Made by a program: the position numbers and the translations under genes. From NCBI GenBank assembly GCA_900557185.1, contig USRP01000001.1, forward strand, positions 11 to 64,010: a stretch of DNA of 64,000 bases, read 5' to 3'. The notes under the pieces are model-generated. The model ran no database searches, was not told the origin of the DNA, and saw only the letters and a list, made by a program, of their open reading frames with translations. The stretch comes from an uncultured Mycoplasmatota bacterium (GTDB taxonomy: Bacteria; Bacillota_I; Bacilli_A; RF39; UBA660). This document shows, one piece after another, positions 1 to 64,000 of this stretch (within the stretch, counting starts at the first letter, position 1; each line of letters opens with the position of its first letter).

Positions 1-63
1 AAATTTTCTTTTATTATGCAAATAAATCACACTGTTTTAATATGAGTATATATATTCTGTAAG

Positions 64-873
64 TTATTGCATCGCCTGCATCACATTATGGTACACTTCT
101 GTATATCGTTTTTCAGGTATTGGCAAGGTTTCTCCTGTTACCAATGTAACATAATATCTTTCCACTTTAGAAACGTGGTGGCAGTTAATAAGATAACTTC
201 TATGAATACGACAGAAAAAATCAGGAAGCACAGAGGCCAAATAACCGATAGATTTATGTATCACAATATTCTGGTGTACTGTATGTAAAATACTATATTT
301 ATCTGCCGCTTCTATATAAATGATAGAGTCTGACCGAATACCATAAGTAGATTTTGGAGTTTGAATAATTACTTTATTTTTTCTGTCATTAGTTTCTTTT
401 AAAAGTTTTTTTACATAATGATAAGTCTGTGTGCTGATTTCGAAAGGGAATAATTCATCCTCTTTCAAATCATTCCACTCATTAGATACATGCATATGAT
501 AAAGTCGGTAGGCGTCATGTTCCAGCCTATAACAAAAGGTAATACGCTGTTTTGAAGCACAGATTAAATCTGCATTTTCATCTGAAAACAGTAAATATTC
601 TCCTAATACAACTATATGGCTGTCACTACCAGTTTCCAGTATATAAAAATGAGGATTTACCATTTGAAAGGCAGGCATAATAAAACCATTTTTAAACTGA
701 GTTTTTATTTCTTCCGCGCCAAATACCAGAAGATTTCCTGGTCCCAGCCAAACGCAATCTTCTGCTAAAACCGAAAACAAAGGCTCTGTATTTAATTTAT
801 AATATTCTCTTATTAAATACTGTGTTAAATTTGCAATGTTATCCGCATTCAATTCCATCATATGCTCCAACAT
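64..873 (-). CDS. LytTR-family DNA-binding transcriptional regulator with a non-receiver (NTF2/SnoaL-like) N-terminal domain
   Basis: C-terminal LytTR motif (…IHRSYLINCHHV…, ~100 aa). The N-terminal ~150 aa lacks the REC D-D-K signature and looks like an NTF2-like fold. Confidence 0.6.
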   Translation of the reverse strand: MLEHMMELNADNIANLTQYLIREYYKLNTEPLFSVLAEDCVWLGPGNLLVFGAEEIKTQFKNGFIMPAFQMVNPHFYILETGSDSHIVVLGEYLLFSDENADLICASKQRITFCYRLEHDAYRLYHMHVSNEWNDLKEDELFPFEISTQTYHYVKKLLKETNDRKNKVIIQTPKSTYGIRSDSIIYIEAADKYSILHTVHQNIVIHKSIGYLASVLPDFFCRIHRSYLINCHHVSKVERYYVTLVTGETLPIPEKRYTEVYHNVMQAMQ

Positions 874-994
874 TCTCCTTTGGAGGTATTATATCAAATA
901 ACAAATTTAAAAATCTACCTATTTTCGTTAATGACGGTCCAATAGCGTGAATAACGATTTTTTGGCATCAAATAAAGTATGTAGTGAAAAAAGA

Positions 995-1023
995 AAAAGC
1001 GTTCATCTAAAGATGAACGCTTT
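995..1023. terminator. Bidirectional intrinsic terminator hairpin (agcgttcatc-taa-gatgaacgct) flanked by A and T runs, just downstream of the tRNA-Arg 3' end
   Basis: Perfect inverted repeat followed by tttt on the plus strand, and aaaa on the other side. Confidence 0.45.
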
Positions 1024-1100
1024 TGGCGTGCCTGAAGGGATTCGAACCCCTGACCTTTTGGTTCGTAGCCAAACACTCTATCCAGCTGAGCTACGGGCGC
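1024..1100 (-). tRNA. tRNA-Arg (anticodon ACG)
   Basis: The reverse complement reads GCGCCCGTAGCTCAGCTGGATAGAGTGTTTGGCTACGAACCAAAAGGTCAGGGGTTCGAATCCCTTCAGGCACGCCA. It has a cloverleaf, a GTTCGAATC T-loop, anticodon loop CT-ACG-AA, and an encoded CCA. Confidence 0.9.
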
Positions 1101-1293
1101 AATGACAAATTTTCATCAAAAATTTCTCATTGACAATTCCAATTATATAATAATTTATTAGAATTTGCAACCCTTTTTCACTATTTTATGAGACTTTCTA
1201 GGAATATATGACAATAACTTCCAGAAAAAAGAAAGAGAAAATAGTATATTTTTAGAATTTATAGTATAATAGTCATGTAAAAAGAGGGATGAA

Positions 1294-3837
1294 ATGAAAA
1301 AGAAAATACAAGAGAACAAAACAAAATATATTCATTATGGATGTATTATTTTATTTTTATTACTGATGATGTTATTACCACTTGGGTTTGATTCTATGTT
1401 TGGATCTAAAACCGATTGGATAGGTCAGCATACGACATTTGCTGATTATTTTCGCATGTTATTTTATAATACAGGAGATTTATTTCCCGATTATGCATTT
1501 CACATTGGAGGAGGAAATAACATTTATTTCTTTTCATATTATGGTTTATTAAATCCATTACTGATGTTATCTTATTTATTTCCATTCCTATCTATGTCTA
1601 CTTATATTATGATTTTAAATATCATTTTAGTATTGGTAACCGGTATTTTATTATATGAGTTTTTATTACATAAAAAATACTCTAATAACCTATCATTGTT
1701 AGTAACATTGATTATGATGTCAGCATCTTTTCTAATATTCCATGCCCATCGTCATTATATGTTTATCAATTATATGCCATTTTTAATTTTAGCGTTATTT
1801 GGTATTGATCGATATTTTGAAACAAAGAAAAAAGGTTTATTTATATTTAGTATATTCATGATGATTATGTTAAGTTACTACTATAGTGTAACGGGAATTG
1901 TTGTCTGTGCCCTTTATACAATTGCTGAAGTAATCCGCAGAGAAAATACATATTCATTTAAGAAAATATTACAAAAAGGATATCCATTATTACTTTGTAC
2001 TTTTCTTGCCATCATGATGTCATGTATTTTGTTATTGCCAACTGCTTCTGTTATTTTATCAGGACGTGGTAGTGAAGAGAGTACTATTTCTCTTTTATCA
2101 CTGTTTATTCCTAGTGCGAATATAGATGGCTTAGTTTATGATCCATATACATTAGGTGTTACAGCAACCGCAGTACTTGCTATTTTCACAAGTGTATTTA
2201 GTAAGAAAAAAGAACATTGTTTTTTAAGTATTAGTTTTTTACTCATCTTGTGTTTTCCAATATTTGTATATATTTTAAATGGAACCCTTTATGTACGTGA
2301 GAAAATATTGTTCCCATTCTTTCCTATTTTAGCATTATTTCTAGTAAATTTACTGAAAGAATTAGAAACAGGAGAAATTAAATTAAAACCAATTGTGATC
2401 ACAACTGTTATTTTCTCATTACTTGCCATAGTAAGTGGCTCTCAAATATGGATTTATTACCTCGATTTAGCGTTCGTTCTAATATTGTTATATGTAACAG
2501 TGAAGAAAAAGAATGTCTATATTTTGGGGATTGGAACACTCATCATTGCCATGACAACTTGTTTTAATACCCAATTACAAGAAGATTATCCAACAAGAGA
2601 TGAATATTATAATCAAATACAGTCATCTGTAAAACAAGACTTAATTGAACCAGTTTTAGAAAAAGAAGAAGAATTTGTTCGTATGAATGATCGCAATGAT
2701 GTTTTATATACAGTGAATAAAGTATATAGCCCATATTCATATCGTACTTCGATTTATTCATCAACATATAATAAAAACTATGTAGACTTTTTACGAAATG
2801 ATTTAAAGATTGCCTATGCTTCTAGAAATCCTATGATTTTAAAAGAAAATGATGATATTTTTGAATCTTATTTCCTAGGTGTTAAGTATATTGTGACAAC
2901 GACAGAACAAGGACCTGGTTATAAAAAGATTGCTGAAAAATACGATCAGAAAACAGATAGAACTTATTATTTATATGAAAATGAAAATGTATTACCTGTA
3001 TTATATGGTAGAAGTAAAACAATGGGTGAAGATACATATCAAAAGTTAGATTATCCGGAAAGTGTTCTAGCACTTTTACAATACACAATCACAGAAGATT
3101 CCAAAGAAACACCAGTTGTAGATGAAATAGAAACATTAGAATCATTAGATGTTACAAAGTTAGAAAACGTCACTATCAAAGAGAAAAAGGATGAAACAGT
3201 GATAACAGCTAAAGATGATGCGACATTTAGAATTACACTACCTGAAGAACTTGGGAATGACCTCATTGTGTTTGAGATGAATATTACCGAACAAGCTAGT
3301 TGTGAAAATGGAGATCTCAGCATGACAATTGAAGGTGTCGAAAACAAACTAACTTGTGAAGAATGGCAATATCAAAATCATAATAATACGTTTCACTATG
3401 TCATTTCTCATCGTGAACATAAAAATTATTTAGAAGTCACATTGGAAAAAGGAACATATCATTTTAAAAATATAAAAACTTATCGTATTCCAAGTACCGT
3501 ATTATCAGATGTAACAAGTGATATTACTCCATTTCATCTCAATAAAGAAAAGACGAAGGGAGATCATTTAGAAGGAAACATTACCATGTCAGAAGATGGA
3601 TATTTTGTTACAAGTATTCCATATGATAAAGGCTTTACAGTATATGTAGATGGAAAAGAAGTCGAATATGAAACCGTAAATCATGCTTTTTTAGGTTTTC
3701 CACTGGAAAAAGGAACACACCATATTACACTAACATATGAAGCACCACTTAAAAAAGTAGGAATGGTAACAAGTATCCTTGGATTTATTATTTTTATAGG
3801 AATTATTGTAATTGATAAAAAGAAAGAAGTGAGATAA
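1294..3837 (+). CDS. yfhO: YfhO-family polytopic membrane protein (GT-C type glycosyltransferase for teichoic-acid/glycopolymer glycosylation) with a large extracytoplasmic C-terminal domain
   Basis: 847 aa. About 13 N-terminal TM helices followed by a ~350 aa soluble domain, a size and topology typical of YfhO. It sits immediately upstream of, and overlaps, a GtrB/CsbB-like GT2 gene. Confidence 0.6.
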   Translation: MKKKIQENKTKYIHYGCIILFLLLMMLLPLGFDSMFGSKTDWIGQHTTFADYFRMLFYNTGDLFPDYAFHIGGGNNIYFFSYYGLLNPLLMLSYLFPFLSMSTYIMILNIILVLVTGILLYEFLLHKKYSNNLSLLVTLIMMSASFLIFHAHRHYMFINYMPFLILALFGIDRYFETKKKGLFIFSIFMMIMLSYYYSVTGIVVCALYTIAEVIRRENTYSFKKILQKGYPLLLCTFLAIMMSCILLLPTASVILSGRGSEESTISLLSLFIPSANIDGLVYDPYTLGVTATAVLAIFTSVFSKKKEHCFLSISFLLILCFPIFVYILNGTLYVREKILFPFFPILALFLVNLLKELETGEIKLKPIVITTVIFSLLAIVSGSQIWIYYLDLAFVLILLYVTVKKKNVYILGIGTLIIAMTTCFNTQLQEDYPTRDEYYNQIQSSVKQDLIEPVLEKEEEFVRMNDRNDVLYTVNKVYSPYSYRTSIYSSTYNKNYVDFLRNDLKIAYASRNPMILKENDDIFESYFLGVKYIVTTTEQGPGYKKIAEKYDQKTDRTYYLYENENVLPVLYGRSKTMGEDTYQKLDYPESVLALLQYTITEDSKETPVVDEIETLESLDVTKLENVTIKEKKDETVITAKDDATFRITLPEELGNDLIVFEMNITEQASCENGDLSMTIEGVENKLTCEEWQYQNHNNTFHYVISHREHKNYLEVTLEKGTYHFKNIKTYRIPSTVLSDVTSDITPFHLNKEKTKGDHLEGNITMSEDGYFVTSIPYDKGFTVYVDGKEVEYETVNHAFLGFPLEKGTHHITLTYEAPLKKVGMVTSILGFIIFIGIIVIDKKKEVR

Positions 3838-4778
3838 TGGATAAAATTTCGATTGTTGTACCTTGTTATAATGAAGAAGAAAGTATTCCACTATTTTATG
3901 AAGAAATTAAAAAACAAGAACAGAAAATGAAAGATGTATGTTTTGAGCTCTGGTTTGTAGATGATGGTTCAAAAGATCGTTCCTTGGAATTAATGAAAGA
4001 ATTACATGAGAAAGATAAAGAAGTACATTATCTATCTTTTTCGAGAAATTTTGGAAAAGAAGCAGCTATTTATGCAGGATTAGAAGCTGCTACCGGAAAC
4101 TATATTACTTTGATGGATGTAGATTTACAGGACCCTCCAAAACTATTAGAAGAAATGTATGAAGGGATTACGAAAGAAGGATATGATGTAGTTGCGACAA
4201 AAAGTACAAGTCGTAATGGCTATTCCTTCTTCCGTAAAACATTTACAAAGTGGTTCTATCATTTAATCAATAAAATCTCTAAAGTAGAAATGGTTGACGG
4301 AGCAAGAGATTTCCGTTTAATGAAACGAAAAGTTGTCAAAGAAATTATAAAAATGAAAGAATATAATCGCTATTCAAAAGGACTTTTCAGTTTTATAGGA
4401 TTTAAAACAAAATGGATTACTTATGAGAATCCAGAACGATCAGCAGGAAATACCAAATTTAACTTTTGGAAATTATTTGCTTATGCAGTAGAAGGAATTG
4501 TAGGTTTCTCAACTGTTCCTCTAGCAATCGCTGCGATTGTCGGTCTACTTTTCTGTTTAATTTCATTCTTAATGATTATTATTATCATTGTTCGTACACT
4601 GATTTGGTCAGATCCAACGAGTGGATGGCCATCTATGGTTTGTATTATGTTTTTCTTAAGTGGAATTCAATTATTCTGTACAGGAATTATTGGTGAATAT
4701 CTTTCTAAAACATATTTAGAAACAAAACATCGTCCTATTTATATTTTAAGAGAATCAAGTGAAGAGGAGGAAGAGTAA
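3837..4778 (+). CDS. csbB: Family 2 glycosyltransferase, CsbB/GtrB-like (undecaprenyl-phosphate sugar transferase) with two C-terminal TM helices
   Basis: N-terminal VVPCYNEEE…DDGSKD… and DVDLQDPP (DxD) motifs of GT2 dolichol-P-mannose-synthase-like enzymes. C-terminal membrane anchor. ATGA overlap with yfhO. Confidence 0.7.
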   Translation: MDKISIVVPCYNEEESIPLFYEEIKKQEQKMKDVCFELWFVDDGSKDRSLELMKELHEKDKEVHYLSFSRNFGKEAAIYAGLEAATGNYITLMDVDLQDPPKLLEEMYEGITKEGYDVVATKSTSRNGYSFFRKTFTKWFYHLINKISKVEMVDGARDFRLMKRKVVKEIIKMKEYNRYSKGLFSFIGFKTKWITYENPERSAGNTKFNFWKLFAYAVEGIVGFSTVPLAIAAIVGLLFCLISFLMIIIIIVRTLIWSDPTSGWPSMVCIMFFLSGIQLFCTGIIGEYLSKTYLETKHRPIYILRESSEEEEE

Positions 4779-4790
4779 CTCCTCTTTTTG
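4764..4790 (+). terminator. Intrinsic terminator after csbB-like gene
   Basis: gaggag…ctcctc stem followed by ttttt. Confidence 0.5.
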
Positions 4791-4834
4791 AATGTCTGGT
4801 TATTTTTGGAATATGTTGTAATAGAGGTGTTCTC

Positions 4835-6343
4835 ATGAAAGATAAAGGATTGATTTTGCTACTGAGTGTTCCAATTGTTATGAGTTTATTTTTTCTTAGT
4901 ACGTATTTATGTATGCAGTTAAAATTAAAAGGAAAAGCAACCATGGTTGTCAAATACAAAGAACCATTTCAAGATCCAGGAGTAACCGCAACAATCATGG
5001 GGAAACCAACAAAAGTAAAAATTCATGGAAGAGTAAATATCAATCAAATTGGAACCTATGAATTAGTGTATGAATTGAAAAATCGTATTGGTATGGTACG
5101 AAAAAAAACCAGGACAGTCATTGTCAAGAGTAACGAAGCACCAACTATCACATTAAAAGGAAATGAGATTGAATATGTAGCTTTAAATACAACATATGAA
5201 GAACCGGGATATACTGCAGTTGACGTAGAAAATAATGATCTAAGTGATCAAGTAATTACGAGTGGTGAAGTAGATCCAAAACGATTTGGGATTTATGTTA
5301 TTAAATACGAAGTGATTGATAAAAGTGGAAATAAGACCGTTACAAAAAGAAAGGTAATTGTAAAAGATAATGAGAAACCAACGTTAGAATTGAAAGGATA
5401 TGAAGCAATTACACTATATACAGATGAGAAATACGAAGAACCAGGTTTTATTGCTACTGATAACATGGATCATGATATTACCAAAAAAGTGATTGCTAAA
5501 GATAATATCAAACAAAAACCAGGTGTTTATCAAGTCAAGTATCAAGTGACTGATTCTAGTGGAAACACAGTCAAGAAAGAACGACAAGTATATGTTATAA
5601 AACATGAAACATATAAAGATGAATATGACAATTTAGATAATCAAACAAAAGGATGGTGGTCTGATAATAAATTAGATCATAAAAGACCATTAGGTGGTAA
5701 TTACGGTAAATCATTAGAAGCATACCATGCTTATCATTTAGGAGAAAATAAAAAGATTATTTATTTAACATTTGATGAAGGTGGTAATGAAACATATATG
5801 AAAGAAATTGTCGATGTATTAAACAATAATCATGTCAAAGCAACTTTCTTTCTCTGCCAAAACTATATTGCTACAAATGATACTTTGATAAGAGAAATGG
5901 TCAATGCAGGACATAGTATTGGAAATCATACCCATCATCATAAGAGCATGCCTAGTTTAGCAACCAAAGAAACATTTGATGAATATGTAAAAGAAATCAA
6001 AGATGTAGAAAATATCTATCACCAAGTTACAGGAAAAGAAATGGATAAAATATATCGTGAACCAAAAGGAGAATGGAGTGAACGCAGTCTAAAAATTGTC
6101 AGTGACTTAGGATACTATACTTATTTTTGGAGTGCTGATCACTATGACTTTGGAGAAGATGTTTCCAAAGAAGAAACACTGAATCGTTTGTTAAAAAGAT
6201 ATCACAAAGGAGCAATTTATTTGTTACACCCTAAGAATAAAGGAAACTATGAAGCATTAGACGAATTCATTAAAACAATGAAAGAAAAAGGCTATCAATT
6301 TGGTCTCGTAAAGGACATACAAAGAACACAAAAACAGAGTTAA
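4835..6343 (+). CDS. Secreted/membrane-anchored polysaccharide deacetylase (NodB homology domain) with four N-terminal Ig-like (DUF5011-type) repeats
   Basis: N-terminal signal/TM segment. Four repeats of ~75 aa (…KYKEPFQDPGVTA…, …YEEPGYTAVD…, …YEEPGFIATD…). C-terminal TFDEGG…HSIGNHTHHH…LLHP motifs of CE4 deacetylases. Confidence 0.65.
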   Translation: MKDKGLILLLSVPIVMSLFFLSTYLCMQLKLKGKATMVVKYKEPFQDPGVTATIMGKPTKVKIHGRVNINQIGTYELVYELKNRIGMVRKKTRTVIVKSNEAPTITLKGNEIEYVALNTTYEEPGYTAVDVENNDLSDQVITSGEVDPKRFGIYVIKYEVIDKSGNKTVTKRKVIVKDNEKPTLELKGYEAITLYTDEKYEEPGFIATDNMDHDITKKVIAKDNIKQKPGVYQVKYQVTDSSGNTVKKERQVYVIKHETYKDEYDNLDNQTKGWWSDNKLDHKRPLGGNYGKSLEAYHAYHLGENKKIIYLTFDEGGNETYMKEIVDVLNNNHVKATFFLCQNYIATNDTLIREMVNAGHSIGNHTHHHKSMPSLATKETFDEYVKEIKDVENIYHQVTGKEMDKIYREPKGEWSERSLKIVSDLGYYTYFWSADHYDFGEDVSKEETLNRLLKRYHKGAIYLLHPKNKGNYEALDEFIKTMKEKGYQFGLVKDIQRTQKQS

Positions 6344-6399
6344 ATTTCTATACAAAGATTTCTTTTTATAGTATAATGAAAATATAAGGAGTGTGTCCT

Positions 6400-7917
6400 A
6401 TGACAGAAGATAATAAAAAGGTGAAAAACCAAGAAGAAATGCCTCATTTAGAACCATCTCAAGAAGTAGATTTCCAAATGGGGGAAGAAACAGAAAAAGT
6501 AACACCTAAAGTAGAGGAAACAAAAAAAGAAGAAGTAAAAAAGCCAACATTAGAAGAACAAAAAAGAGCAGATGAAAAGAAATTACATAAGAGTTCGCCA
6601 AAGATTTTTGTTATTTTGGCAGCAGTAATCTTAATTGTAATTAGTTTTGTAGGGTATTATGTATTTGCCTCTAATCCTAAGAGAATATTAGTTTCATCCA
6701 TTGATTCATTAAATAAGAAAATGAATACTTTAAATACTAACATAAGTAAATATCAAACAAACTTAAAAGATAATTTTAAATTAGATGGTAGCATGTCTGT
6801 AAAAATCAATTCTGATATTTTAGAAGCATATGGTTCTATGGGAATGTATCCAGAATTAACACAAATATTAACTAATTTAGAAAATACAGAATTTCAATAT
6901 GAATATCAACAAAATATAGAAGATAAAAAACTATATTTTAAATTAACACCAAGCTTAAATGGAAAAGAATTAACAAATGTTACTTATTATAATGAGAGTA
7001 GTAATCAATACATATTAATTAAAGAAATCGCTTCAGAATACTTAGAATTAAATCAATTAGATATCTTTGATACATTACAAAATACAAATATGGATGATTA
7101 TAATTATATTGTTGATGTAGTAAAAGATAGTTTATATCAACATGTAACAAAGAACGATTTTAATATCAGTAACGTCAAAGTAAAAATTGATGGCGAAGAC
7201 AAAGAAGTAAAGAAAGTTGCTTTGACATTAGATGCGAAAAGAGCAAACGAATTATTTGATCAAGTAATCAATGATTTAAAGAAAGATAAAAAAGCCAATA
7301 AGATTATGAATCGTATTTCTCCAGAGTTTAAAAATTATAAGAAACAAGAAGTAGATAATAAAGATTCTTCTGTTTTGAATTTTATAACTTATGTTACAAA
7401 ATTCTCTCATGAACCAGTAAAATATGCTTTAACAGTAACTGATTCTTATACAAAAAAAGAAAGTGGAATGGCTTTCACTGATGGAGAAACAAAAGAGTTT
7501 GAAATTATTGAAAACGAAAAAGTAATCGGTACAATTGAAATAAAAGGAAATCTTGAAAAGTTTGACATCACATTAAAAGATGCAAACGGAAAAAGCTTAG
7601 GAACAGGAAAAGGTTCTTATCAAGAAACAAAAGCTAATTTTGATATGTCATTGAATATGGATAAGGATATGGTACTAGCTTTTCACATGAATGCGAAAAA
7701 GGCTGGAAATCAAACTGATTCATCATTCCAATGTGAAATTTTAAGTAGCGATAATCAAAGTTTATTATCTTTTGAAATTGCTGATACAAACACGATTGAT
7801 AATAATACTAATATTAAAGTAGACACAGAAGGTAGTAGAAAAATGACAAAAGCAGACGAACAAAAACTATCTACTTGGCTACAACAATTACTTGCAAATT
7901 ATTTAATTACAGAATAA
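6400..7917 (+). CDS. Hypothetical single-pass membrane protein with a Lys/Glu-rich cytoplasmic N-terminus and a ~400 aa extracytoplasmic domain
   Basis: Long ORF. RBS aaggag 8 nt upstream of ATG 6400. TM helix IFVILAAVILIVISFVGYYVFA. No recognisable family. Confidence 0.5.
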   Translation: MTEDNKKVKNQEEMPHLEPSQEVDFQMGEETEKVTPKVEETKKEEVKKPTLEEQKRADEKKLHKSSPKIFVILAAVILIVISFVGYYVFASNPKRILVSSIDSLNKKMNTLNTNISKYQTNLKDNFKLDGSMSVKINSDILEAYGSMGMYPELTQILTNLENTEFQYEYQQNIEDKKLYFKLTPSLNGKELTNVTYYNESSNQYILIKEIASEYLELNQLDIFDTLQNTNMDDYNYIVDVVKDSLYQHVTKNDFNISNVKVKIDGEDKEVKKVALTLDAKRANELFDQVINDLKKDKKANKIMNRISPEFKNYKKQEVDNKDSSVLNFITYVTKFSHEPVKYALTVTDSYTKKESGMAFTDGETKEFEIIENEKVIGTIEIKGNLEKFDITLKDANGKSLGTGKGSYQETKANFDMSLNMDKDMVLAFHMNAKKAGNQTDSSFQCEILSSDNQSLLSFEIADTNTIDNNTNIKVDTEGSRKMTKADEQKLSTWLQQLLANYLITE

Positions 7918-7964
7918 AAGGAGATGAAAATCTTCTTTTTTCTTTGAAAAATAAGAAAAAATAG

Positions 7965-7994
7965 TTGACAACTAAAAAAACGATATGCTATAAT
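7965..7994 (+). promoter_or_regulatory. Sigma-A type promoter for tRNA-Ala (ttgaca-18 nt-tataat)
   Basis: Consensus -35 at 7965-7970 and -10 at 7989-7994, ~25 nt upstream of the tRNA. Confidence 0.45.
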
Positions 7995-8017
7995 CTATTT
8001 GTCTTCAAAAAAGAAGT

Positions 8018-8094
8018 GGGGGATTAGCTCAGTTGGCTAGAGCACCTGCCTTGCACGCAGGGGGTCGCGGGTTCGAATCCCACATCCTCCACCA
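8018..8094 (+). tRNA. tRNA-Ala (anticodon UGC)
   Basis: GGGGGATTAGCTCAGTTGGCTAGAGCACCTGCCTTGCACGCAGGGGGTCGCGGGTTCGAATCCCACATCCTCCACCA. G3:U70 identity pair, anticodon TGC, encoded CCA. Confidence 0.9.
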
Positions 8095-8103
8095 ATATGA
8101 AAT

Positions 8104-8129
8104 CAACCGTTGAAATTCAACGGTTTTTG
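8104..8129 (+). terminator. Intrinsic terminator after tRNA-Ala
   Basis: caaccgttgaa-att-caacggtt hairpin followed by tttt. Confidence 0.5.
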
Positions 8130-8252
8130 TTTGCTTCAAATGATTTAAGTACATGAAAACAAAGAGCTGAATTTTGACAGTTTTAATTACATTCATTAAT
8201 ATTTTATTTGTTTTTTATGTTATATTATTAGTAATTGAAAGGACTCGGTTGT

Positions 8253-8774
8253 ATGTTATACCAAACACAATATAATTCACCCATTGGTAAAATATTATTA
8301 GTAAGTAATGAACAGTATTTAATTGGCTTATGGATTGAAGGACAAAAGTATTTTGCGAATACTATTAAGAATCAAGAAATAAAATATGAATTAACTCCTG
8401 TTTTAAAAGAGACAACAATATGGTTAGATAATTATTTTCAGGGTAAAAATCCAAATCTTAAAACACTTCCATTGTTACCGAATGGGAGTGAATTTCAAAA
8501 GAATGTATGGGATATATTATGTACAATTCCTTATGGGAAAACAATGACATATGGAGAAATCGCCAACCTTTTATCAAAAAAGAAACATGGAAAAGTATCA
8601 GCTCAAGCAGTAGGGAATGCTGTTGGGCATAATCCCATTTCGATTATCATTCCTTGTCATAGAGTAGTTGGAAAAGATGGAAATCTCACTGGATATGCAG
8701 GAGGAATCGATAAAAAAATAAAGTTATTAAAATTAGAAGGCTTGGATATGGAACAATTTTATGTACCAAAATAA
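8253..8774 (+). CDS. ogt: Methylated-DNA--protein-cysteine methyltransferase (Ogt/MGMT)
   Basis: Active-site PCHRV motif (IPCHRVVG) and a C-terminal HTH typical of O6-alkylguanine-DNA alkyltransferases. Start chosen at MLYQTQYNSPIG. Confidence 0.7.
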   Translation: MLYQTQYNSPIGKILLVSNEQYLIGLWIEGQKYFANTIKNQEIKYELTPVLKETTIWLDNYFQGKNPNLKTLPLLPNGSEFQKNVWDILCTIPYGKTMTYGEIANLLSKKKHGKVSAQAVGNAVGHNPISIIIPCHRVVGKDGNLTGYAGGIDKKIKLLKLEGLDMEQFYVPK

Positions 8775-8859
8775 GTATACTTGACGTCAAGAAGTAGAAA
8801 ATTACTTCATTTTTTGACAATTTGTGTTATGATGTAAGTATAGACTGGAGGAAGATATT

Positions 8860-9603
8860 TTGTTAGAAGGAAAAGTAGCCGTTGTAACGGGAGGAACGAG
8901 AGGAATTGGTTTTGCTACTGTTCGTAAATTTTTACAAAATGGAGCCCAAGTAGTTTTATTTGGAAGCCGTGCAGAAACAGTAGATAAAGCAATTGCTAGT
9001 TTGAAAGAAGAAAATGCTTCTTATGAAGTAATGGGATTATATCCAGATATTTCAGATTTAAAAGCTGTAGAAGAGGCTTTACAAGAGATTGTAGGAAAAT
9101 ATGGACATATTGATATTTTAGTCAATAATGCTGGTATTTCTGCTCGTGATAGTATTTATGATTACACAGAAGAAAGCTTTGATAAGATTATTGACTTAAA
9201 TGTAAAAGGTGTATTTAACTGTTCTAGAGCAGTTGTTCCATATATGAAAAAACAAGGAGGAGGAGTAATCTTAAATACAAGTTCAATGGTAAGTATTTAT
9301 GGTCAAGCAGCAGGTTGTGGTTATCCAACAAGTAAGTTTGCTGTAAATGGTATGACGAAATCACTTGCAAGAGAACTTGGAAAAGATCATATTCGTGTAA
9401 ATGCAGTTGCTCCTGGAGTAATTCATACAGAAATGGTTGATGTGTTACCAAAAGAAGTAATTCAACCAATTATCAATAGTATTCCACTTGGAAGAATGGG
9501 AGAACCAGAAGATATTGCGAATGCATTTGCATTCCTTGCTAGTGATCAAGCAAGCTTTATTACTGGAGCAATTCTATCAGTAGATGGAGCTGGTATGTGC
9601 TAA
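8860..9603 (+). CDS. SDR-family oxidoreductase (FabG-like 3-oxoacyl-ACP reductase type), TTG start
   Basis: TGGTRGIG Rossmann motif, NNAG, and catalytic YxxxK (YPTSK). RBS ggagga upstream of TTG. Confidence 0.7.
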   Translation: MLEGKVAVVTGGTRGIGFATVRKFLQNGAQVVLFGSRAETVDKAIASLKEENASYEVMGLYPDISDLKAVEEALQEIVGKYGHIDILVNNAGISARDSIYDYTEESFDKIIDLNVKGVFNCSRAVVPYMKKQGGGVILNTSSMVSIYGQAAGCGYPTSKFAVNGMTKSLARELGKDHIRVNAVAPGVIHTEMVDVLPKEVIQPIINSIPLGRMGEPEDIANAFAFLASDQASFITGAILSVDGAGMC

Positions 9604-9632
9604 AAAAAGAGTGATTCACTCTTTTTCTTTTA
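9604..9632. terminator. Bidirectional terminator (agagtgattcactct) between convergent genes
   Basis: Perfect hairpin flanked by A-run and T-run. Confidence 0.5.
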
Positions 9633-9948
9633 GTTTCCAATATTGATCATACATTTTTTGAACACTATTTTCTAAAGTATAATAATAGAAAATATAAGGA
9701 ATTAGTAAACATAAAAATAGGAAAAATAGGAGTAGTAATCCCAAGTGACATAATATAAGTGCTCCTAGTAGAGTAAGCATTGAAAGAATTGCAAATATAC
9801 CAGTTACAATCAAATGAACAAGTCTTTCATGTTGATAAAATTGAATTTGTTGTAAATGATCAACGATGACTTGGGAACGGTTGTGGATATCTTTTTCAGA
9901 AAGTAACTTTTCCACAGTATTAAGATAATTTTTTAACTTTTTATTCAT
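9616..9948 (-). CDS. Hypothetical small membrane protein (2 TM)
   Basis: ORF with hydrophobic C-terminal half. No family recognised. Confidence 0.4.
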   Translation of the reverse strand: MNKKLKNYLNTVEKLLSEKDIHNRSQVIVDHLQQIQFYQHERLVHLIVTGIFAILSMLTLLGALILCHLGLLLLFFLFLCLLIPYIFYYYTLENSVQKMYDQYWKLKEKE

Positions 9949-10038
9949 ATCATCACCTAGTTTTATTATAACAACAACTGTAAAGAAAGTAGAATATTAT
10001 TGTCAAAAAACGTCAAATTAGATAAATTTTCCAATTTA

Positions 10039-10205
10039 TTGACACATTTTAAATGTAAACTATGATACAATGACAATAGGTGGAGACACTCAAATTAAGA
10101 AGCGGGGTTGTGTAGTGTTGAAACGTTTTAATGTTTTATAAAAAGCTTCAATTCGATTGTGTCGGTAAGCAAAAAAAGAAGATGATTCTTCTTTTTTTGT
10201 TTGTC
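10039..10205 (+). other. Candidate short leader/sRNA unit: promoter-like ttgaca…tgatacaat followed ~100 nt later by an A-run/hairpin/T-run terminator, upstream of ORF 10234
   Basis: Extended -10 TGaTACAAT at 10063-10071 (-35 spacing 21 nt, suboptimal). agaag-tgat-cttct hairpin with flanking aaaaaaa/ttttttt at 10171-10199. Confidence 0.25.
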
Positions 10206-10233
10206 TTCGCATAAACTTTTAATAGGTGATAAG

Positions 10234-10632
10234 ATGAAAGACGATATTATATTAAACCCTTTTACCATCAGTTTGGATTTAGAAGATGCTTATACCATAA
10301 AAAAGGGAGAGCCTATCCCTTTTAATTTGATAGAAATCGACAAGTTAGATGAGATTACATACAATCAAGATAAAAACTATTTTCAAATTCATCATCCTGG
10401 TGATTATTATATCTCTTATCAAATGAAAACAGAAAAAAGATATCGTATTGATGTCAAAGGTGAGATTTCTTACTTTGAAGCTGATATTTTTCCCGTGGAA
10501 AAAATGAGCCATGGGAGTGGTATCATTACTGCTGTTCGTGAAAATATGACATTTTATTTAACATGTGATCAACATGATATTTTGTTTCAAACAGGAAAAC
10601 AAGCCACTGTTACAATCTTTAAAGTGAGATAA
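10234..10632 (+). CDS. Hypothetical protein
   Basis: ORF. The ATG at 10234 is preferred over the track's TTG at 10201, which lies inside the terminator hairpin. Confidence 0.4.
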   Translation: MKDDIILNPFTISLDLEDAYTIKKGEPIPFNLIEIDKLDEITYNQDKNYFQIHHPGDYYISYQMKTEKRYRIDVKGEISYFEADIFPVEKMSHGSGIITAVRENMTFYLTCDQHDILFQTGKQATVTIFKVR

Positions 10633-10633
10633 T

Positions 10634-10858
10634 ATGTTATTACGACTATTTGGTATATTAATTGGTTTTGGACTTACTGTGATTGGCAGTGTATATTTAA
10701 TTGCATATTTAAATTTGTTTTCATTTGGGTATAATTTCAGTGATTATGTTCATTTTATATGTGGACAGTTAGAATGTATTAATTTTATTTTAGGTATTCT
10801 AATTATGTTACTTTCAATTTATTTACCAGGAGGCAAAAAAGATGAACTATGTATATGA
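10634..10858 (+). CDS. Hypothetical small membrane protein (2 TM)
   Basis: Hydrophobic 74 aa ORF that is tightly packed in the operon. Confidence 0.35.
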   Translation: MLLRLFGILIGFGLTVIGSVYLIAYLNLFSFGYNFSDYVHFICGQLECINFILGILIMLLSIYLPGGKKDELCI

Positions 10859-11483
10859 CGTTTTATTAAATTTTCAGGATTATGCATATGAGTTTTATGA
10901 ATGGAATATCGATGATGAAATTACACATGTTAGAAAAGTACCAATGGTACGTATTTCCACAGAACAATTAGAAAAATTAAATAATTATCGTTGTCAAATC
11001 GCACAGTCGTTTGTAAAAAAGATAGAGAATAAAGCGGAAGAATTTACCAATCGCAGTGTTGAAAAAATTGCTTATCTCTTTCTAGCAACCGATACGAAAA
11101 GTGTGACTTCTTTTCTATTAAATCAAAAAGGAATTGTCGTAAAAAAGAGTAAATTATTAGTTGATGAAGAGGAAGAAGCTTTAATTATGAGTAAGACTCT
11201 TCCTTTTACTAGTTTTGAAATACGTAAATTAAGAAAACAAAAAGTAAAAGAGTTTGAAACAAGATATGATCAGAATATGAAGAAACGATTAAAACAAGAA
11301 ATTTATAAGTTAAATCAACAAAATGTAGAGAAGTTAAAATATTTATACTATGAATGTTTTAATGAAAAAGAAGAAGATCCGAAAAAGATTATTCAGAAGT
11401 TTTATACAGAGTTAAATCGTCATTATCAAGATATCTCTAAGAAATTGTTTATGGGGTTAGATTTATTAAAAGTAAATTATTAG
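10842..11483 (+). CDS. Hypothetical protein
   Basis: 213 aa ORF overlapping the preceding ORF. No family recognised. Confidence 0.4.
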   Translation: MNYVYDVLLNFQDYAYEFYEWNIDDEITHVRKVPMVRISTEQLEKLNNYRCQIAQSFVKKIENKAEEFTNRSVEKIAYLFLATDTKSVTSFLLNQKGIVVKKSKLLVDEEEEALIMSKTLPFTSFEIRKLRKQKVKEFETRYDQNMKKRLKQEIYKLNQQNVEKLKYLYYECFNEKEEDPKKIIQKFYTELNRHYQDISKKLFMGLDLLKVNY

Positions 11484-11486
11484 TGT

Positions 11487-11514
11487 TTGACAATTTAAAA
11501 AAACATGATATAAT
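11487..11514 (+). promoter_or_regulatory. Sigma-A promoter of asnS leader (ttgaca-16-tataat)
   Basis: -35 at 11487-11492 and -10 at 11509-11514. Confidence 0.45.
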
Positions 11515-11519
11515 GAAAC

Positions 11520-11745
11520 CATTAACAACCGAGAAGTGGAGAAGTATAAAAGAATTCTGTTTACTAGAAAGCTGGAACGATGGAAGCCGGCAAATAAGAG
11601 CTTTTAGAATAACACCATGGAGTTGGATATCTGAAAGATAGTAGGATATCACGTGAACCTGCGTTATGAGGTAAGAGATCAAGGCTACTTGAAAATAGGG
11701 TGGTACCGTGCGTTTGCGCCCCTATATCAAGTGCCTTTTATTTTT
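11520..11745 (+). promoter_or_regulatory. T-box riboswitch leader for asnS
   Basis: Conserved T-box sequence AATAGGGTGGTACCGTGCG at ~11693-11712, followed by a terminator-like GC-rich stem and U-run just before the asnS RBS. An AAC (Asn) triplet is present in the candidate specifier region (…ctggAACg…). Confidence 0.6.
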
Positions 11746-11758
11746 AGGAGGAAAAAAT

Positions 11759-13141
11759 ATGGATGTAAAAGAATTATATCAAAAATTAGAAACACTCATG
11801 GATCAAGAAGTAACTTTAGAGGGATGGATTCGTAATCATCGTAAACAAAAAGAATTTGGATTTATCGACTTTTATGATGGTACTTGTTTTGAATCTGTTC
11901 AATTGATTTACGATAATCAATTAGCTGATTTTGATGAGATTCAAAAGTTACGTGTTGGTAGTGCGATTCGAGTAGAGGGAATTGTAAAAGAATCTCCTGC
12001 CAAAGGACAAAAATTTGAAGTACATGTAAAAGCACTTACTTTGTTAGGGGATAGTGCGGAAGATTTTCCAATTCAACCAAAAAGACATACGAGAGAGTTT
12101 TTACGTGAAGTTTCTTATTTACGTCCTCGTACTAAGTTATTCCAAGCAGTATATCGTGTTCGTAGTATAGCTGCTATGGCAATTCACACTTATTTTCAAG
12201 ACCGTGGATATATTTATTTCCATGCCCCATTAATTACAGCTAACGATGGGGAAGGGGCTGGAGAAATGTTTAAATTAACAACATTACCACTTGAAAATAT
12301 TCCAAAAACAGAAGATGGTAGTGTCGATTATAAAAAAGATTTCTTTGGTAAAAAAGTAGGACTGACAGTAACTGGACAATTAGAAGCAGAAGCATTTGCA
12401 ATGGCATATAAACGTGTTTATACATTTGGACCAACATTTCGTGCTGAAGTATCTCATACGAAAACACATGCCTCTGAATTTTGGATGATTGAACCAGAGA
12501 TTGCTTTCTGTGATTTAGATCAGTTAATGGATATTGAAGAAGACATGTTGAAATATGTGATTTCTTACTGTTTAGAACATGCGAAGAGTGAATTTGATTT
12601 CTTTGATCAATTTGTAGAAAAAGGAATAAAGGAAAAGTTACAAGCTGTATTAGATAGTAAATTTGTTCGTGTTTCACATGAAGAAGTGATTCGTATTTTA
12701 AAAGAAGCTCCTGTGAAGTTTGAAAACGAACCAAAAGAAGGAGAAGATTTAGCAACTGAACACGAAAAATATTTAACAGAAGTATATTATAAAGCACCTG
12801 TTTTCATTACAGATTGGCCAAAGGATATTAAAGCATTCTATATGAGATTAAACGAAGATAAAAAGACAGTTGCTGCAGTTGATTTACTAGTACCAGGAGC
12901 TGGTGAGTTAATGGGTGGTAGTCAAAGAGAAGAACGTCTTTCTTACTTAACAAGTCGTATGGATGAATTAAATATGAAAACAGAAGGTTTAGAATGGTAC
13001 TTAAACTTAAGAAAATATGGAGGATGTGTTCACTCTGGATTCGGTATGGGATTTGAACGTCTATTAATTTATTTAACTGGAGTAGAAAATATCAGAGATG
13101 TTTTACCATTCCCTAGAACTCCAGGAAACTGTGAATTTTAA
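11759..13141 (+). CDS. asnS: Asparagine--tRNA ligase
   Basis: Class II aaRS with N-terminal OB anticodon-binding domain and motifs 2/3 (…FRAEVSHTKTHASEFWMIEPE…GGSQREER…). RBS aggagg upstream of ATG 11759. The track start at 11708 lies inside the T-box. Confidence 0.9.
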   Translation: MDVKELYQKLETLMDQEVTLEGWIRNHRKQKEFGFIDFYDGTCFESVQLIYDNQLADFDEIQKLRVGSAIRVEGIVKESPAKGQKFEVHVKALTLLGDSAEDFPIQPKRHTREFLREVSYLRPRTKLFQAVYRVRSIAAMAIHTYFQDRGYIYFHAPLITANDGEGAGEMFKLTTLPLENIPKTEDGSVDYKKDFFGKKVGLTVTGQLEAEAFAMAYKRVYTFGPTFRAEVSHTKTHASEFWMIEPEIAFCDLDQLMDIEEDMLKYVISYCLEHAKSEFDFFDQFVEKGIKEKLQAVLDSKFVRVSHEEVIRILKEAPVKFENEPKEGEDLATEHEKYLTEVYYKAPVFITDWPKDIKAFYMRLNEDKKTVAAVDLLVPGAGELMGGSQREERLSYLTSRMDELNMKTEGLEWYLNLRKYGGCVHSGFGMGFERLLIYLTGVENIRDVLPFPRTPGNCEF

Positions 13142-13142
13142 A

Positions 13143-13170
13143 AGAGAGTTACTCTCTTTTTTTGTATATT
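13143..13170 (+). terminator. Intrinsic terminator after asnS
   Basis: agagagtaactctct hairpin followed by ttttttt. Confidence 0.55.
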
Positions 13171-13208
13171 CATGACAAATATTACCATAATAAAAATGAG
13201 GTGAATAT

Positions 13209-13763
13209 ATGAGAAAAATATTATTAGTTGGTCTTTCTATTCTCTTTTTTGTAACAGGTTGTTCTTATGAGGGGACGATGTTAAATACACCAACCAAAAA
13301 AGTAGAGATGTTTTTTTCTAATTATCAAACACTAAATCAAGATGTTATGGATGATTTAGATAAAGTCGTTGATGAAGAAGAAAGATTTAATACCAAACAA
13401 AGAGAGACATATCGTGAACTCATGAAGAAACATTATCAAGCAATTCAATATGATGTAAAAGATGAACGTATCAATGGGGATGAAGCAGAAGTACGTACAG
13501 AAATTGAAGTGATTGATTATTCTAAAATATTAAAAAATACAGACCGTTACTTACAAGAACATCGTGATGAGTTCTTAGATGAAAAAGGACAATACGATGA
13601 GACAAAATATATGGATTATCGATTAGAACAATTAAAAGAGGCAAAAGAAACAGTCAAATACGATATGACATTTCACCTAACGAAAAAGGATAAAGAATGG
13701 CAAATGGATCCTTTAACAACTGAACAAGAACAAAAAATTTACGGTATGTATGATTACGAATAA
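13209..13763 (+). CDS. Hypothetical lipoprotein
   Basis: Signal peptide with lipobox (LFFVTGC). Acidic, charged mature part. Confidence 0.5.
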   Translation: MRKILLVGLSILFFVTGCSYEGTMLNTPTKKVEMFFSNYQTLNQDVMDDLDKVVDEEERFNTKQRETYRELMKKHYQAIQYDVKDERINGDEAEVRTEIEVIDYSKILKNTDRYLQEHRDEFLDEKGQYDETKYMDYRLEQLKEAKETVKYDMTFHLTKKDKEWQMDPLTTEQEQKIYGMYDYE

Positions 13764-13821
13764 AAGCATATTTTCTTTCATATGCTTTTTTCTTTTCGCA
13801 TATTTTTAATTAGGTGAGAGT

Positions 13822-14892
13822 ATGAAGAAATTAGAAATATTACTATTAACAATCATTTTTTTACTACCAAGCTCGGTACAAGCTATTGGGACGAGTGCAA
13901 CTGCGAGTATTTTAATGGATATGGATTCTAAGAGAATTATATATGAAAATAATATTCATGAAGTGCGTAGTGTAGCTAGTATTTCTAAAATCATGACGGC
14001 AACATTGGCTGTAGAAAGTGGAAAATTAGATAAACAATTAAAAGTAAATGATGTTGTATTAAAAGCCTATGGATCGGGAATCTATATTAAACCGGGAGAG
14101 AAATTAACACTGAGAGATTTAGTTTATGGATTAATGTTACGTAGTGGAAATGATGCAGCCTTGATGATTGCGGATTATGTGGGTGGTAGTGTTTCTAAGT
14201 TTGTCAAAATGATGAATCAAAAAGCCGTAAAGATTGGAATGAAAAATACGACCTTTCACAATCCGAGTGGATTAGATGAAGAAGAGGAAGTAGGAAATTT
14301 CTCAACGGCTTATGATATGGCAATATTAACGAGTTATGCGATGAAAAATAAAGAATATCGTAAGATTGTCGGTACTAAAAAATATACTTTAAAAACAAAT
14401 AAGAATACGTATATTTGGTATAACAAGAATAAATTACTGAATCAATATCAATATACAACAGGAGGGAAAACAGGATTTACAAAAAAAGCTCGTCGTACCT
14501 TGGTATCTACTGCTAGTAAAGATCATTTGAGTTTAGTTGTCGTTACGCTAAATGATGGCAATGATTTTCAAGATCATGAGAATTTACACGAATATGGATT
14601 TGCCAACTATAAAAAGTATCGTTTATTAAAAAAGGGTACAGTAAAAATAAAAAATGAGAAATATTATAAGAATGAAACTTTGTATATTAAAAATGATGTA
14701 GATTATGCCTTAAGAGAAGATGAAAAACAAAGTGTTAGACTATCTTTTCAACTCAATCATAAAAAGCAGTTAAAAGATGGTGGGAAAGTAGGAGAAGTAC
14801 ATGTAAAAGTAGGAGATGAAGTGGTATTAAAAGAGCCTATTTATGTAAAAAAAGAAAAAACTAAGAAAAAGGGATTCTTACATCTATGGTAA
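13822..14892 (+). CDS. dacB: D-alanyl-D-alanine carboxypeptidase (PBP5*-like)
   Basis: Signal peptide plus SxxK (SISKIM), SGN and KTG motifs of class A low-MW PBPs. Followed by spmA-spmB as in the Bacillus dacB operon. Confidence 0.75.
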   Translation: MKKLEILLLTIIFLLPSSVQAIGTSATASILMDMDSKRIIYENNIHEVRSVASISKIMTATLAVESGKLDKQLKVNDVVLKAYGSGIYIKPGEKLTLRDLVYGLMLRSGNDAALMIADYVGGSVSKFVKMMNQKAVKIGMKNTTFHNPSGLDEEEEVGNFSTAYDMAILTSYAMKNKEYRKIVGTKKYTLKTNKNTYIWYNKNKLLNQYQYTTGGKTGFTKKARRTLVSTASKDHLSLVVVTLNDGNDFQDHENLHEYGFANYKKYRLLKKGTVKIKNEKYYKNETLYIKNDVDYALREDEKQSVRLSFQLNHKKQLKDGGKVGEVHVKVGDEVVLKEPIYVKKEKTKKKGFLHLW

Positions 14893-15473
14893 ATAAAATA
14901 TGGGCTCTTTTTTTTATCATAGGAATTATTGTCAGTGTGATAACAGGGAGATTAGAAGGATTGAATGAAGTATTACTGAATAGTGCCAAAGAGTCTTTAG
15001 ATATGATATTGAAGTTATTTCCTATTATGGCTTTGTGGTTGGGAATTACTAAGATTGCTTCTGTATCTGGTTTATTAAATAAAATGTCACGTATGATTAG
15101 TCCTGTATTAGGAAAATTATTTCCAGAGATACCGAAAGGTCATGCTTCTCTTAGTTTGATTACTTCCAATGTGATTGCTAATTTTTTTGGACTAGGAAAT
15201 GCTGCTACTCCTTTTGGATTAAAAGCGATGCAGAAACTACAAGAAATGAATCCCAAAAAAGATACTGCAAGTCGTAGTATGATTACTTTTCTCGTATTAA
15301 ATACAAGTGGATTAACACTCATTCCAACGACGATTATCTCATTAAGAATGATGTATGATAGTAAAAATCCAACGGAAATTGTACTAGGATGTATTCTAGC
15401 AACCACTTGTTCTACCATAGCTGGTATGTGTATGGATCGTTTTTTAGCAAACCGACATAGGAGGCGTTCATGA
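14886..15473 (+). CDS. spmA: Spore maturation protein A (nucleoside-recognition/Gate-domain membrane protein)
   Basis: Polytopic membrane protein that overlaps the dacB stop. Conserved dacB-spmA-spmB order. Confidence 0.65.
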   Translation: MVNKIWALFFIIGIIVSVITGRLEGLNEVLLNSAKESLDMILKLFPIMALWLGITKIASVSGLLNKMSRMISPVLGKLFPEIPKGHASLSLITSNVIANFFGLGNAATPFGLKAMQKLQEMNPKKDTASRSMITFLVLNTSGLTLIPTTIISLRMMYDSKNPTEIVLGCILATTCSTIAGMCMDRFLANRHRRRS

Positions 15474-15994
15474 TTCAACTTGTTTCTAATTTAATTATTC
15501 CTGTTTTTGTTCTTGGAGTTATTCTCTATGGTGTATTTAAAAAAGTAGATGTATATGATACATTTGTCGATGGTGCTAAAGAATCATTTGATATGGCATT
15601 GACTATGTTTCCTTCATTACTCGCCATGATTGTCGGTGTCAATGTATTTATGAAAAGTGGTGTGATTGAATTTGTCTTTCAGTTATTAAAACCGGTTTTT
15701 GAATTTTTACATTTTCCTTTAGAAGTATTTCCGATGGCAGTGATGCGACCAATTAGTGGTACTGCTAGTTTAGCTATGTTAAATCAAATCTTTGAAAACT
15801 ATGGACCAGATAGTTTCCTAGGTCGTTTAGCGTCTATTATTCAGGGCTCTACAGATACGACATTCTATGTCATTACTCTCTATTTTGGAGTAATTGGTAT
15901 TAAAAAAATTCGCTATGCATTATGGGCGGGATTATTTGCTGATTTAGCTGGTATTCTCGCTAGTTTATTTCTCGTTGGAATTTTATTTCATTAG
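15470..15994 (+). CDS. spmB: Spore maturation protein B
   Basis: Paralogous Gate-domain membrane protein. ATGA overlap with spmA. Confidence 0.65.
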   Translation: MIQLVSNLIIPVFVLGVILYGVFKKVDVYDTFVDGAKESFDMALTMFPSLLAMIVGVNVFMKSGVIEFVFQLLKPVFEFLHFPLEVFPMAVMRPISGTASLAMLNQIFENYGPDSFLGRLASIIQGSTDTTFYVITLYFGVIGIKKIRYALWAGLFADLAGILASLFLVGILFH

Positions 15995-16048
15995 TTGTCA
16001 ATTTATATAATTTATGTTATTATCGTGTTTAGTAAATGTGGTGATGAG

Positions 16049-16771
16049 ATGGAAAGATTACAAAAAGTGATAGCCAATGCTGGTTATTGTAGTAGAAGAA
16101 AAGCGGAAGAAGAAATTAAAAAAGGACATGTTACAGTCAATGGTAAAATTGTTGTTGAACTAGGAACGAAAGTAGATAGTACAGATGTCGTAGAGATTAA
16201 TGGTACAGTCATTAGAAAAGAAGAAAAAAAAGAATACATTTTATTTTATAAACCAAGAGAAGTGATTACAACGGTACATGATGATAAAGGAAGAACAACT
16301 GTATTAGATTATATTGATACAACGGCTCGTATTTATCCAGTAGGTAGATTAGATTATGATACTACAGGATTATTACTTCTTACCAATGATGGAGAACTTG
16401 CTAATTTATTAATGCATCCAAAAACAGAAATTGAAAAAGTATATGTAGCCAAGGTAAAAGGAATTTTAAGTGCTCCAGAAATTAATAAATTAAAAAATGG
16501 AGTAGTGATAGATGGTAGAAAAACATCTCGTGCGAAAGTAAAAGTAAGAAAAATTGATAAAAAAGCTGGTACAAGTATTGTTGAAATTACAATTCACGAA
16601 GGAAGAAATCACCAAGTGAAAAAAATGTTTGAACATGTTGGACATGAAGTATTAAAATTAAAAAGAGAACGTTTTGCCTTTTTAGATTTAAAAGGATTAC
16701 ACTCTGGAGAATACCGTTATTTATCAATTAAAGAAGTAAAAAAATTATATGCTTTAGTTAGCCATAAATAA
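16049..16771 (+). CDS. rluB: 23S rRNA pseudouridine synthase, RsuA/RluB family
   Basis: N-terminal S4 domain (…CSRRKAEEEIKKGHVTVNG…) and catalytic VGRLDYDTTGLLLLTNDG motif. Start chosen at MERLQK. Confidence 0.75.
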   Translation: MERLQKVIANAGYCSRRKAEEEIKKGHVTVNGKIVVELGTKVDSTDVVEINGTVIRKEEKKEYILFYKPREVITTVHDDKGRTTVLDYIDTTARIYPVGRLDYDTTGLLLLTNDGELANLLMHPKTEIEKVYVAKVKGILSAPEINKLKNGVVIDGRKTSRAKVKVRKIDKKAGTSIVEITIHEGRNHQVKKMFEHVGHEVLKLKRERFAFLDLKGLHSGEYRYLSIKEVKKLYALVSHK

Positions 16772-16800
16772 AAAATGATCTGTACGATCATTTTTTTGTA
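16772..16800 (+). terminator. Intrinsic terminator after rluB
   Basis: aatgatctgtacgatcatt hairpin followed by tttttt. Confidence 0.5.
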
Positions 16801-16838
16801 ACAACCCACTTTTTATGTCAAATAAAAAAATGAATATC

Positions 16839-17042
16839 TTATTCATTTTCTTCTGATTCTTCTTGAATTGCTCCAACTGGACAAAGATCGATGGCTTCTT
16901 TTGCTTCTTCTAATTGTTCTTCTGTTAAGTTTTCTTTTTCTTTCGCAAGTCCATTGTCATCCATTTCAAAACACTCTGGATAACTACCAAAACAAGCTCC
17001 ACAACCAATACATATATTTTGATTTACTTTTACTTTTTCCAT
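16839..17042 (-). CDS. fer: 4Fe-4S ferredoxin
   Basis: CIGCGAC…C and …CPVGAI cysteine ligand pattern. Small acidic protein. Start at MEKVKV is preferred. Confidence 0.7.
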   Translation of the reverse strand: MEKVKVNQNICIGCGACFGSYPECFEMDDNGLAKEKENLTEEQLEEAKEAIDLCPVGAIQEESEENE

Positions 17043-17118
17043 TTTATCACCCAGTTCATTATACAAAAATACCGGGAAAAATACAAGGAAATGGTTTCAA
17101 AAAAAGTCGAATTATGTT

Positions 17119-17919
17119 ATGATAATAATACGAGGTGATGTAGATATGGCAAGTCGTATGGATAGATACCGTAATCAAGAAGTAGAGCCAACTGGTATGC
17201 GTACGAAAAGAAATGAACATTTATATGCCAGAGTAGAAGCACCTCTAGAATATTCTAGTGTCGAAGGTGTGGCTAGAATTGATAATACAAGTTCTGTTGA
17301 TATTAATAAGATTAAAGAATTATTAATGAGAGAAGAAGAACCAAAGAAAAGAGTCCATCCTATCATAGAAGAACAAGAGGATCTTGATGAAACGGGAGAA
17401 ATCGCAACGTTCCAAGATTTGGATGAAAAGAATTACGATATTAGAGATATTTTAAATAAAGCCAAAGGGGAAAGAGAAGAAGACGATGATGATCGTTATC
17501 GCTCTTTACAAGATACTGGATATGATATTTTAAAAAATATTAAAATTCAAAACCAAGAACTAGAAATTAATGAAAAAGAATTAAAACAAGTGGGAGATAC
17601 AACTCTTAGTTTATCTATGTTAGATAGTTTACGTGAAGATGGTGAAGATGAAGAATCGAAAACGATTCAAGATTTACTAGCTTCAGAAAAAGAATCATTG
17701 AATCAAGAAGACGATGATGATTTTGAAGAAGAAAGAACATTAGATAATTCTTTCTTTACGTCTAGTTTGAATTTTAGTGATGAAGATTTTAACGAATTAA
17801 GTGATGAGTTAGATGAACCAAAGAAAAAAGGAAATTTATTTGTGAAAGCTATTTTATTCTTAGTTATGGTAGCTCTTACGACGGCAGCGATTTTCTTTTT
17901 AGCAAATTATTTAAAATAA
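17119..17919 (+). CDS. Hypothetical highly acidic protein with a C-terminal transmembrane anchor
   Basis: D/E-rich 266 aa ORF ending in a hydrophobic helix (AILFLVMVALTTAAIFFLANYL). Alternative start at 17146. Confidence 0.4.
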   Translation: MIIIRGDVDMASRMDRYRNQEVEPTGMRTKRNEHLYARVEAPLEYSSVEGVARIDNTSSVDINKIKELLMREEEPKKRVHPIIEEQEDLDETGEIATFQDLDEKNYDIRDILNKAKGEREEDDDDRYRSLQDTGYDILKNIKIQNQELEINEKELKQVGDTTLSLSMLDSLREDGEDEESKTIQDLLASEKESLNQEDDDDFEEERTLDNSFFTSSLNFSDEDFNELSDELDEPKKKGNLFVKAILFLVMVALTTAAIFFLANYLK

Positions 17920-17920
17920 A

Positions 17921-17952
17921 ACGTTTTCTATTCTGTAGAAAACGTTTTTTGT
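17921..17952. terminator. Bidirectional terminator (aaaacgttttctattctgtagaaaacgtttt)
   Basis: Long perfect inverted repeat with T-runs on both strands between convergent genes. Confidence 0.5.
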
Positions 17953-19052
17953 TGTCTTTTCTTCATTGTTATCAATCGTAAATAAGTAATACTTGGTATG
18001 ACGAGAAAGAAAAGAACTAGGAAAAGAGGAAAATAGTTGGTTAAGAAATAGAGTCCTTCGGTATTATTTGGGAATATAATCGTACTTAGGAAAGTAATGA
18101 TAATGCATGCCAGTATTTGTATTAACATAAATATGTTTTCTTTTTTTATTTGGAAAGTTCTTTTAATACCTTCAGTGACAAAGAAAAGACAGAAAGTTAT
18201 AGAAATAAAGAAGTCAAAGATCCAACGAAAGGCAAGTGTACTTTCCATTCTTTCTAAGACACCAATAATACTGACGCGTTTTAATATATGGAATTCAGGG
18301 TATTGATAGATTAAAGTCATTTTAATACCAAATACTGCAATGGTGAAAAATAAAGCTGAGAAAGTAAATAAATGAATGAGAAAATATCCAATTTTCCAAG
18401 ATGTTTTCCAATTCTTCTTATCCCGTTCTGCAATCTGATTTTTTGGTATGATTGTAATTAGAAATAAAATCAGAGTACAATAAGCAAAGTAGTGAAAACT
18501 AGAGTTTAAAACCGTAGAGACTGGGGTTGTAAACAATGGTCTAAAGTTATACCAATGGACTTGTCCCATTAAACCAAATATACTAATAAAGTATAAAATA
18601 AGAGAGAAGATAATTAAAATTAATGAAACTCTAGCAATTCCTTTTAATCTTCTAATCAGTAGATAGAAAATAGGAATGATAAAAATAATGGCGATAAATA
18701 AAGTAGGAGTTTGATATAAATATTGAGAAGCAATAAAGATAATTAAATTCCAAAAGACGATTGTACCTAATAGAAAGACAAAGGCAATGAGTAGGATGTT
18801 GATTATCTTTCCTACTTTTTTACCAAAAGCATGTATATTTAATTCAATGATACTGAAATTGGGATTATAATTCATCAGATATTGGTAGAGTAGAAAAGGA
18901 ATTATACCAAGTAAAGCTCCGATGAAAAGACCAAATATACTATCTTGTTTAGCTATTTGAACTAACATTTCCATAGCTAAACCCATAAAACAAGAACGAA
19001 TGAGAAAATAAGATATAATGGATACTTGTTCTTTACTTAGTTGTTTTTCCAT
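17928..19052 (-). CDS. gerAB: Spore germination protein, GerAB/GerKB family (APC-superfamily permease-like B subunit)
   Basis: About 10 TM helices, 374 aa. Last gene of an A-C-B germinant receptor operon. Confidence 0.7.
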   Translation of the reverse strand: MEKQLSKEQVSIISYFLIRSCFMGLAMEMLVQIAKQDSIFGLFIGALLGIIPFLLYQYLMNYNPNFSIIELNIHAFGKKVGKIINILLIAFVFLLGTIVFWNLIIFIASQYLYQTPTLFIAIIFIIPIFYLLIRRLKGIARVSLILIIFSLILYFISIFGLMGQVHWYNFRPLFTTPVSTVLNSSFHYFAYCTLILFLITIIPKNQIAERDKKNWKTSWKIGYFLIHLFTFSALFFTIAVFGIKMTLIYQYPEFHILKRVSIIGVLERMESTLAFRWIFDFFISITFCLFFVTEGIKRTFQIKKENIFMLIQILACIIITFLSTIIFPNNTEGLYFLTNYFPLFLVLFFLVIPSITYLRLITMKKRQQKTFSTE

Positions 19053-20256
19053 ACATTTCCCTCCTAATTGTCTGTTCTAAAGATCCTTTTGTTTCTAAAT
19101 CGATATCAACATTGACATTGATTTTTACTTTTGAATATTCTTCTTGATCCCATTTTAATTCTATATTTGAAAAGTATTTTGGATATTTCTGATAGAACAG
19201 ATTTCCAAATCCAAAGATATCGCTTTGAAATTCGTTTTGTGTTATATGAATCGTGTGAAAAATTTGTTGTTTCATTTTCTGTTCTAATTGTTGTTTGATT
19301 TCAGAAATGGTATTAGGATCACTTAAATTGGCATTGGTGTTAATTTCATTAATCGCAGCTTTTGCTTGTAAAGAGACATCGATGATTGGTTGATTTTGTT
19401 CTAATGTTGCTTTTCGTTTTATTTTAAAATTAGATAAGTGAAATACAATTTGATTGTCTTGATATTTGACATTTTCTAATGAATAAGCAGTCCTACGATT
19501 TAAGATATTAATCATTCGACTTTCATCTGCACTGACATATCCTACTAATTTCGTATTACGGAAGATAGCAAGTGTTCCTAGTTGTAGTTTGGTTTCTGGA
19601 TTGGTACTTTCTAAGTTTTGTTGTTTTTCTCCTTCTTTGACACTTCCTGATATTTTAATGGTAGGAAGTGTTGGATTAATTCCTGGTGTTAACATAGAAG
19701 CAATAAACTCACTGTATGTTAAATCGGTAGAGATACCTTGATAAGTAGAAGTATTTTTTAAATTCATAGAGACATTTTGTGATGGGTAAGATTCTAATGG
19801 TGAAGTAATTTTTAATACATCTACTGCTTTCGCATCTCTTGCAATTACAATATAGAAATTCTTTCTACTTTCTGGACTACGAATGAGGATATCAGATATT
19901 TTCGCAATTTCCTTTTCAGCAATATTCTCATCGATTACGACAACTGCTAGATGTCCTATGTATAATTGTTTTGGGCTCTCTAAATCGATATTATAAAAAG
20001 CTTCCATAACGGAATTACCATGTCCTTCATAGACAATGGTTTGACTCTGTCCTTCTTTACTGCTTGCTTCTTGTTTTTTTGAGTTAGCAACTAATACGCC
20101 AATGACATATTGATTGTCTTTTTTATCAATACTAAGACCGGTTACAATGGCTAAATTTTCTAATTCATGGTAGTTATAACACCCAGTTAATAGTAGGGCA
20201 AAAAGACTAAAAAAGAGAATTAGAAGACATTTCTTTTTCATTTTTTCACCCCCCAA
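19033..20256 (-). CDS. gerAC: Spore germination protein, Ger(x)C family lipoprotein
   Basis: Signal peptide with lipobox (LLLTGC). Size and position between the A and B subunits. Confidence 0.7.
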   Translation of the reverse strand: MGGEKMKKKCLLILFFSLFALLLTGCYNYHELENLAIVTGLSIDKKDNQYVIGVLVANSKKQEASSKEGQSQTIVYEGHGNSVMEAFYNIDLESPKQLYIGHLAVVVIDENIAEKEIAKISDILIRSPESRKNFYIVIARDAKAVDVLKITSPLESYPSQNVSMNLKNTSTYQGISTDLTYSEFIASMLTPGINPTLPTIKISGSVKEGEKQQNLESTNPETKLQLGTLAIFRNTKLVGYVSADESRMINILNRRTAYSLENVKYQDNQIVFHLSNFKIKRKATLEQNQPIIDVSLQAKAAINEINTNANLSDPNTISEIKQQLEQKMKQQIFHTIHITQNEFQSDIFGFGNLFYQKYPKYFSNIELKWDQEEYSKVKINVNVDIDLETKGSLEQTIRREMYGKTTK

Positions 20257-21707
20257 TTTAATCTTTTTTTATTTTTAGAAGATAAGTAACGTGGTCTTTC
20301 TTTAATTTTAGATTTTTGTTTTAATAATAAAGCATCATTTTGTTCTTTTAAATAGAACGGCGCAAAAGGTGTTAGATAAGGAATGCCAAATGTTTCTAAT
20401 GTCGAAAGATGGGTAATTAACATAATACTTGCGATAACGACACCAATCATGCCACAAATAGAAGCAAAGAAGATAAAGATAAGACGCCACCAACGAAGGG
20501 CATTGACCATATCGATATCGGTAAATAAGAGACCTGCTACAGATGTCATGGCGACGATGATGACGACAAAGGGACTGACAATTCCTGCATTGACTGCTGC
20601 ATCACCAAGTACGAGTCCTCCTACAACACTAATGGCTGTTCCCATTTTAGAGGGCATTCTAAGATCGCACTCCCGTAATAATTCAAAGGTAATACCGAGC
20701 ATGATGATTTCAAAAGCAGTTGGGAAGGGGACACCTTCTCTTTGAATCGCGACACTAATAAATAACTTATCAGGTATCATCTCAGGATTGTAGGTCATAA
20801 TCGCCACATAAGCAGCTGGTACAAGTAGTGTAACCAAGAAGCCGAGAATTCGTAAAAAACGGGAAAAATTGACGTTATATGACTTTTGATAGTAATCCCC
20901 TGGGGTATGGATAAAATCGATGAATAGGGTAGGAAAAATGAGTACAAATGGTGTATTTTCGACGAGGATTACAATCTTTCCCTCCAATAGAAAACCACAG
21001 ACAAAATCAGGTCTTTCCGTACTCATAATTTTTGGAAAAACAGATTTTTGAGGGTTTAAAAAACTACGTAAATTTCCACTATCTAAAACCCCATCAATAT
21101 CAATTTCTTGTAATCGTTTTTTTAATTGTTCTACTCGTTTTTGATCAGCAACATCACTTAAATAAGCTAAATTAATTTTTGTCTTCGTTCTACGACCGAC
21201 AAATAACTCTTCAAAATATAAGTTTGGATCTTTAATTCGTTTACGAATCAGTCCCTGATTGACCACAATATTTTCCGTAAAACTATCTTTTGGACCACGC
21301 AGTGAAGTTTCTGTATTCGATTCTTGAATACCTCTATCTAAAGTACTTTTTGTTTCTACGACAATGGCTTTGCTTTCTCCTTCGACAAAGATTGCAGTAA
21401 AACCATTTACTAAGTGGTAAAAGAGATCTTGATAAGTTGTTACTTCTTTAATTGTTCCATTGTATAGATGATTGTATAACTCTTGAAATACTTGTTTTCC
21501 ATTTACCGTACTAGATTCCATAATCTCCATAATACTGTGAATTAAAATATCACTAATCTTATCATCACTACTTACACTCTGTAAGAATAAAATACCAATT
21601 TGACATTGATCTTGTATAATTTTTCTAGTTTTTATATCACTACTTTTGCCATTCATTTTTTGAACAGTCAAAAATACTTTATCAATACTTTTTTCTATCT
21701 TTTTCAT
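20238..21707 (-). CDS. gerAA: Spore germination protein, GerA family (A subunit)
   Basis: 489 aa with soluble N-terminal domain and C-terminal 5-TM region typical of GerAA/GerBA/GerKA. Confidence 0.75.
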   Translation of the reverse strand: MKKIEKSIDKVFLTVQKMNGKSSDIKTRKIIQDQCQIGILFLQSVSSDDKISDILIHSIMEIMESSTVNGKQVFQELYNHLYNGTIKEVTTYQDLFYHLVNGFTAIFVEGESKAIVVETKSTLDRGIQESNTETSLRGPKDSFTENIVVNQGLIRKRIKDPNLYFEELFVGRRTKTKINLAYLSDVADQKRVEQLKKRLQEIDIDGVLDSGNLRSFLNPQKSVFPKIMSTERPDFVCGFLLEGKIVILVENTPFVLIFPTLFIDFIHTPGDYYQKSYNVNFSRFLRILGFLVTLLVPAAYVAIMTYNPEMIPDKLFISVAIQREGVPFPTAFEIIMLGITFELLRECDLRMPSKMGTAISVVGGLVLGDAAVNAGIVSPFVVIIVAMTSVAGLLFTDIDMVNALRWWRLIFIFFASICGMIGVVIASIMLITHLSTLETFGIPYLTPFAPFYLKEQNDALLLKQKSKIKERPRYLSSKNKKRLNWGVKK

Positions 21708-21805
21708 ATTATCCCTCTATTTTATTGTGACCAAAAATAAAGAAAATATTTGGAAATTTCAAAAAAAGAAGAGAATACATGATACAATGAATATGAGGGA
21801 TGTGT

Positions 21806-23026
21806 ATGGAATTTCAAGTAGAAATTGTAAGATTAGACGATCAAGGTAGAGGAATTGGTTATATCGATGGGAAAATTGTATTTGTTGAAAATGCATTACC
21901 ACAAGAAGTAGTACGTGTTTTCATTACGAAAGAAAAAAAGAAATTTTATGAAGCTAAAGTCATAGAGAGACTTGTTACAAGTCCTGATCGTGTTACAGCA
22001 AATTGTCCATATTATGATACTTGTGGTGGTTGTAACTTAATGCATTTAAATTATCACAAGCAGTTAGAATATAAAAAACAAAAAGGAATTCAAATATTAA
22101 AGAAATTTGCTGGTATGAAACTAGAAGATGCAGATATGATTGATAGTGATGAGTTTTATTATCGAAATAAAGTAGTGTTTCATGTTGAAGATGGTAAAAT
22201 GGGATATTATCAAAAGGAAAGTCACCATTTTGTTGAAATTGATACGTGTCTGTTATTACATCCAAAAATCAATCAGTTATTAACAGAATTAAAAGGAGCT
22301 CGTTTTTTAAATTCTGTGGAAAACGTTATGATTCGTACTTTTCAAGGTGGATTAGAAACACAAATTGTTTTTTATCCACAGGAAAACTTGAATCAAGAAG
22401 AGATTATCCACAGGATAAAGCATTTGGTAACTTCAATTTATGTGGATCACACATGTATTTATGGGAATGACGGAATATTAGAAAAAATTGGGGATAGGAA
22501 TTATTTGGTAAGACCAGAGTCTTTCTTTCAAGTCAATACGAAAACGACACAAAAGTTATACGATCAAGTGAAAGAGAAATTGGAACCTAGTAAGGATGAT
22601 ATTATCTTAGATCTTTATTGTGGAGCTGGAACGATTGGACTTTACATTGCTCCATATGTCAAGAATGTGTATGGTGTAGAGATTGTAAAAGAAGCCATTA
22701 TGAGTGCGAAAAAGAATCAAGAAATCAATCGTACTAAGAATATAGAATTCTATGTTGGTGATACCAAAACCATCTTAGAAAAATTCCATTTACAGGCTAA
22801 TAAAGTCATCGTCGATCCACCACGTAGTGGACTAGATCAAAAGACCAAGGAATATCTTCTAAAACTACAACCCCAACGAATTGTCTATGTCTCTTGTAAT
22901 CCCATCACACTGGCTCGTGATATCAAAGATTTAGGATCCAAATATCAATTTGAGACAGTTACATTCGTCGACATGTTTCCTAATACCGATCATATTGAAA
23001 GTGTCTGTTTATTAAACCTGATATAA
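21806..23026 (+). CDS. rlmD: 23S rRNA (uracil-5-)-methyltransferase RlmD/RumA family
   Basis: N-terminal TRAM domain, Fe-S cysteine cluster (CPYYDTCGGC), and C-terminal SAM-dependent MTase fold (…DLYCGAGTIG…VDPPRSG…). Confidence 0.75.
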   Translation: MEFQVEIVRLDDQGRGIGYIDGKIVFVENALPQEVVRVFITKEKKKFYEAKVIERLVTSPDRVTANCPYYDTCGGCNLMHLNYHKQLEYKKQKGIQILKKFAGMKLEDADMIDSDEFYYRNKVVFHVEDGKMGYYQKESHHFVEIDTCLLLHPKINQLLTELKGARFLNSVENVMIRTFQGGLETQIVFYPQENLNQEEIIHRIKHLVTSIYVDHTCIYGNDGILEKIGDRNYLVRPESFFQVNTKTTQKLYDQVKEKLEPSKDDIILDLYCGAGTIGLYIAPYVKNVYGVEIVKEAIMSAKKNQEINRTKNIEFYVGDTKTILEKFHLQANKVIVDPPRSGLDQKTKEYLLKLQPQRIVYVSCNPITLARDIKDLGSKYQFETVTFVDMFPNTDHIESVCLLNLI

Positions 23027-23045
23027 AAGTGATAGGAGTGATGAC

Positions 23046-23756
23046 ATGATGAAAGAAGCATTAATCCTTTTTTCCGGTGGAAAAGATTCCTTTTTATCAA
23101 CTTTAATGATGTTAGATCAAGGGTATAAAGTAAATCTTGTTACATTTGATAATGGTCATGAATTAAATATAAAAAAAGTATTGATAGGAGCTAAAAAAAT
23201 TCAGAAAAAATATGGCTCTGATAAAGTGAAAATTATTGGCATAAAAAAAATAGATGCGATATTTAGAGAATTTATTTGCTCATTTTATAATTATGATATA
23301 GAGTATATTCAAAAAGAATTTGGTAACATAACGATTTCGCAATTTCATTGTCTATCATGTCGTTTGGCAATGTATGTTTTGGGAATTATTATTTGTTTGC
23401 AAAAGAATATCAATTGCGTAGTAGATGGCGCTAGAGAAAGTCAATTATTTGCTATTGAACAGAGAAAAATGATAAAACAATTTCAACAGTTATTTCAAAA
23501 ATATGATTTAGAAATTGTATTTCCACTGTTATACGAGAAAGATGATTATTCTATCAAGAATCAAATATTAGCGCATGGTTTTGTACCCAAAATGAACGAA
23601 GGACAGTGCTTACTGGGAATGCCAATTTTACAACATTCTATAAATGATTCTATTATCGAAGGATGCTTCAACGTCTATCAGAAAGAACTTTATCCAAAAA
23701 TAGAAAAGATCATTGAAAGATATAAAAATATTGTATTTGAGGAGAACTATTTATAA
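23046..23756 (+). CDS. PP-loop (adenine nucleotide alpha-hydrolase superfamily) ATP pyrophosphatase of unknown specificity; SGGKDS motif as in TtcA/TtuA/Dph6(MJ0570)-type enzymes
   Basis: N-terminal LILFSGGKDSFLS PP-loop at residues 8-20. Conserved Cys pair (CLSC). 236 aa. Confidence 0.5.
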   Translation: MMKEALILFSGGKDSFLSTLMMLDQGYKVNLVTFDNGHELNIKKVLIGAKKIQKKYGSDKVKIIGIKKIDAIFREFICSFYNYDIEYIQKEFGNITISQFHCLSCRLAMYVLGIIICLQKNINCVVDGARESQLFAIEQRKMIKQFQQLFQKYDLEIVFPLLYEKDDYSIKNQILAHGFVPKMNEGQCLLGMPILQHSINDSIIEGCFNVYQKELYPKIEKIIERYKNIVFEENYL

Positions 23757-24262
23757 TGGATAATAGAAGTAAAAAATTTGTATTGATCCCTTTTTGTTTA
23801 ATTGCTCAAGCATATCAAGCACAGGGAATCGTAAAATACGAATGGAAAAGTTCGATTAGACCATTTATCGATGTACTTTTAGACCACGATATCAATATCA
23901 TTCAAATGCCTTGTGCCGAAGCACAATTTCACAATAGTTTAATTCGAGCACCAAAAGGAATTACCAAATATGACACGATAGAATTTAATCAACATTGTGA
24001 AAATCTATCCAATCAAGTAGCCAAACAAATCAGAGATTTAATCTCATCAGACTACGAAGTAGTTGCGATATTAGGCATAGAACAATCGCCATCTTGTTGT
24101 GTTAATTATATATATACCAATAAAGGAATGGAAAAACGAAGAGGATTGTTTATGCAAAAGCTATATGAAAAGATAGAAGATTTAAATATTCCTATCATTG
24201 GAATCAATCGAAAATATATCAATAAATCGTTAAACGAATTAAAAAAAGTACTAGAATCATAA
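23756..24262 (+). CDS. Hypothetical Cys-containing protein co-transcribed with the PP-loop ATPase
   Basis: ATAATGG overlap with upstream gene. Conserved-looking cysteines (…IPFCLIA…, …QMPCAEAQ…, …SPSCC…). No confident family. Confidence 0.4.
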   Translation: MDNRSKKFVLIPFCLIAQAYQAQGIVKYEWKSSIRPFIDVLLDHDINIIQMPCAEAQFHNSLIRAPKGITKYDTIEFNQHCENLSNQVAKQIRDLISSDYEVVAILGIEQSPSCCVNYIYTNKGMEKRRGLFMQKLYEKIEDLNIPIIGINRKYINKSLNELKKVLES

Positions 24263-24296
24263 GATGATTGAATACATATAATGTATTGGTGATAAT

Positions 24297-24554
24297 ATGT
24301 ATCAGTTAAAAGATGCGATTTATGCAGCTTCTGTACTAGGTGTTAACTTTGACAAATATACTCCGGAAGAATTTTTAGACGGAATTAATATTGAATTAGA
24401 ACATGGTACCGTAAGTCCTAAAACAAATGTGACCAATGATAATTTGATTACAACTGCCAAAATTGCCCTTGCTCATTTAAATGAATTTCCTAACTATTAT
24501 AATCCAGAGTATGGATTAAGACAGTTTGAAAAATTGTTACAATCAAAACTATAA
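24297..24554 (+). CDS. Hypothetical small protein
   Basis: 85 aa ORF, third gene in the same orientation. Terminator-like hairpin (tagatagattttatcta) follows. Confidence 0.35.
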   Translation: MYQLKDAIYAASVLGVNFDKYTPEEFLDGINIELEHGTVSPKTNVTNDNLITTAKIALAHLNEFPNYYNPEYGLRQFEKLLQSKL

Positions 24555-24639
24555 ATCATAGATGTAGATAGATTTTATCTACATTTTTTGTATTCTATTT
24601 TATAAATATGATAAAATGAAGAAAAGGAAGGATGATAAC

Positions 24640-25008
24640 ATGGTACAGTTTATTGAATATCCAAAGTGTTCAACTTGTAAAAAAGCAAAAACATGGTTAG
24701 AAGAACATCACATAGAATTTCATGATCGTGATATCACAACAGAAACACCGACAAAAGAAGAATTAAAAACATATTTAAAAATAAGTCAGTATCCAATTAA
24801 AAAATTTTTTAATACCAGTGGAAATTTATACAAAGAATTTGCTCTAAAAGATAAATTAGACACCATGAGTGAAGACGAAAAACTAGAATTATTAAGTCAA
24901 CATGGTATGTTAATTAAAAGACCACTTGTTGTGTCCGATTCATTCATCTTAGTCGGCTTTCGTGAAAAAGAATGGAACGAGTTATTATGCGAAAAGAATA
25001 TGTTGTAA
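24640..25008 (+). CDS. ArsC/Spx-family protein (Spx-like redox-sensitive regulator or arsenate-reductase-like thioredoxin fold)
   Basis: N-terminal CxxC (YPKCSTCKKAKTWLEEH), conserved LIKRPLVV and VGF motifs. ~122 aa. Confidence 0.55.
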   Translation: MVQFIEYPKCSTCKKAKTWLEEHHIEFHDRDITTETPTKEELKTYLKISQYPIKKFFNTSGNLYKEFALKDKLDTMSEDEKLELLSQHGMLIKRPLVVSDSFILVGFREKEWNELLCEKNML

Positions 25009-25835
25009 AAGAAGTTTGTATTTTAAAAGATTTTTTAGAGAAGAATATGACAGATATCTCAAAGCATAAGAGAAAATCATTGCTTACCAATGGTGTCATA
25101 GAAGTAAATGGAAAAGTACAAACTAAGTATAATTATCCTCTCAAAGTAGGAGATAAAATTACTTTTAGAGAAAAAGAAATCCCGACTTCTTTGAATATTC
25201 TTTATGAAGATGATGATATCATTGTAGTTGATAAACCATCTGGAGTATTAACCGTTGGAACGGATAAACACGAAGACAATACACTATACCGAGAAGTATC
25301 TTACTATGTCAAACAAAAGAAAGTATCAAACCGTATTTTTATTGTTCATCGTTTAGATAAAGATACTTCGGGCATAATTTTATTTTGTAAAAACCAGAAA
25401 TTAAAACGAATGTTTCAAGATCATTGGAATGAATTAGTATTAAAAAGAGAATATGTGGGAATCACAGAAGGAGTACCAAAACAAAAGAAAGGTACTGTTA
25501 TTCAGTATTTAAAAGAAAATGAACAGTTTATGGTATATGCGACAAGTTCGAAAGAAGGAAAAAAAGCAATTACCAATTATGAAGTAATAGAAGAGAATGG
25601 AAGGTATGCTTATGTTCGTTTTCAACTAGAAACAGGTCGTAAAAATCAAATTCGTGTCGCATGTAAGAGTTTAGGTTGTCCTTTAGTAGGAGATAAAAAA
25701 TATGGAGCTAAAACCAATCCTATGCATCGCTTATTACTTCATGCTTCTATGTTTGCTTGTATTCATCCTGTTACTCACAAAAAATTACAATTTTCTAGTA
25801 AAATACCAAAAAATTTTCAAAAATTGACAAAATAG
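24972..25835 (+). CDS. RluA-family pseudouridine synthase (RluD/YlyB-like)
   Basis: S4-like N-terminus and catalytic HRLDKDTSGIILF motif. Overlaps the upstream gene (alternative start at 24987). Confidence 0.7.
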   Translation: MERVIMRKEYVVKEVCILKDFLEKNMTDISKHKRKSLLTNGVIEVNGKVQTKYNYPLKVGDKITFREKEIPTSLNILYEDDDIIVVDKPSGVLTVGTDKHEDNTLYREVSYYVKQKKVSNRIFIVHRLDKDTSGIILFCKNQKLKRMFQDHWNELVLKREYVGITEGVPKQKKGTVIQYLKENEQFMVYATSSKEGKKAITNYEVIEENGRYAYVRFQLETGRKNQIRVACKSLGCPLVGDKKYGAKTNPMHRLLLHASMFACIHPVTHKKLQFSSKIPKNFQKLTK

Positions 25836-25838
25836 GAA

Positions 25839-25867
25839 TTGACAACAGTTAACAACATGTGTATAAT
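25839..25867 (+). promoter_or_regulatory. Strong sigma-A promoter (ttgaca-17-tataat) preceded by a second TTGACAA copy 15 bp upstream
   Basis: -35 at 25839-25844 and -10 at 25862-25867. Tandem direct repeat TTGACAA at 25824-25830 and 25839-25845. Confidence 0.45.
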
Positions 25868-25880
25868 GTCGATTAGTTAA

Positions 25881-25912
25881 GCAGTAGTATCATCACTACT
25901 GCTTTTTTATTT
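25881..25912 (+). terminator. Hairpin plus U-run located in the 5' leader just downstream of the promoter (terminator of upstream rluA-like gene and/or attenuator of the downstream operon)
   Basis: gcagtagt-atcatc-actactgc followed by ttttttattt. Lies between the promoter -10 and the RBS of ORF 25931. Confidence 0.4.
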
Positions 25913-25930
25913 ATGAAGGAGAGATGTGTG

Positions 25931-26143
25931 ATGAATGAGTTATTAGTAGCTTATGCGAAATGTATTCAACAGGCAATTGATTCTTTAGAAAGGCAACGCG
26001 CAATGTTTCGTGCAACGAACAGAAAACCAACACCAGAAGAAGAAGCTTCTATGAAATTGTTAAATGAGAGAATCATGAGAGGGTACAAGAATATCGAAGA
26101 TTATATTCAAGATTGTGCCAATGGTTTTTTAGATAAGAGATAA
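25931..26143 (+). CDS. Hypothetical small helical protein upstream of clpC
   Basis: RBS aaggagag 8 nt upstream of ATG 25931. 70 aa. Confidence 0.35.
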   Translation: MNELLVAYAKCIQQAIDSLERQRAMFRATNRKPTPEEEASMKLLNERIMRGYKNIEDYIQDCANGFLDKR

Positions 26144-26239
26144 TTCTGTCGATAAAAGATGTTTCTTTTTTCACACTTTTGGTTTAAAAAGACAAAATAT
26201 TTTCCATGATAGACATAGAATGGATGTGAAAGGAGATTC

Positions 26240-28541
26240 TATGTTTGGAAATTTTGAAGAAGATACAAGAAAAATATTAGTAAAAGCCAAAGCAGAAATG
26301 AAAAATTTAAGACATCCTTATGTCGGTAGTGAACATCTTTTACTGGCGATATTACATGATAAAAATGTAATCAGTGATAAATTAAAGAGTTATCAAGTTA
26401 CTTATGAAACTGTAAAAGAAGAAATCATAAAAGTAGTAGGGGTTGGTAGCAAAGAAAGTGAGTGGTTTTTATATACACCACTTTTAAAGCGTGTCTTAGA
26501 ACAAGCCGTAGTTGATAGTAAAGAAAATAATCAAGGAATTGTAACTGTAGAACACTTATTTTCTAGTTTATTAGAAGAAGGAGAAGGGGTAGCAATTCGT
26601 ATTTTAATTGGTATGGATGTCGATATTGATGACTTATATCAAGAGTTTTCTTATAAATTAAATCAAACGCATAAAAAGAGTAACCATAAGAAATTATTAT
26701 TAGAAGAATTTGGAATGGACTTAAATAAAAAGGCAGAGAATAAACAGTTAGATCCTGTTATTGGTAGAGAACAAGAAATACGTCGAGTTATGGAAATATT
26801 GACGAGAAAGAAGAAAAATAATCCCATTTTAGTAGGTCTTGCTGGAGTAGGAAAAACAGCGATTGTAGAAGAATTAAGTAGTCGTATTGTCAGAGGAGAA
26901 GTTCCCATTTCTTTAAAAAATAAACGAATTATTAGTGTTGATATGGCTACATTAGTAGCAGGAACAAAGTATCGTGGAGAATTCGAAGAAAGAATGCGTA
27001 AGATTTTAAAAGAGATAGAAGAAAACGATGATATTATCTTATTTATTGATGAAATTCATACCTTAGTAGGAGCAGGTGGTGCCGAAGGAGCAATTGATGC
27101 TTCTAATATATTAAAACCAGCCTTGGCTCGTGGGACACTTCATTTAATTGGTGCAACAACAATGGAAGAATATAAGAAATTTATCGAAAGTGATAGTGCA
27201 CTAGAAAGAAGATTTCAAAAAGTATATGTCGAAGAACCAAGTGTGGAAGAAACAATTCATATTTTAACCAAGATTAAACCAATTTATGAGAAATACCACT
27301 GTGTCACCTTACCTGATACATGTATTCGTGATATCGTAAAGTTATCGAGAGAATATATCTATGATAGATATGAACCAGATAAGTCAATTGATATCTTGGA
27401 TGAAGTATGTGCTAGAGTGAAGTTAAAAGAGAGTAAAGAATTAAAGAAATATAATGAAATGCATAAGAAGTTACAAAAAATTATCGAGGATAAAAAAGAA
27501 GCGATTGTAAGTCAAGATTTTAAAAGGGCTTCTAAGTTAAAGTCTAAAGAGAATGAGATTATGAATGATTTGAATACGTTAGAGTTATCTCTTTATAAAA
27601 AAGAGAAGAAGACGGTGACAAAAGAGGATTTAGCGGAAGTTATCCACCATAAAACGAAGATTCCTGTCTATGAGATTTTGAAAGAAAATAAGAAGATGAT
27701 TGAACATATTGAGAGTACACTTTCAAACCGTATTTTAGGGGAAGAAGAGGCAATTCAATCATTGATTCATATTGCGAAAAAGATTAAGCTAGGGTTTGCT
27801 GAAAATAAGAAGTCATATTCTATTTTGTTTTGTGGATCGACAGGAGTTGGGAAGACATGTTTAGCTCGTACATTTGGAGAATTATTGGTGGGAAAAGAAA
27901 ATGTGATAAAGCTTGATATGAGTGAATATAGTGAGTCCCATAGTGTTTCTAAATTAGTAGGAGCACCTCCTGGATATGTGGGATATCAAGATCAGAAGAA
28001 TGTCTTTGAAGAGATTCGTAATCATCCTCATTCTGTATTGATTTTAGACGAGATTGAGAAAGCGCATCCAGATGTATTAAATCTGTTTTTACAAATTTTA
28101 GAAGACCATCAGATCAAAGATTCTCGTGGGCGTGTGATTCGATTTGACCATACGATGATTTTAATGACTTCTAACATTGGTTTTCATGAAACTCATGTAG
28201 GATTTCATGGTGAGACAAAACAAACGATACAGACCCGTTTAAAAGAGTATTTTCAGATGCCATTTTTAAATCGTATCGATGATGTTGTCTTATTTCAACC
28301 ATTAAGTGAGGAAGTAATGAGAACATTAATCAAGAAACAACTACAAAATTTAAAAGAAAAATATCAGAAGCAAAATATTCAAATTGAATTTACAGATGAT
28401 TTAGAAGACCATATTCTAAAGAAATCAGAGTATGAAGAATATGGAGCTAGAAGATTAGAAAAAATTGTCAATGACTTATGTGAAAATCAAATTATCGATG
28501 AAATTTTAAATGAGAAAACAGAAATCACATTAAAAATTTAA
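26240..28541 (+). CDS. clpC: ATP-dependent Clp protease ATP-binding subunit ClpC (class III Hsp100)
   Basis: Two N-terminal Clp_N repeats, two AAA+ modules (GxxGVGKT Walker A x2) and a short UVR-like middle domain. RBS aaaggag upstream of ATG 26240. Confidence 0.8.
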
Positions 28542-28593
28542 GATAAGAGAATCATTTTAAAATTGATAGATTTGTAGATAGTAGGAGAGTATT

Positions 28594-28908
28594 ATGAGAG
28601 ATGTATTTGAAAATTATTTAAAAAATGGGTTATCTGAATATGATTCTAAATATTTAACAACATATCAATATGTTATGTTATTATCTAAAAATAATCATAT
28701 TACTCCATACTTTGCGAATGATGATTATATTTATTTTATTGAATATCCAATATCTGGTAAAAAGTATCATGGACCATCAGAAGTATTAGAAAGTGAGATG
28801 TCACTTTGTGGTAGTGAAGCTGGAATCATATATGAAAATATAGATGGACAGTTTCAAACCATTGCTTTTATTGATTTAAAGGAAAAGAATCAGAATTGTA
28901 GAAAGTAA
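28594..28908 (+). CDS. Hypothetical protein
   Basis: 104 aa ORF with an RBS (aggaga). Confidence 0.35.
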   Translation: MRDVFENYLKNGLSEYDSKYLTTYQYVMLLSKNNHITPYFANDDYIYFIEYPISGKKYHGPSEVLESEMSLCGSEAGIIYENIDGQFQTIAFIDLKEKNQNCRK

Positions 28909-29082
28909 ATATATTTTAAGATTATTAACGAAAGTAAAAAGTTAATAATCTTTTTATTTTTATAAAAAGTAATATAAAATAATAGTTGAAGTTTGAAAAC
29001 AGAAAATAGAAATTGCACGAAAAATTCAAAAAATCATTGCACAAATTTCTGAACATGATATAATAAGATTTAAGGTGATTAT

Positions 29083-29631
29083 ATGGAAACAGTAAACTAT
29101 CAAGATTCGATTGTTGAAGTATTTGATAAAAGATTGAAGCCAGGAGTAGGAAAACTTTTACCAGATGAATTTACTAACGAACAAAAAAACGATCGTATCG
29201 AGGCAATGAGAGATTTTATTACCACATTGACATATGATTACAACGAGAAAGATGAAGTCGCTTATGATGAGACAAAGCATGTTTTTAAAGTACCAAGTAG
29301 TTTAAAAGTAAATCCTGAGAGTGATAACTTTGATTTACAACACGATTTGGTACAATTAACATTAACATCTATTTGTCCAGTGAGAGATCATGAGATGGCA
29401 CCTTATATGACTTTATATGCAGATACACTAGCAACTGTATTAGTTGGTAACACAACATTAGAAAAAAATGAACATAAATATGATCATTTCAATATGCTTG
29501 GAACGGAAGGAATCGAATTACTTACAAATATCTTCTATACGGGAAATCAAGCAAAGATGAATGAGTTTAAAAATGCACTTGCTATGAATTCTGAAAGTGT
29601 AGAGATGGAAAGTAGTAAAACAAGGAGTTAA
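29083..29631 (+). CDS. Hypothetical protein
   Basis: 182 aa ORF preceded by extended -10 promoter (ttgcac-16-TGaTATAAT at 29037-29064). Confidence 0.4.
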   Translation: METVNYQDSIVEVFDKRLKPGVGKLLPDEFTNEQKNDRIEAMRDFITTLTYDYNEKDEVAYDETKHVFKVPSSLKVNPESDNFDLQHDLVQLTLTSICPVRDHEMAPYMTLYADTLATVLVGNTTLEKNEHKYDHFNMLGTEGIELLTNIFYTGNQAKMNEFKNALAMNSESVEMESSKTRS

Positions 29632-29693
29632 AGTTCCTTGTTTTTTATTGGTAAAATATGTTTTCTGTGATAAAATAGAGCTGGTGATGAATT

Positions 29694-31121
29694 ATGGATA
29701 AATTAAGAACACGTTTTGCTCCAAGTCCAACTGGATTTATGCATATTGGGAATTTAAGAAGTGCAATCTTTGGTTATTTGATGGTAAAACATCAAGGTGG
29801 AGATTTTATTTTAAGAATTGAAGATACAGACCAGACAAGAAAAGTCGAAGGGGCTGTAGACTTTATTTATAATACTTGTGAGTTATGTGGAATTCACTTT
29901 GATGAAGGACCAAATAATGGAGGAGAATATGGCCCATATGTACAAAGTGAACGTTTACCACTTTATAAGAAATATGCAGAGGAATTAGTAGAAAAGGGAG
30001 CCGCTTATTATTGTTTCTGTACAGAAGAGAGATTAAATAAATTACGTAAAATTGCGGAAGATGAAAAACGTGCTTTTCAATATGATGGTCATTGTAAACA
30101 TTTATCAAAAGAAGAAATTGAAGCAAATTTAAAAGCAGGAGTACCATATGTTATTCGTCAGAAGATGCCTAAAGAAGGGGTTAGTACTTATGAAGATTTA
30201 GTATATGGTAAGATTAGTGTTGAAAATCGTATTTTAGAAGATCAAATCCTTTTAAAATCAGATGGATATCCTACTTATAATTTTGCTAATGTTGTGGATG
30301 ATCATTTAATGAATATCAATGTAGTTGCACGTGGAAATGAATATGTGATGTCAACACCAAAATATAATCTTTTATACGATGCTTTTGGATGGGAAAGACC
30401 TACTTATATTCATTTACCTATGGTACTTGGTAGTGATGGACAAAAATTAAGTAAACGTAATGGAGATGCTTCTTTCATGGATTTATATCATGAAGGATAT
30501 TTACCAGAAGCAATTGTGAATTATTTAGCACTCTTAGGATGGTCTCCAAATTCTAATCAAGAGATTTTTACTTTAGATGAATTAATCAAAGAGTTTGACC
30601 CAAAGAGAATTAGTAAATCACCATCGATTTACGATGAAAAGAAATTACAATGGGTAAATGCTCATTATATGAAGAAATTAGATGATGAGAAATTATTTGA
30701 AATTACGATTCCTCATTTAAAAGAAGCTTATGATTTAGAAAAGTATTCTGAAGATTGGGTAAAAGAATTGGTATTACTTTATAAAGATCATATTAGTTAT
30801 GGAAAAGAGATTGTCGAAGTGACTGAGATGTTTTTCCACGATAAAGTAAATTTAAATGAAGAATGTGTTGAATTTATGAAAGATGAAAGCATTCCCAATA
30901 CATTAAAGGTATTTAAAGAAGAGATTGAAGCAATCGATGATTGGACTGTTGAAAATATCAAAGAAGCAATTAATCATACAAAAGAAAAAGCAAATGTGAA
31001 AGGAAAAATGTTATTTATGCCAATTCGTATTCAAGTAACTGGTGTTATGCATGGACCGGAACTTCCAAATACGATTCATTTGCTTGGTAAAGATGTTGTA
31101 TTAAAAAGATTAGGAGAATAG
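29694..31121 (+). CDS. gltX: Glutamate--tRNA ligase
   Basis: Class I HIGH (APSPTGFMHIGN) and KMSKS (KLSKR) motifs. 475 aa. Confidence 0.9.
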   Translation: MDKLRTRFAPSPTGFMHIGNLRSAIFGYLMVKHQGGDFILRIEDTDQTRKVEGAVDFIYNTCELCGIHFDEGPNNGGEYGPYVQSERLPLYKKYAEELVEKGAAYYCFCTEERLNKLRKIAEDEKRAFQYDGHCKHLSKEEIEANLKAGVPYVIRQKMPKEGVSTYEDLVYGKISVENRILEDQILLKSDGYPTYNFANVVDDHLMNINVVARGNEYVMSTPKYNLLYDAFGWERPTYIHLPMVLGSDGQKLSKRNGDASFMDLYHEGYLPEAIVNYLALLGWSPNSNQEIFTLDELIKEFDPKRISKSPSIYDEKKLQWVNAHYMKKLDDEKLFEITIPHLKEAYDLEKYSEDWVKELVLLYKDHISYGKEIVEVTEMFFHDKVNLNEECVEFMKDESIPNTLKVFKEEIEAIDDWTVENIKEAINHTKEKANVKGKMLFMPIRIQVTGVMHGPELPNTIHLLGKDVVLKRLGE

Positions 31122-31165
31122 AAATATTCTTCTTTTTTTATTCATATATTAATGTGGAGGGATAT

Positions 31166-32092
31166 ATGAATTATATTGATAGTCGTTTTAAACAACTGGT
31201 GAATCATTTAAAGAAAAAAACAAAAGAGGAAATATATGGAGATATGGTTTATCAGTATAAAAGATTAAATCAAACATTAAAGAATTCATTTGAAGATTAT
31301 TTTGTAAAGTTTCCATATTGGGGAACACTTAGCGAGAGAAAAGAAGATTTTGGTCATATGAAAGAAATTGCTGATTCTTTAAAAGATCATTTGGATGACT
31401 TTGTACATTTGTATTCTAAATTAGGAGATTATCGTTCTAAATTAGTGTTATATGGAATGATTAGTAATTGGTATCAATATGACTTTGATTATTTAAATCG
31501 TTCTATTGAGAAGAATTATGGACATTATTTTGATTTAGATTTAATTGAACCTGAGGAAGATGAACTTATCGTTGATTTAGGAGCTTATACAGGAGATACA
31601 ATTTTAGATTATATCTATACTTATGGAGAAAATAGTTATAAGAAGATTTATGCGTTTGATATCACGGAAGAAAGTCTGATAAAACTAAGAGAGAATACGA
31701 GCCGTTATCCCAATATAATCGCTAAGAAGCGTTCTATTTCCGATAAGGGCGGAATTACTTATGTAAGAAAAAGTGAAGTAGATAATTCAGCAAATACAAC
31801 AGTAGATTATGGAGACATGGAAGTGTTGGAAACAACATTAGATGAAGAAATAAAAGAGAAGATTACATTACTTAAAATGGATATTGAAGGGGGAGAACAA
31901 AAAGCACTAAGAGGAGCAACAGAGCATATTAAAAATGATCACCCGAAATTATTAATTTCTGTTTATCACAATGTCAGAGATATTTTTGAAATACCAAATA
32001 TGATAGAACAAATAGACTCTAGTTATCAATTCTATCTTAGAAATTATGGAGGAGGCGTCTATCCAACTGAAATTGTATTGATTGCAATATAA
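31166..32092 (+). CDS. FkbM-family SAM-dependent methyltransferase
   Basis: VDLGAYTGDT SAM-binding motif characteristic of the FkbM MTase family. Start at ATG 31166 after RBS ggaggg. Confidence 0.5.
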   Translation: MNYIDSRFKQLVNHLKKKTKEEIYGDMVYQYKRLNQTLKNSFEDYFVKFPYWGTLSERKEDFGHMKEIADSLKDHLDDFVHLYSKLGDYRSKLVLYGMISNWYQYDFDYLNRSIEKNYGHYFDLDLIEPEEDELIVDLGAYTGDTILDYIYTYGENSYKKIYAFDITEESLIKLRENTSRYPNIIAKKRSISDKGGITYVRKSEVDNSANTTVDYGDMEVLETTLDEEIKEKITLLKMDIEGGEQKALRGATEHIKNDHPKLLISVYHNVRDIFEIPNMIEQIDSSYQFYLRNYGGGVYPTEIVLIAI

Positions 32093-32099
32093 AAAAGTC

Positions 32100-33026
32100 T
32101 TAACGACTTTCTTTTTTTGTATTTTCATATTGTTTGATCATTTCAGAATCATAAACTCTCTCTCCATTTTTGTGGTAGAAAAAGGAATTTGTAAATTTTC
32201 TGGCATTAGTAATTGCTAAATCTTCTTTTTGTTTTTGAGTGAGTCCATCTTGTGCCATTGCCCAACTGTAAATCTCATCTATTTCTTGTTTAACATTGTT
32301 TGCAAAAGTGACTTTGTCAGGGAATTTATCTAGTAAATATTGTTGTAATTGTGCTTGGAACTCTAGCATATTCTTTTGTACTCTTTCTGTTCCTAAGTTG
32401 AACAAATAAGTACCTGAAAAAAGTTCTAAAATTGTTTTATAATCTTTTTCTGGTGTATAGGGACTATAAGATATTTTTCCTTGCTGTTTTAAACCTTCAA
32501 AATATTTTTTTACATCGATTGCTACAATATTGGATGGAGCAATACTTTTTCCCTCTTCTTTTGATATGAATTCACTATGATGATAGATTTCTCCATGTGG
32601 TCTCATAAATTGTTTGCCATCAACAACATATAGATATACATACTTTTGATTTAAAACTTCTTGGAGAGAACCTTTTTGTTTCTCATTAATATCGATATGA
32701 AATTGATAATTTTGTTCTTGATCAAAACCATCGTAAATGTGACAAGATATTTTTGCAGAGTCACGAAAGAGAGCAAAATGAATTGCACGAAGAGGATTGT
32801 CTGTCGCATAAACATAATTTCCTTTTTGTGTACTTTCATTTGGTTTAATATCTAAAAAAACTTTTGTACTTCCATGAAAAAGATATTTTGGAACATGGTT
32901 TGTAATTTCTGGATATTGATTCAATAATTGTGGTTGATTTGTCTTAATCATTTCATTTACTAATTGAATATATTTACTTTGCTCTTCTGCATATTCTTGT
33001 AAATACTGTTTTAAATGATCGTTCAT
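32100..33026 (-). CDS. Hypothetical protein
   Basis: 308 aa ORF convergent with the FkbM-like gene. No family recognised. Confidence 0.4.
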   Translation of the reverse strand: MNDHLKQYLQEYAEEQSKYIQLVNEMIKTNQPQLLNQYPEITNHVPKYLFHGSTKVFLDIKPNESTQKGNYVYATDNPLRAIHFALFRDSAKISCHIYDGFDQEQNYQFHIDINEKQKGSLQEVLNQKYVYLYVVDGKQFMRPHGEIYHHSEFISKEEGKSIAPSNIVAIDVKKYFEGLKQQGKISYSPYTPEKDYKTILELFSGTYLFNLGTERVQKNMLEFQAQLQQYLLDKFPDKVTFANNVKQEIDEIYSWAMAQDGLTQKQKEDLAITNARKFTNSFFYHKNGERVYDSEMIKQYENTKKESR

Positions 33027-33056
33027 AGTATCTCACCAGCTATATTATATCACAAT

Positions 33057-35024
33057 TTATTCTGTTTTTATGGTAGGTATCAGATTATCTAGTTCTTCTG
33101 TATCTTCAAATGGCTCAGAGCCTTTTAAATAATAAAGCATTTTTTTCTTTTTGGTACTTTCGTTTGCTGGTTTACCACTAATAGGATCTACTAAAACACC
33201 AACTACATTATTTGGTATTTCATACCATCCATCTCCTTTTAAATCTTTTAAAGAAGCTTCCATCGTATCAACCCACATATTTTTAATTAAATTTCCATCT
33301 TTGACATCACTTTCTCGGTTATCATCATAACCAGCCCATATTCCCATTAATAATTCTTGATTATAACCAAATATTAAATGATCAGTATTAGTTGTTCCTG
33401 TTTTAATGGCATATTTTTTTGTGATTTTAGGAGCAATATTCATACAAGTAGGGTAGTTGTAATCGATGAATTCACTGGCATAAGAATTAGTCAGCATTTC
33501 ATTTAAAATAAATACAATACTACGATTTAATACATTTTCAGTTTCTGGTTTATAAGAATATAATACATTGCCATCTTTATCAGTTACTTTTCTTATAAAA
33601 TATGGTTTTAATTTATCTCCACCACTAGCAAGTGTATTATAACCTTCCATCATATCAAGTAAATTAATTTCAATCGTACCTAGAGCAAGTGATGGAATTG
33701 GTTTTAATGTTTGTTGGATGCCAACTCTTTTCGCAATATTGACTAAACTATCTTCTCCTAAAAATAGATGTGTTTTGACAGCATAAATATTATCGGAATA
33801 AGCAAGAGCAGCAGCCATACTAATTTGTTTATTCGGATAGTTTTTATTATAGTTTTCAGGACTGTATGTGGAATGACTTTGAAATGTAAACGTTGTTTTC
33901 TCACTTTTAAAAGTAGTAGATGGAGTAAATCCATTTTCTAATGCTTCGTAATAGAGAAATGGTTTAATACTAGAACCAACTTGTCTTTTCGCACTTGTTG
34001 CTCGATTATATTGACTTTTTTTATAGTCTCTACCTCCTGTAGTAGCAAGTACTTTACCTGTTTTTGGTTCCATGACTACACTGGCAACTTCTAGATCAGG
34101 ATTTTCTTTTAAGTCTTCATTCATACTCGTTTCCATATTTTTTTGAATGGTAGGATCTAGATTGGTATATATTTTTAATCCTCCTGTTTTTAGAAAAGAA
34201 GTAGGGATGGTTTTAATCGATTTTAATTCTTGAATCACAGCATCTTGATAATACATTAAAGTAGATAAGTTGTGATCATTTTCACCACCGGCATAAGTCA
34301 GTTCTTTTTGAAATGCTTTTTCTTTTTGAGCTTCTGTAATATATCCATTTTTTTCCATGAGTGTTAATATCATACTTTGTCTTTCTTTGGCTGCTAGTTC
34401 ATTAGAAATAGGGGAGTAATGAGTTGGATCTTTCGGAATACCTGCTAGAATAGAAGCTTCTGCTAATGTTAAATCTTTTGCTTTTTTATTAAAGTAATAT
34501 TTGCTGGCATTTTCAATCCCAAAGACCCCACCATAGTTAATCGTATTTAAATATCCTTCTAGTATTTTATCTTTACTATAATGCACTTCTAACCTGATTG
34601 TTAGCCATGCTTCATCAATTTTACGACTCCATGTCTTATCAAAATCTAAAAATAAGTTTTTCGCATATTGTTGGGTAATCGTAGAAGCACCTTGTTTTGT
34701 CTGTCCACTTGTAAAGTTAATGTATAATGCTTTTAAAATACGTAGGAAATCAAAACCTTGATGTTTATAAAAATGCTTATCTTCAATCGATAAGGTTGCA
34801 TCTATGACATAGGGTGATATCTCATCTAATGATACCCATTCTTTTTGATTCCCAGCAGTAAACAATTCATTATTTTTATCATATAAATAAAAACTATTCG
34901 CACTGTTAATTGGTAATTTTGGCATTAATCTTGCCACTGCATAAATACCAATATAAACAAGAATCATACCAATGAGAATGATTCCTAATATTTTTCTAAC
35001 TTTTTTCCATTTTTTCATTGCCAT
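33057..35024 (-). CDS. Class A penicillin-binding protein (bifunctional GT51 transglycosylase/transpeptidase)
   Basis: N-terminal TM anchor, GT51 motifs (EDKHFYKHQGFD, RKIDEAW), and transpeptidase SSIKPF (SxxK), SDN, KTG motifs. Confidence 0.75.
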   Translation of the reverse strand: MAMKKWKKVRKILGIILIGMILVYIGIYAVARLMPKLPINSANSFYLYDKNNELFTAGNQKEWVSLDEISPYVIDATLSIEDKHFYKHQGFDFLRILKALYINFTSGQTKQGASTITQQYAKNLFLDFDKTWSRKIDEAWLTIRLEVHYSKDKILEGYLNTINYGGVFGIENASKYYFNKKAKDLTLAEASILAGIPKDPTHYSPISNELAAKERQSMILTLMEKNGYITEAQKEKAFQKELTYAGGENDHNLSTLMYYQDAVIQELKSIKTIPTSFLKTGGLKIYTNLDPTIQKNMETSMNEDLKENPDLEVASVVMEPKTGKVLATTGGRDYKKSQYNRATSAKRQVGSSIKPFLYYEALENGFTPSTTFKSEKTTFTFQSHSTYSPENYNKNYPNKQISMAAALAYSDNIYAVKTHLFLGEDSLVNIAKRVGIQQTLKPIPSLALGTIEINLLDMMEGYNTLASGGDKLKPYFIRKVTDKDGNVLYSYKPETENVLNRSIVFILNEMLTNSYASEFIDYNYPTCMNIAPKITKKYAIKTGTTNTDHLIFGYNQELLMGIWAGYDDNRESDVKDGNLIKNMWVDTMEASLKDLKGDGWYEIPNNVVGVLVDPISGKPANESTKKKKMLYYLKGSEPFEDTEELDNLIPTIKTE

Positions 35025-35150
35025 GCTCCTTATTCTTTTTCCTATTTTTTAGTATTACAGAAAATAGAAAAAATATAAGTGATTTTTGAAAAGTATTGTT
35101 CTTGTTTTATCATTTAAAAATACATATAATAAATTTATGGAGGAAGTTAT

Positions 35151-35672
35151 GTGAATGTAAAATTAGAAAATAATGTAGTTGATAGTTTCGATATGGATGG
35201 AATACTGTATAATAATCAAAATAAAATTCAGATAGATATATTAAAATCGATTTATCCAATATTGAAAGAAAATTATCAGTTTCTATATCAAATAACGGAA
35301 GATGATTTTTTTACTTGGACTAAAAATGTAATGAATGACGAAGATATTAATACTTATGTATTAACAGAAAATCATAATCCAATTGGATATATTCAATATG
35401 TTTTACTGGAAAAAGAAATATGTTTATCAGAAATTCAGATTGATAAGAAACATCAAGGAGATAAGAAAACATTTAAAAAATTGATGAGAGATTTTGTCAT
35501 CTTATCAGATTTAAAAGAACAAGATATAGTTTATATTAATATTCATCCAAAAAATAAGAAATCACAAGAAGTATTTACGAGAATTGGTTTTCGAAAAATA
35601 AAAGACCATAGATATGAAATCACAGGTGAAAAATTAATGGAAAAATTTTTAAAGAGTGTAACGACATTGTAA
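35151..35672 (+). CDS. GNAT-family N-acetyltransferase (GTG start)
   Basis: GNAT motif A-like region (…IQIDKKHQGDKKTFKKLM…) and C-terminal …NKKSQEVFTRIGFRKI. RBS ggaggaag upstream. Confidence 0.45.
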   Translation: MNVKLENNVVDSFDMDGILYNNQNKIQIDILKSIYPILKENYQFLYQITEDDFFTWTKNVMNDEDINTYVLTENHNPIGYIQYVLLEKEICLSEIQIDKKHQGDKKTFKKLMRDFVILSDLKEQDIVYINIHPKNKKSQEVFTRIGFRKIKDHRYEITGEKLMEKFLKSVTTL

Positions 35673-35814
35673 AAATATTGCTTCACTTTTAAGAGTTTTT
35701 CTATTTTTTTTATTTCATAAAAAATATAAGTGCTTTTTTTATATAGTTATGTTATAATGTCTACGTTTAAAGGTGTGTGGTTTTTTGGCGAAAATAAAGT
35801 TAGAAGCAAAAGTC

Positions 35815-36156
35815 ATGAATCAAAGTGAAAAAAATACTTTTTCTTATCAAGGTGCTGGCTTGTTATTAAAAAATAAAATCGTCTATTATGAGAATGATAT
35901 ATGTGTCACACTTACGAAACAGGAGAATATAGTAAGATTGGTAAGAAAGCAAAAAGATTATGAGTTAGAAATGACGTTTCAAAAAGGTTATAAAACAGAA
36001 GTTATTTATAATTCATTGAAAGAATCTTTGAAAACTTATTTACAAGTAGAAACAAACGTGTTAGAATGGGAAAACGACAGGGTTAGAATCGATTATAGAT
36101 TATATCCAAGTGATGAATTATTTTCATATCAATTGAAATTTGAGGTGATAGAATGA
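35815..36156 (+). CDS. DUF1934 (YwiB-like) beta-barrel protein conserved upstream of argS
   Basis: Small protein immediately upstream of, and overlapping, argS, as in the Bacillus ywiB-argS arrangement. Start at the internal ATG is preferred. Confidence 0.5.
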   Translation: MNQSEKNTFSYQGAGLLLKNKIVYYENDICVTLTKQENIVRLVRKQKDYELEMTFQKGYKTEVIYNSLKESLKTYLQVETNVLEWENDRVRIDYRLYPSDELFSYQLKFEVIE

Positions 36157-37847
36157 TTACAGAAAAATTAGGAGAGTTATTAACGAATGTTGCGCAAACA
36201 TGTGGCTATGATGATACATTTACTGTCATTTTATCGAATCGTCCAGAGTTATGTGATTATCAAAGCGATACTGCTTTTCAATTAGCAAAGAAATATCACA
36301 AAGCTCCGATGATGATTGGGACAGAAATTGTAGATGCTTTAAAAAAGATTGACAATTTTGAATCTTATTTTAAAGAAGTATCATTTGCAGCACCTGGTTT
36401 TATTAATATGTCTTTGAGTGATACATTTATTAAAGAAAAATTGGTAGATATGATGAATCATGAGAAGTTTCATTTAAAACAACCAGAACAAGTAAAAACA
36501 TTTGTGCTTGATTATGGTGGACCAAATGTGGCAAAACCGCTTCACGTAGGACATATGCGTACTGCGATTGTAGGAGAGAGTATTAAACGTATTATTAATT
36601 ATGTTGGTCATAAAACGATTAGTGATGTTCATTTAGGAGATTATGGATTACAAATTGGGCAAGTAATTTATGGTGTTTTAAAGGATCAAAAAGATATCAA
36701 TGATATTACGTTAGAATATTTAGAAGATATTTATCCAAAGATGAGTGCTCTTTGTAAAGAAGATGATGAGATTAAAGAAAAGTGTGCAGCGATTACGAAG
36801 AGCTTACAAGATGGGGAACCAACGTATCAAGAATTATGGAAAGTAATTTTAGAGATTAGTGGAAATGATATTAAACGTTTATATCGTTATTTGGATGTTT
36901 CTTTTGACCTATGGCAAGGAGAAAGTGATGCTTATAAGTATATTGCTCCAACAGAAGAAATTCTTCATGAGAAGGGCCTTATTGAGGACAGTGAAGGTGC
37001 GAAAGTGGTAGAAGTAAAGAGTGAAGAAGATACGAAAGAAGTACCACCACTGATTTGGCAAAAGAGTAATGGTGCCTATCTTTATGGGACAACTGATCTC
37101 GCAACCATCTATGAACGTGAACAGAGATTTCAACCAGATTATATTTGTTATGTCGTAGATAATCGTCAAAATCTTCATTTTGAACAAGTATTCCGTGTTG
37201 CGAAAAAAGCAGGAATAACAGATGCCAATTTAGAATTCTTAGGTTATGGAACCGTGAATGGAGAAGATGGAAAACCATATAAAACAAGAAGTGGAAACAC
37301 ACCAAAATTAGATGGTTTATTTGAACAGACAAAAGAGATATTCTTATCTAAAAAAGAAGAGAATAAAGAAAAGAACGATGAAGATATTCGTAAGATTGTA
37401 AATGCAATATTAAAATTTGCGGATTTACAAAACAGTCGTGAAAGAGATTATATTTTCGATATTCATAAATTTTCTAATACAGTAGGAAAAACAGGACCAT
37501 ATATTTTATATACTTATTTAAGAATTGATAAAATATTAAAACAAGTAGAGGTTCCAACTCGTTTATCTTCTCAAATTTATAATGAAACAGATCGTAATTT
37601 ACGTTTAAAATTATTAGAATTGGATAAAGTAATCTTAGCAGCTTTTGAAGATAGAAAGCCAAATTATATTGCTGATTATATTTATCAATTATCAGACTTA
37701 GCCAATTCATTCTATCAAAACAATCATCTTGCAAATTTGGAAGATCAAACAAAGAAAAATGATTGGTTATATGTATTGACACTGACGAATAAAGTGTTAA
37801 AAGAAATGTTATTTCTAATTGGAATAGAAATACCAACTTTTATGTAA
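36153..37847 (+). CDS. argS: Arginine--tRNA ligase
   Basis: Class I HIGH variant (PLHVGHMRT), anticodon-binding DALR-type C-terminal domain. 564 aa. Confidence 0.9.
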   Translation: MITEKLGELLTNVAQTCGYDDTFTVILSNRPELCDYQSDTAFQLAKKYHKAPMMIGTEIVDALKKIDNFESYFKEVSFAAPGFINMSLSDTFIKEKLVDMMNHEKFHLKQPEQVKTFVLDYGGPNVAKPLHVGHMRTAIVGESIKRIINYVGHKTISDVHLGDYGLQIGQVIYGVLKDQKDINDITLEYLEDIYPKMSALCKEDDEIKEKCAAITKSLQDGEPTYQELWKVILEISGNDIKRLYRYLDVSFDLWQGESDAYKYIAPTEEILHEKGLIEDSEGAKVVEVKSEEDTKEVPPLIWQKSNGAYLYGTTDLATIYEREQRFQPDYICYVVDNRQNLHFEQVFRVAKKAGITDANLEFLGYGTVNGEDGKPYKTRSGNTPKLDGLFEQTKEIFLSKKEENKEKNDEDIRKIVNAILKFADLQNSRERDYIFDIHKFSNTVGKTGPYILYTYLRIDKILKQVEVPTRLSSQIYNETDRNLRLKLLELDKVILAAFEDRKPNYIADYIYQLSDLANSFYQNNHLANLEDQTKKNDWLYVLTLTNKVLKEMLFLIGIEIPTFM

Positions 37848-37866
37848 ATCGTATATGGAGGGAATT

Positions 37867-38301
37867 ATGAAATTAAAAAACATGTCAAAAGAAGAGTTAG
37901 AATTAATGTCTTATACAGATTTAACAGAAATGTTAATAAAAGAAAATAAAAAACCAATGAATACTCCTACTGTATTCCATAAAATTTGTGATTTATTAGG
38001 ATATAGTGAAGATGAATATGCTTCAAAGATAGGAGATTATTATACATCTCTAACCATAGATAAACGTTTTGTATTATTAGATAATAATGAATGGGATTTA
38101 AGAGATCATCACAGTATTGATCTTTCTTTAGAAGAAGATGATGAGGAAGATGAAGAAATGATGGAAGAAGAGGTTGAAGAACCTGAGGAAGAAGAAGAAA
38201 ATATCGATGAAGTTAATACAGATGAAGAGTTAGAAGTAGATGACGATGATGACATCGATGAATTAAATATTATTTCTGATGAAGATGATGAAATGGAATA
38301 G
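37867..38301 (+). CDS. rpoE: DNA-directed RNA polymerase subunit delta
   Basis: N-terminal HARE-HTH-like domain followed by a long poly-acidic (D/E) C-terminal tail, diagnostic of RpoE in Firmicutes. Confidence 0.75.
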   Translation: MKLKNMSKEELELMSYTDLTEMLIKENKKPMNTPTVFHKICDLLGYSEDEYASKIGDYYTSLTIDKRFVLLDNNEWDLRDHHSIDLSLEEDDEEDEEMMEEEVEEPEEEEENIDEVNTDEELEVDDDDDIDELNIISDEDDEME

Positions 38302-38328
38302 CCAACTTTTTGGCTATTTTTTTGGTGG
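38302..38328 (+). terminator. Intrinsic terminator after rpoE
   Basis: agccaactttttggct hairpin followed by attttttt. Confidence 0.5.
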
Positions 38329-38447
38329 AAAGGTGAAAAACGTTGATTTTATAAGGAATTTATACGAAAAATGTTGCAATTATGTCAAAATAATGATATT
38401 CTTAAAATGTAAGCAAGATAGCTTAACATAATAGGAGGTAGAACATA

Positions 38448-38720
38448 ATGACAAAAGCAAATTTAATCGATTACATTGCAGAAGAAACAGGATTAACAAA
38501 AGCTGATGCTACTCGTGCTTTAGATGCAATGATGAGCGGAATTGTGAAAGGGTTAAAAGAAGAAGGAAAAGTAACTTTAACTGGATTCTGTACTTTTAAC
38601 GCAGTTCACAAAGATGCTAAAGTTGGACGTAATCCAAGAACTGGAGAAGCTGTTCAAATTCCTGCAAGAGTTGCTGCTGTTATCAAAGCTGGTTCTAAAT
38701 TAAAAGACGCTTTAAACTAA
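38448..38720 (+). CDS. hup: DNA-binding protein HU
   Basis: 90 aa with RBS aggagg. Conserved arm …GRNPRTGEAVQIPARVAAVIKAG…. Confidence 0.85.
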   Translation: MTKANLIDYIAEETGLTKADATRALDAMMSGIVKGLKEEGKVTLTGFCTFNAVHKDAKVGRNPRTGEAVQIPARVAAVIKAGSKLKDALN

Positions 38721-38748
38721 AAGGCATTATGCCTTTTTTTATTACTTA
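38721..38748 (+). terminator. Intrinsic terminator after hup
   Basis: aaggcattatgcctt hairpin followed by ttttttatt. Confidence 0.55.
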
Positions 38749-38751
38749 TTT

Positions 38752-39822
38752 ATGAAGAAATTTCAAAAAGCTCTTTTACTTTTAAAAGAAATAAAAAAGA
38801 ATAACCAGCAAGCATATATTGTCGGAGGATTTGTCAGAGATTATTTAAGAGGTATATGGAATCATGACATTGATATTTGTACTAGTATGACTCCTGATTT
38901 ATTAAAAAAGCATTTTGTTGTAAAAGAAGAACATTATGGATCTACTGTGATTGAGTACCAAGGAGAATATTTTGAAGTAACGACTTTCCGTAAAGAAATC
39001 GGAAGTAAACAAAATCGCTATCCTGCTAAAATACTTTATACATCTTCTTTAGAGGAAGATTTAAAACGACGTGATTTTCGAATGAATGCGATTTGTATGG
39101 ATGAAAATAAGAAAATAGTAGATTTACTTGGTGGAAAAGAAGATATCCAAAAGAAATTAATTGTAAGTATTGGAAATCCAGAACAAAGATTAGAAGAAGA
39201 TGCACTACGTATATTACGAGCAATTCGTTTCGCTACGACATTAAATTTCACATTAGAATCTTCTTTATCACAGGCGATTATCAAACAAAAACATTTATTA
39301 AAAGAAATATCTTATCAACGTAAAAAAGAAGAATTAGAACGTATATTCTCATCAAAGCAAGCAGTTCAAGGAAGAAAATTGTTGATTGAACATCAGTTAT
39401 TAGATGTATTAGAAATTCCAAATTTAAAAAACACAGTTTTATATCCGAATTCTTTATTAATATGGATGCAGTTAGGAGTCGATGATATTTATCCATTTAC
39501 CAAAGAAGAAAAGAAAAAGATGAAGTATTTACGTAAATGTAAGAAAGAAGAATGGAATATTTACCGTATTTATGAATCTGATTTAGATACAGCAATTTTA
39601 ATTGGTATGATGAAAGGAAAAGGAAGAGAAGAGATTACAATATTAAAAAAGAATCTTCCTATCCAGACTAGAAAAGATATTCATATTACAAGTGAAGAGT
39701 TACAACAACTGATAGCAAAAGAAAAAATAGCTGATTTCTACCAAAAAATAGAACAAGCAATTTTAACAAATCAATTAAAAAATGAAAATGATGAGATAAA
39801 AAAATGGATACAAAATCATTGA
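38752..39822 (+). CDS. cca: CCA-adding tRNA nucleotidyltransferase
   Basis: Pol-beta head domain GGFVRDYLRG…DIDI followed by a tRNA-NT C-terminal region. Confidence 0.75.
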   Translation: MKKFQKALLLLKEIKKNNQQAYIVGGFVRDYLRGIWNHDIDICTSMTPDLLKKHFVVKEEHYGSTVIEYQGEYFEVTTFRKEIGSKQNRYPAKILYTSSLEEDLKRRDFRMNAICMDENKKIVDLLGGKEDIQKKLIVSIGNPEQRLEEDALRILRAIRFATTLNFTLESSLSQAIIKQKHLLKEISYQRKKEELERIFSSKQAVQGRKLLIEHQLLDVLEIPNLKNTVLYPNSLLIWMQLGVDDIYPFTKEEKKKMKYLRKCKKEEWNIYRIYESDLDTAILIGMMKGKGREEITILKKNLPIQTRKDIHITSEELQQLIAKEKIADFYQKIEQAILTNQLKNENDEIKKWIQNH

Positions 39823-39867
39823 TAATTTCTATACAGAAAATCAAATCTTTAGTATAATAAAAAGCAG

Positions 39868-40530
39868 GTGATGTTTATGATGGATAAAATCATTGAATTA
39901 TTAAAACAGTCAACCGGAACATTTCCTTTGCTGTTATTACATCATTATAAAGATTTAAAATTATCTGACTCAGAGTTTATTCTATTAGTAGAATTATTAA
40001 ATACGGATTTAGAATTTAATCCGAAAAAGATGAGTCAAGATTTAAAGATGGATTTAAATGATGTCTTAGAAGAAATGAATGGTTTAGTAGATAAAGGTAT
40101 TTTAAAGATTGAAGTCCGTAAAGTGAGAAATTTAAGATCGGAATATATTAATTTAGATGACCTTTATGAGAAATTAGCATTCTTTATTGTCAATGAAGAT
40201 GAGTCAAGTAATAGTGAAAATATTTTTGATATATTTGAAAGAGAATTTGGTCGTACATTATCACCGATGGAATACGAGATTATTCAGAGTTGGTGTGGTG
40301 GTGAATTCAGTCAAGAATTAATTGTTCTAGCACTCAAAGAAGCGACTTATAATGGAGCGAATAATCTAAGATATATCGATAAGATTTTGTATGAGTGGAA
40401 GAAAAAAGGTATTAAAACAAAAGAGGATGTGGAAAAACAAAAGAATGAATTTCACAAAAAGAAAGAGTTACAAACAAAAGAATTGTTTGACTATGATTGG
40501 TTAAATGAACGAGAAGATACAAGCAATTAG
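39868..40530 (+). CDS. dnaD: DnaD-domain replication initiation/membrane attachment protein
   Basis: C-terminal DnaD/DDBH2 region (…LRYIDKILYEWKKKGIKTKEDV…). Conserved dnaD-nth adjacency with overlap. Confidence 0.55.
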   Translation: MMFMMDKIIELLKQSTGTFPLLLLHHYKDLKLSDSEFILLVELLNTDLEFNPKKMSQDLKMDLNDVLEEMNGLVDKGILKIEVRKVRNLRSEYINLDDLYEKLAFFIVNEDESSNSENIFDIFEREFGRTLSPMEYEIIQSWCGGEFSQELIVLALKEATYNGANNLRYIDKILYEWKKKGIKTKEDVEKQKNEFHKKKELQTKELFDYDWLNEREDTSN

Positions 40531-41146
40531 TGATTATTTAGATGAATTATATCCCAATCCTCGTTGTGAGTTAAATTATACAAAAGATTATGAATTGTTA
40601 CTTGCTGTCATGTTAAGTGCACAAACAACGGATAAGAGAGTCAATCAAGTAACTAGTGTTTTATTTCAGAAATATCCGACTTTACAGGCTTTAGAACAAG
40701 CTGATATCAAAGATATTGAACAGATTATAAAACCAATTGGAACTTATACAAAAAAAGCGAAAAACGTACATGAAATTGCTACACATTTACTAAAAGAACA
40801 GAATGGAATTGTACCCAATGATCGCGAGTACTTAGAGACTCTTCCGGGAGTAGGTAGAAAGACAACCAATGTTGTACTTAGTAATTTATATGATGCGAAG
40901 TGTATTGCTGTGGATACACATGTTGCACGTGTTAGTGTTCGTTTAGGCTTAGCACGAAAAAATGATGATGTGAGAACGATTGAAAATAAGTTAACGAAGA
41001 AATTTCCTAAAGAGAGTTTAGGACGTTTACATCATCAACTCGTATTATTTGGAAGATATCATTGCAAGGCGAGAAATCCAGAGTGTGAAAGTTGTAAGTT
41101 ATATGACATTTGTAAATCAAAAGACAAGAAAAAAGTATCTGAATAG
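40505..41146 (+). CDS. nth: Endonuclease III
   Basis: HhH-GPD motif (LPGVGRKTTNVVL…D) and C-terminal 4Fe-4S cluster loop CKARNPECESCKLYDIC. Confidence 0.85.
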   Translation: MNEKIQAISDYLDELYPNPRCELNYTKDYELLLAVMLSAQTTDKRVNQVTSVLFQKYPTLQALEQADIKDIEQIIKPIGTYTKKAKNVHEIATHLLKEQNGIVPNDREYLETLPGVGRKTTNVVLSNLYDAKCIAVDTHVARVSVRLGLARKNDDVRTIENKLTKKFPKESLGRLHHQLVLFGRYHCKARNPECESCKLYDICKSKDKKKVSE

Positions 41147-41153
41147 ATACTTT

Positions 41154-41705
41154 TTATAGTTTAAAATCATTTGTAATATCATCGTTCATATCTTTTCCAT
41201 CAAAGTAATTTTTTACTTTATAATGAAGTAAAAAAGCGAGAATATTAGAAGGAAAAGAACGAACTAATTTATTATAAGTTGTTACAATGCTATTATAGTA
41301 CTCTCTACAAGCATATATTTCTGCTTCTGATTCGTTTAAAGAAATTTCTATTTTTAAATAAGATTCACACGTTTTTAATATATCGTATTTTTCTTTGTAT
41401 TGATGAAATTCATTAATTCCATCATAAAGTTTACGATCTAAATCAAAATTAGATAATTTACGAGAACGTAATTTTACAATCTCTTCTAATACTTCTTCTT
41501 TCTCATCTAATTTCGCATTGGTTTTAATAATGTGAATTGATTTATTGAGCAAATCGAAGCGTTTTCTTAATACTGAATCAATATTAGCTTCAGCTTCATT
41601 TAAACGAATAAAACAGTTCTGAAATTTGTTATAACACTGAATACAAAGTATTAATAAAATACAAACTATAATACAAATCACAAGAAAAAACATAAATACG
41701 TTCAT
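41154..41705 (-). CDS. lemA: LemA-family membrane protein
   Basis: N-terminal TM helix and conserved LemA blocks (…NEAEANIDSVLRKRFDLL…, …YNSIVTTYNKLVRSFPSNILA…). Confidence 0.6.
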   Translation of the reverse strand: MNVFMFFLVICIIVCILLILCIQCYNKFQNCFIRLNEAEANIDSVLRKRFDLLNKSIHIIKTNAKLDEKEEVLEEIVKLRSRKLSNFDLDRKLYDGINEFHQYKEKYDILKTCESYLKIEISLNESEAEIYACREYYNSIVTTYNKLVRSFPSNILAFLLHYKVKNYFDGKDMNDDITNDFKL

Positions 41706-41756
41706 ACTATCACCAAGAATATTATAGCAAATTTCAGATTACTTGACTAGTATATT

Positions 41757-42179
41757 CTAATTTGGAATAAATTCTGGGCTGTAATTAATCTTCTCATAGA
41801 ATTTGAAGTAGTCAATGTAAATGGTAAGAAGTAAATACCATTCTCCATTCGTTGGATTACTAATAATAATATGGTCACGACCAGCTTGTTCTACAATTCC
41901 TGAGAATTTAAGATCACGCCATTCTTTAGAGTCTGGGAATGTCATATAGACATCTACTTTTTTTCCTTTATTTAATCTTAGAATATTTTCAATATAAGAT
42001 TGCTCCATTGGGAAATCTCCTGTCATGGTAGGAACCGTTTGTTGGTTGGGAATATTTCCACTGCCTGTGAATATTGGAGCTCCGGTAAAATTACTACTAT
42101 TATTTGTTCCTGGAAAAAAACTATTTTGATTCATATTTATTTCACCCTTTCTAATAAACGATATGCGAAAATGTGTCAA
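41757..42179 (-). CDS. gerQ: Spore coat protein GerQ-like
   Basis: Q/N/G-rich N-terminus followed by a conserved C-terminal block (…SYIENILRLNKGKKVDVYMTF…AGRDHIIISNPTNGEWYLLL…) resembling the GerQ family. Confidence 0.5.
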   Translation of the reverse strand: MTHFRISFIRKGEINMNQNSFFPGTNNSSNFTGAPIFTGSGNIPNQQTVPTMTGDFPMEQSYIENILRLNKGKKVDVYMTFPDSKEWRDLKFSGIVEQAGRDHIIISNPTNGEWYLLLTIYIDYFKFYEKINYSPEFIPN

Positions 42180-42248
42180 ATATGTAAAAAAGATGATTTC
42201 AAATGAATGGAGATATGGTATAATGCTTATGTTAGAAAGGGGTTAAGT

Positions 42249-42824
42249 ATGAAAGTAACAGTAGGGATTTCAGCACATCATGTTCATTTAACAAAAGAAG
42301 ATTTAGAGATTCTTTTTGGAGAAGGATATGAATTGACTGTCAATCGAGATATTAATCAACCTGGTCAATTTGCGAGTAATGAGTTTGTAACGATTCGTAC
42401 AGAAAAAAGCGAAATTGCACATATTCGTATTTTAGGACCAGTCCGTTCATATACACAAGTAGAATTATCAAAAACAGATTATATTAAATTAGGATTAGAT
42501 GCACCGATTAGAGAATCAGGAGAAGTAGAAAATAGTGCCAAAGTAACGATTATCGGACCAAAAGGAATGATAGAAAGAGAAGCTGGTATTATCGCAACAC
42601 GTCATATTCACGTTCCAGTAGAAGATGCTGAAAAATTAGGATTAGCAGGACATGATTATGTCAGTGTAAAAGTTCCTGGTCCAAAAGGTGGTATTATGTA
42701 TCACGTATCATTACGTATTGCTCCTAATTCTTATTATGAAATGCATATTGATACAGATGATGCTAATGCTTTTCAAATCAAGAATGGTGCAGAGTTAGAA
42801 ATTTATAAGGATATTGAAGAATGA
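42249..42824 (+). CDS. pduL: Phosphate propanoyl/acetyl-transferase PduL/EutD-type
   Basis: Two PduL repeats with characteristic GISAHHVHL and TRHIHV His motifs. RBS aagggg upstream of ATG 42249. Confidence 0.7.
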   Translation: MKVTVGISAHHVHLTKEDLEILFGEGYELTVNRDINQPGQFASNEFVTIRTEKSEIAHIRILGPVRSYTQVELSKTDYIKLGLDAPIRESGEVENSAKVTIIGPKGMIEREAGIIATRHIHVPVEDAEKLGLAGHDYVSVKVPGPKGGIMYHVSLRIAPNSYYEMHIDTDDANAFQIKNGAELEIYKDIEE

Positions 42825-43042
42825 GTCAGCAAATTCAAATCTGTGATCGCTGTAAAGCAATCAAAAAAGAAGATATAGAATATGTGAAAAAGACATATTC
42901 GGATTGTAATATACAAGTAGGTTGTTGTAATTTATGTGGAATAGGGCGTAGTAAACCATTTGTTATTTATAACCATGTTCCCATAATTGCTGATACGTTT
43001 GAAGAAGTAATCAAAAAATTGGAAGCAAGAAGGAAGTCATGA
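42821..43042 (+). CDS. Small Cys-rich protein (DUF1450-like) translationally coupled to pduL
   Basis: 73 aa. CDRC…CNIQVGCCNLCG pattern. ATGA overlap with pduL. Confidence 0.4.
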   Translation: MSQQIQICDRCKAIKKEDIEYVKKTYSDCNIQVGCCNLCGIGRSKPFVIYNHVPIIADTFEEVIKKLEARRKS

Positions 43043-43151
43043 TGACTTCCTTTCTTTTAAACACAATACTTTTTGTCAATATACGTAAATAAAAAGTAAA
43101 ATTGCTATATTTTCTAATAAAATTATTCTATAATAAAGATAGAGGTGGCTT

Positions 43152-45284
43152 ATGCAAGAAAGAGTATTAGAAATATTAAAAGAAGAAGAACGTGCCTATA
43201 GTATTGAAGAATTGGAAACAATTTTAGGAATTCGCACTGCAGATGAATTAAAAGATTTATTAAGTGTATTACGAGATTTGGAAAATTCTTTAAAAGTTTA
43301 TCATACCAATAAAGGAAATTATATGTTATTTAACAACAGTCATCTAAGAGTTGGAAAATTAATTGGAAATAAAAAAGGATTTGGTTTTGTTGATATAGAA
43401 GGAGACGAAGATGTATTTATTCCTCCTACTTGTATGAATGGAGCAATTCATGGTGATCAAGTTGTCGTTGAAATTACTTCGAAAAAAGGTTTGGATTTAG
43501 AAGGTAGAATTGTCAAAGTAATCGATCGTAAATTACACCAAATTGTCGGTGAGTTTTACTATAAGGCTGGGGTAGGACACATTGATCCAGATGATAAAAA
43601 AATTAATATTCGTATTGATATCGAACAAAGTAAAACAATGGGGGCTATGAATGGCCATAAAGTCCTTGTTCGTTTAATTGGCAAAGGAGAAAAAGGAAAC
43701 TATAAAGGAGAAGTTATTAAGATATTAGGGCATAAAAATGATCCTGGTGTCGATATTTTGTCAATTGTTAGTAAATATGAAATCGAAGATACATTTTCTG
43801 ATGAAGTGATGGAAGCAGTAGAAAAAATTCCAATGGAAGTAACTGAAGAAGAATATGTTGGACGAAGAGATTTAAGAGATAAAGTAATCTTTACAATCGA
43901 TGGAGCAGATGCGAAAGATTTAGATGATGCTGTTTCTATCGATAAGTTAGAAAATGGTCATTACTTATTAGGGGTTCATATTGCCGATGTATCTCATTAT
44001 GTAAAAGAAAATGGTGTCATTGATCAAGATGCATTTGAAAGAGGAACCAGTGTTTATTTAGCAGATAGAGTGATTCCAATGTTACCTCATAAATTGTCAA
44101 ATGGAATTTGTTCTTTAAATGGTGGTGTTGATCGCTTAACGATTAGTTGTGATATGGAAATTGATGAACAGGGAAATGTTGTCGATTATGATATTTATGA
44201 AAGTGTCATTAATTCTAAAAAGAGAATGACTTATCAAGCAGTCAATGATATTTTAGAAAAAAATATTGTCGAACCAGGTTATGAACCATTTGTAGATGAC
44301 TTAAAAGAAATGGAGAAGCTTGCTCATATTCTCCGTAAAAATAAAGAAAGACGTGGCTATATTGACTTTGATATCGATGAAGCAAAAATTATTGTCGATG
44401 AAAAAGGAGAAGCAGTTGATGTAAAATTAAGAGAAAGAGGTACGGGAGAAAAATTAATCGAAGATTTTATGATTGCTGCCAATGAAACCGTAGCAACACA
44501 TATTTATTATATGGAACTTCCATTTATCTATCGTATCCATGGAAAACCAAATGAAGAAAAGATTGATAGTTTTGCTCAATTCTTAAAGACTTTAGGAATA
44601 TCTATTCAATACAAAAAAGATGATATTACACCTAAAGAGATGCAACAAGTATTAAATAGTTTAAGAGAAAATAAATTATTCCATTTACTTTCTAGTCTTC
44701 TTTTAAGAAGTATGCAAAAAGCTGTATATGATAAAACTAATATTGGACACTTTGGACTTGCAAGTAAATGTTATACGCATTTTACTTCGCCAATCCGTCG
44801 TTATCCAGACCAAACAGTACATCGTTTACTAAGAACTTATTTATTTGATAAAAAATTAGATCCGGAAACAATTCGTACATGGGATTTAAAATTAATTTCA
44901 ATTGCTCAACACTCTAGTGAAAAAGAAAGAAATGCGATTAGTTGTGAACGTGAAGTAGACGATATGAAGAAAGCTGAATATATGATGAAACATATTGGAG
45001 AGGAATATGAAGGTATGATTACCAGCGTTCTTAACTTTGGTATGTTTGTCGAATTAGATAACTTGATTGAAGGTTTAATTGCCGATGATAGTATGAGAGG
45101 AGATACTTATTATTACGATGAATCTACTTTCTCATATGTAGGTAAGAATTCTGGAAAGAGATATCGTTTAGGAGACCGTGTTAAAGTAACGGTATTAAAT
45201 GCCAATAAAGAAAATAAAACCGTAGATTTTATTTTAAGTGAAATGAAAGATATGAAAAAACAAGAAAAAGAAGCATCTAATTAG
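43152..45284 (+). CDS. rnr: Ribonuclease R
   Basis: N-terminal HTH/cold-shock-like OB domains, central RNB catalytic domain, C-terminal S1 domain and basic tail. 710 aa. Confidence 0.85.
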   Translation: MQERVLEILKEEERAYSIEELETILGIRTADELKDLLSVLRDLENSLKVYHTNKGNYMLFNNSHLRVGKLIGNKKGFGFVDIEGDEDVFIPPTCMNGAIHGDQVVVEITSKKGLDLEGRIVKVIDRKLHQIVGEFYYKAGVGHIDPDDKKINIRIDIEQSKTMGAMNGHKVLVRLIGKGEKGNYKGEVIKILGHKNDPGVDILSIVSKYEIEDTFSDEVMEAVEKIPMEVTEEEYVGRRDLRDKVIFTIDGADAKDLDDAVSIDKLENGHYLLGVHIADVSHYVKENGVIDQDAFERGTSVYLADRVIPMLPHKLSNGICSLNGGVDRLTISCDMEIDEQGNVVDYDIYESVINSKKRMTYQAVNDILEKNIVEPGYEPFVDDLKEMEKLAHILRKNKERRGYIDFDIDEAKIIVDEKGEAVDVKLRERGTGEKLIEDFMIAANETVATHIYYMELPFIYRIHGKPNEEKIDSFAQFLKTLGISIQYKKDDITPKEMQQVLNSLRENKLFHLLSSLLLRSMQKAVYDKTNIGHFGLASKCYTHFTSPIRRYPDQTVHRLLRTYLFDKKLDPETIRTWDLKLISIAQHSSEKERNAISCEREVDDMKKAEYMMKHIGEEYEGMITSVLNFGMFVELDNLIEGLIADDSMRGDTYYYDESTFSYVGKNSGKRYRLGDRVKVTVLNANKENKTVDFILSEMKDMKKQEKEASN

Positions 45285-45311
45285 ATGCTCTCTTTATTTA
45301 AGGGGTGAATT

Positions 45312-45845
45312 ATGACTTTATATTTAGTAAGACATGGAGAAACAGATTGGAATTTAGAAAATAGAATTCAAGGGGATAGTGATATTCCATTAAATCAAAC
45401 AGGAATTTTACAAGCAAGAGAAGTGAAAGATAAGTTAAAAGATATTGCATTTGATCTTTGTTATACTTCTCCTTTAGAAAGAGCCTATAAAACAGCCCAA
45501 ATCATCATCGAAGGGAAATGCCCAATTATTTCTGTTCCCGAGCTCATAGAGCGTGATTTTGGTAAAATAGAGGGGAATCCAATCACATCAGAACAATCTA
45601 AAAAATATTGGAACTATCAATTAAACTCTAGTGATGATGAAGTAGAACCAGTAAGACATCTATTAGACCGTACGAGAAACTTTTTAATAAAATTATTACA
45701 AGAACATAGAAATCAAACCATTTTAATTGTTACCCACGGTTCTACATTAAGAGCACTACACTATAACATAACTGGCTATCAAACAACAGAAGACTTCATG
45801 AAATTTCAAGTTCAAAATTGTCAAATCTTTCAATATGAGATATAA
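45312..45845 (+). CDS. Histidine phosphatase family protein (phosphoglycerate-mutase-like)
   Basis: N-terminal [10 protein letters not shown] catalytic motif. Confidence 0.65.
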
Positions 45846-46299
45846 TGAAAACGTTGGTGATAACATGGAAATAGTAAATAGAAAAGCAAAATTTGACTAC
45901 GAAATTATTGATACATATGAAGCTGGAATTGTCTTAACAGGAACAGAAATTAAATCATTAAGACAAGGAAATGCAAATATCAAAGATAGTTATGCAGTAA
46001 TTAGAAATAACGAAGCATATCTTTTAAATATGCATATTAGTATCTATAAAGAAGGAAATCAATTTAATCATGATGAAACACGTACGAGAAAATTATTATT
46101 ACATAAAAAAGAAATTTATAAATTACGTGACAAAATCGCATTGAATGGTTATACTTTAGTTCCATTAAAAGTATATTTTAGTAAAAATTATGCTAAAGTA
46201 TTACTAGGTCTTGGTAAAGGTAAGAAAAATTACGATAAACGAGAAGCTATGAAGAAAAGAGATACAGAAATGTATTTGAAAAAAATGACAAAATATTAA
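45835..46299 (+). CDS. smpB: SsrA-binding protein
   Basis: Strong similarity to the SmpB N-terminus (…[29 protein letters not shown]…) and C-terminal basic tail. Alternative start at 45865. Confidence 0.8.
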
Positions 46300-46317
46300 T
46301 TTATATGACTCTTTTTG

Positions 46318-46360
46318 AAAAGAAAAAAATAAAGCTTTAATGGGCTTTATTTTTTTATGA
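46318..46360. terminator. Terminator hairpin after smpB (aaagctttaatgggcttt + U-run)
   Basis: Inverted repeat followed by tttttttat. Convergent with the downstream minus-strand gene. Confidence 0.45.
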
Positions 46361-46637
46361 TATTCTGTTTTTCAGGATGATTTTGAAACCATTTTTTTGC
46401 ATAGGAACATGTCGCAATACATGTTTTTTCTTGACTCTGAATGACTTCATAAGCATGTTGTAATAATGAGTCGGCGATATGCATTCCCCGATAAGCAGGA
46501 TCTACATAAGTATGATTGATATTAAGTAAGCTATTTTGTTCGGGAAACGTAACTTCACCAACTATCTTTCCATTATCTTTTACATATACGCGGTTTTCTT
46601 CTCTGATATATTCCATATAATCACCTAATAATATCAT
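46347..46637 (-). CDS. Small GNAT-like acetyltransferase (YjdJ-type, ~95 aa)
   Basis: Short acetyl-CoA-binding core (…VDPAYRGMHIADSLLQHA…). Confidence 0.5.
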   Translation of the reverse strand: MILLGDYMEYIREENRVYVKDNGKIVGEVTFPEQNSLLNINHTYVDPAYRGMHIADSLLQHAYEVIQSQEKTCIATCSYAKKWFQNHPEKQNIIKK

Positions 46638-46663
46638 ATAAAAATATCAAAAATATGACAAGG

Positions 46664-46894
46664 TTAATGTGAAGACTTTATCTTTTGATTCAGCTCTTTT
46701 TGAAATAAATATTCTTCGTATACAACATCTTCAAACTTTTTATAATATTTTATCAATAATTTTTGGCTGTGTTCTAATCTTCGTTTATTTACTTCATTTG
46801 GACATTTTCGATAAATCTCTTGTAAATTTGCTATCTTTCGTTCTAATGGTTCAATTATAATTTTACAAAAGTCTCTCACATTTTCATTAAACAT
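46664..46894 (-). CDS. Hypothetical small helical protein
   Basis: 76 aa ORF upstream of the GNAT gene in the same orientation. Confidence 0.3.
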   Translation of the reverse strand: MFNENVRDFCKIIIEPLERKIANLQEIYRKCPNEVNKRRLEHSQKLLIKYYKKFEDVVYEEYLFQKELNQKIKSSH

Positions 46895-47019
46895 ATTTTC
46901 CCTCCATATCTCGAATAAAATCTATTCACATAATCATATTATTAGTATAACACATAATCAAGTTATGTATTTTAATAAAATTTAGAAATTTTTATATATA
47001 CTGTCAAGTATAGTAATAG

Positions 47020-47253
47020 GTGGTAGTAAAAATGAAATTAGTGATACAAAAGAATCGATATACGAAAGGTGAAATTATTAAGATTTTAAGAGAGTGGACA
47101 GGAAAAACACAAAAAGAATTTGCCGAAGATATTGGAAAAAGTATGAATAGTATTCAGAAATATGAAGCAGACGAAGTAAATTATAGTATTCAAACGTTAT
47201 TAGATATTGTTAAGAAAAACGGATTAGTCATTACTATTGAAAAGAAAAAATAA
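47020..47253 (+). CDS. XRE-family helix-turn-helix protein
   Basis: HTH signature (…REWTGKTQKEFAEDIGKSMNSIQKYE…). Alternative start at 47032. Confidence 0.5.
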   Translation: MVVKMKLVIQKNRYTKGEIIKILREWTGKTQKEFAEDIGKSMNSIQKYEADEVNYSIQTLLDIVKKNGLVITIEKKK

Positions 47254-47332
47254 AGTGTCAAGTAACAAGAAGGTACAGGTATTTTTTGAGAAATATGATA
47301 AAATATAGATATATTGAGAATAAAGAAATGAA

Positions 47333-48079
47333 GTGTTATGTATGAGAAAGTACCGAAAAATAAAAATACCAAAAAGCCCGAAAGCTTTTCTTGTTTCATT
47401 GATTGTAATAGGTATTGCTGGATGCTTGACAGCATATCAAAATAATTTATTTACACCTAAAAAAGAAGAAAAGCCAGTCGCACAAACATCTTATCAATTA
47501 GAAAATATTCCTCCATATCAAGGAAATGCATATGTTGTGATCAATCAAAACGAACCAAAATTTACAGAAGAAGACAAAAATTTTACAGGGGAAAACTACA
47601 GTAATTTAGATACATTAGGACGTTGTGGCATTGCAATGGCACGTGTGGGAATAGATACGATGCCAACAGAAGAACGAGGTAGTATTGGTATGATAAAACC
47701 ATCAGGATGGCATACTGTAAAGTATGATATTGTCAGTGGAAAATACTTATATAATCGTTGCCATTTAATTGGATATCAATTAACAGGAGAAAATGCCAAT
47801 GAAAAGAATTTAATTACATGTACAAGAAGTATGAATACAACGGGTATGTTAGAATGGGAAAATAAAGTAGCTGACTATGTGAAAGAAACAAAAAAACATG
47901 TATTATATCGTGTAACCCCTATGTTTCAGGATGAAAATTTAGTCGCAACAGGAGTTCAAATCGAAGCTCTATCATTAGAAGATAACGGAGAAGGGGTCAA
48001 ATTTAATGTCTTCGTTTATAATGTACAAGAAGGGATAGAAATTGATTATAAAACAGGGGACAGTAAATTAAAAGAATGA
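47333..48079 (+). CDS. Secreted lipoprotein DNA/RNA non-specific endonuclease (EndA/NucA-like)
   Basis: Signal peptide with lipobox (IAGC) and the DRGH-type active-site region (…YNRCHLIGYQL…N…). Confidence 0.6.
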   Translation: MLCMRKYRKIKIPKSPKAFLVSLIVIGIAGCLTAYQNNLFTPKKEEKPVAQTSYQLENIPPYQGNAYVVINQNEPKFTEEDKNFTGENYSNLDTLGRCGIAMARVGIDTMPTEERGSIGMIKPSGWHTVKYDIVSGKYLYNRCHLIGYQLTGENANEKNLITCTRSMNTTGMLEWENKVADYVKETKKHVLYRVTPMFQDENLVATGVQIEALSLEDNGEGVKFNVFVYNVQEGIEIDYKTGDSKLKE

Positions 48080-48080
48080 A

Positions 48081-48103
48081 AAAAGATACCTAGGTATCTT
48101 TTT
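48081..48103. terminator. Bidirectional terminator (aaaagatacctaggtatctttt)
   Basis: Perfect palindrome with A/T runs between convergent genes. Confidence 0.5.
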
Positions 48104-48254
48104 ATAATGGAAATCTATTTTTGTAATCAAAATATTCCCATATACAATAGATGATAAATTTAAAATATTCGATCATATGTTACCTCCTCATTACTAACAT
48201 TCCGTAAAAAGAGGTAAATTCCTGCAAAAAAAAGCAAATAGTTTTTATATTTGC

Positions 48255-48608
48255 TTAATAAGGAAAAGGTCTCATTCTGCCTGGAATGATTAATCTTTGC
48301 CCAGGAAAAACGATTGGAAAAGTCATTTGATTCACAAACATAATATCGTTTACAGAAACCCCAAATCTTCTACTGATAGACCAAATGGTATCCCCACGTC
48401 TTACAATATATATACGATTCATTGGTGGAGTAGGTTGAAATGGTGGTCTTGGCGGTCTAGGATTTACTGGTGGAATAATAATCACCATTCCAGGTATTAA
48501 TCGACTGTTTGGTCCTAATCCATTCATACTCATTAACTCATTAGTAGGTACTTGAAAACTTTGAGCAATACTGTCTATACTATCATTGGGAGTTACAGTA
48601 TAAGTCAT
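48255..48608 (-). CDS. LysM-domain protein (two LysM repeats joined by a Pro-rich linker), spore-coat/cell-wall binding type
   Basis: YTVTPNDSIDSIA… and YIVRRGDTIWSIS… LysM motifs. PRPPRPPFQPTPP linker. Confidence 0.6.
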   Translation of the reverse strand: MTYTVTPNDSIDSIAQSFQVPTNELMSMNGLGPNSRLIPGMVIIIPPVNPRPPRPPFQPTPPMNRIYIVRRGDTIWSISRRFGVSVNDIMFVNQMTFPIVFPGQRLIIPGRMRPFPY

Positions 48609-48698
48609 AAATATCCTCCTTTATTTTCAAGGATATTATATGAAATCAAAAGAAATAAGTGATATATAAAAACGTAGATGAATCATACATCTACATTT

Positions 48699-48995
48699 TT
48701 AGTGTCTTTCATGTAATCTACGCTTGATTTGTATGATTAAATCAATTGGTGGTTTTTCCATCTGATTTAATACAAGTAAAGCATCTTGTAATTTTGTTTT
48801 TAATGAATAAGTATCTTTAATATGTTCTATTTCATTGTCTAATTCAAAACTTGAACTAGGATTTTGCTTCATAAATTCAATAATATATTCTTTGATATCT
48901 TGTAACACAAATTCTTTTAATGGGTAAGAATCCATCTCCATGACACCAAAATAGCCACTAATCATATATCGATAAGCATCTTCTATTTCTATCAT
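48699..48995 (-). CDS. Hypothetical protein
   Basis: 98 aa ORF. No family recognised. Confidence 0.35.
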   Translation of the reverse strand: MIEIEDAYRYMISGYFGVMEMDSYPLKEFVLQDIKEYIIEFMKQNPSSSFELDNEIEHIKDTYSLKTKLQDALLVLNQMEKPPIDLIIQIKRRLHERH

Positions 48996-49091
48996 TCTAT
49001 CACCTGTAAATTTATTTTATCAAAGAAATAAGTGAAAAGCTACTATCTATATTATAAATTTTATGCTACCATAAAGATGGTGAAAAGGTGA

Positions 49092-49865
49092 GTGATTGAT
49101 ATGACATTTGATTTTGAAAATTTTGATGGTACGAATAGTGATATTATTGAAATAGTGTCATCAGAATCAGCATTGAAATTATTAAAACGTAGTGGGAATA
49201 AAAACATAAAAGTTTGTTTACCATTATCATTATATATTGGTAAATTGGACAGCATGAAGCCGTTTAATAGAAAAGTACTATCTAAATATTATAAAAATAA
49301 TGCCACTTATAATTTTACTGATGTTTTTCATAAATTAGAACAAATTATTCAGCATTGTACAAAAATTAGAATTTGGTCTAGTCATTTAGATAGCGATTCT
49401 TATTGTTTATTGTTATTGATATGCTATTTATTTCAAGATAAGAAAATTAGCGCTATTTTTTCTGAGGAATTGGATGGGAATGCCCCATCAATTACTTCAT
49501 TAAGTGAATTAGAAATTCACGATTCAGAAAAGAGAGAACATGTATTAACGCAATTACAAAAAAATGATTATTGTGAACAATGGGAAAAAATAGTTAATGA
49601 TAATAAAGAATTAAGATATATGATGAATGGAGTTGTTATATCTTGTGATATAGATTCTTTTAATCATGAGATTATAGATAGATTAAAAGAAGTGAAAAAA
49701 GCATATATATATTATTTCATCACAGACTTAATGATTCATCCATCAATTCCAAATGTCATGTTTCCGGATATGTTTTATAAGTATTTAATAGAAAATTTAG
49801 AATCGGATGGAATTATAAAAAGTTCTATTATAGATGGAAAAAAATATATAGAATTAAATCAATAA
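49092..49865 (+). CDS. Hypothetical protein, possibly DUF1835/DUF3658-like
   Basis: 257 aa. The N-terminal …IIEIVSSESALKLLKRSG… weakly resembles the DUF1835 start. Low confidence. Confidence 0.3.
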   Translation: MIDMTFDFENFDGTNSDIIEIVSSESALKLLKRSGNKNIKVCLPLSLYIGKLDSMKPFNRKVLSKYYKNNATYNFTDVFHKLEQIIQHCTKIRIWSSHLDSDSYCLLLLICYLFQDKKISAIFSEELDGNAPSITSLSELEIHDSEKREHVLTQLQKNDYCEQWEKIVNDNKELRYMMNGVVISCDIDSFNHEIIDRLKEVKKAYIYYFITDLMIHPSIPNVMFPDMFYKYLIENLESDGIIKSSIIDGKKYIELNQ

Positions 49866-49971
49866 AATATTTTAAAATTGTTAGGTGGAGAACAATAATG
49901 TGTTGCAATTGCTAGAAGTTAATTTTATGTTTGGAAAATGATTTGCGATGATGAACCACCTGGTAGCTTAG

Positions 49972-50014
49972 ATAAAAAAACAATGAATAACTATGATTTT
50001 TCATTGTTTTTTTG
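49972..50014. terminator. Bidirectional terminator hairpin (aaaaaaacaatgaa…ttcattgttttttt)
   Basis: Inverted repeat caatgaa/ttcattg flanked by A7 and T7. Confidence 0.45.
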
Positions 50015-50146
50015 TTGATTAAAATATTTTGCCATTTCTCTTACCATCATTCTATGAAACATAAATTACACCTTCTTTGAATTTTTATATTTATGTAGTT
50101 TTCGAGTTCTACAAATTTAATATTTTTACTCAAGTTATTTTTTTAT

Positions 50147-50193
50147 AAAAGTTCGTGTATTTGAACAGATTTCTATAATGGTGCCGTTGAGGA
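50147..50193. repeat. Imperfect (~85%) direct repeat of the tmRNA 3' end (last ~14 nt) plus its terminator hairpin; putative distal attachment-site remnant
   Basis: aaaagttcgtgtatttgaacagatttctataatggtgccgttgagga matches aaaagttcgtacttttcgaacagatttctataatggtggagctgagga at 51727-51774. Confidence 0.5.
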
Positions 50194-50291
50194 AGTTATC
50201 TACAACTTTTACCAAAGGTAACTGATGTATGAATCAATCACTATATACATTATAATCCATTTTTTATTTTGAGGTTAATTATTTAATACAT

Positions 50292-51332
50292 TTACATTTT
50301 TTTCACAGAAGTTTCATTATAGTCATTATTTTTTTGCTCTTGCATAATTTCTTCAACTCTATGTACTACTGATTTTGATATTGCCTTGCGATTTATGGTA
50401 AAATTATTTTTTCTTTCAACATCAAGTTTGTAATCAATCATCATATCTACATCATCTTTTATAATCCTTGCATCATATCTATCTTTTGGACGTGAATTCT
50501 TTTTTGAATTGTAAATACTTTCTAAACTCATCATTTTATAAGGGATACCATTATGATATCTTATTAAATTAGAAAATGACATATCTGTATAATCTTTAGA
50601 AAAATGATGTTCATCAACAAATAGTTGTTTACTACCATTTTGATTTTCAAAATAATATTCTTTTGTAGTTATACTATTATCTGGTTGTCGTTCAAACAAA
50701 AATAAACCGATACTCATAGGAGTTCCTTTATATACGATTTTATATTCATGACCATTAACTTCTTTATGAGCCATATTACTAATAAATTCAAAATCTGCAC
50801 TGGAATCTATTAAGTCTTTTAATGTTATTAATTGTTGTTCATTTATAAATAAGTCTAAATCTCCATGATATCTTTCTAACACATGATTAGTTGCTAAATA
50901 GCCCATAAGTCCACCTGTATAATAGCAATCAAATCTTCCTTCAATTAAAGCGTTGAATTCATCGAAAGCATCAATAACTAACTGATGATTTTCTGTTAAA
51001 GGCATATTTGGATGTTCCATATTCATACCTTTAATCCAATTTAGTCTGGCAATCAAATCATTAACAGATGTATACTGTTCAGGGTTTAATTTTATAATAG
51101 ATTCAACATTTGCAAAAATATCTTCTTCGGTTATCATCTTTCTATTTAGTAAATCATTTAATGAAACCAAAATAGCATCAATAGAGTCACTTATATTCAT
51201 TGAACACAATTTGTTAATAGTATCATATATTTGATCTTGATTCGTAATATTTGCCCGTTGTGCAAAAGTATAAACTAGTTTAGTTACAGTTTCTTTTTGA
51301 AATTCATTCATACAGCACCTCATACTTTCCAT
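50292..51332 (-). CDS. Extended nucleotidyltransferase with a LinA/Lnu(A)/ANT(2'')-like core (Pol-beta superfamily)
   Basis: Central YYTGGLMGYLATNHVLERYHGDLDLFI block aligns with the Lnu(A) YWLDGGWGVDVLTGKQQREHRDIDIDF and ANT(2'')-Ia WIGGGWAIDARLGRVTRKHDDIDL motifs. A downstream S-x-E-S-I block matches the family's second conserved region. Extra ~125 aa N-terminal domain. RBS gaggtg. Confidence 0.5.
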   Translation of the reverse strand: MESMRCCMNEFQKETVTKLVYTFAQRANITNQDQIYDTINKLCSMNISDSIDAILVSLNDLLNRKMITEEDIFANVESIIKLNPEQYTSVNDLIARLNWIKGMNMEHPNMPLTENHQLVIDAFDEFNALIEGRFDCYYTGGLMGYLATNHVLERYHGDLDLFINEQQLITLKDLIDSSADFEFISNMAHKEVNGHEYKIVYKGTPMSIGLFLFERQPDNSITTKEYYFENQNGSKQLFVDEHHFSKDYTDMSFSNLIRYHNGIPYKMMSLESIYNSKKNSRPKDRYDARIIKDDVDMMIDYKLDVERKNNFTINRKAISKSVVHRVEEIMQEQKNNDYNETSVKKM

Positions 51333-51509
51333 TCAATTATATCATTAATTTTGGTAATTTACTATATTTCCAAATCAAAGTCATCGTGATCTTTGTGTTT
51401 TTCAATTTTTCGTAAACCTTTTACACTCTGAATTGCATTGTTTGTTCAAGAAAGTGTACTATAATAACCGCTTTTTTCTATATTTTATGATAACAGATTT
51501 CTGTTTTTA

Positions 51510-51539
51510 TCACTTGAATAGGGTAAAGTACTCATTCAT
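51510..51539 (-). other. Candidate leader mini-ORF (MNEYFTLFK, 9 codons) with a perfect SD GGAGGT, followed by a bulged hairpin, ~175 nt upstream of the nucleotidyltransferase gene
   Basis: Minus strand reads gaaaGGAGGTaaaaATGAATGAGTACTTTACCCTATTCAAGTGA, then tgataaaaacag-aaat-ctgttatca hairpin overlapping the stop. Confidence 0.2.
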
Positions 51540-51726
51540 TTTTACCTCCTTTCATAGATATATTTTGGCTCTAACAAAATATTTAACCCCCTAGGTATTT
51601 TGACATAAACATCAAAATAACCTGTGGAAAAAGGGATATTCCCTAAACCCCTTTTAGACTTGTTTCTTCTAGGTTGATTTTTTCATAAAACGAAAAAATC
51701 AATCATTTCTGATTGATTCCTATATC

Positions 51727-51774
51727 AAAAGTTCGTACTTTTCGAACAGATTTCTATAATGGTGGAGCTGAGGA
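51727..51774. repeat. Proximal copy of the direct repeat: tmRNA 3' terminus plus its intrinsic terminator
   Basis: Overlaps tmRNA nt 51760-51774. On the tmRNA strand the hairpin gttcg-aaaagta-cgaac + uuuug follows the CCA end. Confidence 0.5.
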
Positions 51775-52146
51775 GAGTCGAACTCCTGTCCAAATATAAA
51801 ACTCCCTAACCATCTACAAGTTTAGTTCACAAAGGATGTCCTTATAAAAATTAGATGTGAACGTCTATTTTATAAGTAAGCTTGTATGATTCGTTATTAT
51901 TTCCAAGCTAAATAATAATATATCCTATTTTAATCGAGCCCTTATCAATTCCCAATAGGAGAAAGAATAAAAAGAGCCATTCCTGCACTTTTCTTAGGCA
52001 AAAGTAGGAGTAGCGAAAGCGCTACTTAATCTACTAAGAATGTTAGTTAATTTATTTTTTCCAGTTATTTTCTGTTTGTACGTAACGTGTACCTCCGACT
52101 TGCCGAATTAAGCTTTTTTATATCCGTCGAAACCATAAACAGCCCC
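51760..52146 (-). ncRNA. ssrA: tmRNA (ssrA), standard one-piece form
   Basis: 5' GGGGCUGUUUAUGGUUUCGACGG… and 3' …GGACAGGAGUUCGACUCUCCUCAGCUCCACCA form the tRNA-Ala-like acceptor (G3:U wobble) and T-arm. Internal ORF candidate starts at GGA ~nt 85 and ends at UAA. Confidence 0.85.
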
Positions 52147-52246
52147 AACTAATTTCATTATATCATAGCTTTTTAATGTTTACAAATTATAAAGACCTAC
52201 AAATTTTACCATTTCAAACATAAAATACATTGAAGGATGTGATGAA

Positions 52247-53089
52247 ATGAAGAGAGGAATTGATGTTTCAAGTCATCAAGGAGTCATTGATTGGGAAGCA
52301 GTAAAGGGGAATATTGATTATGCGATTATTCGTTGTGGTTATGGAGCAGATAGAGAGAGCCAAGATGATACTTATTTTAAAAGAAATGCAAATGAGTGTA
52401 CCAGATTAGGGATTCCTTTTGGTGTATATTTATATAGTTATGCGGATAATATCAGTTGGTCTGATAGTGAAGTAGAACATGTGTTGAGACTTGTAAAAGG
52501 GTATCAATTAGAATATCCTATTTATTATGATATTGAAGATAAAGTACAAGCTAATTTATCAAATGAAACACTTACTGATATTGTTGTTAACTTTTGTGAA
52601 AAATTAGAACAACAAGGGTACTATGTTGGTGTTTATGCCAATTTAAATTGGTGGAATACGAAGTTAAATTCAAATCGTCTTGATGCATATGCGAAATGGG
52701 TAGCACGTTATAATACGGTACTTGGTTATGATGCAGGTATGTGGCAGTATACAAGTAGTGGTACAATTGCCGGAATTAATGGAAATGTCGATATGGATTA
52801 TTGTTATGTCGATTATCCTGAAGCAATCAAGAAAGCCGGATTAAATGGATTTCCAAAAGAAGAAACACCAACCAAACCAATTCCTGAAATACCACCTGTT
52901 ACAGATGTCAATACAGAAATAGAAAACTTAAAAAAAGAAATAGAAACATTAAAAAAAGAGAATGAACAATTACAAGAAACATGTCAAGAAAAAGAATTGG
53001 TTTTTACTTGTGAAAAAGCAGGTACTTATTATATAGAATTAAAAGAACAAGATAAATTATTTTATGAACCAGGAGCCATACAAAAGTAA
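52247..53089 (+). CDS. GH25 family lysozyme (muramidase) with a C-terminal coiled-coil region
   Basis: N-terminal GIDVSSHQGVIDWEAV… GH25 signature. C-terminal heptad-rich segment. Confidence 0.75.
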   Translation: MKRGIDVSSHQGVIDWEAVKGNIDYAIIRCGYGADRESQDDTYFKRNANECTRLGIPFGVYLYSYADNISWSDSEVEHVLRLVKGYQLEYPIYYDIEDKVQANLSNETLTDIVVNFCEKLEQQGYYVGVYANLNWWNTKLNSNRLDAYAKWVARYNTVLGYDAGMWQYTSSGTIAGINGNVDMDYCYVDYPEAIKKAGLNGFPKEETPTKPIPEIPPVTDVNTEIENLKKEIETLKKENEQLQETCQEKELVFTCEKAGTYYIELKEQDKLFYEPGAIQK

Positions 53090-53218
53090 AAGAAAGAATC
53101 TATCATAATAGACTTCTTTTTTATGTCAAGTAAACGCCTACTACTCATGTAATTCATATACAAAAAGCAATGATTTTGTTATAATAGATTATAATGAAAG
53201 AGAATGGGGAGGGATTAC

Positions 53219-56200
53219 ATGAAGAAAGTTTTTAAAACAATGATTTCTGGCTTTTTATGTACTTTACTATTATCTCTTAGTTTAATTCCTCCTTATGTAC
53301 CAAAAGTAAGTGCAGCAGAATATCCAATATATGGAGTTGTTAATTTTAGAACGAAAGATTGTAATACCAATACGTTGTACACAAGAGAAAGTGGAGAACA
53401 GGGTTATACCAATGGTTGTTATGGTGCCGATGCAGCTTTTTTAGGAATTGAAAATGGTATGGTAAAATTTAAAATGTCCGGTGTGATTGGATATGTAAAT
53501 CCAAACGATGTAGAAATACGTAATATGGATCCAGAAACAATTACTACTTATATTTCAAATTATCGTGTTAAGAATGGTGAACTACAACATGTTATACAGT
53601 TAGATGTAAACAATTATAAATCTGGTAATGTGATTACAATTGGACGAGCACCTAGTAATTTAAGTGATGGTACTTACTATAGTTATGATGGTATTTATTT
53701 TTATCCAGATACATTAGATGGATTTAAAATGATGATCGATGATTATAAAGGTGGAACAAGTTATCGTGCAGCGAATGCGAATCAACCATATTATAATTAT
53801 TATCAATATTTACCAACTAGAACAATTAGTAACTATACAAGTGAAGATTTAAAAGTTGATTTTTCAAGTTATACAAGTAAAATGACAGGATATCCAGCTA
53901 AAGAAAATGAATCGCAACTTTATGGGGAACATGTATCATTTATAGAATATCAAAACGAGTATGGTGTCAATGCAATGATGGCTTTAGGACTTGCGAAAAA
54001 TGAAAGTGCAATGGGAAAAAGTCAGATAGCATACAATAAGAATAATTTGTTTGGAATTGCTGTTTATGATAGTAATACTGGAGCAGGTAAGTCATTTGCA
54101 ACTGTACGTGAGAGTATTCGTTATTTTGATAAGAATTTGATTTCTGAAGGATATTTGGATCCAAAAGATGCAGGTGGAAGATATCATGGTGGACACTTTG
54201 GAAATAAAGGTGCTGGATTTAGTGTAAAATATGCATCTGATCCATATTGGGGAGATAAAGAAGCATCTTATTATTATAATTTTGATAAAGCTTATGGAAA
54301 CCAAGATTATAATAAATATACAATAGGTATTAAAGGAACAAATGGAAATTATAATATTAAAAAAGAACCTACTACTTCTTCTGTTTCTCTATATCAGACA
54401 ACGAAAAATAGAAATGTACCATTTGTTATTTTAGATACAATTACAAATAATGAAGGAACTTGGTTTAAGATTCAAACAGATCCAACCTTAGTACCAGGAA
54501 GAAATAGTATTTTACAAGATAATGGTGCTTATGATTTTAATAATAACTATGGATATATTCATTCTAGTATTATTACTTATATTAGTTATGGAAATGGAAT
54601 GAAAAATCGATATACGATTGATTTTAATCCAAATGGAGGAAGATTTATCGATGGAGAGACTTCTACGAAAAGATTAACTGTAGAAGAATATGTAACGCCA
54701 GAACTTGCCAATCCTGTGAGAGATGGTTATACATTTGCTGGATGGGATCAAACAGTAATGCCAGCTCAATCTAATAAAACTTATACGGCTGTATGGAAGA
54801 GTAATAATCCACAGAAATATACGATTACTTTTGATGCGAATGGTGGAACATTTGAAGATGGCAGCATGACAAAAACACAAACATTAGAAGAAGGAAGTAG
54901 ACCATCAGAGCCAAAATCACCAACAAAGAATGGTTATACATTTGTTGATTGGGATAGTGAAATATCTTTAGTAACTGGAAATAAAACATATAAAGCAGTT
55001 TGGGAAAAAGTATTAGAAAAATACAATATTACCTTTGATGCCAATGGTGGTAAATTTAACGATAATAAAGAGACAAAAACAGTTGTTACAACGGAAGGAC
55101 AAAAGCCACAGGTGCCAGAGAATCCAACTAAGGATGGTTATATTTTTATCGGATGGGATAAAGAAATTACGGAGGCAACTGCAAATACGACATATACGGC
55201 TGTTTGGGAAAAAGACAAAGCAACATACCAAATTACATTTGACGCCAATGGTGGAACATTTGAAGATGGTAAAGATAAACAAGTAGTAGATACATTAGAA
55301 GGTAATATTCCAGAAGAGCCAAAAGCACCAACGAGAAATGGTTATAAATTTACTGGTTGGGATAAGGAAATAGTTGCTGCTGATGGTAATACCACTTATA
55401 AAGCACAATGGCAAAAAGTAAAGACATATGCGATTACATTTGATGCAGATGGTGGAGTATTTGAAAATGGAAAAGATAAAATAACAATCAACGTAGAAGA
55501 AAATACAAAACCTTCTGTAAGTCATCCAACGAAAGATGGTTATATATTCCAAGGATGGGATAAAGAAATTACGAATGCGACAGAAGATACAACGTATAAA
55601 GCAATTTGGAAAGAATTAACTTTGGATGATTTAGAAGAGAGAAATGGTTTGTTCTATATCGATTCTCTCACTGAGAAAGATGGAAAATTAAAATTGAAAG
55701 GGTATAATACAATTGAAGGTATCAATAATACATTAGATACGGATATTGATTATACATTAGTCTTCGAAGATGTAAATACTAAGAAAGAAGTATTATCACA
55801 GAGTGCGAAGAGAATTACAGATTCTAAAGAACATCCATTCCCAATTTATAGTGTTGATGGAAAAGATTATACATATGCTTGGTTTGAGATGGATATTGAT
55901 GTAAGTAAATTACCAGCAGGAAATTATACTATGTATATGGTAGCGAATACAGATCAATATTATTCTAAGAAAGTTGTGAATAATCTAACGAATAGTAAGC
56001 AGGATGCTTCTTATGTACAAGATGAGAAAAATATTATTATTCGCAATAATTATAACTATGAAAACAGTCCAATCGAGTTATTAGTACGTAGTGCTAATGA
56101 GATGGATGTTCAGAAGAATGTAGGAACTTATTATAATCAATTTGATACTTATACAACATTTGAATTTACGAATGATAATTTATTACATATGAGAGGATTA

Positions 56201-56581
56201 TCTTATTCATATGGTATGGATTTAAGTAATCGTGGTACAACGACAAGAAAAGTATTATTTGAAAATCAAGAGAACTATAAAATCTATTCTAAAGATTTAG
56301 GATATATCACAACTGGTGATTATATTGCACCATTACCAGAAGATGATCATCTAGGAAAAGATCGTGCTTGGTATGATCAGAAAGTAAATTTAGGTGATAT
56401 ACCAAAAGGTACTTATGTTTTATATACGACAACTACTTCACAAGGTAAAACAGATATATCAGAAATGACAGAAAAAATGGGAAGGACGTTAGATGATGTT
56501 GTAAAAACTATCAATGGTAAACGTTATTCATTCCGCATTAATTATCAACAGAATAGTAGAATAGAAATGGTAGTAGAATAA
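53219..56581 (+). CDS. Secreted peptidoglycan hydrolase: GH73 endo-beta-N-acetylglucosaminidase domain plus six Listeria-Bacteroides (Flg_new) repeats and a large C-terminal beta-rich region
   Basis: Signal peptide. GH73 block (…ALGLAKNESAMGKS…NNLFGIA…). Repeats of ~70 aa each ending …DGYxFxGWDxEIT…YTAVW/AIW…. Confidence 0.7.
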   Translation: MKKVFKTMISGFLCTLLLSLSLIPPYVPKVSAAEYPIYGVVNFRTKDCNTNTLYTRESGEQGYTNGCYGADAAFLGIENGMVKFKMSGVIGYVNPNDVEIRNMDPETITTYISNYRVKNGELQHVIQLDVNNYKSGNVITIGRAPSNLSDGTYYSYDGIYFYPDTLDGFKMMIDDYKGGTSYRAANANQPYYNYYQYLPTRTISNYTSEDLKVDFSSYTSKMTGYPAKENESQLYGEHVSFIEYQNEYGVNAMMALGLAKNESAMGKSQIAYNKNNLFGIAVYDSNTGAGKSFATVRESIRYFDKNLISEGYLDPKDAGGRYHGGHFGNKGAGFSVKYASDPYWGDKEASYYYNFDKAYGNQDYNKYTIGIKGTNGNYNIKKEPTTSSVSLYQTTKNRNVPFVILDTITNNEGTWFKIQTDPTLVPGRNSILQDNGAYDFNNNYGYIHSSIITYISYGNGMKNRYTIDFNPNGGRFIDGETSTKRLTVEEYVTPELANPVRDGYTFAGWDQTVMPAQSNKTYTAVWKSNNPQKYTITFDANGGTFEDGSMTKTQTLEEGSRPSEPKSPTKNGYTFVDWDSEISLVTGNKTYKAVWEKVLEKYNITFDANGGKFNDNKETKTVVTTEGQKPQVPENPTKDGYIFIGWDKEITEATANTTYTAVWEKDKATYQITFDANGGTFEDGKDKQVVDTLEGNIPEEPKAPTRNGYKFTGWDKEIVAADGNTTYKAQWQKVKTYAITFDADGGVFENGKDKITINVEENTKPSVSHPTKDGYIFQGWDKEITNATEDTTYKAIWKELTLDDLEERNGLFYIDSLTEKDGKLKLKGYNTIEGINNTLDTDIDYTLVFEDVNTKKEVLSQSAKRITDSKEHPFPIYSVDGKDYTYAWFEMDIDVSKLPAGNYTMYMVANTDQYYSKKVVNNLTNSKQDASYVQDEKNIIIRNNYNYENSPIELLVRSANEMDVQKNVGTYYNQFDTYTTFEFTNDNLLHMRGLSYSYGMDLSNRGTTTRKVLFENQENYKIYSKDLGYITTGDYIAPLPEDDHLGKDRAWYDQKVNLGDIPKGTYVLYTTTTSQGKTDISEMTEKMGRTLDDVVKTINGKRYSFRINYQQNSRIEMVVE
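54610..55630 (+). repeat. Six tandem ~210-bp coding repeats (Flg_new domain repeats) inside the hydrolase gene
   Basis: Recurring DNA/protein blocks tttgatgc(g/c)aatggtgg…tatac(g/a)gctgt(a/t)tgg. Confidence 0.55.
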
Positions 56582-56582
56582 A

Positions 56583-56618
56583 AGATACTTCAATCATGGA
56601 AGTATCTTTTTTTGGGTA
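56583..56618. terminator. Bidirectional terminator (agatacttc-aatcatg-gaagtatct + U-run)
   Basis: Perfect hairpin between convergent genes. Confidence 0.5.
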
Positions 56619-56637
56619 TGAAAAAAGGATGAGTTAA

Positions 56638-58737
56638 TCATTCATCTTCATCATCCTTTTTCAAATTAACAATTGTAACTATAATTGTATCACAGGTTGT
56701 AACTTTCGCTCCTGATGCTACTGAACTACTACATATTGCGCCATTTGTACTATTTCCATTTGGACAAGCTGTCACATAATTTGGAACAATATTTAAATAT
56801 TTATTATTACTTGTTGCTTTAATCATAGCAAATGTTTGCGTACCTGTACTACCAGCACCTCCTAAGATGAATGTATATGGAGTACAAATTGGTCCTGGAT
56901 TAGGAGAAGGATTTATTGGCGTATTTGATGTGTTTCCACCATTGTTATTACTACTACTATTTCCTCCACCTGTACTTGCAGTAGGTCTTTTTCCGTTACT
57001 GACGGTTAAGATCACACTTGTTCCATCAGATACTTCACTTCCTGCTGTCTTATTTTGATTGATAACTGTATCTTTTGTTTTGGTTGAATAGGCATAATTG
57101 AATGTACAACTAAGTCCATTGTTTTCACATGTTTTCTTCGCATCACTTCTTGTCATTCCAATGAAATTAGGAATACTTCTTTTCTTACCAAGTGATACTA
57201 CAACTGTAATTGTTTCTGTTTGACTTAATGTCTGTCCTGGTTTTTTATCAACACTGATGATTTTTCCTTTTTCAATATCATCATTAAATTCTTCATTTAA
57301 AACAAATTGTAATCCATGTTCACTGGCGAATGTTCTAATTTTATCGACATCGTTATCTCCATAACTAATCATTTTTAAAGGCCCTTTAGATGTAACAACA
57401 TGAATCGTTGTACCTTCATCTACTGTATCACCTTTTTGAACACTAGCACGAATGACTTTTCCTGCTTTGACATTACTTGAGTATTCACTACTATAATTAA
57501 TTTTCATATGGTTTTGATTTGCCCATTTTTCAATTTCTTCTAATGACATTTTGGTAAAGTCAGGAGCTTTAATTTTCTTTCCTTTGGAAACATATATCTT
57601 TACTGTCATTTCACTTTGTTTAATAACAGTACCTGCTTTTGGATCTGTTTTTATAACATGATCTTTTTTAACATCATCGTTATATTCATAGACAATATCG
57701 TATTTGATGCCATTTCTTTTTAACCATAAAGTCGCATCAAATTCTTCCATATTAGTAAGATCTTTTAATTTTACTGGTTCTAAATCTTCTTCTTTTCCTA
57801 ATGAGAATTTTAGTTTTAATTCGTCACTACGTCTCATTTTCCCTGATTTATTTTGTTCAAATTCTTCATCTCGTTTGATATCATCTTTAAATTCATAATC
57901 GATTGTGACATGGTCCATTTTGTTCTTTTTAATTACTTTGACAACTTCATCGATATTCCAACCAATCATATCAGGAATATTGACTTCTAAATCGTAGTTT
58001 GGACCACCTGATACGACGACTTCCATCGATTTTACTTTTGATGTTAATGTATCTGGTTTGACACTTTGTTTCATGACTGTATTTTCTTTAAACTCATCAC
58101 TGTACTCGTATTTCGTAGTAAGATTAATATTATGACTGTTGGCCCATTTCATCGCTTTAATGACTTGTTGATTTCTAAAGTCTAAGACAACTGATTTGGT
58201 AGGTAAGTTAATCACACTGGTTGTTACTAAAATATTAAAACCGATTGTCATAACTAATAATAACGAAGTAATGACATTCATAGTACGACGTCCACGTTCT
58301 TTTTTGACAAACATTCCAAGTCCAAATGAACCGGTTACTATGAGAAGTAAAATACTATTAATAATTAAAAATAATTGATTTTTCTCATCAGCCATATAGA
58401 TGATATTATAAGCTAAGTAGCACGTTTCTAATACCATTGTAATAAATAGTAAAAAAGCAGATAAGAAATTGGATTTATAAGTTGTATTTTTTGTTTCTTT
58501 TCTAACACGTTCTAATTCTTGTTTGACTTTTTCTTTTTGTTCTTCTTTTTCTTTTTGTTTTATCATTGCTTTTGGATGATCAATTTCTCGTTGAAAGATA
58601 TTAGATTCTACTTTTTCTTCTTGTGGTTGTTCCTGTTCAATCTCATCTGTGGTCAGAGAATTGAAAAGCGTATCTACTTCAATTTCATCTTGCAATTGTT
58701 CTAGTTCATCGATTTTCTTTTTCTTCTTTTTTGCCAT
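56638..58737 (-). CDS. Kinase-less PASTA-repeat membrane protein with acidic cytoplasmic N-terminus and Gly/Asn/Ser/Cys-rich C-terminal tail
   Basis: Single TM region followed by at least four PASTA-like repeats (…APDFTKMSLEEIEKWANQNHMKINY…GKVI…GTTIHVVTSKG, …IPNFIGMTRSDAKKTCENNGLSCTF…VSNG). No Ser/Thr kinase or transpeptidase domain. Confidence 0.55.
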   Translation of the reverse strand: MAKKKKKKIDELEQLQDEIEVDTLFNSLTTDEIEQEQPQEEKVESNIFQREIDHPKAMIKQKEKEEQKEKVKQELERVRKETKNTTYKSNFLSAFLLFITMVLETCYLAYNIIYMADEKNQLFLIINSILLLIVTGSFGLGMFVKKERGRRTMNVITSLLLVMTIGFNILVTTSVINLPTKSVVLDFRNQQVIKAMKWANSHNINLTTKYEYSDEFKENTVMKQSVKPDTLTSKVKSMEVVVSGGPNYDLEVNIPDMIGWNIDEVVKVIKKNKMDHVTIDYEFKDDIKRDEEFEQNKSGKMRRSDELKLKFSLGKEEDLEPVKLKDLTNMEEFDATLWLKRNGIKYDIVYEYNDDVKKDHVIKTDPKAGTVIKQSEMTVKIYVSKGKKIKAPDFTKMSLEEIEKWANQNHMKINYSSEYSSNVKAGKVIRASVQKGDTVDEGTTIHVVTSKGPLKMISYGDNDVDKIRTFASEHGLQFVLNEEFNDDIEKGKIISVDKKPGQTLSQTETITVVVSLGKKRSIPNFIGMTRSDAKKTCENNGLSCTFNYAYSTKTKDTVINQNKTAGSEVSDGTSVILTVSNGKRPTASTGGGNSSSNNNGGNTSNTPINPSPNPGPICTPYTFILGGAGSTGTQTFAMIKATSNNKYLNIVPNYVTACPNGNSTNGAICSSSVASGAKVTTCDTIIVTIVNLKKDDEDE

Positions 58738-58893
58738 CCATACACCTTCTATCTATATTACATATATTCTTATATCATTATACTATAAACAGCCTTTGAA
58801 AAGAAATAGGAAGAGAAGGAAGTGGACAAACACTTGACAATCTATTTTTTCTGTGTTATGATAATCAACTATTTCATGTGAGGGGGGATTTAT

Positions 58894-59844
58894 ATGAATA
58901 GTAATCAAGGACAATATAATGAAATGAAGCAATTTTTTGATGCGATTAGAAAAGGAATGGAAAAAAAGCCACAAGAAGAAATTGATCTTCGTTTTATCAT
59001 GGCACAATTAAATAAATATGGAATTTCAAATGCCGGAGAAGAAATTTCTTATCCAGTATTAAATCGTTCTGATATTTTTGAGGAGTTTGCTGATCAGCAG
59101 TTTTATTTATCAAAGGGCACTTGTTTTCCACCATATATTGAGTTTTCTATTCATGATAAGAATGACCCACATCATAAAGCTCGTAATTATGAAATTATTA
59201 TTCCAGCTAAAGCAGAAAGTTGCGATATGATTTCAGTATTACTAATTGACTTTTTATTAGAACATCAAATTCCAGCAGAAGTAAAGGCTAGCACGCATCA
59301 TACAAATGCGAATATTCGTGTATTTATAGAAACCGAACAAATGGCTAAAGCTGTTCGTAAATACTGTTTACGTCAACCATTAATCTATTGTAATATTCAA
59401 AAAACAAATCCATTTATTAAAAGATTTGCTAAAGAGAATGAACAGAAAGATACAGCATTTGGTATTCAGAAAAATCCTTATGGAGCAGGAATGGAAAGTA
59501 TTGAATATATTGCGGTATTAATTACTGAATATGTAGAATCAGCTCGTATGCATGATCGCATTGATTTTGTGACAGTAGATAAATTTATGTCGTCATTAAA
59601 GAAACGAGTTGATTTATATCGTGATACAGATCCTAAAAAACAAATGAGTAAAAGTTTATTAGATGTATATAATAAAGCCAAGCAAGAACATAAAGAACAA
59701 GTTGAAATTAGAAATGTATTAACAAAAGAGAAGAAACATGATGAGTCAAAATTAAAACCATACTCATATTATAATCATGAAAGTATGAAAGAGAGAAATC
59801 ATATGATGAGTAAGGAATATGTAAAAAATGTTTATCTAGGGTAA
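58894..59844 (+). CDS. Hypothetical protein
   Basis: 316 aa ORF with an RBS. No family recognised. Confidence 0.4.
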   Translation: MNSNQGQYNEMKQFFDAIRKGMEKKPQEEIDLRFIMAQLNKYGISNAGEEISYPVLNRSDIFEEFADQQFYLSKGTCFPPYIEFSIHDKNDPHHKARNYEIIIPAKAESCDMISVLLIDFLLEHQIPAEVKASTHHTNANIRVFIETEQMAKAVRKYCLRQPLIYCNIQKTNPFIKRFAKENEQKDTAFGIQKNPYGAGMESIEYIAVLITEYVESARMHDRIDFVTVDKFMSSLKKRVDLYRDTDPKKQMSKSLLDVYNKAKQEHKEQVEIRNVLTKEKKHDESKLKPYSYYNHESMKERNHMMSKEYVKNVYLG

Positions 59845-59918
59845 GATAAACATTTTTACTTGTGAAATTATAGATTTTATAGTATAATTTAGTGGAATTT
59901 AGTGAGGAGAGGATACGC

Positions 59919-60977
59919 ATGATTGAGAGATTAATGATGATTGAAAAACGTTATCTAGAGTTAAATGATGAGTTAATGAAACCAGAAATTATCTCAAACG
60001 TAAAAGAAACGTTAAAAAGAACGAAAGAACAAGCAATGTTAAAAGATGCGTATGATGCATATCAAAAATACAAAGAATTAGATGCTGGTATTTCCGATGC
60101 GAAAGAAATGCTTCATGATCCAGAACTTGGAGAAATGGCAAGAGAAGAATTAAATACATTGGAACAAGAGAAAGCAAGCTTAGAAAAAGAAATCGAAGTG
60201 ATATTACTTCCAAAAGATCCAATGGATGGAAAGAATGTTATTGTCGAAATCCGTGGAGCTGCGGGAGGAGATGAAGCGAATATTTTTGCTGGTGACCTAT
60301 TCCGTATGTATTCTAAATATGCTGAAAAAGAAGGATGGAGAATTGAAGTATTAGAAGAATATCCAAGTGAAATGGGTGGTTATTCTTTAATTCAATTTAT
60401 GGTAAAAGGTGAAAATGTATATTCTAAGTTAAAGTATGAGAGTGGAGCTCACCGTGTCCAAAGAGTACCACAAACAGAAACACAAGGAAGAGTTCATACT
60501 TCTACCGCCACTGTGCTTGTTATGCCAGAAGCCGATGAAGTCGATATCGAAATCAAAGATGCTGATTTAAAAGTTGACGTTTATCGTTCGAGTGGAGCAG
60601 GAGGACAACACGTTAATACGACTGATAGTGCTGTTCGTATGACTCATATTCCAACAGGAATTGTTGTTACTTGTCAAAATGAACGTAGTCAGATTAAAAA
60701 CCGTGAAAAGGCATTACAAATGTTACGTGCTAGAGTTTATGAAGAAGAAGTGCGTAAGAAAGAAGAACAAGAAGGATTAGAACGTCGTACAAAAATTGGT
60801 ACTGGTGATCGTTCTGAGAAGATTAGAACTTATAATTATCCTCAAAATCGTGTCACTGACCACCGTATTGGTTTTACTTTAAAACAATTAGACCGTGTTA
60901 TGGAAGGTGATTTAGAGGAAATCATTACGGCTTTAATTAATGCTGATCAAGAAAGAAAGTTAAAGGAAGCATTATAA
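59919..60977 (+). CDS. prfA: Peptide chain release factor 1
   Basis: GGQ motif (SGAGGQHVNTTDSAVR) and PxT-type recognition region. RBS gaggagagga upstream of ATG 59919. Confidence 0.9.
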   Translation: MIERLMMIEKRYLELNDELMKPEIISNVKETLKRTKEQAMLKDAYDAYQKYKELDAGISDAKEMLHDPELGEMAREELNTLEQEKASLEKEIEVILLPKDPMDGKNVIVEIRGAAGGDEANIFAGDLFRMYSKYAEKEGWRIEVLEEYPSEMGGYSLIQFMVKGENVYSKLKYESGAHRVQRVPQTETQGRVHTSTATVLVMPEADEVDIEIKDADLKVDVYRSSGAGGQHVNTTDSAVRMTHIPTGIVVTCQNERSQIKNREKALQMLRARVYEEEVRKKEEQEGLERRTKIGTGDRSEKIRTYNYPQNRVTDHRIGFTLKQLDRVMEGDLEEIITALINADQERKLKEAL

Positions 60978-61747
60978 TGAAAACAAAAGCTCAATTAAAA
61001 GAGCTCTTTTCTTCTCATGGGATATCTCTTTCATTATTGGATTATCTAGAAAAATATGGAGATTCTAATAAAAAAGAGGAACAAGTACAAGAGGTATTAA
61101 GAGGTGTTCCAATTCAATATGTAATTGGTAATGTTGATTTTTATCATGCCAATTTAGAAGTAAATCCTTCTGTCTTAATTCCTCGTTTTGAGACAGAAGA
61201 ATTATGTGATAAAGTTATTCACATATTAAAATCATGGAAACAAGAAGAACTATCCATTGCTGATATTGGTACTGGTTCTGGATGTATTGCCATTACAATG
61301 AAACAAGTATTTCCTAAAGCCAAGGTAACAGGAGTAGATCTCTCTTTGGATGCTTTAGAAGTGGCTAAAAGAAATGGAATTCGAAATCATGTCGATATAT
61401 TGTGGCAATGTGGAGATTTATTACAACCATTAACAGGAAAATATGATTGTATTATTAGTAATCCACCTTATATTGACGAAGAAGATCCTGAAGTGATGAA
61501 TCAAGTTCGTACTTATGAACCTCATATGGCTCTTTTTGCCGAAGAGAAAGGGTATGCGAACTATCACAAAATATTAACAGGAGTAAAACCATATTTAAAA
61601 GAGCAATATTTGTTAGCGTTTGAAATTGGGTATCAACAAAAAGAACATCTAGGAACATATGCTAGAAAATTATTTCCTGAAGCAATGGTATCAGTTGAAA
61701 AAGATTTATCAGGAAAAGATCGTTTTTTATTTATTTTAAAGAGGTAA
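60977..61747 (+). CDS. prmC: Release factor glutamine N5-methyltransferase PrmC (HemK)
   Basis: NPPY motif (IISNPPYID), SAM-binding DIGTGSGCIA. ATGA coupling to prfA. Confidence 0.8.
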   Translation: MKTKAQLKELFSSHGISLSLLDYLEKYGDSNKKEEQVQEVLRGVPIQYVIGNVDFYHANLEVNPSVLIPRFETEELCDKVIHILKSWKQEELSIADIGTGSGCIAITMKQVFPKAKVTGVDLSLDALEVAKRNGIRNHVDILWQCGDLLQPLTGKYDCIISNPPYIDEEDPEVMNQVRTYEPHMALFAEEKGYANYHKILTGVKPYLKEQYLLAFEIGYQQKEHLGTYARKLFPEAMVSVEKDLSGKDRFLFILKR

Positions 61748-61759
61748 GGAGTAGGTAGT

Positions 61760-63169
61760 ATGAAAAAAACAAAAATTATTTGTAGTATTGGACCAGCAAG
61801 TAATCCATACGACATATTTAAGAAAATGGTATTACATGGAATGAATGTTGCCCGTATTAATTTTTCTCATGCAACAAATGAAGAACGTGAAATTGTAGTT
61901 GCAAATACAAAGAGGGTAAATCAAGAATTAGGAACGCATGTCGCAGTACTTTACGATACAAAAGGGCCTGACTTTCGTACAGGTAAAGCACAAGAAGGTG
62001 GTATTTCTTTAGAAGAAGGAAAACAAATCCGTATTGTAAAAGAAGATATCATTGGAACAGAAGAAGCATTTACAGTAAATTATAAAGATGCGTTAGATGA
62101 TATCCATGTTGGGGCTCATATTCTATTAGAAGATGGATTAATGGAATTAGAAGTAATTAGTAAAGAAGAAGATGGACTTACTTGTGTAGTAATCAGTGGT
62201 GGAGTTTTATTAGATCGTAAAGGGGTAAATGTACCTGGTGTAAAATTAAATGTACCATTTATCAGTGATCAAGATCGTGAAGATATTATTTATGCATGTC
62301 AACATGGTGGAGATTATTTAGCACTTTCTTTTGTCGATGAAAAAGAAGATGTTTTACAAGTACGTGAAATTTTAAAAGAACAAGATCGTGAAGATATGTT
62401 AATTATTTCTAAAATAGAAAGTGAAACAGCAATTGATCATATTGATGATATTATCGAAGTAAGTGATGGAATTATGGTAGCACGTGGAGATTTAGGAGTA
62501 GAAGTTCCAGTTGTGAATTTACCAATCTATCAAAAGACAATTGTAGAAAAATGTCGTGCGCAAGGTAAATTCTGTATTGTTGCAACAGAAATGTTATCTA
62601 GTATGCAAAAGAATGCTAGACCAACACGTGCTGAAGTATCAGATATTGCCAATGCTGTCATCGATGGTACAGATGCAGTGATGTTAAGTGGTGAAACAAC
62701 GACTGGAAAACATCCAATTGAAGCAGTGACTTATATGGCAAATGTTTGTGAAAATACAGAAAAATATTTACAATATCAAGATCGTATTCAAACTTCATTT
62801 CAATTAGATGTACCAGCAACGATTGCTAAAGGAGTTGTAGAAATTACGAATGATATTGATATTGAAGCAATTATTACAGCTACAATGACAGGTTATACAG
62901 CTCGTAATATTAGTAATTTAAGACCAAATACAATGATTATTGCAGCTTGTCCAGATGATGTGGTAGCTCGTAAATTATCCCTTAATTTTGGTGTTTATCC
63001 AACTGTTGTAGATTTATCTGGATCTACTGATGAGATTATTGAAAAGTGCTTGCAACAAGCAAAGAAACAATTTCAGTTAAAAGAGCGTTCATATGTTGTT
63101 GTAACAGGTGGATTTCCAAATGATACAAAAAAACATCACACAAATTATTTAAAGATAGAAATGATTTAA
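61760..63169 (+). CDS. pyk: Pyruvate kinase
   Basis: N-terminal TKIICSIGPAS, MVARGDLGVE and conserved K/E/D active-site blocks. 469 aa, without the PEP-utilising extra domain. Confidence 0.9.
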   Translation: MKKTKIICSIGPASNPYDIFKKMVLHGMNVARINFSHATNEEREIVVANTKRVNQELGTHVAVLYDTKGPDFRTGKAQEGGISLEEGKQIRIVKEDIIGTEEAFTVNYKDALDDIHVGAHILLEDGLMELEVISKEEDGLTCVVISGGVLLDRKGVNVPGVKLNVPFISDQDREDIIYACQHGGDYLALSFVDEKEDVLQVREILKEQDREDMLIISKIESETAIDHIDDIIEVSDGIMVARGDLGVEVPVVNLPIYQKTIVEKCRAQGKFCIVATEMLSSMQKNARPTRAEVSDIANAVIDGTDAVMLSGETTTGKHPIEAVTYMANVCENTEKYLQYQDRIQTSFQLDVPATIAKGVVEITNDIDIEAIITATMTGYTARNISNLRPNTMIIAACPDDVVARKLSLNFGVYPTVVDLSGSTDEIIEKCLQQAKKQFQLKERSYVVVTGGFPNDTKKHHTNYLKIEMI

Positions 63170-63196
63170 GTTTGACAAATCATTTCTTTTTTGTTA
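63152..63196 (+). terminator. Intrinsic terminator after pyk
   Basis: agaaatgattt…aaatcatttct hairpin followed by tttttt. Confidence 0.5.
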
Positions 63197-63232
63197 GTAT
63201 ATTACCTACTTTGTAAAAAGAGGGGGAATACT

Positions 63233-64000
63233 ATGAAAAACTATAATAAAAAAGATTATTATCAAGCTGCATTTCTTTATTGGCAACACCATGATGTAGA
63301 ACCAAGTTTACTATCAGATGATGAAACAGAAATTACGATTTTAGACAGTCGTTTTACAAAAAGAGAAGTTTATTTAATGATGGAAAATTATATTTGGCAA
63401 TATGCAGATAAAAAAGAAGTAAAATTATTTAAGAAAATCTCTAAAATTCACGAATATCCATATTATAAACAAGTCATGAGAACACAAGGAATGTCACTAG
63501 AAAAAGCAAAAAAATATTTAGATTCTAGAAAAATTAAAAAGGTCAATATAAAAAACTTATTAAAACGTTTAGAAAGTTATCAAGAAATAATTCCAGAAGA
63601 ATATGCTTACATACAAAAAGTGATTGCATATTATGATAGTTTAGAAATGTCACCAGAAGAAATCGAAAAGAAAGCACAAGAAAAAGAAATGCAAAGAAGA
63701 TTAGAAGCACAAGAAGCAGAACAATTTATTGAATACTATTTATCTGATTCAAACCCAATCCCAGTATATTTGCTATATTGTGAATACATGGGTGTTAGAA
63801 GCAAAGATATGGTTCATAAAGTTAAATTACTAGCCCATTATAATCCAGAATTATACCAACGTTTTCAAGAAGCAAATGCTAATGAAAGTACTAAAGAAAA
63901 CGTTCAAAGATTATTAACATTTATAGATCCTATTTTAAATAAAATGGCATTGAGTGTAGCAGATCATCAAAGAGAAGGTTCAAAACCTGACTTAATTGAT
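63233..64000 (+). CDS. Hypothetical protein, 5' partial view (continues beyond window end)
   Basis: Open frame from ATG 63233 (RBS agaggggg) to the window edge with no stop. Not in the ORF track because it is open-ended. Confidence 0.4.
   Translation, partial: MKNYNKKDYYQAAFLYWQHHDVEPSLLSDDETEITILDSRFTKREVYLMMENYIWQYADKKEVKLFKKISKIHEYPYYKQVMRTQGMSLEKAKKYLDSRKIKKVNIKNLLKRLESYQEIIPEEYAYIQKVIAYYDSLEMSPEEIEKKAQEKEMQRRLEAQEAEQFIEYYLSDSNPIPVYLLYCEYMGVRSKDMVHKVKLLAHYNPELYQRFQEANANESTKENVQRLLTFIDPILNKMALSVADHQREGSKPDLID

Follow-up and report, generated by a model that had tools for sequence, protein, structure and literature searches.

A probable doubly deleted, CIME-like derivative of a serine-recombinase IME downstream of ssrA in an uncultured Mycoplasmatota bacterium

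The 1,581-bp segment (50179-51759) that directly follows the tmRNA gene ssrA in the 64-kb stretch of DNA analysed here (the window) is very probably a non-autonomous, doubly deleted derivative of an IME of ~5.2 kb and resembles a CIME. The preliminary description had proposed that the remnant of an integrative element lies at the 3' end of ssrA, decayed to one cargo gene, and this proposal held: the segment is collinear with complete elements of 5.2-5.6 kb found at tDNAs, except for two internal deletions. Both attachment junctions of the parent family were recognized, the left end (LE, 51759-51675) and the right end (RE, 50255-50179) matching those of complete elements, and the loss of recombination and transfer genes could be read from the collinearity with the complete element L010, which is interrupted only at L010 positions 3975-6472 and 6723-7917. 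The segment has no site-specific recombinase of its own and is thus not an autonomous IME. A remnant of this type is a known kind of feature and an ordinary genomic scar; the element family behind the scar is poorly described. The finding accounts for a previously unannotated repeat in this genome.

According to the mechanism that we propose, the parent element would insert directly behind the encoded ...CACCA with which tRNA and tmRNA genes end, with a crossover at the very end of the target gene that would keep this gene intact. LE would supply replacement terminator hairpins and RE would carry a short mimic of the tDNA 3' terminus, as a result of which an integrated copy looks bracketed by a duplicated gene end. 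In the copy next to ssrA (element A), deletion 1 would have removed the gene orf91 and the recombinase gene, and deletion 2 the bulk of the relaxase gene. The two ends and the block upstream of mob (probable oriT) would have survived, and so would a cargo gene that is still intact and encodes a nucleotidyltransferase of the LnuA/ANT(2'') fold. A second copy of the family (copy B), of which ~90 bp survive, would once have been located distal to element A, which would account for the reappearance of the 'terminator' half at the far junction. Excision would leave the empty-site junction GCTCCACCATTATAGAAATCTGTTCAAATACACGAAC and the circular joint CTCAACGGCACCATTATAGAAATCTGTTCGAAAAGTACGAAC.

The repeat pair beside ssrA and its junctions

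The ssrA gene is intact (51760..52146, minus strand; identified with ARAGORN and found full length with Rfam RF00023, 148 bits, model positions 1-374). Its 3' terminus (...CCTCAGCTCCACCA, last nucleotide 51760) is the integration target, and LE of element A (51675..51759, minus strand) begins directly after the CCA, reading TTATAGAAATCTGTTCGAA. This LE has 81-85% identity to the sequence after the CCA ends of tRNA-Thr, tRNA-Phe and tmRNA genes in L006, L010 and L044, and the terminator scan gave a first hairpin at 51747..51731 and a second hairpin with a T-run at ~51718..51692. The LE hairpins stand in for the native ssrA terminator, and the sequence that now probably terminates the tmRNA gene is imported element DNA.

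A repeat search yielded a direct repeat at 50160-50193 and 51741-51774 (88% identity, spacing 1581), and hand alignment with one 1-nt indel gave 50147-50193 versus 51727-51774, an alignment in which 41 of 48 columns agree (~85%). The 21-mer core GAACAGATTTCTATAATGGTG has exactly two copies in the window, also in a search that tolerates 3 mismatches, compared with an expectation of 0.00 from 100 shuffles. The repeat was confirmed as it had been described, with ~85% identity and a perfect core. We assign copy 1 (51727..51774, minus strand) to the attL junction, consisting of the last 14-15 nt of ssrA and 33 nt of LE downstream of it, which include the hairpin at 51747..51731 (GTTCGAAAAGTACGAAC followed by TTTT). 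Copy 2 (50147..50193, minus strand) is assigned to a tandem-array junction, where the RE terminus of element A (50193..50179) is joined to the first 32 nt of the LE of another copy (50178..50147).

The far copy, whose tmRNA-like 13 nt read CTCAACGGCACCA, matches the ssrA terminus at 11/14 nt. Such a match could be taken as the mark of a classical tyrosine-integrase tDNA island, in which ssrA was split and its 3' end regenerated by the element, the far copy being the displaced and diverged ssrA end; moreover, no island target is more enriched than ssrA, and a tDNA plus fragment is the typical signature of such islands (Hudson et al. 2015, PMC4383910). We nevertheless regard this reading as very improbable. 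The far 'fragment' travels with the element: it is nearly identical to the RE at tRNA-Phe (CTCAACCGCACCA, L010) and in the L003 array (CTCAACGTCACCA), and RE is conserved across elements at tRNA-Thr, tRNA-Phe and tmRNA genes. In addition, CTCAACGGCACCA cannot pair with the tmRNA 5' end GGGGCUG, the two junctions of any one element (including those at tRNA-Phe and at the L044 tmRNA gene) have only CACCA in common, and the intact relatives encode a large serine recombinase only, with no integrase fragment left in the window. Both hallmarks of Islander-type islands, a tyrosine integrase and a distal repeat made of the displaced 3' fragment of the target, were thus missing, and the earlier view of the far copy as a diverged host ssrA end had to be given up. 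The far copy is the tDNA-mimicking RE of the element itself followed by LE sequence of the second copy, and the 'terminator' half of both copies is the LE of the element family rather than native ssrA flank. Of the description of the repeat as the tmRNA end with its own terminator, the hairpin and the last 14-15 nt of ssrA in copy 1 stand, but the terminator half is imported LE. The fusion of RE to LE in copy 2 indicates probable tandem accretion.

It is even harder to believe that we are dealing with a terminator motif of a general kind, or that the ssrA terminator was duplicated locally, without any mobile DNA being involved. The repeated part does hold a hairpin followed by a T-run, and similar CGAAC-loop-GTTCG hairpins follow the tmRNA genes of L053, L054 and L058. 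However, with only two occurrences in 64 kb the core is absent from both tRNA genes of the window, the motif is otherwise confined to the CCA ends of tDNAs and to the RE of elements, and the DNA enclosed by the copies has homologues in mobile elements that occupy other tDNAs. The possibility, raised in the preliminary description, that the repeat would prove a common terminator motif at many loci was therefore not borne out.

The RE of element A (50179..50255, minus strand; ...GTGATTGATTC...AAAAGTTGTAGATAACTTCCTCAACGGCACCA) terminates in the mimic of a tDNA 3' terminus and shows 87-88% identity to the RE of L044 and L018; the homology to contig L220 (99.9%) breaks off exactly at 50179. A junction of RE and LE equivalent to copy 2, with a complete LE, is present in L015. 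Copy B is nearly erased, with ~90 bp left: these are the 32 nt of LE plus the terminal part of orf91, the gene that comes first in elements of this family (last 16-17 codons, 50090..50139, minus strand; tblastn 81% over 16 aa, E ~3e-4, with collinear nucleotide matches to L044 and L006). Further out we found the relic of an ABC-transporter ATPase pseudogene (49869..49985, plus strand; LSGGEQ...DEP region with stop codons), which matches intact ABC genes that lie downstream of smpB in L017/L019 at 71-89% at the nucleotide level. This relic is debris from the host flank and shows how far out the element-derived DNA reaches; a structured RNA that had been suspected at 49.87-49.98 kb proved to be the same relic. 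A third RE-like end near 49078-49082 (TTTTCACCA), which would place the DUF1835 gene in the array, was rejected as there is no RE similarity past CACCA, and the short ORF 50063..49992 was ruled out as a recombinase N-terminus. The distal native flank of the array is itself decayed, as seen from the ABC relic, and this genome has no clean attR|host junction.

Complete relatives and the interior of the segment

Complete elements of the family measure 5,158-5,629 bp, have tDNA-CACCA|LE and RE-CACCA| as their boundaries, and were found at tRNA-Thr (L006), tRNA-Phe (L010), tmRNA (L044, confirmed with Rfam) and tRNA-Leu (L163) genes. The order in the parent (~5.2 kb) is LE, orf91, the gene for a large serine recombinase, the gene for a Mob_Pre relaxase, cargo and RE. 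In metagenomes LE follows the CCA ends of many tDNAs: a scan located it after the CCA of tRNA-Leu (16 hits), tRNA-Thr (8), tRNA-Arg (3) and tmRNA (8) genes, or after RE-like ends, and many of the metagenome copies carry internal deletions. The L006 recombinase (650 aa) matches PF00239 (5e-34) and PF07508 (2e-19), both above the Pfam cutoffs, and the zinc ribbon PF13408 only tentatively (3e-3, 18.4 bits versus a gathering cutoff of 25.3); the parent enzyme thus has the composition of the large serine recombinase family (Resolvase, Recombinase and zinc-ribbon), the last part being tentative. No tyrosine recombinase was found between LE and RE of L006, L010 and L044, which contain only orf91, the serine recombinase, Mob and cargo, as judged from gene tables (L006, L010), Pfam on the L006 proteins, and an ORF list plus protein comparisons (L044). 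We infer that the serine recombinase probably catalyses integration, with a crossover within or next to CACCA.

The joint of deletion 1 lies at 51650..51675 (minus strand), where a blastn comparison with L010 revealed that ~2.5 kb is gone (L010 3975-6472), namely orf91, the gene for the large serine recombinase and some of the spacer that follows it. Adjacent to it is a conserved block upstream of mob (51546..51627, minus strand), a candidate oriT/promoter with 82-90% identity to the recombinase-mob intergenic region of L006, L010, L044 and L168. The block is more conserved than the neighbouring coding DNA and contains the inverted repeats TATTTTGATG..GTCAAAATA and ATATTTTG..CAAAATAT, and we infer that it is a candidate for the oriT; the window reads TTTTCCAC where the aligned full elements have TAGCCCAC (3 substitutions). 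It is followed by the relic of a Mob_Pre (MobV-type) relaxase gene (51362..51529, minus strand), of which the first ~50-60 codons are fused at 51394/51393 to the last 11 codons and no ORF is left. The relic matches Mob aa 5-66 with 40-42% identity (tblastn, E ~3e-5), in agreement with blastn. Deletion 2, which removed ~1.2 kb (L010 6723-7917), lies within the relaxase gene, and its joint was also found in L003-L005, L136 and L220.

The preliminary description had noted the lack of an integrase and had suggested tblastn to look for pseudogene pieces. Pfam indeed detected no integrase or recombinase ORF anywhere in the window, and tblastn with three serine recombinases of the family over 48.9-51.8 kb returned only noise (E > 0.4), with no recombinase fragment. 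An Rfam E-value scan of the same 48.9-51.8 kb gave only the tmRNA end and chance snoRNA-like matches.

The decay into CIMEs and the tandem accretion of ICEs/IMEs at the 3' ends of tDNAs or genes have a precedent in the ICESt1/ICESt3-related elements of Streptococcus thermophilus (Guedon et al. 2017, PMC5704250); there the parents of the CIMEs are ICEs with a tyrosine integrase, whereas the unit in the window derives from a serine-recombinase/MobV IME. A precedent for serine-recombinase islands at ssrA is found in Dehalococcoides (McMurdie et al. 2011, PMC3146451). Like the family described here, these islands are serine-recombinase-associated and mobilizable, occupy the ssrA 3' end, can follow one another there as tandem arrays on the downstream side of the gene, and include members without integration modules (PMC3146451). 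In contrast to them, this family has a single recombinase of ~650 aa, a Mob_Pre relaxase, junctions that share ~5 nt (CACCA), an intact size of ~5.2 kb and several tRNA genes besides ssrA as targets; with its single large recombinase and ~5 nt of junction sharing, it does not belong to the Dehalococcoides type of ssrA islands. The clostridial IMEs Tn4451/Tn4453 (TnpX/TndX, the Mob/Pre-family TnpZ and resistance cargo) have the same module content as the parent family (PMC5704250; Pfam). Like Tn4451/Tn4453, the parent family has a single large serine recombinase, a single Mob_Pre relaxase preceded by a cis site, a single small cargo gene and very short end repeats. The insertion sites of Tn4451 are loosely defined and are not tDNA termini. 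The parent family differs in targeting tDNA termini, and the likeness to the TnpX elements described here is one of module content. Finally, Islander-type tDNA islands have the same target class (tRNA and tmRNA genes, with ssrA as a favourite), preserve the target and show a tDNA plus a tDNA-like fragment (PMC4383910), but in the present family the 'fragment' is a mimic carried by the element, and the crossover would lie at the extreme 3' terminus, not at the anticodon or T loop.

The comparison uncovers a small mobilizable family with a serine recombinase, insertions at the CCA ends of several tRNA genes and the tmRNA gene, tandem arrays and decay to mini-elements. More speculatively, and on balance with more doubt than confidence, this could be an undescribed and very widespread IME family of ~5 kb in gut Firmicutes, whose serine recombinase targets the CACCA of many tRNA genes and ssrA, which brings its own tDNA-end mimic and terminators, and which spawns mini-derivatives (two ends, oriT and one nucleotidyltransferase gene) that are still spreading between hosts in trans. 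If true, this would contradict the published generalisation that serine-family integrases are not known to target tDNAs (PMC4383910). If confirmed experimentally, the family would provide serine integrases with natural, near-universal tDNA-end targets, possible tools for genome engineering, and it would constitute a route for candidate resistance genes among gut Firmicutes.

Occurrence in related genomes and other loci

In the closest sister genome (L013, SmpB 99%) ssrA ends in CACCA and is followed by its own, different hairpin/terminator and the next host gene, without LE or RE; the neighbouring DUF1835 gene is missing as well. We considered L013 as the precise excision product of the whole array, but its ssrA-proximal flank aligns with no junction of the window. 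By this comparison L013 is an element-free relative and not a clean empty-site allele. The expectation that an ssrA junction without the segment exists in relatives was hence met in part, with an element-free ssrA that is not a simple precise empty site. In a second relative (L015, SmpB 97%) a different array occupies the same place, with a junction of RE and a complete LE and a 48-codon relic of the cargo gene. The segment is present in every sampled strain of the species at 98.9-100% identity, with no strain-level polymorphism; samples that carry the species include ERZ27274221 and ERZ27304969. Its presence in all related strains had been named beforehand as an argument against an insertion; this applies within the species but not to the sister L013.

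Copies of the unit were also found at other loci. In L136 (OGRO01001164.1) a doubly deleted unit follows the CCA of tRNA-Leu(CAG), with 97.2% identity over 737 nt and unrelated flanks of 34% GC. In L220 (ONAT22-1 scaffold_13439) the match covers 1,386 nt at 99.93% identity, and its limit coincides exactly with the RE CACCA; the mini-element adjoins GerA/GerAC spore-germination genes, a flank that suggests a different host. The module with deletion 2 is present in further arrays too (L003-L005, 94%).

These copies bear on a refinement of the main reading, namely that the 1.58-kb unit is a still-mobile mini-element with functional attL/attR and oriT that is excised, mobilized and re-integrated in trans by the enzymes of intact relatives. 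This is a real possibility, to which we give somewhat less than even weight. It is in line with the occurrence of the same doubly deleted unit, with both joints, at tRNA-Leu(CAG) in L136, with the near-identical copy in L220 in what may be another host, with the deletion-2 module in L003-L005, and with the intactness of the cargo ORF and both ends. Against it, L136 and L220 are short-read metagenome contigs that each have one end (L220 is without the left end and L136 without the right end), and chimeric joins are possible at their junctions since exact stretches of 30-47 nt are common to LE and RE of different elements. Moreover, the TAGCCCAC block of the putative oriT, conserved elsewhere, carries 3 substitutions in the window copy, and the unit seems to have become fixed in the species, to judge from all strains sampled.

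The copies in the window and in L136, otherwise 97% identical, diverge over the first ~30 nt of LE, a mismatch for which a strict CACCA crossover is insufficient unless gene conversion followed. A crossover ~30 nt downstream of the CCA was tried as an explanation of this difference and rejected, as it would need LE-like native sequence after many unrelated tDNAs.

The cargo nucleotidyltransferase

The sole intact ORF of the segment is the cargo gene (50292..51311, minus strand, with the ORF reaching an ATG at 51332), which encodes a protein of 339 aa. The protein consists of an N-terminal helical domain of ~120 aa and a pol-beta-type nucleotidyltransferase domain with the LnuA/ANT(2'')-Ia fold. 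Its C-terminal ~200 residues share the fold and the G-G...D-x-D catalytic signature of LnuA and ANT(2'')-Ia (PDB 4wh5, 4fo1, 4xje, 5kqj), but the identity to these enzymes is only 10-15% and they lack the additional N-terminal domain. Residues G133-G134...D151-x-D153 are invariant or nearly so, and the G[GS]...DxD metal-binding signature is thus found together with the pol-beta nucleotidyltransferase fold. Searches of Pfam, NCBIfam and PADLOC gave nothing significant, and the absence of a Pfam, NCBIfam or PDB sequence-profile match places the protein outside these curated sequence families. The initial statement that the segment carries one gene, a nucleotidyltransferase, was therefore right as to the single intact ORF and, at the level of the fold, as to the label, which finds no support in Pfam, NCBIfam or PADLOC. 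Two other identities were discarded: the matches to IncFII RepA were faint (E ~0.01-0.02, far below the cutoff), and ThrRS, the sole return of the PDB sequence-profile search, was a chance match.

The cargo nucleotidyltransferase would be expected to modify a small molecule such as an antibiotic. We consider it unlikely that the protein is instead a MenT/AbiEii-like toxin for addiction or defence that acts on tRNA acceptor ends. In this uncultured gut lineage, whose genome is small, the only intact gene of the segment is thus cargo that was acquired horizontally and has the fold of an antibiotic nucleotidyltransferase. When looked up as an exact protein, the 346-aa form of the ORF found no match; the 339-aa form that starts at M8 is on record.

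The segment downstream of the tmRNA gene

A full-length ssrA gene (encoding tmRNA) was found on the minus strand at 52146..51760 by ARAGORN and Rfam. Its last 15 nt and the 33 nt beyond (51774..51727, repeat copy 1) recur at 50193..50147 (repeat copy 2), with 41 of 48 aligned columns identical and one 1-nt indel. The perfect 21-mer GAACAGATTTCTATAATGGTG has 2 sites in the 64-kb window with up to 3 mismatches allowed (0.00 expected from shuffles), so that a search for further copies of the repeat core returned just the two repeat sites within that stretch. The downstream half of the repeat includes a hairpin and then a T-run, which the terminator scan flagged. The duplicated tmRNA end and terminator of the preliminary description are thereby borne out as written, as is its bracketed segment with a single gene and no integrase: the sole intact ORF between the repeat copies is 50292..51332 (minus strand), and tblastn found no recombinase fragment in the segment.

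Homologues of this gene, 86% and 76% identical, respectively, occur on the compared contigs L006 and L010 as the last of four genes on one strand, behind a 91-aa ORF (orf91), a ~650-aa protein and a ~460-aa Mob_Pre (MobV-type) relaxase (mob). The ~650-aa protein has a Resolvase domain, a Recombinase domain and a weak match to Zn_ribbon_recom, which identify it as a large serine recombinase. In a nucleotide comparison the window segment is collinear with the L006 and L010 elements except for two internal deletions. The left end (LE), directly after a tRNA gene in L010, lies at window 51759→51675 (minus strand; L010 3892-3974), orf91 and the recombinase gene (L010 3975-6472) are absent from the window, the region upstream of mob with the first ~50 mob codons is found at 51627→51393 (minus strand; L010 6473-6722), most of mob (L010 6723-7917) is again absent, and the end of mob, the cargo gene and the right end (RE) occupy 51394→50179 (minus strand; L010 7918-9165). 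The relaxase relic was also recovered by tblastn, in which Mob residues 5-66 matched at 40-42% identity (E about 3e-5). The collinearity, the two deletions and an element-free relative (L013, see below) support the proposed integrative-element remnant at ssrA, and very probably the segment is what is left of an integrative mobilizable element (IME) with a serine recombinase and a MobV relaxase.

The window feature belongs to an already known kind of element remnant, and the parent IME family may be a new variant. Serine-recombinase islands in tandem arrays at ssrA are documented in Dehalococcoides, but these carry a pair of recombinases and 20-bp repeats and lack a relaxase (PMC3146451). Streptococcal serine-integrase IMEs insert inside genes (PMC5357655). 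The present family lies after the CCA ends of tRNA and tmRNA genes (tDNAs), and the Islander paper describes tDNAs as not known to be targets of serine integrases (PMC4383910).

Element ends and the far junction

Complete copies of the family measure 5,158-5,629 bp and start immediately behind the tRNA-Thr CCA in L006, behind tRNA-Phe in L010 and behind an Rfam-confirmed tmRNA gene in L044. In all three, ...CACCA is followed by a conserved LE with two hairpins, TTnnnGAAATCTGTTCGAAnnnnnCGAACTTTTGATATAGGAATCAATC..GATTG(A/G)TTTTTT, and the opposite boundary carries the conserved RE ...GTGATTGATTC...AAAAGTTGTAGATAAC(T/A)nnnnCAAnnGCACCA. Across elements at different tDNAs, the 13 nt of the RE that resemble a tDNA end vary little: they read CTCAACCGCACCA in the L010 element at tRNA-Phe and in the L044 element, CTCAACGTCACCA in contig L003 and CTCAACGGCACCA in the window. 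At tRNA-Phe and the L044 tmRNA gene, attL and attR have CACCA alone in common. Copy 1 is therefore the ssrA end plus LE, and what looks like tmRNA in copy 2 belongs to the RE of the element itself. A displaced host ssrA fragment was discarded as the source of copy 2, whose tDNA-like 13 nt recur in elements at other tDNAs. The earlier view of a diverged ssrA copy at the far junction hence does not hold, as both repeat halves are element-borne and the junction is a tandem-array joint. The reconstructed RE|LE joint has dyad symmetry, TTTCTCAA-CCGCACCA-TTGGGAAA (L010, L044), from which we infer that the crossover would lie in or beside CACCA, a position expected of a serine recombinase that uses a central dinucleotide.

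Past the CACCA of the RE, window 50178..50147 reads TTATAGAAATCTGTTCAAATACACGAACTTTT, a further LE of which just the first 32 nt are left, and ten bases beyond this stub 50139..50090 encodes NNLSKNIKFVELENYI, which matches the orf91 C-terminus (81% over 16 aa) and is accompanied by collinear nucleotide matches. Together these relics point to a second copy of the family, once distal to the first and now almost erased, whose LE would be the reason that the terminator half recurs at the far junction. At the equivalent place in the related genome L015, an RE runs into a complete LE, behind which 48 codons of the cargo gene seen in the window survive as a relic. This arrangement is proof of tandem-array formation at this ssrA gene. 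Further out than the orf91 relic, 49869-49985 (plus strand) contains the remains, interrupted by stop codons, of an ABC-transporter ATPase gene (LSGGEQ...DEP region); in L017 and L019 this gene is intact and lies ~2 kb downstream from smpB. The relic is host debris marking the outer limit of element DNA, and it shows that host sequence bordering the array was lost to deletions too.

In L004 (same MAG as L018), the RE of a cargo module (5992-6040) reads CCTCAGCTCCACCA instead of the usual CTCAACGGCACCA, and a decayed LE comes next. As CCTCAGCTCCACCA is the genuine ssrA terminus of the window lineage, an element RE may have recombined here with the true end of ssrA.

Relatives of the window

In the closest other lineage, L013 (SmpB 99%, ~91% nucleotide identity), ssrA ends in ...CACCA, followed by TATATGATTTTTTAATCCTTTTATGATAAGGATTTTATT and then a 98-aa gene (window position 48995); no LE or RE was found at this locus, and the counterpart of window 49005-51758 is missing. 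A DUF1835/DUF3658 gene (49101-49865, plus strand), which in the window separates the array from the 98-aa gene and which L015 has too, is also absent from the closer L013, which is therefore an element-free relative, not a precise empty site. This gene could have arrived as cargo of an old island, or it may be a host gene that L013 has lost. Nine further contigs of the window's species, recovered in different samples, match the window at 98.9-100% identity over 48.9-52.3 kb, so the scar is fixed at strain level. The anticipated absence of the ssrA-adjacent segment from relatives was thus seen in the sister lineage L013, but not within the species, where all nine contigs carry it.

The genes smpB (45835-46299, plus strand) and ssrA point towards each other at a distance of 5.5 kb, likewise in L013 and L015; in the more distant relatives L026, L030 and L044 the two share a strand, with ssrA 0.1-1.5 kb behind smpB. 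This order implies an apparent inversion of ssrA in the window's lineage, possibly linked to element traffic at its 3' end. The tag given by ARAGORN for the window tmRNA is unusually long (30 residues, VTYKQKITGKNKLTNILSRLSSAFATPTFA); tags in relatives begin GKNKL..., so the resume codon probably lies further downstream, giving ~22 residues.

Cargo, family distribution and possible mobility

The cargo ORF has 320 unnamed homologues and no Pfam, NCBIfam or PADLOC match; G133-G134...D151-x-D153 is invariant or nearly so. We take the product to be a nucleotidyltransferase whose substrate would be a small molecule, possibly an antibiotic. The complete L044 element has an unrelated 308-aa protein (16367-17293) in this slot, showing that the last gene occupies an exchangeable cargo position. 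Metagenome contig L001 is identical to the window across 20.8 kb except for four transversions within a 48-bp span (window 50826, 50848, 50858 and 50873), which hit the catalytic motif (R->stop, L->V and F->C in HGDLDLF, one synonymous). The window has the family consensus at all four sites, which marks the L001 variants as derived; they stem from a clustered inactivating event or else from faulty assembly.

A metagenome scan with the LE pattern CACCA-N(4-7)-AATCTGTTCGAAC gave 81 matches, preceded by the CCA end of tRNA-Leu (16), tRNA-Thr (8), tRNA-Arg (3) or tmRNA (8); many of the remaining low-GC matches lie behind an RE-like end, as at a tandem junction, or behind a tDNA truncated where the contig stops, and about 15 are chance matches on high-GC contigs. 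Where 3 kb or more of sequence lay downstream of a low-GC match (34 loci), recombinase sequence was kept at 13 and relaxase sequence at 13, in many cases as fused fragments, so internal deletion is the usual fate of these elements. A second LE type (GATTGATACCAAACTCGAAC..., GATTGATACCAAACTCGAACTTTTATGGTTCGGGTTTTAAT) follows many RE and tmRNA/tRNA CCA ends (L003 5662, L006 9137, L010 9166, L026 2580, L044 17401, L052 12262 and others) and probably represents a different element family with the same CACCA target.

The doubly deleted unit itself recurs elsewhere. Contig L136 carries it directly after tRNA-Leu(CAG), with 97.2% identity over 737 nt spanning both deletion joints, between unrelated flanks of 34% GC. 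Contig L220 matches window 51564→50179 at 99.93%, and its homology ends exactly at the CACCA of the RE, which fixes the right boundary of the element at 50179; beyond lie another LE-like sequence and GerA/GerAC genes, suggesting a different, spore-forming host. Chimeric assembly is a possible source of these joins, as both are short-read metagenome contigs and LE and RE hold exact stretches common to different elements; taken as genuine, the two copies suggest that the mini-element was mobilized in trans.

What the first reader, a model, noticed from the sequence alone, without database searches (positions are those of the whole stretch)
50292..51332. Unusually long LinA/ANT(2'')-like nucleotidyltransferase as the sole cargo gene
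The GG-x-G…H-x-D-h-D core and the downstream S-x-E block match the lincosamide/aminoglycoside nucleotidyltransferase family (Lnu(A), ANT(2'')-Ia). Those enzymes are ~160-180 aa. This protein is 346 aa, with an extra ~125-aa N-terminal domain and a charged C-terminal tail. It could be a divergent antibiotic-modifying enzyme. It could also be a nucleotidyltransferase of a different kind, for example a signalling or defence enzyme borrowed from the same fold. Its position on a putative mobile remnant makes either option notable.
Basis: inference. Interest (0 to 1): 0.6.

Follow-up and report, generated by a model that had tools for sequence, protein, structure and literature searches.

The report
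Long Lnu(A)-like nucleotidyltransferase on tRNA-targeting cassette
The gene is real and encodes a distant, two-domain relative of the lincosamide and aminoglycoside resistance nucleotidyltransferases, but it lacks their catalytic base and rides on a small recombinase-less cassette of a type that elsewhere carries phage-defence genes, so it is more likely a new conflict or defence enzyme than an antibiotic resistance gene.

Summary
The ORF is real, but the true start is probably ATG 51311, giving 339 aa. It belongs to a small family of about 236 representative clusters in uncultured gut Bacilli, and it matches no curated Pfam, NCBIfam, PADLOC or PHROG model.

Homology to Lnu(A)/ANT(2'') is confirmed. 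The best Foldseek PDB matches are LnuA and ANT(2'')-Ia. A family profile aligns to the whole LnuA family at 95.8% probability (E 8e-9). The R-x-H-x-D-x-D and K-D-x-x-D motifs are conserved. However, the third acidic residue, the catalytic base of the antibiotic enzymes, is Gly209 here and is never acidic in 54 relatives. The extra 105-aa N-terminal helical domain has no PDB fold match, and in other proteins it is fused to other enzyme domains.

The gene is the only cargo of a 1581-bp cassette without a recombinase. The cassette is inserted directly after the CCA of the tmRNA gene. The same cassette, 97-99% identical, follows tRNA-Leu and tRNA-Thr genes in other genomes. Its conserved right end also bounds 35 of 36 metagenome cassettes with other cargo, including SoFic and PDC-S01.

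Best reading: a cassette-borne conflict or defence nucleotidyltransferase with an unknown target. Classical antibiotic resistance is less likely.

The parts
50292..51311 (-). Coding sequence of the nucleotidyltransferase, 339 aa from the probable true start. The longest ORF extends to 51332 (346 aa).
   Evidence: ORF. Homologues start at M8. SD and -10 box positions. AF2 model pLDDT 90, pTM 0.85.
50997..51311 (-). N-terminal helical domain (residues 8-112 of the 346-aa ORF). It is a mobile module also found fused to a P-loop kinase, a sigma-70 region-4 HTH and other domains.
   Evidence: Secondary structure. No PDB fold match (best E 0.96). Alternative fusions P0340, P0289, P0292 and P0274.
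50442..50996 (-). Lnu(A)/ANT(2'')-like catalytic region (residues 113-297). It holds G140-G141, R154, H156, D158, D160, G209 (in place of the third Asp), DNSIT 218-222, E271, K277, K283-D284 and D287.
   Evidence: hhalign against the LnuA family, probability 95.8%. Column frequencies. Foldseek.
51336..51344 (-). Extended -10 box (TGATATAAT) of the gene's own promoter. The GAGGTG ribosome-binding site lies at 51316-51321.
   Evidence: Sequence. Coordinates. This is a consensus match only, not shown to function.
50179..51759 (-). The whole single-gene cassette (1581 bp), from the base after the tmRNA CCA to its own terminal ...CACCA.
   Evidence: The same segment is 98.9% identical after tRNA-Leu(caa) in L005 and 97.4% identical after tRNA-Thr(ggt) in L007. 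Homology stops at both CCA ends.
51697..51759 (-). Cassette left end: TTATAGAAATCTG, a terminator-like hairpin GTTCGAAAAGTACGAAC (51747-51731), and a second hairpin AATCAATC...GATTGATT (51718-51697).
50179..50255 (-). Conserved cassette right-end module: a -10-like TATAAT, then about 64 nt, AGTGATTGATTCATACATCAGTTACCTTTGGTAAAAGTTGTAGATAACTTCCTCAACGGCACCA, ending in a pseudo-acceptor CCA.
   Evidence: The same module ends cassettes with other cargo in L006, L030 and 35 metagenome contigs.
51760..52146 (-). tmRNA gene (ssrA), whose 3' CCA end is the insertion point.
   Evidence: ARAGORN. Rfam RF00023, 148 bits.
50145..50178 (-). Native tmRNA downstream flank (terminator-like), now displaced to the far side of the cassette. 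It resembles the cassette left end, which produces the 34-50-nt direct repeat.
   Evidence: Direct repeat D1. Alignment. The same flank is seen in L072, where the left junction differs.
51510..51601 (-). Promoter-like patch (51601-51569), also found upstream of other cassette genes, followed by a strong SD and a 9-codon mini-ORF (51539-51510, MNEYFTLFK). It is probably a remnant of another cassette's 5' end.

Best explanation
The gene encodes a two-domain Pol-beta-superfamily nucleotidyltransferase.

Shown:
- The catalytic half (residues ~113-297) is a distant homologue of the Lnu(A)/ANT(2'') enzymes. It keeps the triphosphate- and Mg-binding residues R154, H156, D158 and D160, and the C-terminal K283-D284-x-x-D287 helix.
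- A family-specific ~105-aa helical N-terminal domain precedes it. The same domain occurs elsewhere fused to other enzyme or DNA-binding modules.
- The gene is the single cargo of a 1.58-kb cassette with no recombinase. The cassette sits directly after the CCA end of the tmRNA gene. The same cassette sits after two different tRNA genes in other genomes.
- The cassette's conserved right end also bounds cassettes carrying SoFic, PDC-S01 and many other accessory genes.

Inferred:
- The enzyme binds NTP-Mg and transfers an NMP to a hydroxyl on a cellular or phage target, not on a lincosamide or aminoglycoside. The canonical catalytic base is replaced by Gly209. E271, the only other near-invariant acid outside the K-D-x-x-D helix, may take over that role.
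- The N-terminal domain acts as a regulatory or sensing module.
- The protein works as a single-gene conflict or defence effector, analogous in logic to the AMPylating SoFic protein.
- The cassette is moved in trans by a site-specific recombinase encoded elsewhere, which recombines the pseudo-tRNA CCA end of the cassette with the 3' ends of tRNA or tmRNA genes.
For: Homology:
- Foldseek top hits are LnuA and ANT(2'')-Ia.
- hhalign of the family against the LnuA family gives 95.8% probability, E 8e-9, over 153 columns covering LnuA 8-161.
- Remote relatives reach the PF10706 and PF14907 thresholds.

Active-site conservation across 54 members down to ~19% identity to the query: R154, H156, K277 and D287 are invariant. 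D158, D160, E271, K283 and D284 are at least 90% conserved.

Missing catalytic base: the LnuA D90 column is G/T/S/W/A/V in all 54 members. The role of that residue comes from PMC4313920.

Modular N-domain. It has no known fold match.

Mobility: identical cassette borders at tmRNA, tRNA-Leu and tRNA-Thr.

Shared ends with other cargo:
- L006 SoFic, PADLOC E 1.7e-83, and L007 PDC-S01, E 3e-142.
- 35 of 36 metagenome contigs carrying the right-end pattern do not carry this gene.
- The SoFic cassette itself is found both after a tRNA-Leu and after the NTase cassette.

Distribution: the family is small and restricted to one lineage (236 representatives in 1.84 billion proteins). It sits in hypervariable neighbourhoods. 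It is absent from the plasmid and phage collections.
Against: - No known defence model matches the protein (PADLOC).
- Across the whole family, only about 8-10 of 149 neighbouring proteins hit PADLOC models, which is a mild signal with no control set.
- Cassette cargo is mixed. It includes an ABC-F ATPase, an acyltransferase and membrane proteins, so neighbourhood association is weak evidence.
- The absence of the third carboxylate rests on sequence-profile alignment, not on a structural superposition. I could not obtain model coordinates.
- No target, trigger or toxicity is known.
- The closest characterised relatives are antibiotic-modifying enzymes.
Confidence: 0.45

Rival explanations
1. 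It is a divergent antibiotic- or xenobiotic-modifying O-nucleotidyltransferase (lincosamide, aminoglycoside or another small molecule). It would be a mobile resistance gene of gut Bacilli.
For: - The closest folds and the only significant profile match are Lnu(A)/ANT(2'').
- The two beta-hairpins plus helical bundle that form the drug-binding C-terminal domain of ANT(2'') are present in the model (PMC4313920).
- The gene is on a mobile cassette. Another cassette of the same type carries an ABC-F ATPase, which could be a ribosome-protection resistance protein.
- The hosts live in animal and human guts.
Against: - The catalytic base and third Mg ligand conserved in Lnu(A), LinB, ANT(2''), ANT(4'), ANT(6) and Pol beta is absent.
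- LnuA-family invariant residues H92, Q137, H141 and Y144 are not kept.
- The family diverges down to 19% identity within one lineage instead of spreading nearly unchanged across taxa.
- There is no hit in 72,556 plasmids.
- The N-domain is shared with kinase and HTH proteins.
Confidence: 0.2
2. It is a MenT/AbiEii-like toxin or an RNA-repair enzyme that adds nucleotides to RNA 3' ends, for example tRNA acceptor ends.
For: - Foldseek matches MenT3/TglT over 230-271 columns (probability 0.82-0.98, TM 0.32-0.43).
- The K-x-x-x-R-x-K-D-x-x-D helix resembles AbiEii motif III. This is from my own knowledge and was not tested here.
- Neighbouring and related proteins combine ASCH and P-loop kinase domains, which is typical of RNA-end chemistry.
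Against: - No PF08843/AbiEii hit.
- No conserved adjacent antitoxin gene.
- The profile match is to LnuA rather than to MenT.
- The Foldseek E-values for MenT3 are 0.03-0.07.
Confidence: 0.15
3. It is a LicD/FKRP-like phosphotransferase that decorates cell-envelope polymers using CDP-activated donors.
For: - FKRP (PDB) and many LicD proteins (viral library) are significant Foldseek matches.
- Some long relatives carry a C-terminal membrane anchor.
- The window neighbourhood holds cell-wall enzymes (GH25, LysM).
Against: - No PF04991 hit in any of the 57 family members scanned.
- LnuA/ANT(2'') score better.
- The query itself has no membrane segment.
- The neighbourhood is not conserved.
Confidence: 0.08
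4. The protein is itself the mobility enzyme of the 1.58-kb unit, that is, a new kind of transposase or recombinase that targets tRNA CCA ends.
For: - It is the only gene in a unit that has moved between three tRNA/tmRNA genes.
- Family members at 55-72% identity also lie next to tRNA 3' ends (L010, L046, L027, L033-L035).
Against: - The same right-end module bounds 35 metagenome cassettes and the SoFic and PDC-S01 cassettes, none of which encodes this protein.
- Most family members lack the module.
- The fold is that of small-molecule nucleotidyltransferases.
Confidence: 0.03

Closest known systems
Lnu(A)/LinA and ANT(2'')-Ia (Pfam PF10706, Aminoglyc_resit)
   Same: - The nucleotidyltransferase fold is followed by beta-hairpins and a helical bundle.
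- The R-x-H-x-D-x-D motif, the D-G/N-S-I-T turn, the I-P...S-x-E...K-D-x-x-D block and their order all match.
- Profile-profile probability is 95.8%.
   Different: - It is twice as long, with an extra N-terminal helical domain and a ~50-aa C-terminal extension.
- The third acidic residue, the catalytic base, is replaced by Gly.
- Several LnuA-invariant residues are not kept.
- The PF10706 HMM does not detect it.
- It is not found on plasmids.
PF14907 (NTP_transf_5, uncharacterised nucleotidyltransferases)
   Same: Remote family members reach the PF14907 threshold over the GG...DxD region (P0282, 31.3 bits against a cut-off of 31.2).
   Different: The query and its close relatives do not match it, apart from one sub-threshold hit (E 0.059) among the 39 close relatives. 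That family has no known function, so membership would not inform function.
SoFic, a single-gene AMPylating anti-phage defence protein
   Same: - It is a single-gene system based on nucleotidyl-transfer chemistry.
- It is carried on a cassette with the same right end and the same tRNA-CCA insertion behaviour.
- SoFic biology is described in bioRxiv 10.1101/2022.05.11.491447 and PMC12249575.
   Different: The fold is unrelated (Fic versus Pol-beta NTase). No defence activity has been shown for the protein studied here.
MenT/AbiEii nucleotidyltransferase toxins
   Same: Pol-beta NTase core followed by a basic/acidic helix. Weak Foldseek similarity.
   Different: No HMM match, no partner antitoxin, and a different domain order.
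Integrase-less tRNA-linked elements: CIMEs and degraded tycheposon cargo in tRNA-linked islands
   Same: - The unit is flanked by att-like partial tRNA ends and has no recombinase of its own.
- Units stack by successive insertion at a tRNA 3' end.
- Background: PMC5704250 and bioRxiv 10.1101/2020.12.28.424599.
   Different: - The units here are very small, 0.5-2.3 kb, and mostly single-gene.
- They use many different tRNA and tmRNA genes.
- They share a strongly conserved ~85-nt end with a promoter-like box.
- No cognate integrase-bearing parent element was found.

Membership tests
Lnu(A)/ANT(2'') family (PF10706) | Match to the curated Pfam model at or above the gathering score | tested here: not met
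   No PF10706 hit for the query at E<=10, nor for the 39 close relatives. Only remote relatives hit it: P0295 at 25.5 bits against a cut-off of 21, and P0303 at 21.0 bits.
Lnu(A)/ANT(2'') family (PF10706) | Profile-level homology over the whole enzyme | tested here: met
   hhalign of A4 (54 sequences) against A3 (30 PF10706 proteins): probability 95.8%, E 8.1e-9, 153 columns, LnuA residues 8-161. With only close relatives (A1) the match was not significant.
Lnu(A)/ANT(2'') family (PF10706) | Two-domain fold: NT fold plus a C-terminal domain of beta-hairpins and a helical bundle | tested here: met
   AF2 model with pLDDT 90. The best PDB matches are 4fo1, 5kqj, 4wqk, 5cfu and 4xje. The fold description is from PMC4313920.
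Lnu(A)/ANT(2'') family (PF10706) | Triphosphate and Mg ligands R-x-H-x-D-x-D (ANT(2'') R40, H42, D44, D46) | tested here: met
   R154 and H156 are invariant. D158 is present in 52 of 54 and D160 in 53 of 54. They are aligned to LnuA R42, H44, D46 and D48.
Lnu(A)/ANT(2'') family (PF10706) | Third acidic residue, which is Mg ligand and catalytic base (ANT(2'') D86, LnuA D90) | tested here: not met
   It aligns with Gly209. The column is G37/T6/S5/W4/A1/V1 in 54 sequences. This is based on sequence alignment; a 3D superposition was not possible.
Lnu(A)/ANT(2'') family (PF10706) | Confers resistance by adenylylating lincosamides or aminoglycosides | not testable with these tools
   Needs MIC tests and enzyme assays.
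MenT/AbiEii toxins (PF08843) | HMM match and an adjacent cognate antitoxin gene | tested here: not met
   No such Pfam hit. No conserved neighbour across 47 loci. Foldseek to MenT3 gives only E 0.03-0.07.
LicD/FKRP phosphotransferases (PF04991) | HMM match to LicD | tested here: not met
   No PF04991 hit. Fold similarity is present but weaker than to LnuA.
CD-NTases (CBASS) | cGAS/DncV-like fold with an adjacent effector gene | tested here: not met
   DncV matches have rmsd ~22 A and TM 0.17. No PADLOC hit. It is a single-gene unit.
Known anti-phage defence systems (PADLOC-DB 2.0) | Match to a defence protein model | tested here: not met
   0 families at E<=10. Only sibling cassettes match, to SoFic and PDC-S01.
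Cis-mobilizable (integrase-less) integrative element at a tRNA/tmRNA gene | Discrete unit bounded by att-like repeats of the tRNA 3' end, the same unit at different sites, and no recombinase inside | tested here: met
   Borders at CCA ends at tmRNA, tRNA-Leu and tRNA-Thr. No other ORF in the unit. No recombinase domain in the neighbours scanned.
Cis-mobilizable (integrase-less) integrative element at a tRNA/tmRNA gene | A cognate recombinase acting in trans, and excision to a circle | not testable with these tools
   No recombinase was identified. Needs whole genomes, junction PCR or long reads.

The most novel reading that the evidence does not exclude
The 1.58-kb unit belongs to a previously undescribed, integron-like cassette system of gut Bacilli.
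- Hundreds of tiny, mostly single-gene cassettes each end in a promoter-bearing, tRNA-like ~64-nt module that finishes in CCA.
- An unidentified trans-acting recombinase, possibly guided by that module, inserts them directly behind the CCA of essentially any tRNA or tmRNA gene. This builds defence and accessory arrays.
- Within this system, the Lnu(A)-like enzyme with a rewired active site and a new N-terminal sensor domain would be a new single-gene anti-phage or conflict effector.
Probability: 0.25. Interest if true: 0.8.

Novelty: new variant of a known kind. Interest (0 to 1): 0.55.

Why it matters
Annotation pipelines or resistome screens that rely on fold similarity could label this gene as a lincosamide or aminoglycoside resistance gene on a mobile element. 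The missing catalytic base and the genomic context argue against that label.

If the protein is a defence or conflict effector, it shows the antibiotic-nucleotidyltransferase scaffold reused with a new regulatory domain and a rewired active site.

The vehicle is also of interest. These are very small cassettes without recombinases that share a conserved tRNA-like end and stack behind tRNA and tmRNA genes of small-genome gut Bacilli. They offer a defined, testable route by which streamlined genomes exchange defence and accessory genes.

Tried and rejected
1. Leader-peptide attenuation, as for erm/cat/ABC-F resistance genes. A strong SD plus a 9-codon ORF lies 200 nt upstream. It is not conserved beyond near-identical copies, because L001-L003 diverge there. 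The gene also has its own promoter and SD. The mini-ORF and its promoter patch recur upstream of unrelated cassette genes, so this is probably a cassette remnant. Rejected.
2. The nucleotidyltransferase as the transposase. Rejected because the same ends bound 35 other cargos.
3. Tandem paralogues. The apparent '[0+][0+]' arrays were single-linkage artefacts and one split pseudogene, L024.
4. Right end in viral contigs. Only chance matches inside unrelated coding sequences.
5. RNA structure of the right-end module. Folding z-scores are about -3 for three variants. There are no compensatory pairs in 21 sequences and no Rfam match. Inconclusive.
6. N-domain fold search. Nothing significant.
7. 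First hhalign with close relatives only. Not significant; it became significant only with the diverse alignment.
8. Defence enrichment among 149 neighbours. Only a mild signal, and no control set.
10. Search for recombinases next to cassette ends. The 400-515-aa ORFs there are a Schlafen/AlbA-like ATPase, an ABC-F protein, an ADP-ribosyltransferase-like protein, a membrane acyltransferase and similar proteins, judged by reading the sequences. None looks like a recombinase.
Full report
**1. The observation**

It is a real gene. A search of 5.8 billion clusters found 320 homologues, nearly all 320-340 aa and colinear from end to end, at 58-93% identity among the best 120.

All homologues begin at the residue equivalent to M8. 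An extended -10 box (TGATATAAT, 51344-51336) and a GAGGTG ribosome-binding site (51321-51316) precede the ATG at 51311. The protein is therefore most likely 339 aa. Residue numbers below follow the 346-aa ORF.

**2. What curated libraries say**

The query has no significant hit in Pfam, NCBIfam, PADLOC or PHROGs, and none in PDB sequences. A profile of close relatives also finds nothing in PDB sequences. Scanning 39 relatives one by one gives only sub-threshold hits: DUF4026_N, MdcG and one to NTP_transf_5.

**3. Fold and distant homology**

An AlphaFold2 model built on 39 relatives is confident (pLDDT 90, pTM 0.85). It shows these elements:
- a helical N-terminal region (helices between residues 10 and 102);
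- helix 112-130;
- strand 136-139, ending in the GG;
- helix 141-147;
- strand 158-164, beginning with D158-L-D160;
- further strands;
- two beta-hairpins;
- a helical bundle.

Foldseek against the PDB ranks LnuA first (4fo1, E 4.8e-5, TM 0.66 on the target). ANT(2'')-Ia entries follow (TM 0.61-0.70). FKRP, MenT3/TglT and CD-NTases rank well behind. Against viral models the matches are LicD-type proteins.

An exhaustive HMM search of 1.84 billion representatives shows a small family: 236 representatives at E<=1e-3. Some remote members reach Pfam thresholds over the GG...DxD region. P0295 scores 25.5 bits on PF10706 (cut-off 21), and P0282 scores 31.3 bits on PF14907 (cut-off 31.2).

I verified the LnuA sequence against 4fo1. 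I collected PF10706 proteins and aligned 30 of them (A3). A profile of close relatives alone did not match A3 significantly. A 54-sequence alignment reaching down to 19% identity (A4) matched at 95.8% probability, E 8.1e-9. That match spans 153 columns and covers LnuA residues 8-161. Homology to the Lnu(A)/ANT(2'') family is therefore established at profile level.

**4. How it differs from the resistance enzymes**

Across the 54 sequences, R154, H156, K277 and D287 are invariant. H116, D158, D160, Y226, E271, K283 and D284 are at least 90% conserved.

R-x-H-x-D-x-D corresponds to ANT(2'')-Ia R40, H42, D44 and D46, which hold the triphosphate and the two Mg ions (PMC4313920). That paper shows that the third acidic residue, Asp86, is a Mg ligand and the catalytic base. 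It also reports that D86A is inactive. It states that the three acidic residues are conserved in Lnu(A), LinB, the other ANTs and Pol beta.

In the hhalign alignment, LnuA D90 (the Asp86 equivalent) pairs with Gly209. LnuA H92 pairs with Phe211. That column is G/T/S/W/A/V in all 54 sequences and is never acidic. The strand carrying it (S207-R215) has no conserved acid. E214 is variable.

E271 is the only other near-invariant acid outside the K-D-x-x-D helix.

The protein also has about 105 extra N-terminal residues and a poorly conserved C-terminal extension of about 50 residues.

**5. The N-terminal domain**

Modelled alone, the domain is confident (pLDDT 88.7). It has no significant PDB fold match (best E 0.96).

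The HMM search finds the same domain joined to other modules:
- a P-loop kinase (P0340);
- a sigma-70 region-4 HTH (P0289);
- a kinase-like protein (P0292);
- other partners.

The P-loop kinase domain in turn appears beside or fused to other N-terminal modules next to family members (L010, L019). This mix-and-match of a small helical module with different enzymatic heads is what is usually seen in conflict systems. That is an inference.

Some long relatives carry a C-terminal membrane anchor. One carries a PHP domain.

**6. The vehicle**

*Position.* The gene lies 428 bp downstream of the 3' end of the tmRNA gene (51760-52146, - strand).

*The same unit at three different genes.* In representative genomes of other GTDB species, the protein is 99-100% identical. 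It also lies exactly 428 bp downstream of tRNA-Leu(caa) in L005 and of tRNA-Thr(ggt) in L007. DNA identity to L005 is 98.9% over 1587 bp, and to L007 it is 97.4%. The shared segment begins at the CCA of the tRNA or tmRNA. It ends at window position 50179, at the CCA of a pseudo-acceptor sequence...AAGTTGTAGATAACTTCCTCA-NNNN-CACCA. Beyond that point the flanks are specific to each locus. A discrete 1581-bp unit (50179-51759) has therefore been placed directly after the CCA of three different genes.

*No recombinase.* The unit contains no other ORF. No recombinase domain appears in the neighbours I scanned.

*The direct repeat in the window.* The 34-50-nt direct repeat that a reader would see (50145-50193 against 51725-51774) comes from similarity between the cassette's left end and the native tmRNA terminator. 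A metagenome contig with the same tmRNA-side insertion (L072) has the canonical cassette left end instead.

**7. A cassette family**

The right end is not specific to this gene. Examples from genome loci:
- In L030, the tmRNA gene is followed by at least six units. Each ends in a related AAGTTGT...CCA motif followed by a short variable stretch and a TCGAAC-type hairpin. Their cargos are a 74-aa protein, a HIT-like protein, a P-loop protein, the nucleotidyltransferase and a peptide deformylase.
- In L006, the unit after the nucleotidyltransferase cassette carries a Fic protein that matches SoFic (E 1.7e-83).
- In L007, the next unit carries PDC-S01 (E 3e-142).
- The SoFic cassette is also found directly after a tRNA-Leu gene in L093 at 94% identity. 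Homology there starts about 10 nt after the CCA.

A scan of metagenome contigs for the 30-nt end pattern returned 36 contigs. Only one carries the nucleotidyltransferase. The others carry unrelated cargo, and none has a recognisable recombinase next to the end.

The conserved end is about 85 nt long. It starts with a -10-like hexamer (TATAAT, TAAAAT or TAGAAT) about 7 nt before AGTGATTGATTC.... It could be a recombination site, a small tRNA-like RNA gene, or both. Folding is better than shuffled sequence for three of four variants. There is no covariation support and no Rfam family match.

These data make the nucleotidyltransferase cargo, not the mobility enzyme. They imply a recombinase acting in trans, which I did not find.

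**8. Function**

*What is shown.* The protein is an intact NTP/Mg-binding nucleotidyltransferase core of the Lnu(A)/ANT(2'') lineage with a changed catalytic centre and a new modular N-domain. It is carried on a cassette type that elsewhere carries one proven kind of defence gene (SoFic, an AMPylating abortive-infection protein; bioRxiv 10.1101/2022.05.11.491447 and PMC12249575) and one candidate (PDC-S01).

*Supporting distribution data.* The family is restricted to uncultured gut Bacilli and Mycoplasmatota-like MAGs. Its neighbourhoods are hypervariable. It is absent from the phage and plasmid collections.

*What is inferred.* It nucleotidylylates a cellular or phage macromolecule or metabolite as a single-gene conflict or defence effector, with the N-domain as regulator.

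*Why the evidence is only moderate.* PADLOC does not know the protein. Only about 8-10 of 149 neighbours across the family hit defence models. Cassette cargo is mixed.

*Rivals.* The antibiotic-resistance reading remains possible (0.2) but must explain the missing catalytic base. A MenT-like RNA-end transferase (0.15) and a LicD-like envelope phosphotransferase (0.08) are weaker rivals. A role in mobility is nearly excluded (0.03).

**9. Novelty**

The protein is a new, uncurated family within a known superfamily. It has a new domain architecture and an altered active site, so I class it as a new variant of a known kind.

The cassette system resembles integrase-less CIMEs (PMC5704250) and degraded tycheposon cargo in tRNA-linked islands (bioRxiv 10.1101/2020.12.28.424599). 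It differs from them in several ways:
- unit size;
- the number of tRNA targets;
- the conserved promoter-bearing end;
- the absence of any integrase-bearing parent element in the data I could reach.

I did not find a description of it, but my literature search was limited.

Noticed in passing
window 50179-50255 (- strand); also L006 3745-3809, L030 (six sites), L062-L097: A conserved ~85-nt module ends many different single-gene cassettes. It consists of a -10-like box, ~64 nt ending in a pseudo-acceptor ...TTCCTCAACGGCACCA, ~10 variable nt, and a TCGAAC hairpin belonging to the next unit. Of 36 metagenome contigs with the exact pattern, 35 carry cargo other than the nucleotidyltransferase. 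It may be an attC-like site or a tRNA-like small RNA gene. There is no covariation support and no Rfam match.
   Followed up: partly
L030 5310-11672: Downstream of a tmRNA gene lies an array of at least six small units that share related ends. Their cargos are a 74-aa protein, a HIT-like 153-aa protein, a 198-aa P-loop protein, the nucleotidyltransferase, a peptide deformylase and a DHH-family protein. No recombinase is present.
   Followed up: partly
L006 2461-3809; L093 1679-3026; L007 9152-10600: Sibling cassettes carry SoFic (PADLOC E 1.7e-83) and PDC-S01 (E 3e-142). The SoFic cassette occurs both directly behind a tRNA-Leu gene and behind the nucleotidyltransferase cassette.
   Followed up: yes
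window 51510-51601 (- strand): A promoter-like patch, a strong Shine-Dalgarno and a 9-codon ORF (MNEYFTLFK) lie inside the cassette's 5' region. The patch recurs upstream of unrelated cassette genes (L001 3217-3248, L030 5618-5644 and 6795-6826, L007 9231-9275).
   Followed up: partly
L021/L022/L023/L024 ~7418-7990; L010 6442-7533; L046 9051-9614; L001 8893-9450: An uncharacterised ~185-aa domain (MxKYxKVMFG...GGFNFSTE...RWLxRGDTIY) lies next to the nucleotidyltransferase gene in about four independent lineages. In L010 it is fused to a P-loop kinase. It has no Pfam hit and is absent from the window.
   Followed up: partly
proteins P0241, P0295, P0389, P0347, P0372: Long relatives of the family (700-830 aa) end in a conserved hydrophobic C-terminal anchor (...GFxNVxxLSLIxxxxxG...). 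One has a PHP phosphoesterase domain and another a weak HipA_C-like region.
   Followed up: no
window 46300-50145: The stretch between smpB (45835-46299) and the cassette is an accessory island without an integrase. It holds a GNAT acetyltransferase, an XRE-type HTH protein, a secreted DNA/RNA non-specific endonuclease, a double-LysM protein and a DUF1835/DUF3658 protein. No canonical cassette ends were found there.
   Followed up: partly
window 51760-52146 (- strand): ARAGORN predicts an unusually long 30-residue tmRNA tag peptide (VTYKQKITGKNKLTNILSRLSSAFATPTFA), against 21 residues in the related locus L030. The resume codon may be mis-assigned.
   Followed up: no
window 53204-56581 (+ strand): A 1125-aa secreted protein carries about five tandem ~70-aa repeats (YxITFDANGGxFxDG...GYxFxGWD). 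Before the repeats lies a region that, read by eye, looks like a cell-wall hydrolase domain. A GH25 lysozyme gene lies just upstream (52247-53089).
   Followed up: no
L094 2654-4153; L070 861-2105 and L096 3547-4791: Other cassette cargos include a two-domain ABC-F ATPase, a possible ribosome-protection resistance protein. Another is a 414-aa protein with an ADP-ribosyltransferase-like R...S...E-x-E pattern. Both were judged by eye only.
   Followed up: no
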